From Paecilomyces variotii (Eukaryota): DNA of 64,000 bases. A program made the translations under genes and the position numbers. Positions 1 through 64,000 of the stretch are shown piece by piece; position 1 is the stretch's first letter; each line of letters opens with the position of its first letter. A model generated the notes under the pieces. That model saw only the letters and a program-made list of their open reading frames with translations. It searched no databases and was not told where the DNA came from. Location: NCBI GenBank assembly GCA_004022145.1, contig RCNU01000001.1, one strand, 5' to 3'.

Positions 1-220
1 TATTAATGATTCCTTCACGGCCACGTTGTTGTGGGTCTTCCTTGGGAGCTTTGATGGGTTGTCTGGCTTCTTAGAGAGCCTGTGAAGATATCTTTCAAAC
101 ATGAACAGCAATGATATGGGAAACCCACACTTCTAAAAAGCCTTGCGCGTCTTCCACATCCACCGCGGTTGGCGGTAGGCGTGGGATGCGGAAATCTGCA
201 ACAGATGCTCGGGTGCGGGA
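1..220 (-). CDS. Possible partial spliced gene or gene remnant of unknown function, running off the window edge
   Basis: A minus-strand GTGGGT...CACAG intron at ~128-80 joins two open segments into ...SRTRASVADFRIPRLPPTAVDVEDAQGFLEV|LSKKPDKPIKAPKEDPQQRGREGIIN. No recognisable domain. Confidence 0.3.
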
Positions 221-1259
221 CTAAGGCTGGTCTTGGTCTATCTGCTCTAGTCTGACCAAGACCTAGTGATGGCCCACCAGCTTTCCGGCAGTAGGAAAGA
301 CCTTGAAATAGATATAAGACCAGAACTCACATGGATCATATATCATCGGGGATCTATCCTGGAGTTCAAAATGTTATTTGGGTTGACAGGTGGATCGATA
401 GCGGGCCGAAGTGCTGTCGCTCCCGTAGTCAGGCAGAGTTTAATTATTGTTTAAAGTTGCTCTCCGCCATCCAGCTGCAAAGAGCAAAGTTAACTAGATC
501 TCAAGTCTCGAATAAAGTTTATGCGACTGGGTGGCTATGAACTTATCTCGTGTTTCGTGGTCCTGCAGTTTTTCTACCTGTAATCCTTCGTCCCAACGGA
601 ATCTGTACTTTATACATTATCTTCCTTCCGGTAAGGCATTATAGTAATAATTCTCAAAAGACCATTGTGCAGGCGATATCAGTAATTAGACATACAATGG
701 TAGAATAGAATCTACAGAAATATCCACAATGATAGATTCTGATAAACAATGTTCAGAATATACCAGAATTTATGTTGTCCCATAAAGCTGCAGTAAACAT
801 AGTTTTAATTATGCTTCATAAATGATCATATAAGTTAATATGCTATACATAAACATGCAAGCGCTTGTAAAATTATAAAGAGAAATGCTGACTATTAGCA
901 AAAGCCTTTCAGTACTGATGGGATTATGAGGTAGAAGCATGGCATCGCAGGGTAATCTGATGCAATGTTATTGATGTGCTACTGATCACAGCAGTCATAT
1001 TCACACACTGTATATTCATTCAACCTAGTTCATAATATTAGGCAGATACCGCTATCTAGAGAGCTCGCCTCTATATTCACCAACTTACCCTCTCCATCTT
1101 CTTCTTATAAGGCTGACCTCTTTCTCCGCCATCTTTCTCCTTTGCAACGACCACCACCATCAAGGCCTGAGAGTGCCCTGAATCATCTAGGGATCTACTA
1201 AGAGTCTATGCAGTCTCCTCTACCAACAGCATTCCTCTACAACGAGCATCCGTGGCCAC

Positions 1260-1632
1260 ATCGCTCCTGATCCTGCTTCGGCAGGGACTATGGTATATTT
1301 CTAGTTATATCTGGTGGCCTCCTATGATTCTCATTCTTACAAACTCTAGTATATGTTATATAGTGCCCTTTCGCTAGCAAGATATATCTCCCATTTATAC
1401 GAAAACTTTCGAATGTCACATAGATGGATGGGTTATAGGACTTCATTTGGAACAGGTCTTGGCCCAGTGAACGGGTACATAACTCGTCCTCAGGCAATTT
1501 ATAGCAGGTAGTAAGCGGGGGGTTACAGACTTCCACGCCTTTGACTCGCTGCGAGAAACGGCGACTACTTCTCGATCATGCAATGCTAGCCTGCCAGAGT
1601 CTAAACACAGAACAAGCTCTAGAGAGATGGAC
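1260..1632 (+). pseudogene. Heavily decayed paralogue of the 10514-11140 PD-(D/E)XK-like gene
   Basis: Residual translation GYITRPQ / GSKRGVTDFHAF / YFSIMQC* / KL*RDG aligns with YITRPQ / GGKRWFTDFHTF / YFLITQCK / AL*RDG at ~10720-10885. Shared DNA words TTACAGACTTCCA and GCTCTAGAGAGATGGA. Several stops and frameshifts. Confidence 0.65.
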
Positions 1633-2205
1633 ACTTTTTTCTTTTTCTTTTTTTTCCCTTTAACACACTGATTAGACGAATTCACTGGCTACCCTGCAGT
1701 CTGAGCGGATATATTGATCCAACGTACCCTTGTTGGGGAATCCGGTTCCCTAAGACCCCAGGTACAATGATCTAGACCTGTCCCCTATCATGAGAGATAG
1801 CGAAGACGCTCCCTTGTTCATAGGGAAAATACTTTATATGCCATGGTATACCATCGCAACCTCACCTCCACATCGGCCCGTCCCGATAGAACCAAGACAT
1901 CTTCTACACGTTCCAGTGGGGGTTCTCCAGGATGCCTATCACGAACCTGTTACCGAGGCTGATGTCATCAGGAAGAGAGGAACCATTGAGAGTTATCGTG
2001 AACAAAGCTAACAAGACCTTGAAGACATATTACATCGGAGAGTCATGTCATGCTGTTCCGTCTGATGCCTAATGCATTCCTCATTATCACCAGGTCAACA
2101 TGACATCATTGACCAGGCACCGATTTGGAACTTCTCTTGAAGAAAGCCTTCAGCTGTGATCCTGTCAGCTTATTCCACTATTCTACAGCCAATACGAGTG
2201 ACAAA

Positions 2206-3551
2206 ATGCCTATCAACAGACTTCGCCGGAGACTTCCCTCACCGTATGACCCGGAGCTTTGTTGTGTATTATGTGGACTCGTCGTTCCGATGAGCACGGA
2301 GGATCCCGACGTGACGCACGAACGTGAGGACTGGAAAGCGATGGCTGAGAAAGTACGGCGACGCAAAAGGCGGCGATACTTAGAAAGTAAAAGCCTCATC
2401 GTGCCAGCGATCGATTTCGAAAATGTAGAGTTCAGAAAGAATCCTCCCCAGTGGTTATGTTTTTACCGAACAAGTTAAGACCTGTCCCTTTCGTTGGTTA
2501 GCCATCATTATATCTGGGCAATTGACAAAGCAAGGAGCTGCTGTATAGCTAAACTGTATATTGCTGTATCTTAGTTCTCGATGACCCGAAAAAGAACCAA
2601 CTGCGCATTTCCGGAATATCTAGGGGCTATTTCGGGGAGTACGCCTACCCAACACCAATTGATCCCGACAGGGCCCAGATTTGGGGCGGGGCTCTCAGAG
2701 AAAATCGATGGAATGCAGATTTCCATATGGCTAATCTGCTCGAGCCAGATTGGAACAGGCAAGCAGGAGAGCGCATTGGCTATCCCATACATGTGCACTG
2801 TTGGTTGCTTCTCGACCGGTTTATCGGACATGCCATCGTCAAGCAGAATCTGAGGCTTTTTGTTCAAGTTATTGAGGAATTCTGGAAGGCGAATAGGAAA
2901 GAGTGGGCAGTCTGGATACTTCACTTTCCGGGTAGTCGTGATCCTGACATTGATGACTGCTACGAAAAAGGTGTACATTGGCTTAAGCGACAATCTGATC
3001 CTACGAAACCTATGAAGATCAGAGGAAGACATGGAGATGAAGAACCGGGCACAACACACTGGCCAGCGAACCCACTTAGGATCCTCGACATACAAAAACT
3101 GATCGAGCGGGTTACTCAAAGTCATGACACTGTCATGAAGCCTGATATTCGGAAACCGCGCCGTCTCGGAAAAGCCGCCGATCTCCCCCTGGATATTGCA
3201 GTCGTTATCATTGATATAATCTATAAATCTCAGCCTCATTCTCGGGAGAGAATTGAAGATACGCGCAATATCCTGGATGCCTTCGAGTGGAAATTACCCA
3301 ATGCATACTGGCAGTCACGGTGCAATCCTGAACTCGTGTTTGAAGTAGGTGATCTTATTAAGGCAGAGCATATAGTTGACTGGGCCAACTTCTGCCTTGG
3401 ATTGGAGGAACTGCTGTTAGATGAAGACTGGTACTGCAACAGTGGATTGAACAACCGCGGTCGAACGTTGAAATTGATTGCTGCCATCAAGGAGCGGTTC
3501 GACAAAGCGATAAAGCAGGAAAATGGAATTGTGGGGCAGCATAACGGATGA
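2206..3551 (+). CDS. Fungal hypothetical protein with F-box-like motif (2 exons)
   Basis: ATG at 2206. Intron ~2473-2574 (GTTAAG...CTTAG) fuses ORFs 2125..2478 and 2727..3551 in frame. Has N-terminal CCVLCG, GYPIHVHCWLLL and an F-box-like LPLDIAVVIIDII motif. Confidence 0.7.
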
Positions 3552-4757
3552 TATCTCTATTTCCTTTTCTTAGGATTATCTACCTTTTCGCTTGAAGGCC
3601 AGAGTCTACGGAGTTATTGGATATATAGACATTGTTTGTTGCCAATTCTTTTGTCTCGGGGCCTAGGATCAAGTAAAAAAAAAAAATGAAAGCTAAACAT
3701 TTTGTTTAGAGACTGATCTGGATTGCTAGACTACTATGTAGAGGATACCGAATCATATCGACTATTTATGCCCTAGGACTCGTGTGCGCTTGACTGTTGC
3801 CTTAAAACACTGCGTCTGCCACTGTATCAACGCATTTCCCCAATGCGGCCTGTCTGCTTTGATCTATGTCTGGTGGAGATAGGTGGCTTATGTTGTTTGT
3901 TCTATACCCTTTGTATCCTTTCTTGACGATGCACGTTGATATATGATCACGTGGCATAGTGTCTAAGTACCTTGTCGCCGTACTTGAGAGTCTAATCTTG
4001 CTGTGATCTTTACCCCTCCTCAGTTGGTCCAGATCAGGATCCCTCCGCGCAGGAAGTCCAGCTTGTCGTCGATAAGCGGTCACAGGCATCCGAATAACAT
4101 TCACGGTGATTTGCTCACCTCGAAGCGCCGGCAGCTCTGGGGGATTTCTGTCATCTCTCCGTTGACTCTTGAGAGGTTCAAAGATGTTGATCGATGCGGC
4201 CTTTGTCTAAAGATAGAACCCGGCGCTTGCAGATCGCCAATCATGACGGTTATCACAGACCCTCGAATAGCACCAACGCTTCTCTTGTTGTCTATTGGCC
4301 TTTACTATTCCCTGCTGTCCGCCAATGTTTCCTCACGGAGAGCAGAAGCGTGGGAAATGTGGCAACCACGGCGACGCGCCCGTTGGCCATCATGCCAATG
4401 ATGTTTCTATTTTTCCCAGTCATGGAGAATCTTGTCTCTCGCCCTCGTCTTGGCGTGGAGAAGGCTTGTCCATTATCATCTCAACAGCCTTGGTTGCTTT
4501 TAATATAATTGTCATCGAAATGGCTCCAGTTCTCTACTCGTGCTTTGTTAGTTTCCATCTTCCTGATTTTCGTTTCCTCTCCCGGGCGACGGACGGGGTC
4601 AGCTCATTCGTTTTGTTGTTTGGTTTCAATTTGTTTGATACATTTAGAATCCGTTGATCGGATATTCCATACATATCTGCGATACCCCTATTGTTTGAAA
4701 CGATTATACCTTGCATACATTTTCCATTTGAGACCGTTGTCCGCTGGTCGAGACGAC

Positions 4758-7711
4758 ATGGTTGATTCATACAATACCGTCATGACAGTCTCACCTTCCA
4801 CTCGGCAGGCCCGAGAGATGGTGCTTAATACAATAATTGAAGACATGCAAGTGACGCCATCCGCTACTCAAGGTACGTGCGACCTCGGTGGATGCCGTGA
4901 CAAATGACTAGTATTCTGATATTTTTATAAATGCTGGCCGGTTTCATCTTCAAGAACGCTAATTTGTACTTTTGCGCAGTCCCTGTGTCTACGGGATCTT
5001 CGAATTCGAATCACGAGCGGAAGCGCCAGGTTCGACACTTCGATGACCTCTATGATGCAACAGACAGCGAGACGGAATATGGAGATGGCTGTCCCTCCCG
5101 GCACAAGAGTCGCCCGGCCAAGCATGCGGTATCTTTGGTCAGGGGTCCTGTCAGTGCCGTAGGCAGTAGAAACCGGTACCCAAGACTCTCCATTCCTCCT
5201 GTCATCATGGGGTCTGCCATGGAGAGTAGACATAAGAAATCTTCTGTGCCTCCGACGCCACCAACGAAAATCCCGGTTTCCCCGGCTGTCCTGTCAATGT
5301 TGCCGCAATCTGTGCCTGCACTGCATGCGCCACCATCTCTCGACGGCAGTAGTGTCTCGTCTGATCAGATTTCGAATAACAGCACACCTGTAACGCCTGA
5401 AATACATGCTGCTCCTGAGTCTCAGTGGAACAGTCAGCATGTTCGAGTCGATTCAGACCCAGACATGGCTCAGAATACGGCACCCACGAATGTGTCCAAT
5501 CCAGATGTCAATATCGCTATCGAAGGTCGTCAGGAGGACTGGGAGCGTGTTATAGCAAGCTTTCCGCATATCCCAAGAGCTGTTGGGAATACGGTCTCGG
5601 AATCTGTCAACATCATAATTGATGGACCAATCGCTAGGACAGAATCACCATCTGAAAGCGGTGTTGCTCTCCCCGAAGGTGCAATGGCGACACTGCGTCA
5701 CATTCCACTCGATATCACACCGGATCCGTGGTCAGAAACTTCAGAGAACAATGACGAGATGTGGCAGTTGTCTGGTCCTTCTAGCCGGCCTAGAAGCGCA
5801 GATGATACTACCCCAGCGTCAAATTTGTCCGGTTATAGTTTCACAAACCTCAGCATCCCATCGCCGGGTGGCTTCTTCTCCTCTCTTGGCCCGAGGGCTA
5901 GACATACATGGTCTTTTCCCAAATGGAATAATACGCCTACATCAGATATGGCGGAGTATTTCTACATTGACCAAAGGAACGAGGGGGGTGGAGAGATTGT
6001 TGAACAGATAATAGAGTGTGGAGAGCGTGTGTCCGCCGACGATCAGCCCACGGCAAGGCAGTCGGCCTACAATCCACCGACAGCAATAAGAATCCCTTCA
6101 GATGCTACACCAGAGAGATCGGACTCATATGATGGTCCACTCAGTCCGGGGATCCAAAGCGTACAGGAAATCCTGAAGTCTGACAGAACCTATGAATACG
6201 ATGAATCATACGAGGAGGAACTCAAGAAGCGAGCACTAGCAAACCTTGATCGCACCAGTGTCTGGCTTGCAGCCCAGACTTCTTATCTTGCTGCGCTCCG
6301 TGACACAAATCCAGTTAATGAGGTAAACGAGGAGGCAGCCAAAGTTCATACTGACAACGACGCACTCTCTTCACCTGATGCTGCTCCTAAAAAGTCGGTG
6401 CGGTTCGCCGAGGCTGCAGCTGATACTACCATTCCACCGCCACCGAGTTCTGCTAACAAGGATTCCATATATTGGAAAGGATTCAAGTCAGTGCTAAGCC
6501 GAACCCGTCACTTGGATGCTTTCATTCACGGCAACGCCCGCTTCGATGCTGTCCAGTCTGTACGTCTTGGCCTTCCGGATCGCCATATTGATGGGTTGAT
6601 GGGAAAATACGAACTCATTGCCCATGAGCGTCCTCCATACAAGGGACCCTTCTCTCAGGCTCCACGAAACTCGGTGCTGGAGACTGTTCTGGCCGAGAAG
6701 GCCCAGTTCGCCAGGATCGAAAAGGAGCAGACGATTCTTTTCCAACTCTGTCAATCGATGTGGGCAATGGATGCTCTGCGCTATTTGAACGGAGGTAGTT
6801 TGATTTCGAGTCCCGCATCAAAACGCCTCTCGAAGGCCACTGCAAATCTTGGCAGCCCTGAAAGCGCTGGGAAACGTCGGATTAGAGTTTTGGATCTTGG
6901 TGGACAGTCCGATTGTGAATGGGCATGGCATCTAGCCAACGACTATCGCAACGTCAAGATCTACACTGTCGTCACCAAACAGCAAGCTGTCAACAATGGC
7001 ATTAAGGGCCCAGCAAACCATCGCACAGTATCCGTACCCTATTTATGGAAACTCCCTTTCCGCGATAACCAATTCGATATCATTTCAGCTCGTTCTTTGC
7101 ATGCTTTATTGAGGACAGAGAGCCCAATGGGCGAGACAATGGATGAATATGATCTTTGCCTAAAGGAGTGCTATCGCTGCCTGAAACCTGGAGGGTACCT
7201 TGAGTTTTTCGTCATGGATGCCGAGATCGCTCGAGCGGGCCCCTACGCCTCTGCTACCTCTATTGAATTCTCGTTCAATCTGAAGACAAGAGGATACGAC
7301 CCGAAAGCTACGAAGAGTTTTCTGACCCGGTTGCGGAGGGGCGCTTTCACCGATATCAAACGTGCCTGGATGTTCTTGCCTATGGGCGTGGAGCCGACGA
7401 AGCCAGAACCTCCTCGCGAAACACCTGAACCCCGTATACCCAGTCAAGTGCTCGAACAAGAGGCTGTTCAGGGCCCAGTGGGTAGTACCGCTGATATCGC
7501 AAGCATGACCGGCCTCCTGGGCGGATGGATGTGGGAGAAATGGTTGCTCAAGCTTCAGATGGAGATGGGACGAGGACGGGAAGGAGCCCTTGAAGGTATA
7601 GGCAGTGTGTTCGATGAGGGTCGGAAGAACGGCGCTGGATGGACTTGCCTTTGTGGATGGGCTATGAAGCCTAAGCGCCTACGAGAGGCAGAGGTCGCAG
7701 TGACACGATAG
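4758..7711 (+). CDS. Large protein with disordered Ser/Pro-rich N-terminus and C-terminal class I SAM-dependent methyltransferase (Methyltransf_11-like) domain
   Basis: ATG at 4758 and intron 4873-4979 (GTACGT...GCAG) lead into the 926-aa ORF. Motifs RVLDLGG, LPFRDNQFDIIS and ECYRCLKPGGYLEF. Confidence 0.85.
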
Positions 7712-7879
7712 CATGCTTTGCAGTTTTGATAAAACGGGGGATTAGTTAGGCTTGGAGCATCCTGCGTCTTCGAGGAGAGCCTATATATATATCTCAGAGA
7801 AATACAATCTCAATCATTTCAAATTTTTCTGGTTCATTTGGGGTTTATGATACGGGAAACACAGACAGCGTAGTAAAAG

Positions 7880-7906
7880 AAAAAAAAAAAAAAAAAAAAA
7901 AAAAAA
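7880..7906. repeat. Poly(dA) tract
   Basis: Uninterrupted A run of about 27 nt between the methyltransferase 3' end and the lsm2 promoter. Confidence 0.9.
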
Positions 7907-8200
7907 CTATTCTGTCTGGTGCTACACGCCAGTGAAGCTCTTCCCATTCTCTGAACTGTATACAGGTCACGTGAGGCAGCTCATCGCAGGTCCCGCTTAC
8001 CTAGCTAAACCGCATCCCGACATCCAAGTTAGTTACGCAGACTCGCAATTAAGTCTAAGAAAAGCTGCGCCTTTCGTCCTTCTCTACTGGACCGGTGCGC
8101 AGTACGGCATCTGATTGATCTATATCATTTTATGGGTGACGCGCTAGTCCCAAAACCTCGTTTTTGCTGCTCTCCACCCTTTCGCTGATTCCCCGCAACC

Positions 8201-8744
8201 ATGCTGTTCTTCAGGTAGGCCTTTCAACAGTCAGACTTCAATTGGATTGTGGCTCTACATCCTGCGTCCCTCGAGTTTGTTCTCCTTTTGGCTAACAGTG
8301 TTTATATCGCAGCTTCTTCAAGACCCTCACCAACCACACCGTCACCGTCGAGCTCAAGAATGACATCCGAATCCGCGGCACGCTGAAGTCCGTGGACCAA
8401 TACCTGAACATCAAGCTCGATGACGTCGATGTTCTCGATCTCGACAAGTACCCGCATCTCAGCTCCGTAAAGAATATGTTCATTCGTGGTAGTGTGGTGC
8501 GATATGTGGTGTTGCCGCAGGCGGAGGTCGACCGTGGGTTGTTGGAGGATGCGACGAGAAGAGGTGAGTTCGAGCTGGCGCTTTCATTCTCCTTCATTAT
8601 TGTTCGGAGTTGAAGCTCTCTGGGCCTATGTGGCTTGATTACATCGGCTTGTTTCCGTTTGGTGAAAAGGAAATTCGTTCCACAGTGCTAACTGCCTTTT
8701 CCGTGACTACAGAAGCCGCAAACCAGGCGAGCAAGGCTCGGTGA
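8201..8744 (+). CDS. lsm2: U6 snRNA-associated Sm-like protein LSm2 (3 exons)
   Basis: Spliced product MLFFSFFKTLTNHTVTVELKNDIRIRGTLKSVDQYLNIKLDD...FIRGSVVRYV...LLEDATRREAANQASKAR. Introns ~8215-8312 and ~8563-8712. Confidence 0.97.
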
Positions 8745-10513
8745 TGACATGCTTTGGACGGGAATGAAGGCGCTGTTTGTCGATACTGTTATTTTATAAC
8801 GAATGGATGAAATGTTCTAACGACACCGTCGTCTACAATTCATGGGTGTGTTGGAGAAGGCTCCTCAGGGACATATCACTGTCCTCATGACGACTTTATC
8901 CCAAGTGATATTGGGACAATAGAGGGTTGTCTTACGTGGTGTTGGTGGGCTGTGCTCTTGGATATGACTGCTGGGTGCTTTGGACATCGGGTCATACTGA
9001 AGCACAGATAAATCATCGCCTGCGTTATTATCTTGGAGCACACAACAGGGAGTATGCATTGAGATAACGCGAGAAATTACTTGGCTTAAACAGCCAATAT
9101 GGTCGATCTGATCGATCAGCCTTCTTTCCTCATATCAGTATGTCCGATCAGGAAAGCACGTGATATCGTGACCGGATTGATGCGATCATTTAGTGCCATT
9201 GAGAGTGTGAAAAAGACTGATTTTACGAGTATTGAGAATAGACGTTATCTGTAGGTATCTTGTTATACTTCTTCAATGCGATAGAATATTTATGATGTTT
9301 CTTCTTTTGCTTCTTGACCATTTAAAAGACATAGTTACTATATTTATCGAGCCTCGCCAATTTTACAGGAACTTCGAGCTAATTATACTCCAGAACCGTG
9401 CTGGCTCATATCTTGAGCAGTAAAATAACTCTTCCAGTTCGCGCACTTGGTGTTAAGGGTGTCTGTCGTATGTGATCTCCGACTCGCGTTCCAGGAGCTA
9501 CACCGCGAAATCCTCAGCCAAGCGATGCTTATGGTAGCGCATTAACCGGGCCCAAATAAATCAGTGATAAGATAAAAATAGTGAAGGATATGATCAGAAT
9601 ACTTACACCGGGATTATCTCAGTCTTTGAAGCAATGACTAGATAGCCGCTTGCGAGTAGCATGCTAATATCTCTTCGTGGCGGATTCACCAGATACAAAT
9701 TTTCGGGATTAACATTTCTATATCCCTGTCTCAATATGAAAATTACCGGGAGAAGAGTATAAATTGGATAGCTTGCGCAAATAGCGAGTTAATAGCCATG
9801 TAGACCACTGGTTAGCACCCGGCAGCTCGATCACACGCTGCTTCACTGTCCAGCCCTTAGCAACCTGCATAAGAGCCGGGTATTCTCGTTTCGTATTGAA
9901 GGATTTACTATTCATTATCCAAAATAATGCATGGCCAGTCACTTGGACACTGGCTGTTTTATTTATCCTGGAATCGGTAATTGTCGGAAACATCCATAGT
10001 CAAATGGTATTCCTTCACCAGGCCAGGCTAGATTCCGAAGAGCACTTATCACTGCACGGAGGTGCAAGTGATATAACAAGTGGTATGAGGGGTAATCTGC
10101 GCTCCTGGTGTATGCAGCAGGCTATATCTAAGCATATATTAACTAGCCCTCCTTGAATTAAGAACTCAGCTTCATCTTCCCTCATATCATCCTCCAGGCT
10201 TTTCCTATAATAACATTCCCCTGGAGGATAATGTTATATATCACTTGACAGCTGGAGAATGCATCAATAATGATATTGACTAAACGAAGCAGTTATTTGG
10301 ATATATCTACCCATAATCTTGGTGAATCAACCGGGACGACAATTGAGATAGGACAATAACTTTTCTACCTTTATATAAAAATAATCATTTACTCTGCTCC
10401 GTATACCGGGTTTATAAACCACCAGAACATTTATTCTTCGTTAGAAGAGTGCCTCTCTAAAATCCTAAAACGATCTACTCGAACTGCTCATTCCTAGGTA
10501 GTTTGGCATAACT

Positions 10514-11140
10514 ATGGCTGCCTTGAGACCCGCGGTAGTCGGAATTACGGTAAGTGTATCTATACGTGGCAAGTTTTCGTTGTACTTACTGTTTCTAGTA
10601 TATAGACTTCCCCGTGATTGCGGCAGAGATTCATGCATTGCACTCAAAAAGCTCCGAAGTGGATGTCAATACAATGTGGAATCATACTTAGCTTAACTGG
10701 GCTTCTGACCCGATGAAAGGGTATATATAACCCGGCCCCAAGATATGCAAAAGAAGTATGGCGGCAAGCGGTGGTTTACAGACTTCCATACCTTCGAGCT
10801 CCAGCAAAACAGGCGTATCTATTTTTTAATTACGCAATGCAAGGCAGCTAAAGGAGAAGGCGAAAGCGCGCTCTAGAGAGATGGAAGCGAGCAACTCCAA
10901 GCCTATTTGATAAACCAACACGGGAATAGGCCGGTGGCCCAGCGTACCCCGGTATACGGAATTCTTGCTGTTGGGAAGAGAGTGCGTTTTTTCCGTTATA
11001 ACGATACAAACCAGGCAATAGATGGATGGCGCCCCGGTGCTGCTTGGGCAGCAACCCACAATGACAAGGAATTTTACGATATTGTTGATGAGCCTCGCTT
11101 GGTGCAGTCGGCGCTTCGATTCATCCTTCAAAACCATTGA
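10514..11140 (+). pseudogene. Pseudogene of a fungal PD-(D/E)XK/restriction-endonuclease-like protein
   Basis: ATG at 10514 and a GTAAGT...TATAG intron precede LPVIAAEIHALHSKSSEVDVNTMWNH. After a frameshift the frame reads YITRPQDMQKKYGGKRWFTDFHTFELQQNRRIYFLITQCKAAKGEGESAL*RDGSEQLQAYL...VYGILAVGKRVRFFRY. In-frame TAG at ~10873. The family call is inferred from motif layout. Confidence 0.65.
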
Positions 11141-11939
11141 CGCTGGCGTTTTTGGGAAAGGGTAATTCGGGCACTAGCTGGTCTAGTGCCTCTGGAAAGA
11201 CATGTATGTAGCAAGAATAAAGGCGAAGAAGCAGCCATCATTATGCTGATTTGGTATCTTTTGTGCATTTCATATATGCGGTTCAACGTTGATCTTTCAA
11301 TCTGAAGAGCTCCGATTAGATATTGAGGACTAAGGCTCCTGAACTGCAACGCATTTCATCGACTGGACTAAGGAGTTACACGTTCAGTCCGACGCATCGA
11401 AGTATGGTATAGATAGGTAGGTACCTAGGTTATGTTGACCCGGTTCCAGGACGTACTCATACTCTGAGATTCTGGGTTATGGGTAGCAACACTGAAAAGG
11501 CAAGAAGTAGATGCATTTTAATTATGACATTTATCATTTTATCATTTATTCCCGTCAAGGTTTGCTTGGGCTCTGCTTTGAATGTGCCGGCAAGACATAG
11601 TAGTAGGTAGTTATCGAACGTGGACTACCCTCTTCGCATATGCCCGGATCGGGAAGTCACGTGATAGTGTGACTGGATTGTCGCGAGCTTCTCGCGGAGT
11701 CGCGTCTCCGGAACATAAACCACGAAGTTTTGTTTCTATATAAATTTTGGATATTTATTGATCAATCATGCCCTGCAATGTTTCATAATCCACGGGAGAA
11801 CCCTAGTCTCGCAGCTTCTCAAAACACCAAACTCTCTACCGGCCATCCTTCCACCCCGCCTCCATCCGATTCTCGTTCAGGACCGTGACAGAAATTCCTT
11901 CTATCGGTAGTGAAGACCCCATAACTGTTACGTCCCGAT

Positions 11940-14555
11940 ATGAGTACATCTGCCTTCTCTAAGGCGGGATCTACGCCCTCGAAGACGCCATTCAGCGCCA
12001 AAAAGACGTCCACGAAGAAGAATACGAGTATTCTCAGTTTCTTCCAGAAGACGGATGGACCGCCCAAGGCGACTTCGACTCAACAACGGATTACGCAGTT
12101 TGGGTCGAAAATACCAAGGAACGGAAAGAGTCTGAAGAGCGGAACTCGTTCCGGGACCGGTGCTGGCGATAATCTTGGGGTTTGGAGACAGAATAGTGCC
12201 GGTGGCAAGGATGCGGGGGGCTTGTTCTTTGACGATAAGAGGGGGAGAGTTACTCGTACTGAGGAGAATAAGGATAACGATGGGGCTGAAATTACGAGAG
12301 GAAGATCAAGGACGCCTGATGATGATCTCTGGGAGGAGCGGGAAGATGAGAGGTTTAATGAAAATCATGCTGCGGTTAAAAGACGGAGGATACAAGAGGC
12401 ATCCTCGTTGGAGGAGGAATCAAAAGAGGATGTTACTGCAAAAGATATAACTCCTGTTTCAATAAAGGCAAAGAAGAATAATGGACCGTTCATCGATGAG
12501 TCGGATAGCGAGGACGATCTCGAAGCTTTCAGGGAGGTTGTCGATGTCCCCGATGAGTCGACATCGAAGCCGAAGTCCGACGGTGAACTCGTTTTTGGTG
12601 CCGCTGCCGGAGACATATCGCCAAAGGATGAATCATCCGATACGCCGCCCCTAGCTGCCGAGCGCCCTCCATTGGTAAGAGAAGCCACGAGCCATATCGA
12701 AGATGATGAGTTTGCCGATTTTGACGATCTAGAAGAAGATGAATTTCGGGGCGAAGACTTCCTAGAGGGGCAATGGACGGAGGAGCAGAAGGATCTTGAA
12801 CTCCGGGGATATGAAACCCCCGAAACCTCTGGCGCCGGGGAGACGAACGAAGATACGAATAACGAAATACCGTCATGTCCAATCTGCCAGGCGAGCCTTG
12901 GTGGTCTATCTCATAGCGTATGCTTATTCTGTTGCTCTGAGTATGGACGCCAGCCGCTAACACTTGTATAGGAAGTATCTGTGCACGTCAACAACTGTTT
13001 GGATGGAAACCCCAGCCTAGTGCCGACAGCCAAGAAAACCGTTACAACGACAGCATCAATGTCCAGAGCTGAACGCGCTTCTATCGCCCGACCAGCACAA
13101 TCAGACCCGCATGCAATCCACGCAAGTGCTGCTACCTCTGCGTTCTCGAAGTTGATGGCCGGAAATGCCGAGGATAGTGCGTGGGCAGCGGCAGCGGCTC
13201 ATGAGGCTGCATCTCGTGGCAAACAAGCTTATGAACGGACGTGTCCTTTCTACAAGATTATCACTGGTTACTCTATATGTGTCGATGCATTCCGCTACGG
13301 GGCGGTTCAAGGTTGCAATGCCTACTTTCTAAGTCACTTCCACAGTGATCACTACGTCGGGCTGACTTCGTCATGGCGCCATGGTCCTATCTACTGCAGC
13401 AGAGTCACAGCGAACCTCGTACGCCAGCAGCTGAAAGTCGATCCGAAATGGGTTGTGGACCTCGAGTTTGAAACGACAACAGAAGTTCCTGGGACTGACG
13501 GTGTAAGAGTCACCATGATCCCAGCTAACCACTGTCCTGGAAGCTCCCTGTTCCTGTTTGAGAAAACCTTTGGCAGTGGATCGTCTTCCCGACTACATCG
13601 TGTTCTTCACTGCGGTGACTTCCGAGCTTGTCCAGCTCATGTGCAACATCCAATGTTGCGTCCTGAAGCGATCGACGTGGTGACTGGCAAGACCAGGCAG
13701 CAGAGGATCGATGTCTGCTACCTCGACACGACTTATTTGAATCCAAAGTATTCTTTCCCGCCCCAGGATGACGTTGTCAAGGCCTGCGCCGAGATTTGCG
13801 TGAGCTTGGATCAAAACGATGGTGATGCAGCAATGTTCGCGAAAAGTAACAATGGTCATGCTGCTGGGGGGTTGACTAAGTTTCTCTCCAATGCGAATAC
13901 TAGTGGAGATGCAACTCAGAGCTCCTCCGCCGGTCGCGGGCGGTTGCTTGTTGTTGTTGGGACGTATAGCATTGGCAAGGAGAGGCTTTGCGTTGCTATC
14001 GCCCGTGCCCTGAAATGTAAGATCTGGGCCAACCCTGCGAAGCAGCGCGTCTGTTCTTGCCTTGAAGACCCAGAACTGTCTGCTCTGTTGACGGATGATC
14101 CGCTCGAAGCTCAGGTTCACATGCAAACAATCTTCGAGATCCGGGCCGAGACGCTTCAAGAGTATCTTGCTTCAATGAAGCCGCATTTTTCCAAAGTTGT
14201 TGGGTTTCGTCCGACCGGGTGGAACTACCGCCCACCGGCGGGGAGGATGCTGGATAACCCACCTGTGTCGGCTGTGCTGCATTCAGATAACTGGAAGACT
14301 CGATTCTCAGTCCGCAACCTTGTGCCTCAGCGTGGCAGCACGAAGGAGAGTTCATGTTTTGGGGTGCCGTATAGCGAGCACAGCTCATTCCGCGAACTGA
14401 CCATGTTCTGCTGCTCTCTGCGGATCGCTCGCATCATCCCTACTGTCAACGTGGGCAACCGTAAGACGCGCGAGAAGATGAAGGCGTGGTTTGAGCGATG
14501 GGAGGTTGAGAAGAGGAAGACCGGACTCTTCCGCGCCGAGGGCCAGGATTGGTGA
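11940..14555 (+). CDS. pso2: DNA interstrand cross-link repair nuclease Pso2/Snm1 (UBZ zinc finger + metallo-beta-lactamase/beta-CASP)
   Basis: Intron 12918-12971 completes the CPIC...HVNNC zinc finger. Motifs FLSHFHSDHY, ANHCPGS, LHCGDFR, YLDTTY and VPYSEHSSFREL. Confidence 0.95.
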
Positions 14556-15413
14556 CATTTGGCAAGGACAGCGCAATTTGAAAGTACCGTACTCGCATTT
14601 ACGTCTTATAGATACCCAATTGACAGTCTTTTTTCGTACCATCCTGCATAATCCTGCGTCTTACCCTTTGTTATCGCACATTATGTAACCGGGGTATAAG
14701 CCGCATTTGTACACTGCCTCGTGCAGGCGCAAATCAGCACCACCGCGAGGTGATGACTGTGATAGAGCAGTTGACCTGTAGAACGAGAACTGGATAGTTA
14801 ACGTATATCTTATTATCCTATCAACGAGTGTGCATTTCCGTCTTACTCTGCCTCAGGTAGCGTTCGGGGCGTCCAGCTGTCTCCCGCCTTTTGCCATCAA
14901 TGGATCGCCAGCGGCCAAGCGATCAACACTCCAAACATCTGCGGGGAGAGCCGAGTCGGTGTCAAAGTCGGCAAAGAAAGATTCTCGATAGAGTCGTGCG
15001 GTTGGTCCCCGCAGTCCTCCACGTTCTCAACGGCGGTGCGGAGACCCCAGGCAGGCTAAGACGGATTCCCGATGTCTCGCTCCGTTGTTGTCTTTGCCTC
15101 GGGGGTCACGGCCTGGGAAGACACACCGGGATATGTCGTCCACCAAAAGCGTCCTCTGTGAAGGAAACATAAATACGCGCTCTGGTGGTACTGGATGGGC
15201 TTCTTGGTTCATTATCTGGATCGAATTTTCTATTGTGCGGTGTTGAGAATACCTGGTGTGCCATGCAAGGTTGATCTTCTTTTTTTCTTTTTATTTTTTC
15301 CTTCACCCCGGATCATCTTGACAGACTGCCAGCCAATCTGCTCATAGAATACATATATACATACTCCATACTACGTATTACATACATACATCACCGCCAT
15401 TGAGCCGACCAAA

Positions 15414-17134
15414 ATGATCACCGATTTCTTGTTGACGCCGTGGACGCCAGTGGTCCTGCTACTGCTCTACTACATCGTCCCCTACCTGGCCCGCTCCCAT
15501 TACCTCGATATCCCCGGTCCCTTTCTCGCTAAATTCTCCAATTTCTGGCTGCTCTATCAGGCCCGTCGAGGTCGTCGCTACCAGACTGTCCACGAATTGC
15601 ACAAGAAGCACGGCAAATTCGTTCGCATCCAACCAAACCATGTCTCTGTGGCAGATGACAATGCTGTTCAGGAAATCTATGGCCACGGCAATGGTTTTCT
15701 GAAGGCGTATGTGCTCATCCTATCTGTCCACTTTGTAAATAATACGGATATTGATTGCCAGCAGCGAGTTCTACGATAGCTTCGTGTCTATCCGTCGAGG
15801 TCTCTTCAATACCCGTGATCGTGCTGAGCACACCCGCAAGCGCAAGACTGTCTCTCACACTTTCAGCGTCAAGTCCATCGGCCAGTTCGAACAGTATATC
15901 CATGCCAACCTGGAGCTGTTTGTCAAGCAATGGGATCGCATTGATACCAAGGACAAGAATCCCCGTACTGGCTACTCAAGCATTGATGCTTTGAACTGGT
16001 ATGTCTCTTGTCTTGTCTATAAGATAGACATTCTATCCTTGCTAACAACAATCCCCAACAGGTTCAATTACCTGGCTTTCGATGTCATCGGTGATCTGGC
16101 ATTTGGTGCTCCCTTTGGTATGCTGGAGAAAGGCAAGGATATCGCTGAAGTCAGGGCTAATCCCGATGCCCCCGTCAAGTACGCCCCCGCCGTCGAGGTC
16201 TTGAACCGCCGTGGTGAGGTTTCCGCGACTCTGGGATGCTATCCCGCCCTGAAGAACTTCGCGAAGTACCTGCCTGACCGCTTCTTCCGTGAGGGTCTCG
16301 AAGCTGTCGAGGATCTTGCCGGTATTGCTGTCGCCCGTGTCAGTGAGCGTTTGAAGCCAGAGGTCATGGAGAAGAACACCCGTGTAGACTTGCTTGCGCG
16401 TCTAATGGAGGGTCGTGATGAGACTGGTGCCAAGCTCGGTCGTGAAGAGCTCACTGCTGAGGCCCTCACTCAGCTTATTGCTGGCTCCGACACCACTTCT
16501 AATACTTCTTGTGCTATCCTCTACTGGGTCCTGAGAACCCCTGGGGTCATAGAGAAGCTGCAGACAGCCCTTGATGAGGCTCTCGGCCCTGACGTTACCG
16601 TTCCTTCTTTTGCCCAGGTCAAGGAAATCCCTTAGTATGTGCATCCGTCCACCATTTAACTCATTGGAATAACATAGCTAATAATATCGCAGTTTGCAAT
16701 GGGTCATCAATGAGACGATGCGTATTCACAGCACCTCCGCTCTTGGTCTTCCTCGTGAGATCCCTCCCAACTTCCCTCCGATCAACATTGCTGGTCACGT
16801 CTTCAAGCCTGGCGATGTCCTCTCCGTTCCCACGTACACGGTCCACCACTCCACTGAGATCTGGGGCCCTGATGCTGAGGCTTTCGTTCCCGAGCGATGG
16901 GACCCTAAGCGCCTGACTGCCCGCCAGAAGGCTGCATTTATCCCCTTCAGTGTTGGTCCCCGTGCCTGTGTCGGCCGTAACATCGCCGAGATGGAGCTCC
17001 TCACCACCATGGGTACTGTCTTCCACCGCTACGAGTTCCAACTCGAGCAGGACCACCCCATGGAGACTAGAGAAGGTTTCCTGCGCAAGCCCCTCGGCCT
17101 ACGGGTTGGTATGAGACAGCGACAGATTAATTAA
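15414..17134 (+). CDS. bphA: Cytochrome P450, benzoate 4-monooxygenase (CYP53A family), 4 exons
   Basis: N-terminal anchor with IPGPFLAKFSNFWL, I-helix QLIAGSDTTS, ETMR, PERW and heme motif PFSVGPRACVG. CYP53-typical GLFNTRDRAEHTRKRK and ETREGFLRKP. Three GT-AG introns. Confidence 0.92.
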
Positions 17135-17633
17135 ACGAAAGAGAGAGAGAGAAAACCCTTATATTAGTTGGCGTCGGATTCCCAGATCGAGGAGTACTCG
17201 GAGCACCGGTCCAGTTCCCAGGAGATTCCGAGACGGATAGAGAGGCGGGACTTTTGGGTCGCCTTGTTATATACGGTCACTTGACCGTTCTTGTCTGCTG
17301 GGAGATTTGCCTCGTTTCATGGAGGACCTGGCATAACGGCGTCGAATTTGATCAGGTCAATGCACCTGATACTTAGCGTCAGTATGAGTTCCCAACGTTG
17401 ACATACGGTCATCTCAGCTAGCTGGAATTTACTAGACAGCAGGGGCATGGGAAAGACTACCAATAGCGTAAATTTAGCTATTCTATAGCAAGTTATGAAA
17501 AGCAGCCTGCAGAACGTCGTCAACTCCGTGTAGTTCAATGTGGTTTTTGAAGGTGATCGAGATTGACATAGATGAGGTCGTGACCACTTCTAAGGAAATC
17601 TCCTACTTATTTCTTGAATAAGCCAAATCTAGC

Positions 17634-17752
17634 ACATACGACCATAGGGTGTGGAAAATAGGGCTTCCCGTCCGCTCAGCCGTACTTAAGCCACACGCCG
17701 GCAGGTTAGTAGTTGGGTGGGTGACCACCAGCGAATCCCTGCTGTTGTATGT
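17634..17752 (+). rRNA. 5S rRNA gene (dispersed copy)
   Basis: ACATACGACCATAGGGTGTGG...GCTGTTGTATGT, 119 nt with complementary ends, followed directly by a T-run Pol III terminator. Matches the ascomycete 5S pattern. Confidence 0.97.
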
Positions 17753-18775
17753 TTTTTTGCATTTTTTTTTATATTGCCTATTCTCCCTATCTGAGGGATG
17801 TGTAAACATTAGGAAAGGAGAAACTACTTCTTATCGTTTTTTTGTGGAGTGGAATGGCAGTTATTTACAAATAACCGAGGTCCCGGTCGAGCTACATTTC
17901 CCTTTACGGAAAGACTGGGAAATACCTACCTAGTGACTCGCTACAGCTATTTTAAGAATACCAGAAAAGCAGCTTATTAACTAGGAAGTCCACTGAGGTA
18001 AGAGTTAATACCTTACAAGTAATCAGAGTAATGAACAAGTATTTATGTAATTGTTCTTGGCTTTCCTTTCCCTGCCTGATTTTCTCTTAAGGGCCACTCC
18101 TTTGCTTGTATCCTTATAACGTGGCTTATTAGATCCCCTCGACATTTTGGTTCCTTCTTAGAAAGTAAAACTTGAAATGTTTCCCTCCGGTATTAGGCCA
18201 GAATTATATGAGGAAGTTCCCTAGATCAACCAATACGTTATGTGGTTGTCTATGACAAGGATGTTTCACGGCCGCCACCGGTACACACTCCATCATAAAG
18301 TACGCTGATAGAATGAATTTTGAAAGCCCCTAAAGGTTAGAAATTATACATAATGACTCTGAATCATGCTTTCTTAACATGATGTATAGGACCTCATTCA
18401 AGCTAGTTTTTATAAGTCGTTTCTAAATACACAGTTCTTAATTGGTGAGTTTACTTGACAGTTGCGGACCTGTCCCCACCAAGTAGTTAACGGCGACGTT
18501 GTCTAAGCCAACTCTCTTAGAACGTGGAATTAATTTGTTTATGAGCCCATCAGATACATAAGTAAAACTATTGTCGTCAACGACTCTCCGATTTAGGATA
18601 TAATTTTCAGCCGGGCGATTCTTGGATTCGAATACGAGTCGCGTACTCAGGATTTGACATCTCCGAGATCGGACCCGTACTGGTTGCTTAAAGTTCCCCT
18701 CTCGCGATGTATAGTTATCCCCATGCCAAGAGAAGCGACATCTTCCTATATTCTCCCATCTTCATATATATCACA

Positions 18776-19785
18776 ATGTCTAACAATGCAAATGGTAAAT
18801 CTGTCAAGGACCACTGGTCTTCTGAGGTATGGCTAACCGTCCTTTAACATCCGTTGGATTACAACCCCATATCCCTTCCCCGCGTTTATCAACCGCTAGC
18901 TCATGTAAGCAACAGGCATACTCAGCATCAGCATCTTTCGTCCCCAAGTTGACACAGAAGGTTCTGCAATACCTCGATCCCAAACCGTCAGAGAGGGTAC
19001 TCGACATCGGCTGCGGCGATGGGAAGTTCACGGGCAACTTCCTGCCTGCGGTAGCATTCGTGCTTGGAATTGATTCATCTCCTGCGATGATAGAGGCTGC
19101 CAAGAGGGATTATGGTGGGCCCAAGGCTGAATTCAGGGTCGTTGATTGTCGATTCCTCGAGGGGGAGAGCTCTATCGTTGATGGCTCCTGGGATAAGGTG
19201 TATGTGACCATAGACCCCCTGACCATCAGAGTATATATCTATCACGATGTGGTAAGCTAATATGAAATGTTAAGGGTATCAAACGCTGCCCTTCACTGGA
19301 TCCTACGTGATGAGAACACGAGAATATCCACTCTGCGCGGCATACATGCTGCTCTGAAACCGGGCGGCTCTTTCGTCTTTGAAATGGGCGGGCATGGAAA
19401 TGTCGCTGAGGTCGCGACCGCGATACTCTCAGCGCTTGTCCATCGTGGAGTCAGTATAGAAAAAGCACGGGAGTCCAATCCTTGGTTCTTTCCCTCTGAT
19501 ATCTGGATGAAGCAAGCGCTTGAAAGTATCGGGTTTGAAGTCGAGAAAATAGAGCTCGAGTATCGTCCCACCAAGTTAACGACGACAGCAAATGGTAGAC
19601 TGGCAGGATGGGTGAAGTTGATGGGTGCTCAGATGCTGGATGTCCTGCCTGAATCTGAGAGAGATAGTGCCGTGGAGGAAGTTTGTGAGATGCTCCGTAC
19701 AGCTGTCACCAGATCGGAGGATGGGAGTCAATGGCTGGGATATGTCCGACTTCGTGGCATTGCGAAGAAGAATTCATCAGGATAG
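18776..19785 (+). CDS. Class I SAM-dependent methyltransferase (trans-aconitate methyltransferase-like), 3 exons
   Basis: MSNNANGKSVKDHWSSE|AYSASASFVPKL..., VLDIGCGDG, IDSSPAMI, SNAALHWI and LKPGGSFVFEMGG. Two GT-AG introns. Confidence 0.9.
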
Positions 19786-19942
19786 CTACTAGTGATATAT
19801 TCTGACTATTCAATGCATAACTATGGGCACCTGCAAGTTGTTGACTAAACACATGTGACAATGAAGGAAGGCTCCGCTTCCGGCACTTGCCCATTCATCA
19901 ACACAAGGATATATACCACAACAAAGGGTCATTTATCAATCA

Positions 19943-20127
19943 GGGAGTCCAGATGGTGCAGTGGTAGTCCACCTCCATCTAGCTGGAGGCTCCCTGTTCG
20001 AACCTTGGAGGGGGCTCCTTGGATTTTCGAAGAAAAACCCTACCCGCCAAAAGCACGGTGGGGTTTTCGTAACACCCTTCAGCTCTCCTCTGCTAGAGGA
20101 GTGCTGGGGGGTGTGAGCTTTTTTTTT
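19943..20127 (+). ncRNA. Putative RNA polymerase III-transcribed structured ncRNA with tRNA-derived 5' head; identity unknown
   Basis: A box TGGTGCAGTGG (19954-19964) and B box GTTCGAACC (19996-20004). Hairpin CCTCCA/TGGAGG, two long 3' stem-loops with G-U pairs (~20032-20068 and 20072-20114), and a T9 run at 20119-20127. Confidence 0.7.
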
Positions 20128-20477
20128 GTATGGCTTAGTTTTCTTTTTCTTGTATCGTGTCTATTATTTCTCGTGATTGTGATTCTGTAGAGTAATCTAT
20201 GTCACGTTCTATTCTGTATCAAGGGATTAATACATGAAGATCTCAATGGATATAGTATGACACTGGGTATGCCCCCTGGGTATAAAAGATGCTAAGAATC
20301 CACATAAGACAATAGCAATACGAAAATATCGTATAAGAACCGTGACTCTCCAACAGTAGCTACTGTTGGTATATTGTATATGATGAACACACATGATGAA
20401 TTGCAAATCTTGAAAATCTGACTCAAGCTGAGAATAGCAGAGGTTTTCAGATAGGGAATATAAGAGAAACTCGAGAT

Positions 20478-23256
20478 TCAGTCTCTGCTTTCACATCCTT
20501 GCGACTTTATCGTCGATAACTCAAATGGTATATGAGGTTCCTCGTCCGTTTTGACGGTCCTATATTTCTTCTTGATTAAACCAGATAATCGAGCGTTCCA
20601 GAGCTGCTGTAGCTGCTTTGAAGGAGTTGCCGAAAATGCTTCAGAGGACGACCCAGACTGAGAATAAGAATCAACCCGGCATATGTCTACAAATGAAGAA
20701 GACAGATGATTCACATTTATGGCCAATTTCAAGCCTATATCATGAAGGTCCGAACCTTCAGGTATCCTCTCCAGAGGCAGTTTGCTAGTGTGCACACGTC
20801 GAATCTTTGGCCCGGTGCTGGAAGTCCCTATTTGTCCGACCGTGTCTCGATGGCGGATAAAGTATGCTCTGGGGTCGTTAGGGTTTAATGGAGCAGGGTT
20901 GGGAGTTCCCGTCGTAGAAGTACTTGGTGGCATCTCTGCATGAGATTCTGCGACTGGAGCTGCTAAGGCAGCACGCGCAGCAAGATACCTGTTGTGGTGA
21001 GGAGAGCTGGAAGGAGGTTCGTCCTCTCTGGGAGCCGCTGATCCAAGAAAGGCCTTTGTTTGCAGCCGTCGGGACTGGATAGCCGCTCTCTTTCTTCGCT
21101 CAAAATCCAACGCCATCTCCGTCTCAGACGTGTATTCCGAAGCGGAAGACTGATGTAGTCTGGATGACCACTGCTCAAGTACAGGGAACTCCTGACGTCT
21201 GTGGATGATGTCTTCGGACTGCCCAGTATCTTCTACATCCTCCACAAGAGAATGTTCTCTTCCAGAGATCCGAGGAACATCAATATCAATGGAAGTCTGG
21301 GTATGTTTATTCCCCGCATCGTCGGTGAAGTCTCTCAGCGGACTGGCCTGCGGCGGATGCGTTCTCTTTCCAAACCGCTCGGCTGCCCGATCTCTGGTTA
21401 CCTCATCTTGGATTTCCTGGGACGTAGAGTCGGTAGACAAATTCTTAAAAGATGACTGGGTAACTTTCTGGAACCACGTGTCCAGGGCACCGTTCCCATA
21501 GCGTTCCTTAGCAATGTCTCTATCGGATCTCGTGTAAGCTGCGCAGGCTGGGCTACGTTGAGGACGCTGTACAAACAGCGAAGATCGACGTGACCCGGAA
21601 GACGGCAAAGAAGAATCAGAGTTGGACGGACTTGGCAGGGGAGGACTGCCGGAATGGCGGTTATTCATGCTCTCGAGTTCCAGGCTCTCAGGAGTGTTTT
21701 TGGTGCGGCTAGGAGTTAACAATTGGGAAAAATGAGGTCGAACACTGGCTGTAGAACGAGTAGAGGTATTCAGCCTTGCGATAGCCCAGGGGTTCCTAAT
21801 ATCAATGTTCCCGGATCTCATTGGCGTCTCATTGCGCGATGTGCTTCGTTTCTCATTCTCCAGAGTCTGACAGATAGATGACTGCCGCATACCTCCAGGT
21901 ACAAACGAAGTCTGAGAAGCAGCAGGTATATCCTGGCTGTGATAACTCTCTGCACTTTCTGCCTCTGCTGGTGCTCTGATACAACTGTCATTTTGAGAAG
22001 TCTTGCTGGTCTTTGACGCCGGCGCATCTAACTTGCCGCCGTGGTCGACTTCGCCATATACACTCTTGAAAAGACTCTCTGACAGCGATATAAGGGCGGG
22101 GGAGTCAGTGAACAAAACATCATCCTTGGCTGGTTCAATGTTTGCGTCGTAGCTTCCTTTAGGGCAACGAATGTGCAGACACAAAAACGGATCCGAAAGC
22201 GACGCATTATTCCCCCTGATTTTTGCAGCCGAATGGATATAGGTCCTGAAAAGTTTTATAATATCGCGAGACGTGCCCCTTGAAGCAGAGACTGGTCTCC
22301 CATCAACAGAAACGTACTGGCCTCCGCCACTAACTTTGGTGAAATCTCCTGACTGTCAGCGTAGATTGGTGAATATTATAAAGGCTATAGTTACCTGAAT
22401 CAGCTTTAGGAAGAAACGCGGTTAACTCATAATTGGCCACTGTATGATTCTGCTCCAGTTCCTGCTCCATTTCATGTTCTTTGGATTCCTGAGATGGCCA
22501 TGTAATTACCGCACAGTGGCTAGCTGTTTCGAGGCCGGCCACCAGTAGAGCAGCTTCTCGAAGTGTGGTATTTGGTTTCGGAGCGTAGGTCCAATTGTTG
22601 TTTTCATTCTTACTATCTATAACCCTGAATGAAATTCGTTTAGAAGGCTGAGCAATTGCATACGCTTGGAGGAGCTTCTTGATCCTGGTAATCGTTTTCG
22701 ACGCGCTCTTCAATGCTGTCTGTCTGCGAACTGGAATATGTTTCAAGAAGTCTGTCAAACGGACAGTAGTTCCAACCGGATGAGAAGCACGCTGAGAACT
22801 GCAAAACTGTGTCAGTATGTTGTAAAGAGTCTACATCTGCCAGGCTCACCTTGCGAGATCTCCTGTCCTTGAATACTTCAGGGTTGCTCCCACTACCTGC
22901 GACTCAACTCTCGTAGTCACACTAACACCTCCAGACATCTCGCAAGCACTGGCCAGCGCTTCGCCTCTAAAGCCAAGGGAAGTCCCTCCAACATTTCTCA
23001 AGTCGTCTAATGTCTGAATTTTACTTGTGAAACTGCGCTTGCACACGAAACCGTGGTCCTCTGGGGGGATACCATGCCCGTTATCTTTGACCTGGATGAG
23101 ATCAACTGTATTTTGTGAGACCTCGATGGATACAGATGAGGCACCTGCATCTAGGGAGTTGTCTAGCAGCTCTTTGACGACGGAGCACGTATCAGACAAG
23201 ACACTTGTTGAGCCAATTGCCCGCGCCGTCGACTGTGGAAGGGCGGCAATTGGCAT
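20478..23256 (-). CDS. MutL-family mismatch repair protein, Mlh2/PMS1-like (3 exons)
   Basis: GHKL ATPase motifs VVKELLDNSLDAGA, VKDNGHGI, SLGFRGEALAS and HPVGTTV. Transducer-domain YDANIEPAKDDV. Two introns at ~22799-22849 and ~22350-22395. Long disordered C-terminal half. Confidence 0.9.
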
Positions 23257-23542
23257 CTTCAGGATCGATGTAGATGGCCTGGCATGACACTATTATGCTA
23301 GCTCCCATAAGAGGTAAACATTTATGGGACTTGTCAGTAAGCTCACATCAACGTTGATGCCTAGATGCGAGCTAGATGCTGGCTGATATCAAGTGCTCTT
23401 CTTTGACCTTGAGTCCGAGATTCTGCGCCTCGGGATGCGCTTTCGGCCACGCACTTCATCCCGATGGACACGCGTAGTCAGCAGAACCACGCGGAAAGCG
23501 ACGATGTGGACAACCATGATTTCTCGCCATCGATAGAAAACA

Positions 23543-25120
23543 ATGTCGCCCCGCCAATTTTCGTTATCGCAGCTTGCGATTCCTGCCGTTTGTCTTCTCA
23601 TTGCATTTCTTGCATACCCATCTCAATATCTTCTTCTATATCTCGAACCAGGACCACTTTCACGGTCTCAGCTGGTGAAACTGAACGTCCTTGCTACTTC
23701 TATTTGGATATGCTATTATCGAGCATGCACTGTAGATCCTGGGCGTATCTCTAAAGATTGGAAACCCACCCCCAAAGAGGCTGACAAGAAGACTGAAGTC
23801 GATCCTGGCAAAGACTTCACCGGCAGACAGAGATGGTGCCGTAAATGCGAAGCCTTCAAGCCGCCAAGAGCGCATCATTGCGGGAAATGTCAAAGGTTCT
23901 AAAGCTGGAATGACAGACACTTGATTGGCCCCATTGATGCTGATTTGAATTTTATAGATGCATCCCAAAGATGGACCACCATTGTCCCTGGACGTCGAAC
24001 TGCGTTTCTCACTTTACATTCCCGCACTTCATACGTTTTTTGTTCTACGCTGTTGTCGGATTAGCGTACCTTGAATCCTTGCTCTATGCCAGAGTAGCCG
24101 CCGTCTGGCAAAGTAGGAATCTTCCAAGTGTAGGGAGTTCTCAGCATAAATCTCAGAAAATCTCCTGATGCTAACCGATAGTCTGTAGTATCTCGGTCCA
24201 AGTGTTACGCAGCTTTCTCTTCTTTTCATTCTCACGGTGGTCAACAGTCTTACGCTGTTTGCTTTGTCAATCCTTCTAATTCGCACTATTATCTCCCTCG
24301 GTGAGAACGTAACAACTATCGAATCATGGGAGATTGAGAGACACAAAACTCTAGTCAGACGAGCCCGTCATTTTGGCGGTGTCCTTGAAGGCCCAGACGG
24401 CATCATGATACCGATCAGGAGGCAAGAGTTTCCCTATGATATCGGCATCTGGAAGAATATCAAAGCTGGAATGGGTGGCAGTGCAAATGTCAGTTGTTTT
24501 GCTCCTCAGTCATTGCTATACATGTTAACGAGCGCAATAGATTCTAAGCTGGTTCTGGCCATTAGCAGCTACACCAAGCCGCGACACGGGTCTAGAATAT
24601 GAGACGAATGGATTCGAAGGTAAGTATAAGTTTCTCATCATGTACCTACGTAATATCCGTGTGTTCTGATGAGTATCGTATCTTCCTGCTTTTCCGATGC
24701 TGAACTGCTACAGATCCCAAGTTATCCTGGCCGCCGCCAGATCCTGATCGTATTCCGCGAATGATTAAGACAAATGACACAGAAGGTCCCTTTACTTTCC
24801 AGCAGCAATATAGCACTGCACGCGAAGAGGTGGAAGCTTTCAATCGCCGACGGTTGGAGGACATTCGGCGTCGGCAAGGCGGGGCGGAGCTACAGCGGCG
24901 CAAACGTTTCCATGAACGCTTTTCTCTCGACGACGACGACGAAGACAATCTGTCAGATGATGATTATGACGAAGATGATGAGTCCGAACACCAGATATCT
25001 GAAGGGGAAGAGGCATGGAAAAACTCGGAAGGGGAACGTCTGCGCGACTTTGGCGTTGACGAAGAAGCCGAGTTCTATGACGAAGATGATGTACCATTAG
25101 CAAAACTTATTCAGCGATAG
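23543..25120 (+). CDS. pfa4: DHHC palmitoyltransferase Pfa4
   Basis: RWCRKCEAFKPPRAHHCGKCQR|CIPKMDHHCPWTSNCVSHFTFPHF, TTIESWEIERH, EFPYDIGIWKNI and an acidic tail ending DEDDVPLA. Several GT-AG introns. Confidence 0.93.
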
Positions 25121-25538
25121 AGGATACAGTCATAGAAGGCACAAATTTAAGGGGGAAAAAAATCAATCTATTGACTGTATTTTTGATTACCTAAAAATCT
25201 ATAGAACTCTTACGGAATCCCACATCGTTAGCCATCTAATGAGCCATCTATCAAGCAAAGCATGATTTCAATCAATGCGGAATATCTCACAAAGAAGCGA
25301 TTGCTGATCACTGTTGCATCTCTCCCGCAAGCTTCCTCTATACGCTGATCGAATCAAGTCGCAGCTTCTATTTGCCATCTGAAATGTGCTTTAATGTTGC
25401 GTCATTACTGTTTTCGGGTGACGTGACTCGTGTGTCAACACAGGACCCTTTCATAAACATAGTATGATCCATCTATATTGGAACTGAAAAGAACAGAGAG
25501 AGAGAAAAGCATATTTGATTTCATTCAAGCTGTACTGA

Positions 25539-26612
25539 ATGTCATCCCGCACTGGCGTCCCGGGGGAGGAGCCGGGCATCCACAGAACGACAACGAATCT
25601 ACCGTTACGCGACACAATCTATTCTCAACCTCAAGAGGACGTCAGTTATAAGAATGCACCGCCAGAACATCCTAACCGGACCCTGAGACCCGGGGTCTAC
25701 GTCCCTACTTTCACATTTTTCAAAAAGACCACAGAAGAACTCGATGAAGAGGCAATTGCCAGGCATGCGGTGCGCATGGCCAAGGCCGGCATAGCGGGTA
25801 TAGTTACCCAGGGCACCAACGGTGAAGCCGTCCATCTCACCAGTATTGAGCGTTCTGTGGTTAATAGGACGACTCGTGATGCCCTTTCTAGAGCTGGCTA
25901 TGAGGATTTTCCCATAATTGTTGGCTGTGGAGTACAATCAACTCGTGAGACGATTGACCTCTGCCGCCAGGCTCATGATTCTGGTGGGGACTATGCCGTG
26001 ATTCTTCCTCCGTCATATTATAAAGCGAACTATAAGCCGGAATGTATCAAGGATTACTTCACGGAAGTTGCTGACGCTTCTCCTCTACCCATCCTTATCT
26101 ACAACTATCCCGCCGTCACTGGCGTCGACCTCGATTCTGATACCATCATCGAGCTGGCTAAGCATCCCAAGATCGTGGGTTGTAAACTCACGTGTGGAAA
26201 TACAGGGAAGCTTAATAGGATCGCGGCGGCCACCAGTGCGAGAACGCATGCAGATCAAGGTTCTGGATTCATGTGCTTGGGTGGCTCTGCGGATTTCACA
26301 ATCCAGAGTCTCGTGGGAGGTGGCTCGGGGGTCGTTGCTGGCCTGGCAAATTTCGCTCCTAAATCCTGCGTGAGGCTAGCAGAGCTTTACAACTCTGGCA
26401 GTTACCACGAGGCCAAGGGGCTTCAAGCACCTGTGGCTCGCGGAGATTGGGCGGCTATCAAGAGCGGTATTTCGGGGACTAAATGTGCACTTGAGCAGTT
26501 TTTCGGGTATGGGGGGTTCGCCCGTAAACCGCTGCCTCGTCCGACAAAGAAAGAGGCCATCGACCATCAAGACATGTTTCAGGAAATTGCTGATATGGAG
26601 AAGTTACTCTGA
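25539..26612 (+). CDS. Dihydrodipicolinate synthase/N-acetylneuraminate lyase family class I aldolase (related to GaaC/Lga1)
   Basis: Intronless 357-aa ORF with PGVYVPT, QGTNGEA, LPPSYY, ILIYNYP and Schiff-base lysine in IVGCKLTCG. Confidence 0.9.
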   Translation: MSSRTGVPGEEPGIHRTTTNLPLRDTIYSQPQEDVSYKNAPPEHPNRTLRPGVYVPTFTFFKKTTEELDEEAIARHAVRMAKAGIAGIVTQGTNGEAVHLTSIERSVVNRTTRDALSRAGYEDFPIIVGCGVQSTRETIDLCRQAHDSGGDYAVILPPSYYKANYKPECIKDYFTEVADASPLPILIYNYPAVTGVDLDSDTIIELAKHPKIVGCKLTCGNTGKLNRIAAATSARTHADQGSGFMCLGGSADFTIQSLVGGGSGVVAGLANFAPKSCVRLAELYNSGSYHEAKGLQAPVARGDWAAIKSGISGTKCALEQFFGYGGFARKPLPRPTKKEAIDHQDMFQEIADMEKLL

Positions 26613-27917
26613 TCAAGTATTTAGCCTTTTTTTGCTGTGTATGTCTGTCAATTATCAGAGGGCTTTCTGCGGACAAGATGATGATAATGGTCCGTTCCGT
26701 GTGACTATACTTGGTAGAATTGAGATGTTTATATATGTGATCGGAGTGAACTATTACCCAAATTCAGTATCAAATGAAAGTCTCTGTGTCAAGGCTTTGT
26801 GGATGGATGGTGTTTGAATAAAGAACCTTTGTCTGCATGGAAACGAGCAATTCGCAACATGGATGGGTTGCTATTCGATTCCTCGTTTGCTTGGCTGGCC
26901 CAACTATGGCTGGTGCGGGGCTGATTGTACATAGCAGGTTCTGTTCAGTTCGTATGTATTCGTACGTCAAAGAGGTATATATCTACAGCATGCTCCTCCC
27001 CATGGAGAATGTAGGCGTGGAATTGGCAATAATGGGTGTGCTATCGGTGTTTAGCCTATTGTCTTACTGCTTTTGCAGTGCAGCAAGGTATAACATAGCT
27101 CAATGAGAGGGATGACGAGTCAAGAAAAAGAAAACGGCATTCATGGAATCCTTACGTCCGAGGGGAGACTAGATAGTGGTTAGTATCTCACTGAGGGCCA
27201 ACGGAAGAGACGGACGGCAACCTGATGGAACATTCAAGGGTCCCATACAGCTCGTATATTAATATTGAGTGGTACACGAGTAGAAATTATTATTACAGGA
27301 TAAACTGATGTTCATTTGGCGGAGAATTAAATGAGCGAGAAGTCCAGAGTAAAATCATACCTTTGCGGATAGCGCCATTCTTTGGCCATAGTCCCGGCCT
27401 TATCGAACTCTCTTTTCGTTTGGCAGGCATTCCAAGCCGACGCGCACCTAAACACGCACAAAAGAATGTCAGCTAGCCCATGATTTAGGGTGATCGCGAA
27501 AATCGTTTGTTCCTTCTTCTCGTTCTGTTCAGCTCCATCAGTGCGGTCGAGTCGTATATAGGAGCATCAGGGCCCTCAACTGCAGATTGGGAAACGTTGA
27601 AAGAGTGACGTGCCAGACCAACTGCTATTATTGTTAAGTGCTGAAGATCATCGACCCGCGCCACTTTCGGTCCCCCCGGAGCGACATCCGAAGGCGTTTT
27701 GAACTTGGAACGAGGCGCCCGCATCTCGCGGTCCTTATTATTTTCTCCTCCATCCCCTGCATCGCTCTTTCGGTGATTCCATCTCTTCTACTGTCCGGTA
27801 GCTGTCACTCCGCTCTCCGCTTGTCAAATTGGCTGGATCTCTGCTCTCGACGGGAACTGCTCTGACGTTGAACATCGCGGAGAATTCGCGCTACTGGCGC
27901 GCCGCATCGCCGCGACC

Positions 27918-29753
27918 ATGGCACTCTCCAAATCACACAGGATTATCATCTTGTTGGTGATTGATACTGCTTTCTTCTTGTTGGAATTGATCGTTGGTAG
28001 GTGGTGCTGGAACATCTGCGCTAATCGACTTGTCAGGCTAACCAGGGGGTAAAATTATAGGTTATGCCGTCCATTCGCTTGCACTCGTCGCAGATTCGTT
28101 CCATATGGTATACGATCCTCGCAGGCCACTAGAAGGTCATTAGAGGGATATTTTTCTAACGATCTATAGTTAAATGATGTCTTGTCGCTATGTGTCGGAT
28201 TATGGGCCGTTAAGGTCGCTAACCAAGAGACTACCTCAAAGATGTACACCTATGGCGTGAGTCTGCAATTTCTCCCTTTTTGGTGACTTATCGAGCATCG
28301 CGCTAATAGGCATTCACGCATATAGTGGCAGCGTGCGGAAACCCTGGGTGCGTTGGTAAACGGTGTCTTCTTGGTCGCTCTCTGTATGTCGATCTTCCTC
28401 GAGGCTATACAACGGTTGGTGGAACCGCAAGAAGTGAAGAATCCAAAGCTCGTCTGCATTGTCGGATGTTTTGGTCTGGCGTCGAATATTCTTGGTTTGG
28501 TTCTCTTCCATGATCACTCCCATGGGCACGGAGGCCACGATCATGGCCATGATCACGGTGACGAAGATGCGGCGGAACAGGGTTTCGTGGCTCATGGCGA
28601 CCACGAGCCATCGCATGCCCGTGACCAGAGTGGAACTGCGTCAGGTATGCCAGAGAATGCTGCAGGGGCGTCGTCGGGCGGTCCCGATCATCGTACTCGC
28701 GGGTTTACAAAGAGTGATGAGACGGACGACACTGCAACAGATGCCATGTCACCATACAGCCGGAAGCGCCGTGGACTCGAGAGCAGCTCTCGGAATTCTC
28801 GTCGATTTAGCGCATCGTCTCGGGGTTGGGCAGGTGTCGATAGTATCCACATCCACCCCGCTACATTACGCCAGGATATTATCAAGGCCAGTCGCTTCGA
28901 AGACGAGGTCACTTCCGACTCTGATCTGGAGAACCCCGAGGCAGCTGACGGACAAGCGCCCAACGAGCGCTCCGGCCTTCTCAGACATAAGGATCGTGCA
29001 AGCAATTACACGGATGAAGATGCTACTCCTACCCGAGCCCCCGGTCGCGCAACTACCGACGATGATATCCATAAATCGCACAACCATGCCCAGCCCAAGA
29101 AGGACGAAAAGGGCAAGGGAGGCCATAAACATGACCTCAACATGAGAGGCGTTTTCCTACACGTCATGGGAGATGCATTGGGCAACATTGGAGTCATCGT
29201 ATCTGCCCTGATCATCTGGCTCACGGATTACTCGTGGAGATTCTACGTTGACCCCGGTATTTCCCTTGTGATTACCGTCATTATTCTGGCATCTGCGATC
29301 CCTCTCTGCAAAGCAGCATCCAGGATCTTGCTTCAAGCGGTACCTCAAGGTATGAGCATCGATCATATCAAGGAGGACATTGAGCGACTTCCTGGTGTCA
29401 TCAGCTGTCACCACCTCCACGTGTGGCAGCTGAGCGACACCAAACTCGTCGCTTCTCTGCATATTCAGGTCGACTGCGAGATAAAGGGCGAAGGTTCAGA
29501 GAGATATATGCGCCTCGCCCGGCAGGTGCGGAAGTGCTTGCATGCGTATGGCATTCACTCATCGACAATCCAGCCCGAGTTCACTCCGGAGAGCGACGAG
29601 GAAGATAATCATGTCGCTACTTCAGGACAGCCAGGTAACGGTGACGAGTCTCGCTCCTCCAGCAGGGCCCCGAGCACCCGCGGAAGCGATGCAGGATGTC
29701 TCCTCGAATGTGGGGATGAATGCGCACGAGGCGGCCAGTGCTGCCCCAAATAA
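27918..29753 (+). CDS. Cation diffusion facilitator zinc transporter, Zrc1/Cot1-like (4 exons)
   Basis: MALSKSHRIIILLVIDTAFFLLELIV|GYAVHSLALVADSFHM|LNDVLSL...TYG|WQRAETLGALVNG, His-rich loop, LNMRGVFLHVMGDALGN and HSSTIQPE. Confidence 0.95.
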
Positions 29754-30931
29754 TAAAAGCCGGTGACCTCTGATAATTCACCTTCAACGTTGGTTCCGGA
29801 CTACAGACACGGACGTCTAGCTGGTACCATCGTCGATTTCTTCGACTTATGCCTCTGATTTTCAGCCATGGAATAACTGGCGCTTTTTTCTTGATACTCC
29901 ATGCTGGAGTGGCCAGTCGAAGCTGGAGTCGACTGAAAGTCATACTATTCGTCTGATCGGTTGACGGGCCTCAACTGTAGTGTTTATACGTGCCGTTCAG
30001 CGTATATATGTTCTCCTTTTTTTTCCCAAAAGAGCATACACCTATTATAATCGTTATTGTCGTTACTATGCAGGACTATGGGCGTCACCAGTCGACGCGG
30101 GGTTTGGACTGTTGGGATCATTGATTGTTTCGTCTTATCACGTTTGTATCACTAGTGCATTCCAGCCGCTTCCGGTACCTAAATAATTCCAATGAAGGGC
30201 TTCAGCTCCAGGAGAAGCGAAAGAATATCGATCACTCGTTATCGTAATGCTCGGGACGAAGGAGTTTGAAGGAGTATGGTAGAGTAGAGTAGACTAAACA
30301 ATTTTCCCCGGCCGTTGGGTTGCGTGGAAGTGGGTCCCCATACTCCACCATCGACGCGGCATTATTGTATCGGTCTCACAGCATTCTCCGTTGCTTGCTG
30401 CATTGTGTTGCAGTACATTATCGTATTTCCTCATGACGGGTGCAATTGACTTCGTGATCGTGAGGCATCTACTCTTGATAAGTATAAAAGGATATTAGTA
30501 CCTCCAACTATCTCCAATAAACTCCTCTTCCTCGAGTTAGCTTTGGCAACGACATAAATAGATCGCGGCTCCGCTGATCACGGTCACGTGACAGCCCCAT
30601 TCTGGATCGGTCCCTGAATCCAGCAGCTCGTTACGGAGTAGTTGTTCAGTTATGCCCATCCAGCTCTCTTCTCCCTGTCTCATGCCCCTCCGTGGCCCCA
30701 TGCATTGTCCAGGATATCTGTGATATCTGGTGCAGATGTCTATAATCCGATACATATCGTGATTCTTGTTCTATAGTTATACCTGCTCGAAAAGCTGCCT
30801 GCACTCGAGAGCATGCGGCCTCGCTCTTTCTAACCACATCCACGCCCGCGCTCCGGAGAATGAGCTAAATTTCCAAGGCGCGGAGTTGAAACACCACACC
30901 CTCGTTCAGCGGCTTCCTGTCCTCAGCGATC

Positions 30932-33033
30932 ATGAGTTACGCATATATGCATGGGGCCGGCGGCTTGTCGTACAATCGCGAGCCAACCCTCAAAGACGAT
31001 TTTCCAATACTGGCGACATTGGATCGCGTGCGCGATCCCCAGTTATGGATCGGGCTGCGGAATCGTGCTCTTTCATACGTCTATAGAGTTGACGGCGATG
31101 TACGAAGACGCGGGGGGTATACGCATGAAGCATGGAGGATCGCGAAGCAAGCGATTAATCTAAGGAATGGACTAATACTTCTATGGGCGTTCACGCTGTT
31201 ATGGGGAGAGCGGACGATATTTCGGGAAAGTTTGGAGAGTTGCGCCTGGGGAGGATGGGAGAAATGGGTGAGTGGGTTCTCTGTCGATTATTATGGCGCT
31301 GTGTATTTGGGTGGGAAGAAGCTGATTTTAAGGGATGGGGTCTCTAGCCTCAAGACGCCACGCCGCATCATGTCGCTTTCATCGCCGATCCCCAGCTGGT
31401 AGATCCCCATACCTATCCTGGTCGACCGTGGCCACTGTCGACGTTGACGGTGAAATATACCGATCAGTATTTGAGACGAGTATATTGGGCAATGCAGAAG
31501 ACGCTCCTTCCAGACTCTGTGGTTTTCTTGGGGGATCTCTTCGACGGCGGTAGAGAGTGGGCGACGAGGACTAGCTCCAGTCCGGATGAGAGATACAAGG
31601 GCTATGGGGATAAATTTTGGTTGAAGGAGTACGATCGTTTCGGGAGGATTTTCTTTGATCATTTCAATGACGGTGGCTCTCGTACTGTAGCGAACCCCTG
31701 GGGTCGCAAATTGATTGCCAGCATGCCAGGAAATCATGACTTGGGGTTCGGGACAGGTATCCAAGACCCCGTCCGGAAACGGTTTCAGGCATACTTTGGT
31801 GAGGGGAACCGTGTTGACGTGATTGGAAACCATAGCTTTGTTTCTGTCAACACAGTCTCTCTAAGTGCTATGGATCAGCCGGATCCAGAGACCGGCAGTT
31901 CGGGTGCAGGGGCTGGCGATGGTGTCAGTCCCAATTCCTTTATCTGGAGAGATACACAAGATTTCTTGGATAATGTTCAGGAGTACAAAGCCCGCAGAGA
32001 GGCTGATGAGTTGCGTTCGTGGAAGAATCAGCTAGAGGGCGTCCTTTTCACACCAGGAGTACACGATGTCCTCGAGCCTACTGTACACGAGAAGGATCCG
32101 GTCGAAGCACCCGGATTCCCGACTATCCTTTTGACCCACGTTCCTTTATATCGAAGACCAGCTACTCCGTGTGGACCGCTGCGGGAAAGATATCCTCCAG
32201 TCTCGACGGATCCACTTCCCCAGGAAGATGAGGGAAACTCCATCAAGGTCGCAGGAGGCTACCAGTATCAGAACGTCCTCACAGAAACTATCTCGAAAGA
32301 TCTTATCTCCAAGGTTGGTCCTGGAATTGCACATATCTACTCTGGTGATGACCACGACTACTGTGAAATTGCCCACCGCGAGTTCAGCGGCTCCCCGAAG
32401 GAGATCACCGTGAAGAGTCTCTCGTGGGCAATGGGTGTCCGTCGACCGGGATTCCTGATGACGAGCCTCTGGAATCCGGTTGATCCTGACACTGGAAAAC
32501 CGCCTGGCACGGGGTCGTCACAGACAGTGCAGAACCATCTGTGCCTTTTGCCTGATCAACTAGGCATCTTCATCCGCTATGGATGTCTGTTGGCTTTTAC
32601 TCTCATCGTTCTCATTGCGCGTTCTGTTACGGTTTCTTTCTATGCGCCTGCTGCCTCCACTGGACTGGAGCCGAGCCTCCCACTGTCCGAACCTCGACGG
32701 TATGAACAAGCGCCTTCCAAGTACCCATACTCGAGCACTTCCAGCTCTGCCACTTCTTCCCCCGGCTATACTGACGCCCGCCTCTCCAGCCGTGGTAGCG
32801 TGAGCCTCATCCAATATGCCAAGAACGCGCACGATGACGACATCAGCAGCAGCAACGAGCGCTACCGGGCATGGACAGAGAACGGTGATGATGTGCGATG
32901 GAAGAGCAAAGCCTCTACCTTCGCTCGTCAACAGCAGCAGCCGCGGACGATCATTGGGGAATTCATTGCATCTGTTAAATATGTTGCGCGCGTTGTTCTG
33001 GCGTTTTATTTTTATCTGATCTGGACATGGTAA
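30932..33033 (+). CDS. cdc1: Mn-dependent metallophosphoesterase Cdc1/MPPE1 family (GPI remodelling), 2 exons
   Basis: Intron ~31268-31347. Motifs FIADPQLVD, FLGDLFDGG, MPGNHD, LLTHVPL, YQYQN and SGDDHDYC, with terminal TM helices. Confidence 0.9.
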
Positions 33034-33803
33034 AATTGCTATTGTTGCAGGGTTTCATCTGTGGTTGCTCTTGCCTCGTTAGCCATAACGCAGTCTCTCT
33101 TTGCATAGTGGTTTGCTGTACATTATTATATCACAGGATGCATGGGAGAAACAGAGCTCAGGGTATTGCATTTGGTTAGCATATTGCTGAGAGAAGCAGG
33201 TGTTCTACATGCTGATGTATTCTAGTAGTGTCTCCCTGGAGGAGATACAATCGATCACCTAACATGGCTATCTATAACCGGACTCCCGCGTTAGAACGCG
33301 ACTATGATTCCAGAAATCCTTTCATTGTATGGTCTACCTCTCATTTGTTGATTACAGGCTATAGCAAATCCTCCACCATCATATCTATTCCACTCCTCGT
33401 CCCCACGTGACGTTTGCAGAAAGATAGGGAAGTCAGTGTATACTATATAGTGCATAGATATGGCTTCAACGGAGTGAAACAGCTTTGGAGCCGGATATAG
33501 TAGGCCAGAATATATTAGCACCGACTCCTTCCTGACTATCTGCTCAAGAATTAACAAAGTCTAGTTGGTTGTAAACGTTATTTCCAAAAAGAAAACTTCT
33601 ACTTCTAACATTGTATCTACTCCTCAGAGGGCACAGACCTTCCCAGATGTCTTTCATGTCCCAATATTTCAGTCCAATCCTAGATCCATAATATGTAAGT
33701 GCACATGCACTCCCATAATGTGCACTGAGCTGTGGCTGCTGTCATTACGTAGCACCCGTTCTTCACAGAGAATCACAGCTCACACACGATTCCATAAGTA
33801 CCC

Positions 33804-34409
33804 TTATCTGAGATCCTTCTCGAACTCAACAAAACACATATCATCCGGCAACTCCAGATCCTTGAATCTTTCGCGCGGAAACGGCGACGTTTCACCTGTC
33901 TTCCGGTATCCACGCCGCATGTACCACTCGATAAGTGCTTTACGCGTGGAAAGAGTATTGAGAGAAAATTTCTCCACGCCCCAAGTCCGATGGCAATAGT
34001 CTTCAGCGTAAGCGAGGACCTGGCGCCCAACACCACCGCGTTGGTACCGTTCGTTTACCGCAAACATGGAGAGACGACCGACATCTGTTCCGCGTTTGGA
34101 AACCGAGATGGAGGCCACGATGTCCTTGTCGTTATTATTACCGGAATTTCCATTCTCATTCAAAGGAGTAAAAGCAATTAGGATGACCATGTCCGGATCG
34201 GTAATGTTGGTCATGATTTCATCCACTTCAATGCGAAAGTTCGACGCCAGCTCCAGATGTCCCGTCCAATCTGGTCTGGTGTCATGGGCGCAAAATGCAG
34301 ATTGCACCAGCTGCTGAAGCTGCGGGGCGTCGTCTGGTGTCGCGATGCGGAACTGGAGGTTGCTGTAATTATCTGTCATCTTTGAAGGTGATGGTATTAT
34401 AGAGGTCAT
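33804..34409 (-). CDS. GNAT family N-acetyltransferase
   Basis: Intronless ORF with FAVNERYQRGGVGRQVL (acetyl-CoA motif A) and LIEWYMRRGY. The start may instead be the second Met at 34379. Confidence 0.9.
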   Translation of the reverse strand: MTSIIPSPSKMTDNYSNLQFRIATPDDAPQLQQLVQSAFCAHDTRPDWTGHLELASNFRIEVDEIMTNITDPDMVILIAFTPLNENGNSGNNNDKDIVASISVSKRGTDVGRLSMFAVNERYQRGGVGRQVLAYAEDYCHRTWGVEKFSLNTLSTRKALIEWYMRRGYRKTGETSPFPRERFKDLELPDDMCFVEFEKDLR

Positions 34410-35292
34410 AGATTAATTGTCCAGTGCCGCGGAAGTATAAGTAGGGAATTTATATCCTGGTTGGTGGTGCTTACATTTATGTATGTACCGGATTTGCCAG
34501 ATTGGTGGGTGGGATAATGCACGCCCTTTGACATGTTATGGCTTACCGGCTGTGCTGCAGCGGTTCCTCCGAGATGGAGATAGGCCAAGAAGATATTTCT
34601 CACGTGGGATACTTCTTGAGAGAGTCGCAGAAGGAATTTTTCTTGCAGGCTCTATCATTGGAGATGAATGGGACATTCGAATGGCGGCGTTTTGAGCTGA
34701 GGGAGATTTCAACCGGTGTGTCTACGCTCATTACTAGACTCCTGAAAGGGAAGTGGCCGAAGACTATGGAGAATGGGGTGGCCCGTCCATGTCCAGGCTG
34801 CTACCTGCATGGGTCAGATTCATATGTCATCTGGTTTTATTTATTGATCTGATCGTTTGAAATCAGCAGGGCTCAGGTATTTGCAGGACTGAAAAATATA
34901 CGTCTGGGCCTGTTAGAATGCGATTAGTGCGGATGAGAAATCCAACTAGCTTTGGAGGCATGGCAGAGCTGATGCTGTCTGAATAGACTCTGCGTGTATA
35001 GCCAGTGATCTAGTTATTGCATCTGATGTTATAATACGCTACAATAAATTTGTCATGTTGAAAGAGTTCATGTTGTAAGCTCATTTTTTCGAAAGTATAG
35101 AGTTGATACGAAATACTCCATGACCATAATATAATATAACCTTTCCCGCTTAAAATAACTATAGAGAATACGACCAATAACCCCACCGGTGTATGCAAGC
35201 TAAATTCTATACCATGCTTGAGCATCAAAATTCCTCTCCATTGTTGCTAGTTATCTCATTTCCCCATCTTATTATTAATAGTCCCTTCATCA

Positions 35293-36516
35293 TCAACACC
35301 GAGCGACAGATTGCTTTCGCTCCCTCCTTCCAATAACAGGCGACCAATCCTGCTTCCTCATCCATTCCTCTAAACTCGTCGTCGGACAATCTATACCAGC
35401 CTTTTCAATAACAAAAATTCACATCAGCCACAAACTCGAAATACTTCAGCAAGAAAAGAAAGACAAAAAAAATAAATAAATAAAACGAACCTCTCTAATC
35501 TCATCCACCCCCAACAATGATCCATCTCCACCATCATACCCGGGATCAGAAGAATAAAGAAACATATCTGCCAATTCCCTCGCGTATTCCTTATCAGGCA
35601 GCTCGTCAATCATAGCTTCCGGACTGACTTGCCTATAGCTCGAGGGGACGCGGGTGATTTTACTCCAGAGGCGCATGTATTCGGTCCAGCTGCACGTTGA
35701 ACCTGCGGCTATGTAGCTTCTTCCCGGTGGGAGTTGGGAGATGGCGTAGACGAAGTTGCCCGTATCGGCGTTCACGTCGAGGTGAGGGATGGGGGCATCT
35801 GGAGATGTGGGGAAGCGCATTTGGATGGTTCCATCGGGGAGCTGGTATGATGTGAAGTTAGCTGTGAAGGGGGTATAGTAAATAAAAAAGCAAGGAAAGA
35901 AAAGCCAAAAAAGATATATACCAACCTTTCCAAACCACAACTCCGTGACCAACTTCCAACTCGACATGAAAAATCCCGTCTGCACACACGACATCTTCCT
36001 CGCCAACCTCGGATACTTATCTCTGACATACCGCGGAAACACATCCGCCTTTGCATCGAAATGATACAACTCGTTCAACTTCCCACCACTACATTTCTTC
36101 GCATGACTCAACGTCGAGGCAATAAACCCATTGTCATCCAAACTGTCTACCGTCCGCGCGGCCGCATCTGCAATGTTCTTCCCCTGGCGTAACTCGACGT
36201 TATATGCGTATCGCCGACATGAGATCCCCGCACTGGCTGCCCGCCGTCTGCTGTCCGGGCGGAAGAACGGCTCCCAGTAATTCGTGACGCTGAAGATGAG
36301 ATTCGCTCCGGAAAAGGCACGGATGAGACTCTCGCGGTCGTCCAGGTCGGCGTGGACGATCTCGACGCCTCGAGTGGAGAGGGCTTTCGCGGTGGGCGAG
36401 GCGGGGTTACGGGTTAGGCCGCGGATGCGATAGTTGGGGTCTTGAAGGAAGCGAGCAGCAACGGAACCGCCTTGGTTGCCAGTTACGCCGATGATGACGA
36501 GGAGTTTTTTGGGCAT
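35293..36516 (-). CDS. NmrA/HSCARG-like NAD(P)-binding protein (3 exons)
   Basis: VIIGVTGNQGGSVA, IRGLTRNP and HFDAKA motifs. Introns ~35845-35922 and ~35401-35490. Last exon AGIDCPTTSLEEWMRKQDWS ends at TGA 35293. Confidence 0.88.
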
Positions 36517-37164
36517 TTTCTGTCTCGAGTCGGTCTAAGTAGAAATTTTATAGGAAATCGTTGTTTTGTGGGGGGTTTTGGGTCTTCATTGTTTTTTTGT
36601 TCGGGGGGTTTAAAAATGGGTTTTGAGCTTTGCTTTGTTGCACGAACAGATGGCGCGGTCTGAAAAAAAAAAGAAAAAAAGAAAAGTAATTAAACGGAGG
36701 GGGATCTACAAACTGCATAGTTTAACTGGTCTCTGAACTAACGAATTAGTAGGAATTTCCTTTTTGAGAATGCTCGACGGTCACCCGTCAATCATAATTA
36801 CTTCCTGTTCTGGTAAAAGGTGGTGTTCGTGGTTTGTTTGTGGAACCCGAAGTGTATGCAACGGGATAGGTTCGGAGATTTAGCCAGCCACGGTATAATC
36901 TAAAAAGAAACGGGGTTGTTTGTTTCATTCTTTCTGATATGGGGTTTTATGAGTGGAATAAGACTCCAACGTAATTGATTTGTGCGGTCTACAAGTGATC
37001 TAGCATTGTTGAATCGACTCGATTTTCACTGTGATACATATTCTCATTAATGCAGCCATACAATCTAATGACAAGGAGTCATGCCATGCCATAATACAAA
37101 TCATATCCAAAAGTACACAGCTATGCCAAACATGTCTATATACAAATGCGCAGATAACGGGGTA

Positions 37165-39267
37165 TCATATCATCGGCTGAACGCCTCTCGGAATGCGGCA
37201 GCTCGCTTTTACGTCTTCTGGTACCGTTTTCCATAGAACATCTCTGACCTCCTTCCCCACCTGTTCGATCATATCCAGCGCCCAGACAACATCTAGATGC
37301 TCGTACTCGTCGATAATCTTGGCATGGACAACGTCAACGTGTGGCTCCCGACCGTTTCGAAAACGTCGTAGCAGACGACGTCCATCCACAAGATCATCGG
37401 ATCCTGCGATCCAGAGAGCGAACGGGGGCACTCCAGGCCCGTACCAGGCCCCATCGGCACGTCTGTCGCCGTCACAGAGACCGTTTGCGTACCTGTCATC
37501 CTCGAGGTCTTCGCGAATTGCGTCTTCCCTCGTCGCAAGGATACATTTCTGCTTCGCGAAGCAGTCCCGGCCGAGCCACCACCGCATACTCTCCGCGCTG
37601 ACATAGACCGGTGAGAACTGGAACATGCGATCGCGCAGGCCACGGTCCCAGCGGTCATCAGTCCAGCTGAAGAGATAAGAGAAAACCCTGTACCCCAGGG
37701 CGCCGTAGATGCGGGGATGGAGGACTGAATGGATGGTCATCATGAAGGGAATGAACGCGTGGATTCCAAAAAAGATGCGGAACATTGAAGGGCTGATGAT
37801 CCTCATGAAGCGGAAGTACATTTTCTTGATCAATGGCCCAGCATATGCTGCTGGAGCGAGAGCGCAGAAGACAGAGATATGCTGACCGATCTCAGGTCGC
37901 TGGTCCCGCGCCAGTGCCACCAGAGTCTCTGTTGTCCCCTGAGAGTGACAGATCAACCCAAGCTTGTCGAAGCCCGTCTGGTACAGAACGCGCGATATCA
38001 ACGCAGGCAAGTCGAGCACTCCCATCTGACGGATGTTCCAGGCCCACATTCGGGGATCGGCGTAAGTTAACATCGTGTGCACCGGTTCAAATCCACAGCG
38101 ATTGTCGCCTAGCCACACATCATATCCCGCCTTGCAAAGGAAAAAAGACAAACTGTCATCGTCGTTCGCGCAGTACGTACCCGCTTGTTGGAGGAGACCG
38201 GGGATGAGAAGAACAGGGTATCGTCGGTTCGAAGAGTTCCTCGGGGTGTGTTTTCCTTTTTTATTCTGTTCCTGAAAGACGTCTGGGCCGCGATGTTGTC
38301 TCTCTTCTTCTGGTAGGGGCGTATACTCTTTCGGATCGTAAAGATGCCACAGGTTAATGAGGAACCCATCTTCCGTCTGCACCTTGAACTTCTCCGCATC
38401 TAGCCCGACTCTTCTCGCATAGTACGCGAGGTCGCTGATCAGCGGATCCTTCCCTCCTTCCAATGGTGGATAATCCTCCTCGCCCGTCTCCATATCATCC
38501 TCACTCTTCTTCTGTCGCAGCCTCCGCTCCCATCGCTCTGCAGCCTCCTTTCTCGCCCGCTCCCTCTGGATCTCCTCCGGATAGAACTTCCGCTCCTCAT
38601 CCGGATTCCGGCCCCTCAATCGCATCCAAGTATGCCTGATTCCAGTCGGGATACTGCTCAGCAACGACCCTAGCACAATGGCCCCCAGAAACGATAATGA
38701 CAAAAAGAACGAGATGACGCGAAAGGACTGACACTGGAGATTGCGCAGAAACGACGGCGGACCATAAATTGGCAGTGGAGGGAAGAGAGGATGCGTATGC
38801 GACGGCGGAGTACATGTATCAAGCCGTCCCTGCGACTCCCCCGGTCGACTGTTTGCCGCGTTTCGCTTCTCGGCCAGTAAAGTAGACGACGATGTTCGCG
38901 TTGACAACACCCTTGCTTCCCGGGGCGGCGACGGGGACGAGGACGATGAAGATGATGCAGCCGAACCAGAGTCCCTCTGCCGGCCAGTATCGACCCTTTC
39001 TCTCAATTCATTCAACCGCTCCGCTTCCTTCAATGGCACCGATGGTAATCGGCCCCCTTCGGCTGTCTCAATCACCGCATCATGGGGCGTGACGAATTTA
39101 CCTTCGACAGCAGCCGTCGCATGCAGGTCATCATCGCTGCCATGTCGGACTGCAAGCTTCTCTGCCTGGCGCGCGAACTGGAGCGCCGCCTTGGGCTTAT
39201 CTTCACGAGGAGACGGGGAGCGCGTGTTCGACAGCAGCTTCGATTTCGATTTCGATATGGATTCCAT
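37165..39267 (-). CDS. Alpha/beta-hydrolase lipase, steryl-ester hydrolase Yeh/Tgl1-like
   Basis: 700-aa ORF with VQTEDGFLI, GYDVWLGDNR, nucleophile elbow CHSQG, GSDDLVD and YEHLDVVW. Confidence 0.92.
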   Translation of the reverse strand: MESISKSKSKLLSNTRSPSPREDKPKAALQFARQAEKLAVRHGSDDDLHATAAVEGKFVTPHDAVIETAEGGRLPSVPLKEAERLNELRERVDTGRQRDSGSAASSSSSSSPSPPREARVLSTRTSSSTLLAEKRNAANSRPGESQGRLDTCTPPSHTHPLFPPLPIYGPPSFLRNLQCQSFRVISFFLSLSFLGAIVLGSLLSSIPTGIRHTWMRLRGRNPDEERKFYPEEIQRERARKEAAERWERRLRQKKSEDDMETGEEDYPPLEGGKDPLISDLAYYARRVGLDAEKFKVQTEDGFLINLWHLYDPKEYTPLPEEERQHRGPDVFQEQNKKGKHTPRNSSNRRYPVLLIPGLLQQAGTYCANDDDSLSFFLCKAGYDVWLGDNRCGFEPVHTMLTYADPRMWAWNIRQMGVLDLPALISRVLYQTGFDKLGLICHSQGTTETLVALARDQRPEIGQHISVFCALAPAAYAGPLIKKMYFRFMRIISPSMFRIFFGIHAFIPFMMTIHSVLHPRIYGALGYRVFSYLFSWTDDRWDRGLRDRMFQFSPVYVSAESMRWWLGRDCFAKQKCILATREDAIREDLEDDRYANGLCDGDRRADGAWYGPGVPPFALWIAGSDDLVDGRRLLRRFRNGREPHVDVVHAKIIDEYEHLDVVWALDMIEQVGKEVRDVLWKTVPEDVKASCRIPRGVQPMI

Positions 39268-40574
39268 TTTATCTTTCTTCTGTTGAACATCAAGAGGAGC
39301 GCCTAGACCGGTCGCTTAATGATCGCATGGCAGATATGAATCGGATCGGATCGAATTGAGAGATCCAGTTATGATAGACAACGCAGAATAAGCAAGACAG
39401 ACGACTAATGAGTTTATGCTAAGAAGTAACTAGCACCAGTAGCGCTTTAACGATGATTAGCGCCCGCTGTCAAAAGAATTGGGCGTCGCTATGAGGTCAA
39501 ATAACGAGGCTTCAGGTCAGACCTCTAGAAAGAACGGTGAGAGTGATATAGAAGCAAAACCTTTTTCTTGTTTCGGGGAGCTCACATACAAGATAAATTA
39601 TTACCTCCTACCTGGACGAAGAGCAATTATTCATTACCATAGTTAATAATCGAGATCTGAGATCAGACCCTAAACGGATCGCGATCTTCATCCTCGAACC
39701 GGGTTTTTCCCTCCCAACAAGCCCACGGGTACGCGTCACGTGGGGGCAGCCACTGACGACAAGCTGGCATTCTCGCTTTCGTCTCTCCAATGAGTTCATT
39801 CTTCTCTCTCGCTTCCCGCAACCCAGATGGACGAGAAATGATGGCATTCAACGCGAAATAAATCTAGAGAGGAAAAGAACGAACTCAATTATGATGGCCC
39901 GCAGACCCGGATGATCGAGAACCAGTGATGTGAGATCGTCAACCAGAAGACAAGGGGATTCTCCTAATGTTTCACACAGCCTCTGCGAGTTCTTTGGTTC
40001 TGGAATGCTTCTCACGAACCTTATATCCACCTTATATGCTGCTGCCTTCGATGTTTCCGGAAAGCAGACAACAATCCTACAACGTGGTGGTCGAGAAGCC
40101 TTGCGTGGCCGCCACACCCGTCTGTGGCCATGGAGCGCCAAAGCTAAAGCTTCGATGGTGTGCCAACAATACAGGTTGTCGGTGGAGCTATGATCCTGTT
40201 CTAACTATAGGGGCAGTTGTATTCTGTATATCAGGAATCATCATCCGGTTCGGTCATCCGTCGGAGGGGAGCGGATTATGTGCGTCATCTGCATTTTCTT
40301 GCACACTTAAGCACATTACGGAGTACTCGTGCCACGGTCATTTGAATTCAGTTAACTGAAAACTCATTTTTTTGGTTGAGAAGGTCCATGAAATAGGTCG
40401 TCGTAATAATAAAATGCGCTCCCGATGTCTCCAACACGGGAAGGTTCTAGCATAACTCCTATCTTGGTCTATCATGATCTCACGCTCAAAGCAAATAGAC
40501 ATACGCCAGCCCAACCAAAAAAAAAAAAAAAAAAAATAATACACTCGAAATCCAAAATCTGTACTGAGAACGCC

Positions 40575-42333
40575 TTACTCGTCCGACTTGGCAACCGTCT
40601 CCAGATGGTCGGCATGCTCCATCCGCTTCTCCTGGGCCCCAGTCTCGAGGTCAGCCAGAGTGCCACCCTTAAGATCGGCTGCGATATCGCGAACATCGCT
40701 GTAATTGACGGTGGGCACGAAGCCAGCCGACTTCCAAGCCACGGGGACCTTGGCGTAGAGCTCATCGACTTGCTCCAGGGTTAGGCCCTTGGTCTCGTAG
40801 ATGCAGGTGTACACGAAGATAGCACAGATCAGACAGAAGCCACCCCAGATGAAAAAGACCTTTGATTGCAGGTTGGCATTGCCGGGGCCATCGTTGACCA
40901 TGTAGGGAGTAGCGTAGGCAATGGCCCAGTTGAGGAGCCAGTTGGTGGCTGTTGTGATCGAGAGGCAGCGGGCCCGAGCCTTCAATGGGAACAGTTCACC
41001 CGTGACCACCCAAGCGACAGGACCCCAGGAGCTGGCGAAGAAAAAAATGTAGACGCAGACGAAGGCGATCAGGACCTTGTTCGCGACAACGGAGGACGTA
41101 GTAGTGCCCACAATGGCGACGATGTACTGGCAAACAAACATGCCAACCGCTCCGAAGAGAAGAAGGGGGCGACGACCCCATCTCTCCACCATCAGGAGAC
41201 CGGGGAACGTCGAGACAACGTTAATGATGTTGGTAATGAGCGTGACGACGAAGGCGTTCTGGATCCCAGAATTTTGAAAGAAGGAAGTTCCGTAGTAGAC
41301 TAAATTAGGTGTATGGAATGAGTAAATGCATATATATATATATATAGTGTCTTGGGTAGAAGGGGATACTCACAGATGAAGTTCACTCCAGCAAGCTGCT
41401 GCAGAGCTTGAACAGCGCAACCAGTGGCCAGGCGCTTTCCCAGACTACCATACAGGATCTCAGACCAAGAAGCTGCGCCCAGGCTCATCTCATATTCGTG
41501 GTTTGCCTGGATCTCCGTCAACTCCTGGATCAGACTAGGATCGTCGGTGTCAGTACGACGAAGACGAGCTAGAGCCTTCGCTGCATCTCCGTGTCTGTCA
41601 CGCTTGATCAGGAACCGAGGGGTCTCAGGCAGGAGAAGCATTCCAATGACAAGGATTATAGCCCAGGCGAATTGTACTGCAATGGGGATTCGATAGGAGC
41701 CCGTGTCCTGGCGGTCCTTGGTGGAGTTGTTGACAATGGCGGCGAGGAGGAGACCCAAGGTGATGGCCAGCTGGTAGGAACCGACAATAGCTCCTCGAAT
41801 CCATTTAGGAGACGTCTCCGACTGATACAGTGGGATGGTAGCGGAGAGCAGACCGACACCTAGACCAGCGAAGAACCTGCCTGCCACAAACAAGGGAATC
41901 GCCGTAGCAGAGACTTGCAGAATGACACCAAAGCAGAAGACGAAGGATTCGAAGATCATAGCTAGTCGACGTCCAATGCGGTCTGCAATCGCACCAGCCG
42001 CCAATGCTCCGAAAAATGTACCGGCCGACAAGAGAGACACAATCATCGAGGACTGCTGGGATGTGACGTCGGGTTGGCCGTCTGCGGGATTGATATACCC
42101 AGTGGAGAAGTGGTCCCGCCAGTATTTCATGGCCAGGATGCCACTGATTGTGCCAGTATCATATCTAGGTTATAGTCAATAAGAATTCTCAAACCACGTA
42201 TCAAAAGCACCTAGCAGATGTACTACTGTACATACCCAAAGAGAACACCACCAAAAGCAACAAAGAATCCAATGGCAATAGCCGGGGCTGCAGAGCCCGT
42301 GGCATCGTCAGGCTTCTTGAACAGGAAAGGCAT
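40575..42333 (-). CDS. MFS sugar porter, high-affinity glucose transporter (Rco-3/Snf3-related clade), 3 exons
   Basis: MPFLFKKPDDATGSAAPAIAIGFFVAFGGVLFG|YDTGTISG, DRIGRR, PETPRFL, QQLAGVNFIFYYG, VERWGRR and ETKG. Confidence 0.95.
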
Positions 42334-42567
42334 GATTGTATTTGATTCCTGAAGAGGAGGAAAGGAAATAAAAGACTAGATATAGTAGTCAACCAACTGC
42401 TGTCCTTCCTTGACCCAGTGGACACTCAAGGATTATGTTCCAGGGACAGCAGGATTGGGTAAAGGAGAAATAGAAAAAAGGATGGTTTCTTGAACTATTT
42501 TCATTTCCCCAAATGCAGGCAACAAGAGGGCTTTTGTATTGAAGGGCGCCATGTTTGCGGCCAACCC

Positions 42568-42683
42568 GCGGGGACGTGGCTGGTGACCGGATCCGGGGCC
42601 CTTCCTCTTCTGGTGAGACTAGGCTCTCTCTCTCCACGAGGATCGAGCACACTAGCCAGGCCACAGACGTATCTCAAGCGGGG
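42568..42683. promoter_or_regulatory. Cluster of candidate CreA sites (SYGGRG) upstream of the sugar transporter
   Basis: GCGGGG at 42568, CCGGGG at 42593 and GCGGGG at 42678, 235-350 bp upstream of the ATG. Further matches lie near 43855-43907. Confidence 0.45.
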
Positions 42684-45600
42684 ATCAAGAAGATAGCACT
42701 TTACTACTTCTCGACTTAACCCGCCATGTGGGCTATAAGTTACCAGACCATAATCTTGTCTGCCACACAGCGCAGTTCTCAAGCCTTGGCAGGTTAGACT
42801 ACCAACAGTCCTGCGGTGGATCTAAACCACTCGCCCTTCTACTCACGGAGGGATTTTTACACAACTCGAGGCTTCTCGAAGCTGCTCCCAGTCTTTTTCA
42901 TAAGATTCTAGCCCTGGTTGATGCACGCATGGCTCCTTCAGCCTCTCTTCCATTGTCATCACCATCATCAGGTGTCACGACGGGAATGGATGATCAGAAG
43001 AAAACAGAGTTAACTGGGTCTGAATTGGGTGTATACGATATCTGCACCTGGTCCACTGAGGACTCCAGCTCGCAGCCTAGTATCAACAGTGTTTTCGGGC
43101 AGAGAGAGACGTATCATCCCCATGCTCGTGTTATTATTCCGGCAACTGTTTCGGCATCCTCGAGGATCGTAATCTGCTAAACATCTGAGAGCCAGAAATA
43201 AAAGCAGAAGAGACACTAGTCCCCGCTTGCTGGCTATGATGCTGTATGTGCCACCTCGCTCATTCAGCTTAGCCATGGGGTCAAGATCACATCTTGTTTC
43301 ATACAGACGGAGCGAGACTGCAGCCACATCTACATTAGCTGAAGAGCACAGAGACGGACAGAAGTCATGGAATGCGAATACTCTCAATCCCCGGTCGAAT
43401 TGACGTCAATCTCCCACGATATATCGGGCTTGTGTATCTCATTTACTCTAGTCTCCATGCTAGCCTAACTGGCCAACGCATCCCCATGGGGATCCAAAAC
43501 AATCGATGGACCGTGAGTTGACAGCGCTAAAATGATGACGATGCAGCCTCATTGGGCACTGACGACGCTACATGCAAACGGCTCGTACGGCTGATAAAAT
43601 CTCAGCAGATTATACTCCATTCTCTAAACACAGTATGGTTCAGGGGCCGAGAGATGAGAGATACTGTGGATCGTCGGTCGGATCCCGATGCCAGTCGGCG
43701 TAATGTCGCACTTCGGTGTTGCAATGGATCGGCAGACCGTCCCATTTCCGTGGGGCTTCGCTGCTCACCGGTTGCTCACAGCAGCAAAGAGCAACAGAAT
43801 TGCAGTATCTCACACTGGATCCTGGAGCGAGGACATAAGATGGTCTGCGTGAATCCCCGCGTTCCCCGCCTGTTGCTGCGATCTGATATCATGGGGAGAA
43901 TCCGGGGATAGATGTTATCTGAGCGTACGCAACATCGTTGAATCTCATCACCATCAACTGACCGACACCGGCATACTCAACCACCACTTCGACGGCGTTT
44001 TCCGTGCTCACGATGATCTTCTGGCCCGAAAATGGGGCCAGTGCAGGTCCCGCGACTCTGACTGGCCGTGACTGCCGAAATTTATCCGGCGCGCATCCTG
44101 ATTGATTACTGCAATTCAGCAGTTGTTGCGGGAATGGCGTTATGATTGCCAGTGGCGTTCTGCACGGGCTCTAGTTAAAGTAGACTAATCCAAAATCTAG
44201 TCTACACAGGATTCAAGCAGCACAGAAAACCGCTCACGGACACAGGGGTTACTGCATCATGGCAACAATAATCCCTAGATTCATAGAACATTCGAGATGG
44301 AGCCGTATTTCACAGCGGTATTCAAAGATCATGGACGCTACGCAGGATACACTACAATGAAGGCACGAGATAGTCTGCCAAACTTGTCCCTGGCCGGGGG
44401 ATGGATCAACGGCGGAATTGACTTCCATTGAGGCTTAAGGTATACAAAATACGAGCTCTCTTCTTGCCTCTGCCCGTGTGCCCACAGCAACGGAAAGATT
44501 TTTCAATTTGCTATGTAATAACTTCCAGAACCCACTAGCTCTGAAACCAGGGATAAACCTTGTTCTTCTTTCAATGGGCGCTTTCGGATTTCTTTTCCAC
44601 GTGGGACCCAAGTCCACGTTTTCGTCTGTTCTCACATTCCAGGAGTATGATTACCACTGCCAACAATGCGAAGAAAAATGCCTTTATGTCATTGACCTAT
44701 TGTTAGGATTATGTCCAATGAAGGAAGTTCCCGCATTTTCTACCATAAATCGGAATAAAAAAAGAACAAGTGTATCCAATCGCGTCTAGAACAAGCTCTT
44801 TCGTCGCGGCTAGACCCGAGCCTCTTACGCCTAGCGACAAGGGAGAGACGTCGGTGGCTGAGGATCTGGTTCGAAATCCGTCTTGGTTCTAGGAATAGTG
44901 TCTCTACACGTCCCAGACGCAGAACTCGATGAAAACGAGGATAGCCATTCCCCCACTATGTCTCTTTTGATTATTGTTTCCACTTAATTCCCTTAATTCC
45001 CATACTTTGCTTAATATAGTAGTACATACATTTGTATGTACATGTCACACCTCTACTTCCTTGCTCTGTTGAGTTCCAGAACCCGTTTCTTTGTTGTAAC
45101 AGATATCTGCTCCTCCTGCATAGCATCATGATGGTAAAGCGGAGCAGACATTCTTTCGAGGAAGTTTTATGTGGACAATTACCTGTTCTTGCAATAATAT
45201 CTTTCCTATTCAGTGCCATGTTCGCATTCGGCATTTATACTACTTTTAAAGATTTATGTCCACTGTCTCTATCACTTCCTTTATAATCGACCGGAGACAG
45301 TAAAAAATCACCGGTCAGTCCATTACGACAAAATCAAAGGAAGTAATGTTCTGGGATATGTCCCTCGGAAACTATATAGCCATGCACGCATATACAAATT
45401 CTCAAGATTGCTTATATATACATATCTTTCCTGATTTTGTGAGTGTGAAACAATGTTATCAATACCAACTGTGCGTACTTCTCTTGCCAAAGGGTGTTTA
45501 TAGGATGTAAAAGAGTCGGCTTTAAACGTAAGCGAAGTGACTACAAGAGTGACGAGTCAACATATGCCCAATTCCGCCCCGCGGGTGCCTTCTCGCGAGG

Positions 45601-46808
45601 TATTCTAAATTCTCGCAAGGATATCCGCCGTCCAATCTCCATTAAGCTCTGTCAAGATACTGTTGGACACCCTTTGCTGCAGCTGTCCAATTGTCTCATA
45701 GATGCGACAGCCTTGTTTCGCTATCATGGTCCCAGATTTAACCACCGCAAATTTTGTCTGGAAGGACCCGCGCAGCTCGCTCTAATGCCTGTAGGTGGTT
45801 TAGACAAGCGGCTTGTGGCAACATACTCTTGAAAACCGAACGTACAGAATATCTCCAACCGATCCAGGGAATATGTTATTCAGGCAGACTGCTAATAAAG
45901 CAGTTGCCTGGCCGCCAGTTGATTAAGTGGCCACAGAACTTGTAGTTGAACTAAAATGCTCGGTTTCCTTAACTAAAAGACAAGATCAGCTCTGCTAACT
46001 AACCAGCCTCTACTGGTTGATCAGGACCCGGATGGGCAGCGGGCATATCGTCAGGCTTGAGAGAAGACAGTTGCCCTTAAGGACCGTAGTGCATAGCATC
46101 CAGTCTGAACATGAGAATGGCCTCCGGTACACTCATTTCTAGGTGTTGGCTGTATCCATCAGTGATCAATTACCTGTTAACATCACAAGTGGACTAACTG
46201 GCACATGTTAACACCCACGGGCACAGAAGCCCGCCAACTCGCTTAACTTTCAAAAAGGTGATTTTCATTATCGAGTCCGCAACAACTACTTATCTAGCGA
46301 CTTAGTAGCACCGACGGCTTCTCATCATCTGACGATCCTCGTATTGAGCCCCTCCTTGAGGCTCGGAAGGCATAGACACCGCCTCCAATTCGTCCACAAC
46401 TCCCAATTTTCTTTCTCGTGGGGGCCGTTTTTGTGTGAGCGACAACAATCAAATGCGCAGATAAGCCATTCAGATGGCCTGGAGACGTGCTCGGTCGATA
46501 CGATCGCTATTTTGGCACGATGAGGCCTCCCACTTTACTTAGATTAGCACTGAGCACAGCCGTGCGAGTAGTTTCGGAAAAACGACTCGTGCTTGTTTGG
46601 CCGGAAGGATTATTCAGCTGTAGTTTCGTAGGGAGATCTTCTCTTTCTCTGCTGATTTTGTCTTCTGTTTGTTCTTCTCAGGTCTTGCATCGCGACGATT
46701 CAGTTGTCCTTTTCTGTGGAGATTGAATCGGTCGAAGTACGTACTATTCCGGGGGGATCGTACAGATTTACACCGTAGTTTGTCCATGTCGTTGTTTATT
46801 CACCCAAC

Positions 46809-47937
46809 ATGCACATCATGAAGCCTTGCACACTCGCATCCAGAGTAGCAACGACTCTGCTGATCGCTTCGAATCTGATTTCCGTCACTGTCGCGATTCA
46901 ATGCTATTCGCACAACGGTCCGTGGGTCCAGTCCTCTGTTCAGGATATATTCCTTTCCGCCCCAATATTATTCCATACATATCGTCCTGTCTGATAAGAC
47001 AGTTCACTGATGGGTACATCCACATGTAGGTGTCGAAGCGAACTCGTCTGAATTCTACAATGCGACGCGAGATGGTCAATTGATCGGATGCGGAACGGCC
47101 CCCACGACATGTTGCTTGGAGAATGAATACTGCGACATCGACCTCCTCTGTCATGATAGAACTGATGGAGGAGTTTCAAGACAGTATTGTTCGGATCCGT
47201 CCTGGCCACCAGATGCCTGTTCGGCATTATGTCCTGGTATGTGTTATAATAATCCCTTCTAGACCTTGGTGTTCCCTCCGTAGAACGGAGCAAATGGAAA
47301 GCCATATCAGTTTTATCAAACAATCTATGCTGACTGTTGATACACAGACTACGGCGCAGCTGGAGTAGCTCTGACACAATGCGACGATGCTGGAACAAAA
47401 TTCTGTTGCGGTCCAGATAACACCGCATGCTGCGACGCAGGCAACTACACGCAAATCAACCAGAAGGGACAAATCATCGCAATCGGAACAAGCACTATTC
47501 AAACCTCGTCTACGAGCACCACAACGGCATCCTCATCTTCAACAAATCCGGCATCTACTGCAGCAACTACGACCGCAAGCTCAGCAGCAGCAACGCGGGC
47601 CACGGCCTCGTCAACCTCAGCATCTAACAGCGCGTCATCGTCAGCTACAAAGCTCGGCGCAGGCCTGGGTGTCGGACTCGGTGTCCCTTTCATCATTGCA
47701 CTCGGCCTTGCGGTGTACTTCTGGAAAAGGTCATCGCAGAATAAGAAAGGCACATCTGCAGCCGCAGCTGCTGCAGGAGCGGAGGATCCGATGCAGCACA
47801 CTCCCGCCGCGGGAGGCTTATACAGATATTCCGGGTCTCCGGATAACAAAAAGGACACACGCGAGGAACAACAGATGCTGATGAATGTAGAGAGGAGGGA
47901 GTTGCAGGGGTCGAATGCGGCTCATGAGTTGCCGTGA
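46809..47937 (+). CDS. Type I membrane protein: signal peptide, Cys-rich ectodomain, Ser/Thr/Ala stalk, one TM helix, short cytoplasmic tail (Mid2/cell-wall-sensor-like architecture), 3 exons
   Basis: Spliced by eye with introns ~46918-47029 and ~47237-47347. Reads QCYSHN|GVEAN...TCCLENEYC...CSALCP|DYG...FCCGPDNTACC, then an S/T/A tract, GAGLGVGLGVPFIIALGLAVYFWKR and ELQGSNAAHELP*. Confidence 0.8.
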
Positions 47938-48257
47938 TGATTGTTGAGGTGCTATAAAGCCAAATAAGGCGACCTGAACAGAAAATAATGAATACTACAT
48001 ATAATACTACCAGTCAAATATTTGAAATATATACTAATCTAAGTACTAGTTATCTTCCTGTTCTGAATAATGAATCAATAAGATTCAAAGTCGCCACTTA
48101 ATTGGCAGATGAGCTGTTGACATCTAGCTGAATTATCGTGATATGAGCCGCAGTAACTAGTTATGCCACGATTTTCTAATAGGAATCAGCATTGAGGCGC
48201 ACCACGCCATTCCTATTATGAAATGGGCCCAGAAAGCAGTATGTATTTGGATATATC

Positions 48258-48880
48258 AGATGTTCGTGGATACCCCAATGGATATAACGTCCAGAGCAAT
48301 TGCCCTGAGTACCACAGGTTGTTTTGCGACTAGGCTATGTGTTCCATCAGCACTGGAGCTGTAAAAAATTCTGCGGGAAGACTTACGTGCTCAAATCAGT
48401 CTTGTCTTTCTCGGCCATGCTGACCGACAGCGAGATGTCGGTAGTTCCAACCATGAGATTCTGCGAGTTGGGGGATAATGCGTCACAGAAAAATCTGACG
48501 GACTTTCTAGATGCCGTGGGAGTTGTGGGAAGCTCTTCTCCAACTGAGACCAGTTTGGTCCAGACCTGAGTCATTCGTCTCTGTATTCTCAACTTGAATT
48601 CCGATATAGATCTGGATAGACCTCGGGATAATCTTGGACCATATGTTGTTCCAGTCCACGGCCCCTTGATACAGAATCGGCAAATAGGTCGTAAGCTTCC
48701 GACGGGATAACGAAGTGCTCTTCTGGTTTCATGTCAAAATAGTTCTTGATATTTGCCACATCTTCAGGGTCAAAAGCAGTTCCATGTGCCTTGGCATCTC
48801 CAGCAATTTTGCTTCCATAATGGAAGTCGGTTTGTACTTGCTCCGTCGGACTTGTTCGAATAGGCCCGTATGGTCGAACG
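48258..48880 (-). pseudogene. Transketolase/dihydroxyacetone synthase gene fragment
   Basis: Minus-strand remnants read RSKYKPTSI, YGSKIAGDAKAHGTAFDPEDVANIKNYF, PTTPTASRKS and NLMVGTTDISLSV. After a GTAAGT intron comes GNCSGRYIHWGIHEH. Frameshifts are present and both termini are missing. Confidence 0.8.
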
Positions 48881-49570
48881 TCTTCCGGGAGGCGTGATAG
48901 TCCGCGAGGGCTTACTTTTTGACTTATTACCGGTGCTTGGCAGTTACGAACATCGTTCTGAGGAGCGACGCGCCTTTTGGCATCTTCGAGTGTGGATTCA
49001 TGGCCATCGGACGGATCGGCCTGAGGTGATTAGACACGGTATCAGGACAGCGATTAAACAGCACAGATACGTTAATTGCTAGCAAATCCCCTTTTTCTTC
49101 CCAGCTTATCTTCTCGTGCGTATATTAGAATGATACACTTGTGTATATCCGGTCTGGATGTGAGTAAATAGGAGCCGATTGAACTCCTTCCCCTGTTAAA
49201 TTCGGCTGTCATAGCTCAGAAACAAGTACCAGTGGTAAACTGGGGAGCAACACTCGACCATACCAGAAACCTCTATATCGGGCATTTCCTGCTTCTGGGC
49301 TGCAGCTACTCGCCCAGGGAAAGTATATAAATAAAACACAACCAATTATAAAACTGCCGGACTTCCGTCTTCTACCGTAGAATATGCGCTAGAAGCGGCG
49401 TGGGGGAAGCCTTACAACTCCTCTCAGAGTCCCATGGAAAGCAACATCCTGATAGCATGGTTAGCAGTCAAGCTTCTCCCCAATTTTTCAGAACCAGTCA
49501 GATAAGTGCCCACTCTCCACATGCAGAACTAGTGTTCAGCCCTACATGTGATCTAACTTGCATGAGGGGA

Positions 49571-49590
49571 TGTATGTATGTATGTATGTA
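49571..49590. repeat. (TGTA)n microsatellite
   Basis: TGTATGTATGTATGTATGTA. Confidence 0.8.
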
Positions 49591-51130
49591 CATACAAAAC
49601 AACGCTTCCAAGATGCGAGATTATTGAGATCTCTCCGGGGGCATATGCAATCTCAACGCGACGTTATCTTGCTACCTCGATGTCCGTCCGAACCTGGCCC
49701 GCTGTCGTCTTAACCTCGCGGTATGAATTACGATAATAATAGCTAGGCTAACTGGTAGCTACTCTCTTTAGTATCACCACACACTCAAGATGGCAACGAC
49801 CAACTCCTTAAGTCGCTTTCTATCAAACCTTGGCTTCGTCGCTAATCGTCTACTCTAAATCTTCTTTTCTGGACCATGGTATGGATTTATGCGAAGCGCG
49901 TCTATGGCAACTGACACTGCAACTACAGTAATTACACTCCCCAGCTCGGGCACTTAGTCGGCTCCCAGAAATAATCGGCATTTAGACCGAGCTCGGTCTC
50001 CACCATAAACAGAACCAAGGGATATCATCTTGATGAAGCAGTCGTGCGTGGCAAGTTCGACATTAAATCAGCACCGACAAAAAGATTGTCACTCGACTGA
50101 CCTCTTGTTGAAGACTGGTAAGCCAGCGACCGTGTGAACAAGATGCTTATGTGCTATAGATAGACGTGTCCAGATTGTCATCTTGCGCCATACTTGTCTC
50201 GGCTCACGCGAAGTAACCAAGTAAACCAACAGACCAGGGAGAACGATGGACTTTCGGCCGAAATAGCAGAGAAGAGTATGGACATGGATAGGCTGCTCTG
50301 GTCACAATGCGCCCCTCCCTAATAATAATAACTAGGGTGATGGTTATCAGGCGTCGTAACGGCCATCTATCCCTATAAGGTCTAGGATCAACGGTCCGCA
50401 CATTAAGCCATCCGGATCCTCGTGATCTCCACTAAATAAACAGTTTCCAGCAATGATAATCGAAGACGCTCGTAGTCTTCTTTGAACTAACTGTTCCCCG
50501 CTGGAGTACAACCCTTGCGCTGAAGGAAACTTGAAACCAAGACTTAACACTAGATACCTATCGTACAAGGATGTCATATGATAGCTCTTGATATCTTTCA
50601 CGTACGGTAAAAACCAAGTCAGCTACGGATAGTATCTGCAAGTTTCAATCGCACAGCACAATCTCCCTGCCGAATGTCGCCTGAAAGATGGACCATGAGA
50701 GGGCAAGGAAGTACCGCATTGGAAGAACTACCATTGGAATGCTGCGTACTCTGTACACTGTAGATCCATCCGGTACCGGATCTCGTCATATTGGTTATCT
50801 CTACGGAGTAGATCAAGCAGATGGAGTTCACGTTAGTGTCCCGATAGCTCTACTCCGCAATACTCCGTACAGGATAGCTAATCCCAATCACTTCGCAGAG
50901 AAACTTCCTACCCCTTGTCACCGAGATGGTCGTCTACAACGGGGAAAGTGTCGTGAGGAGAAACTGGGTCAACGCCATGGCCAACATCACTTGATTATTT
51001 CTCTCCTGTCGTTTCAGGGCCATAAAAGGAAGCGACGATCCTGCTTTTTCTTCTGAATAATCGCGCTCCCAAGTCTCTCGCATTGCGATTCCAGCCATTG
51101 TTCCCAAGGCCACAAGTTTACTCGTCCATA

Positions 51131-52897
51131 ATGAGAATCGACGCCTTCCTGTCAGTCTCCGCGCTGCTTGCTACTCTCCAAGGCGTCAATGGAGCGCCTA
51201 CGGGAACTGGGACCAATCCCCCATTGAGAGGTTCGGAGAATCTACTTGGTTACTCCCCGTCGAATACTCTCAATGATGAGAACACGGATAATATCCAATA
51301 CACACCGGTTCCCGGACAGAACGAGGATGCGAAGGTCGCTCCTTACTTGGACTTTGAAAACAGCGAGAACCCACAGCCGATTCGCGGTGACACAGGAGGG
51401 ACAGATCCTGGTCCCCGTAAGTACAGATAGCCAAATAGTATTGTTGTAGAACAGACTGACATGTCTCTACAGGGAACTACTACTACGACAGGATCAACAG
51501 CGACAAGTTGGCGCCTCCGGGGACTGACAATGGGGCGACCATTAACGCGATGTGGCCGATGGGTAAGTACCAATTGCTTCAAACTAGGTATAGACTAAGC
51601 TAATGCGCGTTTTATAGGTCTCAGTCACAACAGGTGAGCAGTCATGCCAATATTAAGTGTTATAAACTAAAAAAGAGACGCAGACTCGGCATTAAGGGTT
51701 CCGGCTGGGCCCGCCAGCAGAACATCAATGCGATGCCAGATGCAACGAAGATGGCCGGTGTAGATATGAGGCTGGAAGCTGGAGCGTACAGAGAGCTCCA
51801 TTGGCATGTGGCTGCGGAATGGTCCCTCGTTCTGAATGGATCTGTCCGAATCCAGGTTCGTTCACCCTCTTCTCGCGTATTTATCTAGAGCTAACTATGC
51901 TAGGCCGTTAACGAGAACGGTGAAACCTTTGTGGATGATGTCGGTGCTGGCGATGTATGGTTCTTCCCACCGTAGGTAGCCTGTCGTCACCGGTTTTGCT
52001 AGGTCATCTCTAACTTTCTCTCAGCGGCGTACCTCACTCTATCCAAGCTCTTGACAATGGGACGGAATTCCTCCTTGTCTTCGACGACGGCTCTTTCTCG
52101 GAAGACAACACGTTCCTTGCCTCGGAAGTTTTCCTTCACCAGCCTGTACGAAACACTCCGTGGTAAACCAACTAATGCAGTGCTAACCCTTCCTTAGAAA
52201 GAGGTACTAGCGAAAGACCTAGATCTCCCTATTTCGGCCTTTGACAACCTTCCCGGAGATGAACTCTACATCTTCCCTGGGACCCCCGCTCCTAAGGATA
52301 TCCAGGAGCAGAACGTGACGAACTCTGCAGGCGTCATCCCGCAGTCCCAGTCTTACTCCTATCACTTTTCGGAACAGCCAGCGCACGAAGTTGCCGGTGG
52401 TAGCGTCAAGATCATCGACCCTCTGACCTTCCCCATCGCCTCCAGTTTCTCCGCGGCCATTGTGACGGTCAAGCCAGGCGCGATGCGTGAAATTCACTGG
52501 CACCCAACCAGTGACGAGTGGACTTTCTTCATCTCTGGCCAAGGTCGTGCGACGCTCTTCACTGCTCCTGACCAAGCAACCACGTTCGACTACCATGGGG
52601 GAGATGTTGGCTACTTCCCCCAGTCCAACAGTCACTACATCGAGAACACGGGCAGCGAAGACCTCGTCTTCTTGGAGGTGCTGCAGGCGGACCAATTCAC
52701 TGGTGAGTTACCGATATCTCCTTCATCCTTTTCACCAGCACCTGCTAATGGCTTTGGTAGATATCTCGTTAGGCCAGTGGATCGGAAATGTCCCCAAGCA
52801 GATCGTTTCCGACACCTTGAGATTGAGCAACGAGAGTCTGAACAGCCTCAAGAAGGAGAAGCAGTATGTCGTTTCAGGCAAGTACCCATCTTCGTAA
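51131..52897 (+). CDS. oxdC: Secreted oxalate decarboxylase (bicupin), 8 exons
   Basis: Signal peptide, PQPIRG, GWARQQN, YRELHWHVAAEW, PHSIQA, lid FSEDNTF, MREIHWHPTSDEW and HYIENTG. Seven introns, with a 16-nt micro-exon at 51618-51633. Confidence 0.93.
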
Positions 52898-53278
52898 TGG
52901 GACCAGCCTTCTGTCTATGGGAGGAGCCTTATCCATTACGTCCGTTCGCTGTTCCTGTAGATAAGGACTGTATTGTGTTGTGATAGTCTAGTTAACTGTT
53001 GAGGTTTCTCAATATGGTACGGACTATTATCTCCGTCCGGAGGAATTGATACTTAAGGTTGGACTAGTAGGAGTCAATCAAATCGCGCTACAAAAACTGC
53101 AGCTTCAAGTATAATATCTACCAAGCCTCTTCCCGTGTAAATTCAAATAGATCCACGAATTAAAAATGAAAATAGAAATGCAGCGAGGTTCTAATCTGAA
53201 GAAAAACTAGATAGATGGATAATGTAAGTCGTGGCAAATTCCGCAGGAAAAATAAAGGTACGGGCAAAAAAATGAAGC

Positions 53279-53366
53279 TGCGCAAGGGGAGAGTCGAACT
53301 CCCGACCTTCTCATAATCGTACCATTTAATACGAGTGAGACATAATAACCACTATACTACTCGCGC
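53279..53366 (-). tRNA. tRNA-Thr(CGT) with 15-nt intron
   Basis: Cloverleaf with acceptor GCGCGAG/CTTGCGC, anticodon arm TCTCA-CT CGT A[ttaaatggtacgatt]A-TGAGA and T arm GGGAG-TTCGACT-CTCCC. A T-run follows downstream on the minus strand. Confidence 0.95.
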
Positions 53367-54081
53367 TAGGCTTCATGCCGACAATTTCCAGCTTCTGACT
53401 TATTAGATTTTCTCATAGCTGATAAATAGTCTGCGAGTAAGTTATTTCTTTATTTTTGGGCTAAATAATAGAGAGGAGATGGTTATTCATTGCATAATAC
53501 ATACTTATGTAAATAATTTTCTTAGGGTAAAATAAATAGACTCGCATGTGTTTCTCCAAGGCGGGACGTTTTGAATCCGGTACTCGCTCTCATCGATTAT
53601 GATGCCGAATTTCGCCAACAGACAGGATATGGATAGCGAGAAATCAACGCCCTTGGGCTCTCCGCACCGTGACCCCGCAAAGGTCTCCAAGACTGGCTCA
53701 TGCGAGTCTCCCCATGTAGTATTTTCTGGCAAATTTTCCGGACTACATAGCAGGTTTGGCGGTTCCAGCCGTGTTTATTATATACGATTTTGGCAGGTCA
53801 TTATTGTCTATACAGTACAATACTCCAGATCTGTCCAACACAACATAATGGGCATGCAGCAGCTGTGATAGCAGACAACAACATGAGCCACTGCGGAGTA
53901 AGTAGCAGGGATAAGTCTCTGTTGTCTCTCTTCTGTCACTCAGGGTATGCTACAGACGACGGTGGATGTTCGCTATCGCTCGGACTTGCGCTACAAGCTG
54001 GCATACTTGTATTTATGTATTATATTCATTAGCTTGCTCGTATAATAAATACAGCTATTCTATGCATGCACACCCAGCTCA

Positions 54082-54405
54082 TCATTTGTCAATCTGCAAG
54101 CTGATCAAATGAAAGTATTTTTGTGATCCATGCACGTCATTCTCCATGGTCCTCCGGATGAGAAATTGGTCCCATTCCGTCGGCGCGGGATGGTGGCTTT
54201 GAATGCGAGTGCTGGATCAAAGAAACTGCACCAGACAATGTCCTCGAAAGCAATGTCGTAGAGTCCTGCGATCCGCTGCGGAGTGAGGATCCCCAACTGT
54301 TTGATTCTCTCATATGTAGCTTTGTCTTCGAACATGACGTCCAGAGTGATCTCAAATGGACCTGCGTTGTTGGAGCGGATGACCCTGGCTATATGTCCGA
54401 GAGTA
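54082..54405 (-). pseudogene. DUF4387-like domain fragment (C-terminal domain of AtuA/DUF1446-type proteins)
   Basis: TLGHIARVIRSNNAGPFEITLDVMFEDKATYERIK...FFDPALAFKATIPR...GG, then a frameshift to MENDVHGSQKY. No upstream AtuA domain is visible. Confidence 0.7.
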
Positions 54406-54607
54406 CAGGGCTGTTGCTCATGATATATTCGTACTTTGGCCCGTGACTAGCTCGCGTATCTAGACGACTCCCGAGAACTCTATTGCTTCTTTTTGGACAT
54501 TGGTCTTGTGAAGCGAGGACCTGTGAATTCCCGGGTGTAGTTAATGTATGTATGTACATGCAAGCCTCCCTCTTGACGGGTTTCTCCCACGCATTTCTAG
54601 CTCCACC

Positions 54608-54670
54608 CACAGAGATAAATAGGCTGAGCTAGTTGCTAGAGAATTCAAGCTCAGCCAGCTTCGCTCCAGA
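54608..54670 (+). repeat. 63-bp direct repeat, copy 1
   Basis: CACAGAGATAAATAGGCTGAGCTAGTTGCTAGAGAATTCAAGCTCAGCCAGCTTCGCTCCAGA; 60/63 identical to 56766-56828. Confidence 0.9.
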
Positions 54671-55539
54671 GTTAATTTTCCCACTTCCAGCATGGCATTT
54701 AGGCTGTCTTTGCTGTCGGAGATCCAGGCAGACCAACAAGGAGTTCTCCTTTTTGGTCGACTGGCAGAAAGCCATTAATACCTGAACTACTGGTAATGGC
54801 GAGGTTCGGTTCATCTCTATATCTAACGAGGAAGAACGACCTCGATACAGAATCCATTAGCACACGGGGAGTTTCGTGCACTTAGCTTAGATGCATTTTC
54901 AGTATTGCAATACCCAGACACCGTATTCCTCAATCTTCCTCCTAATCGAGACAAATTCGATCCAAAATACAATCCTGTCGGAAAGTCCTTTTGGCGCCGT
55001 ATTGATCGAGAAGGGGGACCAAACCTGACAAGATGTTCAGGAAGATTTGGAATGCTCTCTGTCGTATCCATCATAACATGAGACAGAGACCCCAAGCATT
55101 CCAAGAAGTAAAATGACAGCAGAAGTAAGGAAAGCAAAGGCCGAGACGTGCGGACCTAAAGCCTATACCGAACGTGGAAGCTCTCATCTCTCGCGCCCCT
55201 GACTCCGAATCTTTTTCTTCTCCAGGCAACATCTCTTCTCTGCAGGCTGGTTCTGTTATGTTTTTTTCTTCGTCAACTTTAACTTCAAGGATAACTTTGG
55301 TAAGTCAACTCCCCCTAGGCATATATGACCAATCTGGAAGAACGTTATTTTGTCAGCAGTTCTCCTTTTTTACCTGTTTGTATATATTTTGCGCGCTTTA
55401 TATATCTGAATTCGCATGCTGATAAATTGTAGTTACATGACTATATCACTGTCGCTTTTCTCCTTTATAGAGCCTATACTGAGTATAGAGGAGCTCTTGC
55501 CTAATATCCCGGCCGGCATCCAGGTAATTGTTTGCCTGT

Positions 55540-56110
55540 GACTATATTGAGCAAGTTCCGTGTGCTCCTGCCCCTGTTGTGGTTATTGCTCCAATTTATA
55601 AGTAGGAGAGTGGTGAACTTGGCCTACGTTAACTCGGGGATGCCCCGGTCTATCTCGTCAATGGGAAACGGGTTGACAAGAACCCCTGGGAGGATGAATC
55701 AGTACCCAATATCGGCACAAATGATGATTTAAAGGAAAATGCGGCATTTAGCGGAACTATATATCTATCATCGACAGTCATCTCGGCAACAAGATACCCC
55801 ATGCATTTGATCGGGGAGATAGTATGCATACTCCTTGGCTCTACGAAACACACTGGGGACTTTGAAATAGTAGTGCCAAATGGATATCGCGATCGAGCCC
55901 GGGCTCAGTTGGTTCGCAATCCGCACTTTTTTTTGGAAGCAGCAGGATGCTGCGAAGTTATCGGATCAAGCTCGACGACGGCAATTACACCGTGGACATT
56001 TTGGAGCCACCCCAGATCAGCCATACTTACTATCGACGGCTGCAGAGTTTTGGGCCCATCTCTTTTGCTGCTGTATAAGCGGGTTTTGTATGAGGAGAGG
56101 TTTTCTCTTG
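55540..56110 (+). pseudogene. Decayed fungal nucleotidyltransferase-fold gene
   Basis: IIDSHLGNKIPHA, then a frameshift to IGEIVCILLGSTKHTGDFEIVVPNG...LTIDGCRVLGPSLLLLYK. This resembles the GG.A..LLGS.R.T.D.D NTase signature. In-frame TAG and TAA stops lie upstream. Confidence 0.5.
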
Positions 56111-56322
56111 AACTTAGCCAATTCGGTTTTTTTCTTTTCTCAGGCCTTTTAGGTGCTGGGGTCTCTGAATGGTTTTGCTCCTTACTACGCAATCAAGAAA
56201 GTAAGAACGCCTGCTTGCCATCACATATCACACTTTCTAAGTTGGCGCTCCCCGGAGCTGAGTAGTTCAACACTCCTCAGGGTTTCGATTGTTCCGCAGG
56301 GCTCATTAAACAAGCTTCACTT

Positions 56323-56880
56323 GTGACCTTCGAAGCTTGGCTAGATGACAGCTATATCGACTGCAGAGGCCGCATTGTCCTAGACTCCCAAAATCTCAGA
56401 ATCATTCTCGATATCGGAGACCAAGGTCCGGACAAGCCCAGTGCTCAGATAATATTCAGTCTCGAAAACTGCCGGGTCAATATGGGAATTGAGACCCAGG
56501 GCGATCCCCGCTACGGGCAGGTTCAGACTGCTTGCACGCGAAGGCCACGGCTATTTGATAGTTTCGATAAGACAGAGCTCTGGGTTGTTGAGATGCGAGG
56601 TCCTCCACTTCGGACTGGGAAAAGCTGGGAACTCGAAGAAAAGTTCAGACAGCCCTGGGACGAAATATACGAAGCGGCCTTGGATAATGGGGCCCAAATG
56701 GTTATCTGCAAGGCATACAACCCTAGACACGAGTTAAGGCGAGAGGAGATGTCGGAGCCTGCCTACACAGAGATAAATAGGCTGAGCTTGTTGCTAGAGA
56801 ATTCAAGCTCAGCGAGCTTCCCTCCAGAAGAGATCCAGTCTTGGCAAACGAACAAACCAAGACGTGAGAAAGGTTTATGA
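56323..56880 (+). CDS. Hypothetical protein or gene fragment of unknown function
   Basis: 185-codon open frame with protein-like composition but no ATG at the called start. It contains copy 2 of the 63-bp repeat. Confidence 0.35.
   Translation: MTFEAWLDDSYIDCRGRIVLDSQNLRIILDIGDQGPDKPSAQIIFSLENCRVNMGIETQGDPRYGQVQTACTRRPRLFDSFDKTELWVVEMRGPPLRTGKSWELEEKFRQPWDEIYEAALDNGAQMVICKAYNPRHELRREEMSEPAYTEINRLSLLLENSSSASFPPEEIQSWQTNKPRREKGL
56766..56828 (+). repeat. 63-bp direct repeat, copy 2
   Basis: 60/63 identical to 54608-54670. Contains the perfect inverted repeat GCTGAGCTTG/CAAGCTCAGC. Confidence 0.9.
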
Positions 56881-57789
56881 TGCCAAGGATCTTGGTTTCT
56901 CTTTTCTTTTCTTTTCTTCTTTTGAAAATACCTGGGCCGGCAGGAGGACAACGTGGAGACCAACGATGATGAGATTATGGAGATAGCTGAGGGAGAGTGA
57001 AAAGTCCTTGTGGAGATATTACCATGGTTAAAAGTGGCCTCTTAACCAAAGCTGCTAGCCATATTTGTACATGTACCTAACTAGGTACCTAAGTATGTGT
57101 ATCCCGTGGCGTTTATCAATATGTTAAACGGTGTTAGGCTATGACGCCGATGTGGTGTGGTAGCTATGTATACTGGTGACAATTCCCGCGGGTCAGATAG
57201 TCGAATCCACGTCCGCGTGGTGTATAGGTAGATAAGACTCGTTATTAATGAAACCATTTCACAGATCCTTGCTAAGTGCTCCTACAAGATTATAGCTTGG
57301 TGGGTGCCGATTCCAGAATAATCATACAAATTACATGGTAGGGCATCAAAGCGGCGGCTCGCTGCTGACACCGTAAATGGCCTCCAATGCGGTCATTTGC
57401 AGCCAATCCCACAGGTACTCACATTCTATATGTAACTCCGTGGGTCCAAAATGCGCTGAGGGTATCTTATGATAAAGCCCTAATGCGGAGATGCAAGCAG
57501 CACTGAATCATGCAATAGGATCAAGATGTTGCGATTGATGCAATTATGAGTTTACTCCCGTTTCCTGGCCGCTAAACCTGCACTGGTATAGTCGTGAGCT
57601 ATGTACAAGAAGGATAAAGGCAGAAGCGCATATTCCAAAGAAACGCCCGACAAATGTTGGCCATCAAGATGCTGATGCATGAAATAAAACCCTGTTCATC
57701 ACGGCGAAAGCTGGTGTGGCCCGGCACTGCCAAGCTTGTCGCTAACCGCCATATGTCCTAGAACACCCGTATCCAGACTGATTTAACCC

Positions 57790-60700
57790 TTATGGTTCCT
57801 TTCTCCTGGGATCCTTTGCCGGCTCTGAGTTCAAGCTAACAGATACGTACTCCTCATCTCCGCCTTGAGCCCCGACTGTCACCCACACGTACTTGCCCCC
57901 GTGACCGCCAGATGCTAAGCGTTCTTGAACACCCTCCCAAAAAATCTCGGCAGGATAGCGGTTACGCGGGTTACCTTCGGCATCTGGCATCGGTCGAGGT
58001 GGCGGCCTTCCACCAAGTCGACCCCATTTGATCCAGCCCTTCAGGACCTGCCTGATGAAGTCTATCTTCTGTATGAACGCATTTGCCTCGAGGATCTCGC
58101 GGATTCGCTCATCTGCTGCATTGGTGGGCGGAGTACTTGCGATAGCAAGCAGGATTGCGGCCTCGTCCGAAGCCGCAGCGCGAGTATCGAATCCGGACGG
58201 ATGCATTTTCCCCTTGGAAGCGAGATAGCGCGCCGCAGAGGGGGACAGGTGATAGAAGTCAATCCATGGAGATGAGTTTCGGCCTCTTCCATGGGAGATA
58301 ACGAGCTTAGTGTGATCGGGAAAGTTGAACTAGCAGGTCGTTAGCGAATTGAAGATAAGAAATAGCTGATGTTGGTTCAAGTACGTACCTGGAAAGCACC
58401 GTCACCAAACCCCCACACACCGACATTACCTAGTCGCTGGTAAAATTTGATGTAGTCACCAGAACTAGGTCTCGATGCAAGATCATCATCTGAGAGTCCT
58501 TCGTCACCGTGTCTACCCAATGAGCCTATCATATACTTTCCAAACTGGTCAACAAGCTTGACACGTTTGACCTTCTCGGCATCGCACTTTGCAGAGTCAA
58601 TACCAGCATCCATTCGAGCCTTGATACCGGCAAACCCGACACCGTTTTTACCTGAACCGTGAACTTCGAACAATGACGGCTGTACCATTACTCTTCGAAT
58701 ACCGCGACGTTCGCGCAGGCCGGAATCGCAGTTCTCGTAGAATTCAATGGGTCTTCCGTCTTGGGGAACATATTGGTCCACATAGGAATAGGTATAGCTT
58801 CCATCCCGACTTTCAAGACACCGTACCTTACGGCGGATATGTTTCTCGCCATCTCTTACCACAACGCCAGTTGCCGGTTGACCATTTTCGGCCTTGAATA
58901 CACATCCAACACTACCGTCATTTAGGACATATCCAATCCCATAACGATTAGTGTAGTCGACCCATTTGAGCACGTACACATGCGGGCTGCGACGCACCGA
59001 CTGTTGAGGTCGTCGTCGAGTTGACGGATATGGTACCAGATTGGTGAGCATGAGCCTGATCTCTGTCACTACATCATCAGGCGAGGATCCATGCACCAAT
59101 TCGGGCTTTTCCTCCGGATGCATAAGAGGATAAATGCCCAGTGTCGATCGCGGCTTGCCTCCCGTTGAAGACTTGTTCCTGCCATGCGTTATGGCATTGG
59201 CGTTTTCCTCCTCAGAGGTCGATGGACGGCGCTCCATGGCTTGTCTTTCCTCGCGGGACATTGGCCTATCATTTTCTTTCGTATTAGGCACAGGTTTGAT
59301 CTCCGATCGTGATGCAGATCTGGTGACCCTTGGCCGTTCTCTATCTGTCCGCGGATGTGTTTCTGTCGGCTCAGACCCTCGGCGTGGTGCCGTATCGACT
59401 TCTCGAGCTGGGCCCCTGTCTGGGCCCCTGTCTGAGCCCCGGCTTGGTGCCCTGTCCGATCCTCGACTTGGGGCACGGTGAGAATGAGAAGGCATCGAAG
59501 GAGGCATAAAAGGAGAGCGGATGGAAGGAGAAGGCGCGGAGGGAGGAGGAACAGGGGCGAAGTCAGGGTCAGCAGCCTCGATCTGTCTCTTCGATTGAGC
59601 TCGAGTTTTGCCGACAGTTAGACCAGAGGGAACACTGGAGGATTTAGGCATTGGGGGTGCCACTATTCGATCTAGGTCACGAAGGGTAGCCGAGTATGAT
59701 GCAGCTACTCCTCGCTGAGCACGAATTGGCCGGTCTGAAAGCCCGCCTGTAGGGGCAGGAACGGGAAGATCTGGATCTGGATCGGGCCTTCTGGGGGGTC
59801 CCATGGGCCGAGTGGCCGTCGACGGTAGGCCACGAAGAGTAGCAGCTTTCCTGGAAGAAGGATGAATGGGTAGAGCTTGCTGGCGGAGGGTTGCTGCATG
59901 ACTTTGAGGTTGTGCATCCAATCGGCGCATTTGCGCAGCTGCCAGAGCGGCCTGCGTCCTGGCCATAGTTGCTGGATTACTTTTAAGGGAGGCAGCAAAC
60001 ATCTCTTGACTGTCATCTTCTTCTTCCTCGAAGCTATCCGTCGTCGGAGACTCGTCCTGGGCGCCCAGCTTGGGAATACTCCAATCACCATCTGGGATGT
60101 GAGGATACTTGTAGACAAAGTCCTCCGGCAAAGGAATCACAGGCTGTAGTCCCTTTTCATCCTCCGAAGCGCACTCCGAATAAGCGGTCTTGTTGCAATT
60201 CTTGCCCACAGACTTCCGTATGGACCCATCAGGTTTCCTTCCCACTCCGCATTCTGCGTAGAATTCTTCTTTGCAGGCAAGATAACGCTGAGCAGGATCA
60301 TCCAGATAGGCTGTTCTGCTTCTGTACTTCTCATCATAGGCCAAACTGTAGCCGGTCGTCATACAGTCTCCCTGGGGATTCTCGTTCTCAAGCCAGATGG
60401 GCCGCGTCAAGCGACAGGCAGGATCGAGCTGGGCTGGTATGCAGCCATTGTACATGTGGAAGAAAGGATGCTCGACAATATCATCCGGTTCGGGTCGCTC
60501 CTCTTCTGCCAGATTGAGACAAGTCGCAACCAGGGTTTTCGCCTCCTCGGGTATGTGGTTGAAACACTCGTTATCCTTGGGCCAGACGTAGCTGAGGTTC
60601 CTCACTTTCTTGTATATTTCTTCTTGGGTCTTAGATTGAAATGGAGGGTAGCCTGTTAACATTGCGAAGCTGAAGTAATTGTCAGTCCGCTGGCCGTTCT

Positions 60701-61542
60701 CTTTCCGCACGACCGCATCAACCGTTGGCTTACCAGATAACCCCCAATGACCAGATATCGACTTTCTGCGTGTGTCCTCCTTTGCTCCTATCGAGTACCT
60801 CTGGTGCGATATAGTTTGGTGTTCCGCACAGTGTCCTCCTCCGTTTCTCGTCCTTTTCGGAGACGATGACCGCTGCTAACCCGAAATCACCGACCTTGAT
60901 GTCCATATTCTTGTCTAGAAAGAGGTTCCCCATCTTCAAATCTCGATGCGCGACGTTTCGCTTGTGCATGTATTTGACCGCACCGCAGAGCTGGACCATG
61001 AACCTTCTGACCTCCGGTACCGATATACATTTCCTTTTCCGTACCATGTCCATGACCGATCCATTGGGGCACAACTCCAGGATCACGTAAGTGCATCTGT
61101 CAAAGGGGAATGCGCGAAGGAACTGAACGATATTCGGATGTCGCATTTTCGAATGGATTTGGAGTTCGGTCCGGAACTGTCACAGTATGTCAACTTCAAC
61201 GTATCTCAGGGGTCGGGGTTGCAGTCAAACCTTCTCTTCCATCTTCTTCTGGCCCATCTCCGACCTGACCACTTTCATCGCAAACACCCGGCCATTGCGC
61301 AGCAGCTTTCCTTCATAGCAGACCGCAAAACCTCCCTTCCCCAGAAACGCGCCCGTGGCGTATCTCTCCGCATCTTCTCCTGGCTCAGTTACAACCGGCG
61401 GCGGGGGCGGTGCATGGTGCTTCGGGGGTGGTGGCCTTTGAGCGGCCGCGGCAGGCGCCGCCCTCGGTCCTGGCTTTGGTGGATTCACGGTGGCTTTTGG
61501 TTTCAATCGCAAGTTGGTTGATCGGGGTGACAATGCTTCCAT
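57790..61542 (-). CDS. plkA: Polo-like serine/threonine kinase (PlkA/Cdc5), 4 exons
   Basis: LGKGGFAVC, FAMKVV, HRDLKMGN, GDFGLAA, TLCGTPNYIAPE and GYPPFQ kinase motifs. Polo-box segments KWVDYTNRYGIGY and FQ|FNFPDHTK. Three introns. Confidence 0.96.
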
Positions 61543-62402
61543 CTCGAGGCACCGCGGACAGGCCCCCTGCAGGCTGTTTCAGAAGTCACAAAACCGTTGA
61601 GCTGGCGTGACGGTCCATGGAAAGCACAATGCGACAGGTTACGAAGGTCGTGACGGTCGTAATATTATGGCTAACAGAAGAGTAGATCTAAGGATGTTTG
61701 GGGTATCAGAGTTGCTGCGAGAAGAATCCGATTGCGCCTGGCAACAGTGATAGGCAACGGGTCAGTCCGAAACTCTTTGCGACCGAGCACCAACGCAGCA
61801 GGGTGGGGACATGGGAAATTAAAGCAGGACAGATCCTCGACTTACCAACTGCAAAGCCCTGAACCGAACTGTACAAACCTCAGCACGAAATCCCACGAAA
61901 CCCAGCGTCCGCTTGGTCCTGGCGACGGCTGTGGACTGTGGAGGGACATTCGAGGATTCTCCAGAAACAATCATTAGTTGGGTGGCTGAAAGAGGAAATC
62001 CGTAAACATTGGCTCCGGCGCCGGAAAAACATCCGGACCCCTGCCTGTTTGGACAAGTTGATTACATAATGCGGGACATAAAAGGCGATATGCAGCCAAT
62101 CAGCCAATCATTCCAGAAACGCGGAGAAACTACGCCGAAAAGGGCAACAGCAGGAATTATGCCGTAACGGCTTCATTCGGAGATAGGGAAAGCTGAAGCC
62201 TCACGCTGTCGACCAGCAGACAACCGACGTGATTCTTCAACACGAAACTCGAGATTCAACCGTCCTTCGTTCTCTTCTTATATTCCCGTATGGAGCTTTT
62301 CCTGATCTAACCTCCTTTGGCTCCTTTTTGCCTGAGGCTAATTTATTCTTTCTCCCCGCTCTATCTTACGCCGTGACGTGGACCGCTGCCTAGACCGTCA
62401 AG

Positions 62403-63310
62403 ATGTCTCTTACATTGAAGCTCAGTTCTCTCTTTATTCGCACGCTTTCGAAACCCATTGCCGTATGACTTAATCTCCCCCGATCAGCCTGATTGAGGTG
62501 CATGCTGATGGTTCGAAGAACCGCCTCAAAGCACAGGCCCGTGAACATGAACGCTTCCGACGAATGTGCGTCTCCTTGGCGCAAGCTCTCCATCGGTTTG
62601 ATATGCGTCTACGCTTAGGCGCTATTCGGGACACTACGGCAGCGGAGAGGAAAGCCGCGAAAGACGCAGCAGACGCTGCGGTAAAGAAACTCCAGCCCAC
62701 AGCTCCTACGGTGAAGACGGAAGCAGAGGCTAAAGCGGAAGAAGCGGCCGCGGCGAAAGCAAAAGAGGCAGCGTTAGAAGCAGAAAAACAACCGCCAAAA
62801 CCTCGAATTCGGCCATTGTCGGAATCTAAAGCTATCGACTCGGGTGCGAATTTCATCAGTGAAACTTTCCTTTTCCTTGTGGCGGGTGGCACAATCGTGT
62901 TCGAGACATGGAGATCCAGACGGAAGGAAAGTACCCGGAGAGAGGACGTGGAGAGTCGTCTCAGCGACCTTGAGGAGTCCGAAAAGGCCGCCCGGAAAGC
63001 TCTGGTAGCATTGGAGCGGGAGATTCTCGAATTGAAGGGAAAGAACGGAACTGCCGCAAAGGACCACAAGCGAATCCTGCCTCGCGAGGTATGGGAAGTT
63101 GAAGAGAAGGAGGAGAAAGAGGAAGCACAGAATCAGAGCTGGCTGTCCTATGTCACATCATTCTTCTCGTTTGGTCAAGGTCAGCCGTCTGGCCCCGAAT
63201 CGGCTGACCAGGCAAGTGAGACGTCAAAATCCGTGGTTGACAAGCTCTCGCCGCACTCCCCAGTCCCAGTTGCTGCTCATAAGTCTCTGGAACAGCCTAA
63301 GAGCTCCTGA
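62403..63310 (+). CDS. opa3: OPA3 family mitochondrial protein (2 exons)
   Basis: MSLTLKLSSLFIRTLSKPIA|NRLKAQAREHERFR and IRPLSESKAIDSGANFISETFLF. Intron ~62463-62518. Confidence 0.93.
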
Positions 63311-64000
63311 GCCACAATTGCGCGCTACTGTGTGTTTGCACGACCACCTTGTTTTTTGGATATCGAGCATAGACGTCTCTTTTCTTTATAGATACCCTTC
63401 TTACATGAGCACGAGGTCAGTATCGTGGAAAAATGGCGATTGGAGTGGTTTGGAAGTTTAGCATGTATTGGCATATAGAACGTAACTTGCAGTGTATATA
63501 CGATATGAGCGAGCCGCTCCCCTCTCTTCTGCCGTTTTTCCAGTCGTCAAGACGCGGTTGTGTATATATCATTTACTCTCAGCTCAAGGACATTTTGAGA
63601 CCAAGATATGGCAGAACAATCATGGCAAAAGTCACTTCAGATTCCACTCTAACAGTATGCTTTTCCCTTCGGACTCGACCGGTGTGGCCAGTTCTCCATC
63701 CAGTGCTCATGTCCACCTCTGGGATTCGACTGCAAGGTATTCCATGCTTTCAATCGTCATATCTTTGGGATTGATGAATGATAAATGATAACCAAGCCAA
63801 AATAGAAGCCCATCTAGAGACCCATGACTTCAGTTTCAGCATTCCCAGTACGCAGGGAAACAGATCATTGCGCATCCTCCTCCTAACCCCCTCGTCCCTT
63901 TCACCCTCCGACAAAGCAGAGACCATCTACAGAATCGAGCGCCTTTCTTCTCCGCCAGGAGGACAAGACGTCCTTATTGCGTTCCTCTTGTCCGAGAATG

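Follow-up and report, generated by a model that had tools for sequence, protein, structure and literature searches.

What is the compact, GC-rich stretch that lies between two converging protein-coding genes of Paecilomyces variotii and that automatic annotation misses? In the window, the 64,000-nt stretch of DNA analysed here, a methyltransferase gene on the + strand and a MutL-like gene on the - strand converge on a unit at 19943-20127 (+). The original prediction had read this unit, from its letters alone, as an RNA polymerase III (Pol III) gene in which a degenerate tRNA head is fused to two long stem-loops. Its description of the setting is accurate: GC content is 0.54-0.56 in the unit and 0.34-0.46 beside it, and the two neighbours end as follows.

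Stop at 19785, + strand: Methyltransf_25 open reading frame, the upstream neighbour
Stop at 20478, - strand: DNA_mis_repair (mismatch-repair C-terminal domain) open reading frame, MutL-like, the other neighbour

The methyltransferase mRNA ends before the unit is reached. In a contig of the cDNA run X17, a 20-A tail is joined at 19836, 51 nt past the stop codon; this end lies 107 nt before the unit, which is therefore outside that 3'UTR.

The first issue is whether the unit has the parts of a Pol III gene. Type-2 Pol III promoters consist of an A box followed by a B box, about 30-60 nt apart. Both boxes are present as predicted, with a gap of 32 nt instead of the 31 nt first given, and the two boxes in this order followed by a downstream oligo-T run are what defines a type-2 Pol III gene in sequence terms. 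Across the 64 kb of the window the A-gap-B arrangement is unique, and the strict pattern was reached in only 1 of 200 dinucleotide shuffles, which bears out the layout originally proposed. A conserved block with a TATA motif, overlooked in the original prediction, lies immediately upstream. The elements, some of which were recognised by comparison with a copy on a metagenome contig, L001, are these.

19890-19942, + strand: upstream block, -53 to -1 relative to the GGGAG at 19943, conserved between the window and L001
19890-19899, + strand: upstream sub-block CCCATTCATC, identical in the window and L001 copies
19909-19915, + strand: upstream sub-block ATATATA, TATA-like, at -34 to -28, identical in both copies
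19917-19927, + strand: upstream sub-block CACAACAAAGG, identical in the window and L001 copies
19954-19964, + strand: A box TGGTGCAGTGG, in the 5' strand and apex of hairpin 1
19997-20005, + strand: B box GTTCGAACC, inside the invariant core
20119-20127, + strand: T9 run, presumed Pol III terminator

Judging from this layout, Pol III would likely start near 19938-19943, which puts the beginning of the A box 12-17 nt downstream of the start. At the level of sequence, the unit carries all the parts of a Pol III gene with a hybrid promoter, TATA-like element plus A and B boxes. Past the T9 run there is a further T-rich stretch at 20141-20151, and an oligo-T run followed by a second T-rich stretch is also found at the 5S rRNA gene of the window. 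Only 2.2 kb separate this 5S gene (17634-17753, + strand; Rfam, 84.5 bits) from the unit downstream, so that two Pol III-type units stand inside 2.5 kb; it ends in T7 and T9 runs, and no clear TATA was seen at its -30 position.

The RNA of the + strand folds at -89.3 kcal/mol (z -5.1, equalled by none of 200 shuffles) into four consecutive hairpins, the last two of which are the long stem-loops originally described.

19943-19994, + strand: hairpin 1, the 'head', in the minimum-energy fold; -22.1 kcal/mol alone
19997-20033, + strand: hairpin 2, with a UUCGAA/UUCGAA base and a GGAG/CUCC top; -13.7 kcal/mol on the + strand, -9.9 on the - strand
20034-20068, + strand: hairpin 3 (earlier stem-loop 2), an 11-bp stem pairing 20034-20044 with 20058-20068
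20072-20114, + strand: hairpin 4 (earlier stem-loop 3), 19 bp (12 + 7) with a 3-nt loop; -32.9 kcal/mol on the + strand, -26.7 on the - strand

The - strand folds at -77.1 kcal/mol (z -5.0). The earlier argument that wobble pairs, formed on the + strand only, reveal selection on RNA holds in direction: with 5 G-U pairs among 65 and a difference of 12 kcal/mol between strands, the asymmetry is real but modest. The folding advantage of the + strand stems from hairpins 2 and 4.

Does the head descend from a tRNA? Its minimum-energy fold is a single long hairpin without a cloverleaf, and the Rfam tRNA model gave no match at E<=10 in either a 501-nt segment or the 101-nt head. The idea of a degenerate tRNA head thus finds no support. 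The accompanying statement that the unit is not a tRNA is correct: the head is not a working tRNA, and ARAGORN found none at the unit, the only tRNA that it reported in the window being a tRNA-Val(CAC) at 53279-53366 on the - strand. That gene is supported by both ARAGORN and Rfam (54.2 bits) and, at 88 nt, probably bears an intron. Nor does the unit match any RNA family in Rfam, as the original prediction had anticipated. A search of the 64-kb window against Rfam 15 returned nothing over the unit at gathering score, and detected only the 5S gene and the tRNA-Val. At E<=10, the 501-nt segment and the 101-nt head matched no SRP, RNase P/MRP, U6 or Afu_ family; the matches obtained at this threshold (miRNA-hairpin, lncRNA, bacterial sRNA, snoRNA and viral UTR models) were weak and far below cut-offs. 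C/D and H/ACA boxes were sought in the unit by eye, and none were seen. A likeness of the head to the SRP Alu domain or to RNase P/MRP RNA, based on recall of the motifs GGUGCAGUGG and AGUCC, was considered and set aside, as no Rfam model backs either.

The unit turns out to be one of several. X1, a genome-like contig set from the same organism of ~37 million letters, was aligned to 19300-20800 at 80% likeness. From about 150 in the flanks, its summed contig depth climbs to 742 at 19912-19962, 2188 at 19963-20013, 1037 at 20014-20064 and 722 at 20065-20115, that is, about 4.9x, 14.4x, 6.8x and 4.8x the flank depth along the unit, with the proviso that summed contig depth is not true copy number and that, in the core bin 19963-20013, overlap between contigs makes a locus count almost double. 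There are 19 matching contig pieces. Those of the locus itself end at 20002 and begin at 19981, so that its own contigs break inside the unit, as they do at repeats. Among the matches listed, six of eight come from other contigs (7-94 kb) and are 80-95% alike; each of these six covers some portion of 19909-20124 and differs from it by numerous substitutions and short indels. Where a piece extends to the 3' end of the unit, its alignment stops at 20123/20124 (~5 T), beyond which it diverges from the window. Position 19992 is covered by about 20 contig pieces, four of which have C>T. Loose ends in X1 carry different heads with intact A boxes (TGGCGCAGTGG, TGGCATAGTGG and TGGCACAGTGG). A third element type in the same organism has only ~19973-20005 in common with the window; this 33-nt core is preceded there by another A-box-bearing head and followed by another GC-rich sequence. 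Since the core recurs in otherwise unlike units, it acts as a shared module. The unit is a member of a dispersed family, not a single-copy element; contig depth suggests roughly five near-full-length copies and about as many core-only ones in the ~37-Mb genome.

Outside this genome the family is rarely met. Of 241 million metagenome records, only the contig L001 contains the 22-nt core, at a single locus, in keeping with a family that is young and narrowly distributed. A core pattern gave two matches in bacterial and archaeal genomes, both in GC-rich bacterial DNA and with the rest of the unit absent around them, and none in viral contigs. Searches by pattern, blastn and nhmmer found no further copies within the window; an nhmmer match at 32182-32279 (E 0.079), gapped and of low identity, was taken as chance. 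Protein searches with the two spurious open reading frames that cross the unit did not uncover further copies by way of mis-called genes. In the searchable literature, no paper prints any of the 13-19-nt strings of the unit that were sought, and the main text of a study of fungal ncRNA motifs has no passage on such an element (PMC5640933).

Positions 650-914 of L001 are 82% alike to 19890-20148 of the window, and the rest of the contig is unlike it. Neither DNA matches outside the unit nor any open reading frame of 17800-23500 was found on L001, which makes it a copy in a different context. L001 keeps the sub-blocks CCCATTCATC, ATATATA and CACAACAAAGG, an A box (TGGCACAGTGG), the B box and, at the place of the T9 run, a T6 run. 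Between these lies a stretch without a single difference.

19975-20009, + strand: invariant core including the B box, 35 of 35 positions identical between the window and L001

In an ungapped local alignment the 53 nt upstream are identical at 44 of 53 positions (score 56 against a shuffle mean of 13.3, reached by none of 500 shuffles). A gapped global alignment gives 77% for these 53 nt, 89% for hairpin 3 and 80% for hairpin 4. Farther upstream than 53 nt, likeness between the window and L001 is not significant (137 of 500 shuffles); past the T run, homology looked suggestive by eye and was rejected on the same grounds (227 of 500 shuffles). With significance confined to the block and the unit, the shared unit measures about 238 bp, 19890-20127. 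Neither of the two copies is flanked by a target-site duplication: exact 6-7-mers around them are few and away from the unit ends, and the sharing of 7-mers is at shuffle level. No A-rich tail is present in the window copy or in L001, and the copies in the window, in L001 and in X1 end in a plain run of T whose position is fixed.

Has the RNA structure been preserved between these diverged copies? L001 folds into the same four hairpins as the window copy and is less stable (-73.8 kcal/mol, z -2.95). Its hairpin 1 has the same stem with an apical loop 8 nt longer. Hairpin 2 differs by one substitution and two deletions, located at the apical loop with its closing pair and at the internal loop. 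In hairpin 3, L001 has a G-C pair where the window has A-U (20042:20059). At the apex of hairpin 4, two pairs are changed on both sides, from C-G to G-U and from U-A to C-G, the first of which can pair in + strand RNA only; in its middle stem, three pairs are broken in L001, and its arm differs at 8 of 43 positions. Three of the 65 pairs are thus changed on both sides and still pair, whereas six slid-register controls had none. When 16 substitutions were placed at random over the 163 usable columns in 20000 trials, at least three compensatory pairs arose in 0.04% and at most three broken pairs in 0.8%, figures that apply to a comparison of two sequences with a structure taken from one of them. 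The shuffle control supplied with the test gave 60 of 500 and has little power on an alignment of two rows. In hairpin 1, a further two cells read as 'unpaired' because MAFFT misplaced the 8-nt loop insertion. The original claim that the hairpins are kept as RNA structure gains from these compensatory changes, among them the C-G to G-U change.

The sequence layout, the multi-copy state, the conservation pattern and the compensatory changes are direct observations, and several explanations compete for them. We tentatively prefer, at somewhat less than an even chance, a small family of scattered, self-contained Pol III units that would encode a structured RNA of ~180 nt, with 19890-20127 as one copy: promoter parts, terminator and pairing are kept at ~18% divergence, as in a multi-copy gene family. 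The most serious competitor, which we consider rather unlikely, is a canonical tRNA-derived SINE, transcribed from its Pol III internal promoter and copied by a LINE reverse transcriptase, with hairpins that serve retroposition. The unit is indeed short, dispersed, multi-copy and provided with A and B boxes. SINEBase (PMC3531059) defines a SINE as an interspersed, non-tandem repeat of <1 kb, and a ~238-bp unit that recurs on six or more other contigs of the organism, as well as on an unrelated contig from a metagenome, is a short interspersed repeat in this sense. The same source describes a scheme of head, body and tail modules, in line with subfamilies that share the core and have other heads and bodies. 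Aspergillus SINEs are also low-copy, as PMC5063351 reports; the narrow distribution of the exact core is compatible with a SINE, and compensatory change is possible in master lineages under selection. Other features speak against it. SINEBase (PMC3531059) has the head at least 60% identical to tRNA, 5S or 7SL RNA over at least 60 nt, and the head of the unit, without detectable tRNA likeness, matched no tRNA, 5S or SRP covariance model. Copies number about 5-10 by contig estimate, from depth ratios near 5x over the whole unit and near 14x at the core, and not 100 or more. SINEBase further expects (PMC3531059) a simple-repeat 3' tail of variable length and marks of retroposition, and here the T run is plain and fixed in place, neither A-rich nor a variable simple repeat. 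The copies also share the 53 nt that precede the sole plausible start for Pol III, a stretch that is probably untranscribed and that retroposition should not copy. The original prediction held that many dispersed copies with target-site duplications would make the unit a SINE; the copies are dispersed, and the duplications are missing from both copies compared. The shared upstream block, the fixed T run and this lack of duplications fit a gene family better than a canonical SINE. AfuSINE2 of Aspergillus fumigatus, described in PMC5063351, illustrates both sides: like the unit, it is a short repeat present in few scattered copies, and joins A and B boxes to a non-tRNA body; the unit differs from elements of this type in having no target-site duplication and no A-rich or ACT-type tail, in its fixed oligo-T end, in the conserved TATA block inside the repeat and in a head not recognisable as tRNA. 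By eye, without alignment, none of the AfuSINE sequences printed in the available text of PMC5063351 resembles the unit.

Two further explanations concern the fate of the RNA. The unit might be an inert relic, what decay has left of a repeat (a former family of tRNA-like pseudogenes, or mobile DNA of another kind) whose transcription has ceased; the boxes and hairpins would then be leftovers. Copies only 80-95% alike with many indels, and the poorer folding of L001, are what such decay would leave, but the invariant 35-nt core, the A box, TATA and T run intact at 18% divergence, and compensatory changes in excess of disruptive ones are unlike neutral decay and make a relic improbable. Similarly improbable is a special case of the preferred reading, a small-RNA precursor in which the head serves as promoter and handle and hairpins 4 and/or 3 are cut to microRNA-like RNAs. 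The order of parts, a promoter-bearing head, then hairpins, then oligo-T, speaks for it, and hairpin 4, with its 19 bp, 3-nt loop and U tail, resembles a designed shRNA. Models exist: the TMERs of murine gammaherpesvirus 68 are made by Pol III and have a tRNA-like 5' structure with hairpins processed to miRNAs (PMC8223928), and in Neurospora the major milRNAs are Pol III products, milR-4 needing RNase Z (PMC3547838). Like the unit, the TMERs and the milR-4 precursor combine a promoter-bearing 5' module, one or two hairpins and an oligo-T run. Their heads, by contrast, are tRNA or tRNA-like cloverleaves cut by RNase Z, and the lack of a cloverleaf in the unit makes recognition by RNase Z or RNase P doubtful. 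The differences in the arm of hairpin 4 and its broken middle stem in L001 are also unlike a conserved guide, and in-window matches of this arm are at chance level only, among them one of 20 of 24 positions in the MutL-like gene at 20755-20777 (E 1.8). More speculatively, one may imagine a natural 'shRNA-like' Pol III gene family, in which a hybrid promoter, an upstream TATA block combined with A and B boxes inside a non-tRNA hairpin head, drives a four-hairpin RNA whose terminal 19-bp hairpin, ending in a U tail, gives rise to regulatory small RNAs with member-specific arms and targets, an idea that we hold to be just as improbable as the precursor.

Returning to the gene family, we incline, short of conviction, towards a gene that is specific to the lineage, present in several copies and transcribed by Pol III into a stable, structured RNA, over the less probable canonical SINE. 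In such a gene, TFIIIC would bind the internal B and A boxes and TFIIIB/TBP would be placed on the ATATATA at -34 to -28; Pol III would start near 19938-19943 and stop in the T9 run, releasing an RNA of ~180-185 nt with a U tail and four consecutive hairpins. Pol III transcription, its start and end points, the stability of the RNA and any cellular role are inferences here. The family would be dispersed in the manner of the 5S rRNA genes of filamentous fungi, which are likewise single scattered Pol III genes with double T runs; the two differ in the RNA and in the promoter, type-1 in 5S genes and type-2 in the unit, and also in the TATA, given the 5S gene of the window. In Neurospora, 5S genes have a short conserved upstream element of TATA type. 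In yeast, A and B boxes in the 5' leader of RPR1 and snR52 drive non-tRNA Pol III RNAs, which are single-copy and of known families (RNase P RNA and C/D snoRNA, respectively), whereas such motifs and Rfam matches are absent from the unit. The mammalian 4.5SI, BC1 and snaR RNAs are SINE-related small Pol III families, lineage-specific and with few to tens of copies, that have A/B-box promoters and conserved 5' flanks that aid transcription; they are animal families without sequence relation to the unit.

Is the unit present in RNA data? The runs were read as assembled contigs, which carry neither strand nor transcript ends. In X17, a cDNA run of the poly(A) type, contigs are lacking over 19861-20370, a gap from which neither presence nor absence of a small RNA can be read. 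The random-primed runs X15 and X16, from one study, have contigs that extend from the repeat break at 19981 through the T9 run to 20315 and 20571, covering the AT-rich spacer to the 3' end of the MutL-like gene, and RNA-run contigs with other copies are 300-1269 nt long. These contigs may stem from carried-over DNA, from read-through, from longer transcripts or from a 3'UTR of the MutL-like gene that overlaps the unit in antisense.

Beyond tRNA, 5S, U6, SRP and RNase P/MRP RNAs, hardly any Pol III products are known from filamentous fungi. If true, an RNA of this kind, structured, conserved and made by Pol III from several gene copies, would be a new RNA class for filamentous fungi, in a mould used in food fermentation. 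The unit would also supply a naturally occurring Pol III promoter of hybrid type that packs a TATA block and both boxes into about 115 bp, which is of practical interest for the expression of guide RNAs in moulds. Were the unit a SINE instead, its oligo-T end and the promoter flank that travels with it would make it unusual, and it could serve to trace the dynamics of repeats in a genome that has few of them.

Elsewhere in the window, two 63-nt direct repeats (54608-54670 and 56766-56828) are 95% alike and 2158 nt apart. Each contains an internal palindrome, GGCTGAGCT...AGCTCAGCC, and the pair may mark the two ends of a small mobile element or reflect the duplication of a regulatory site.
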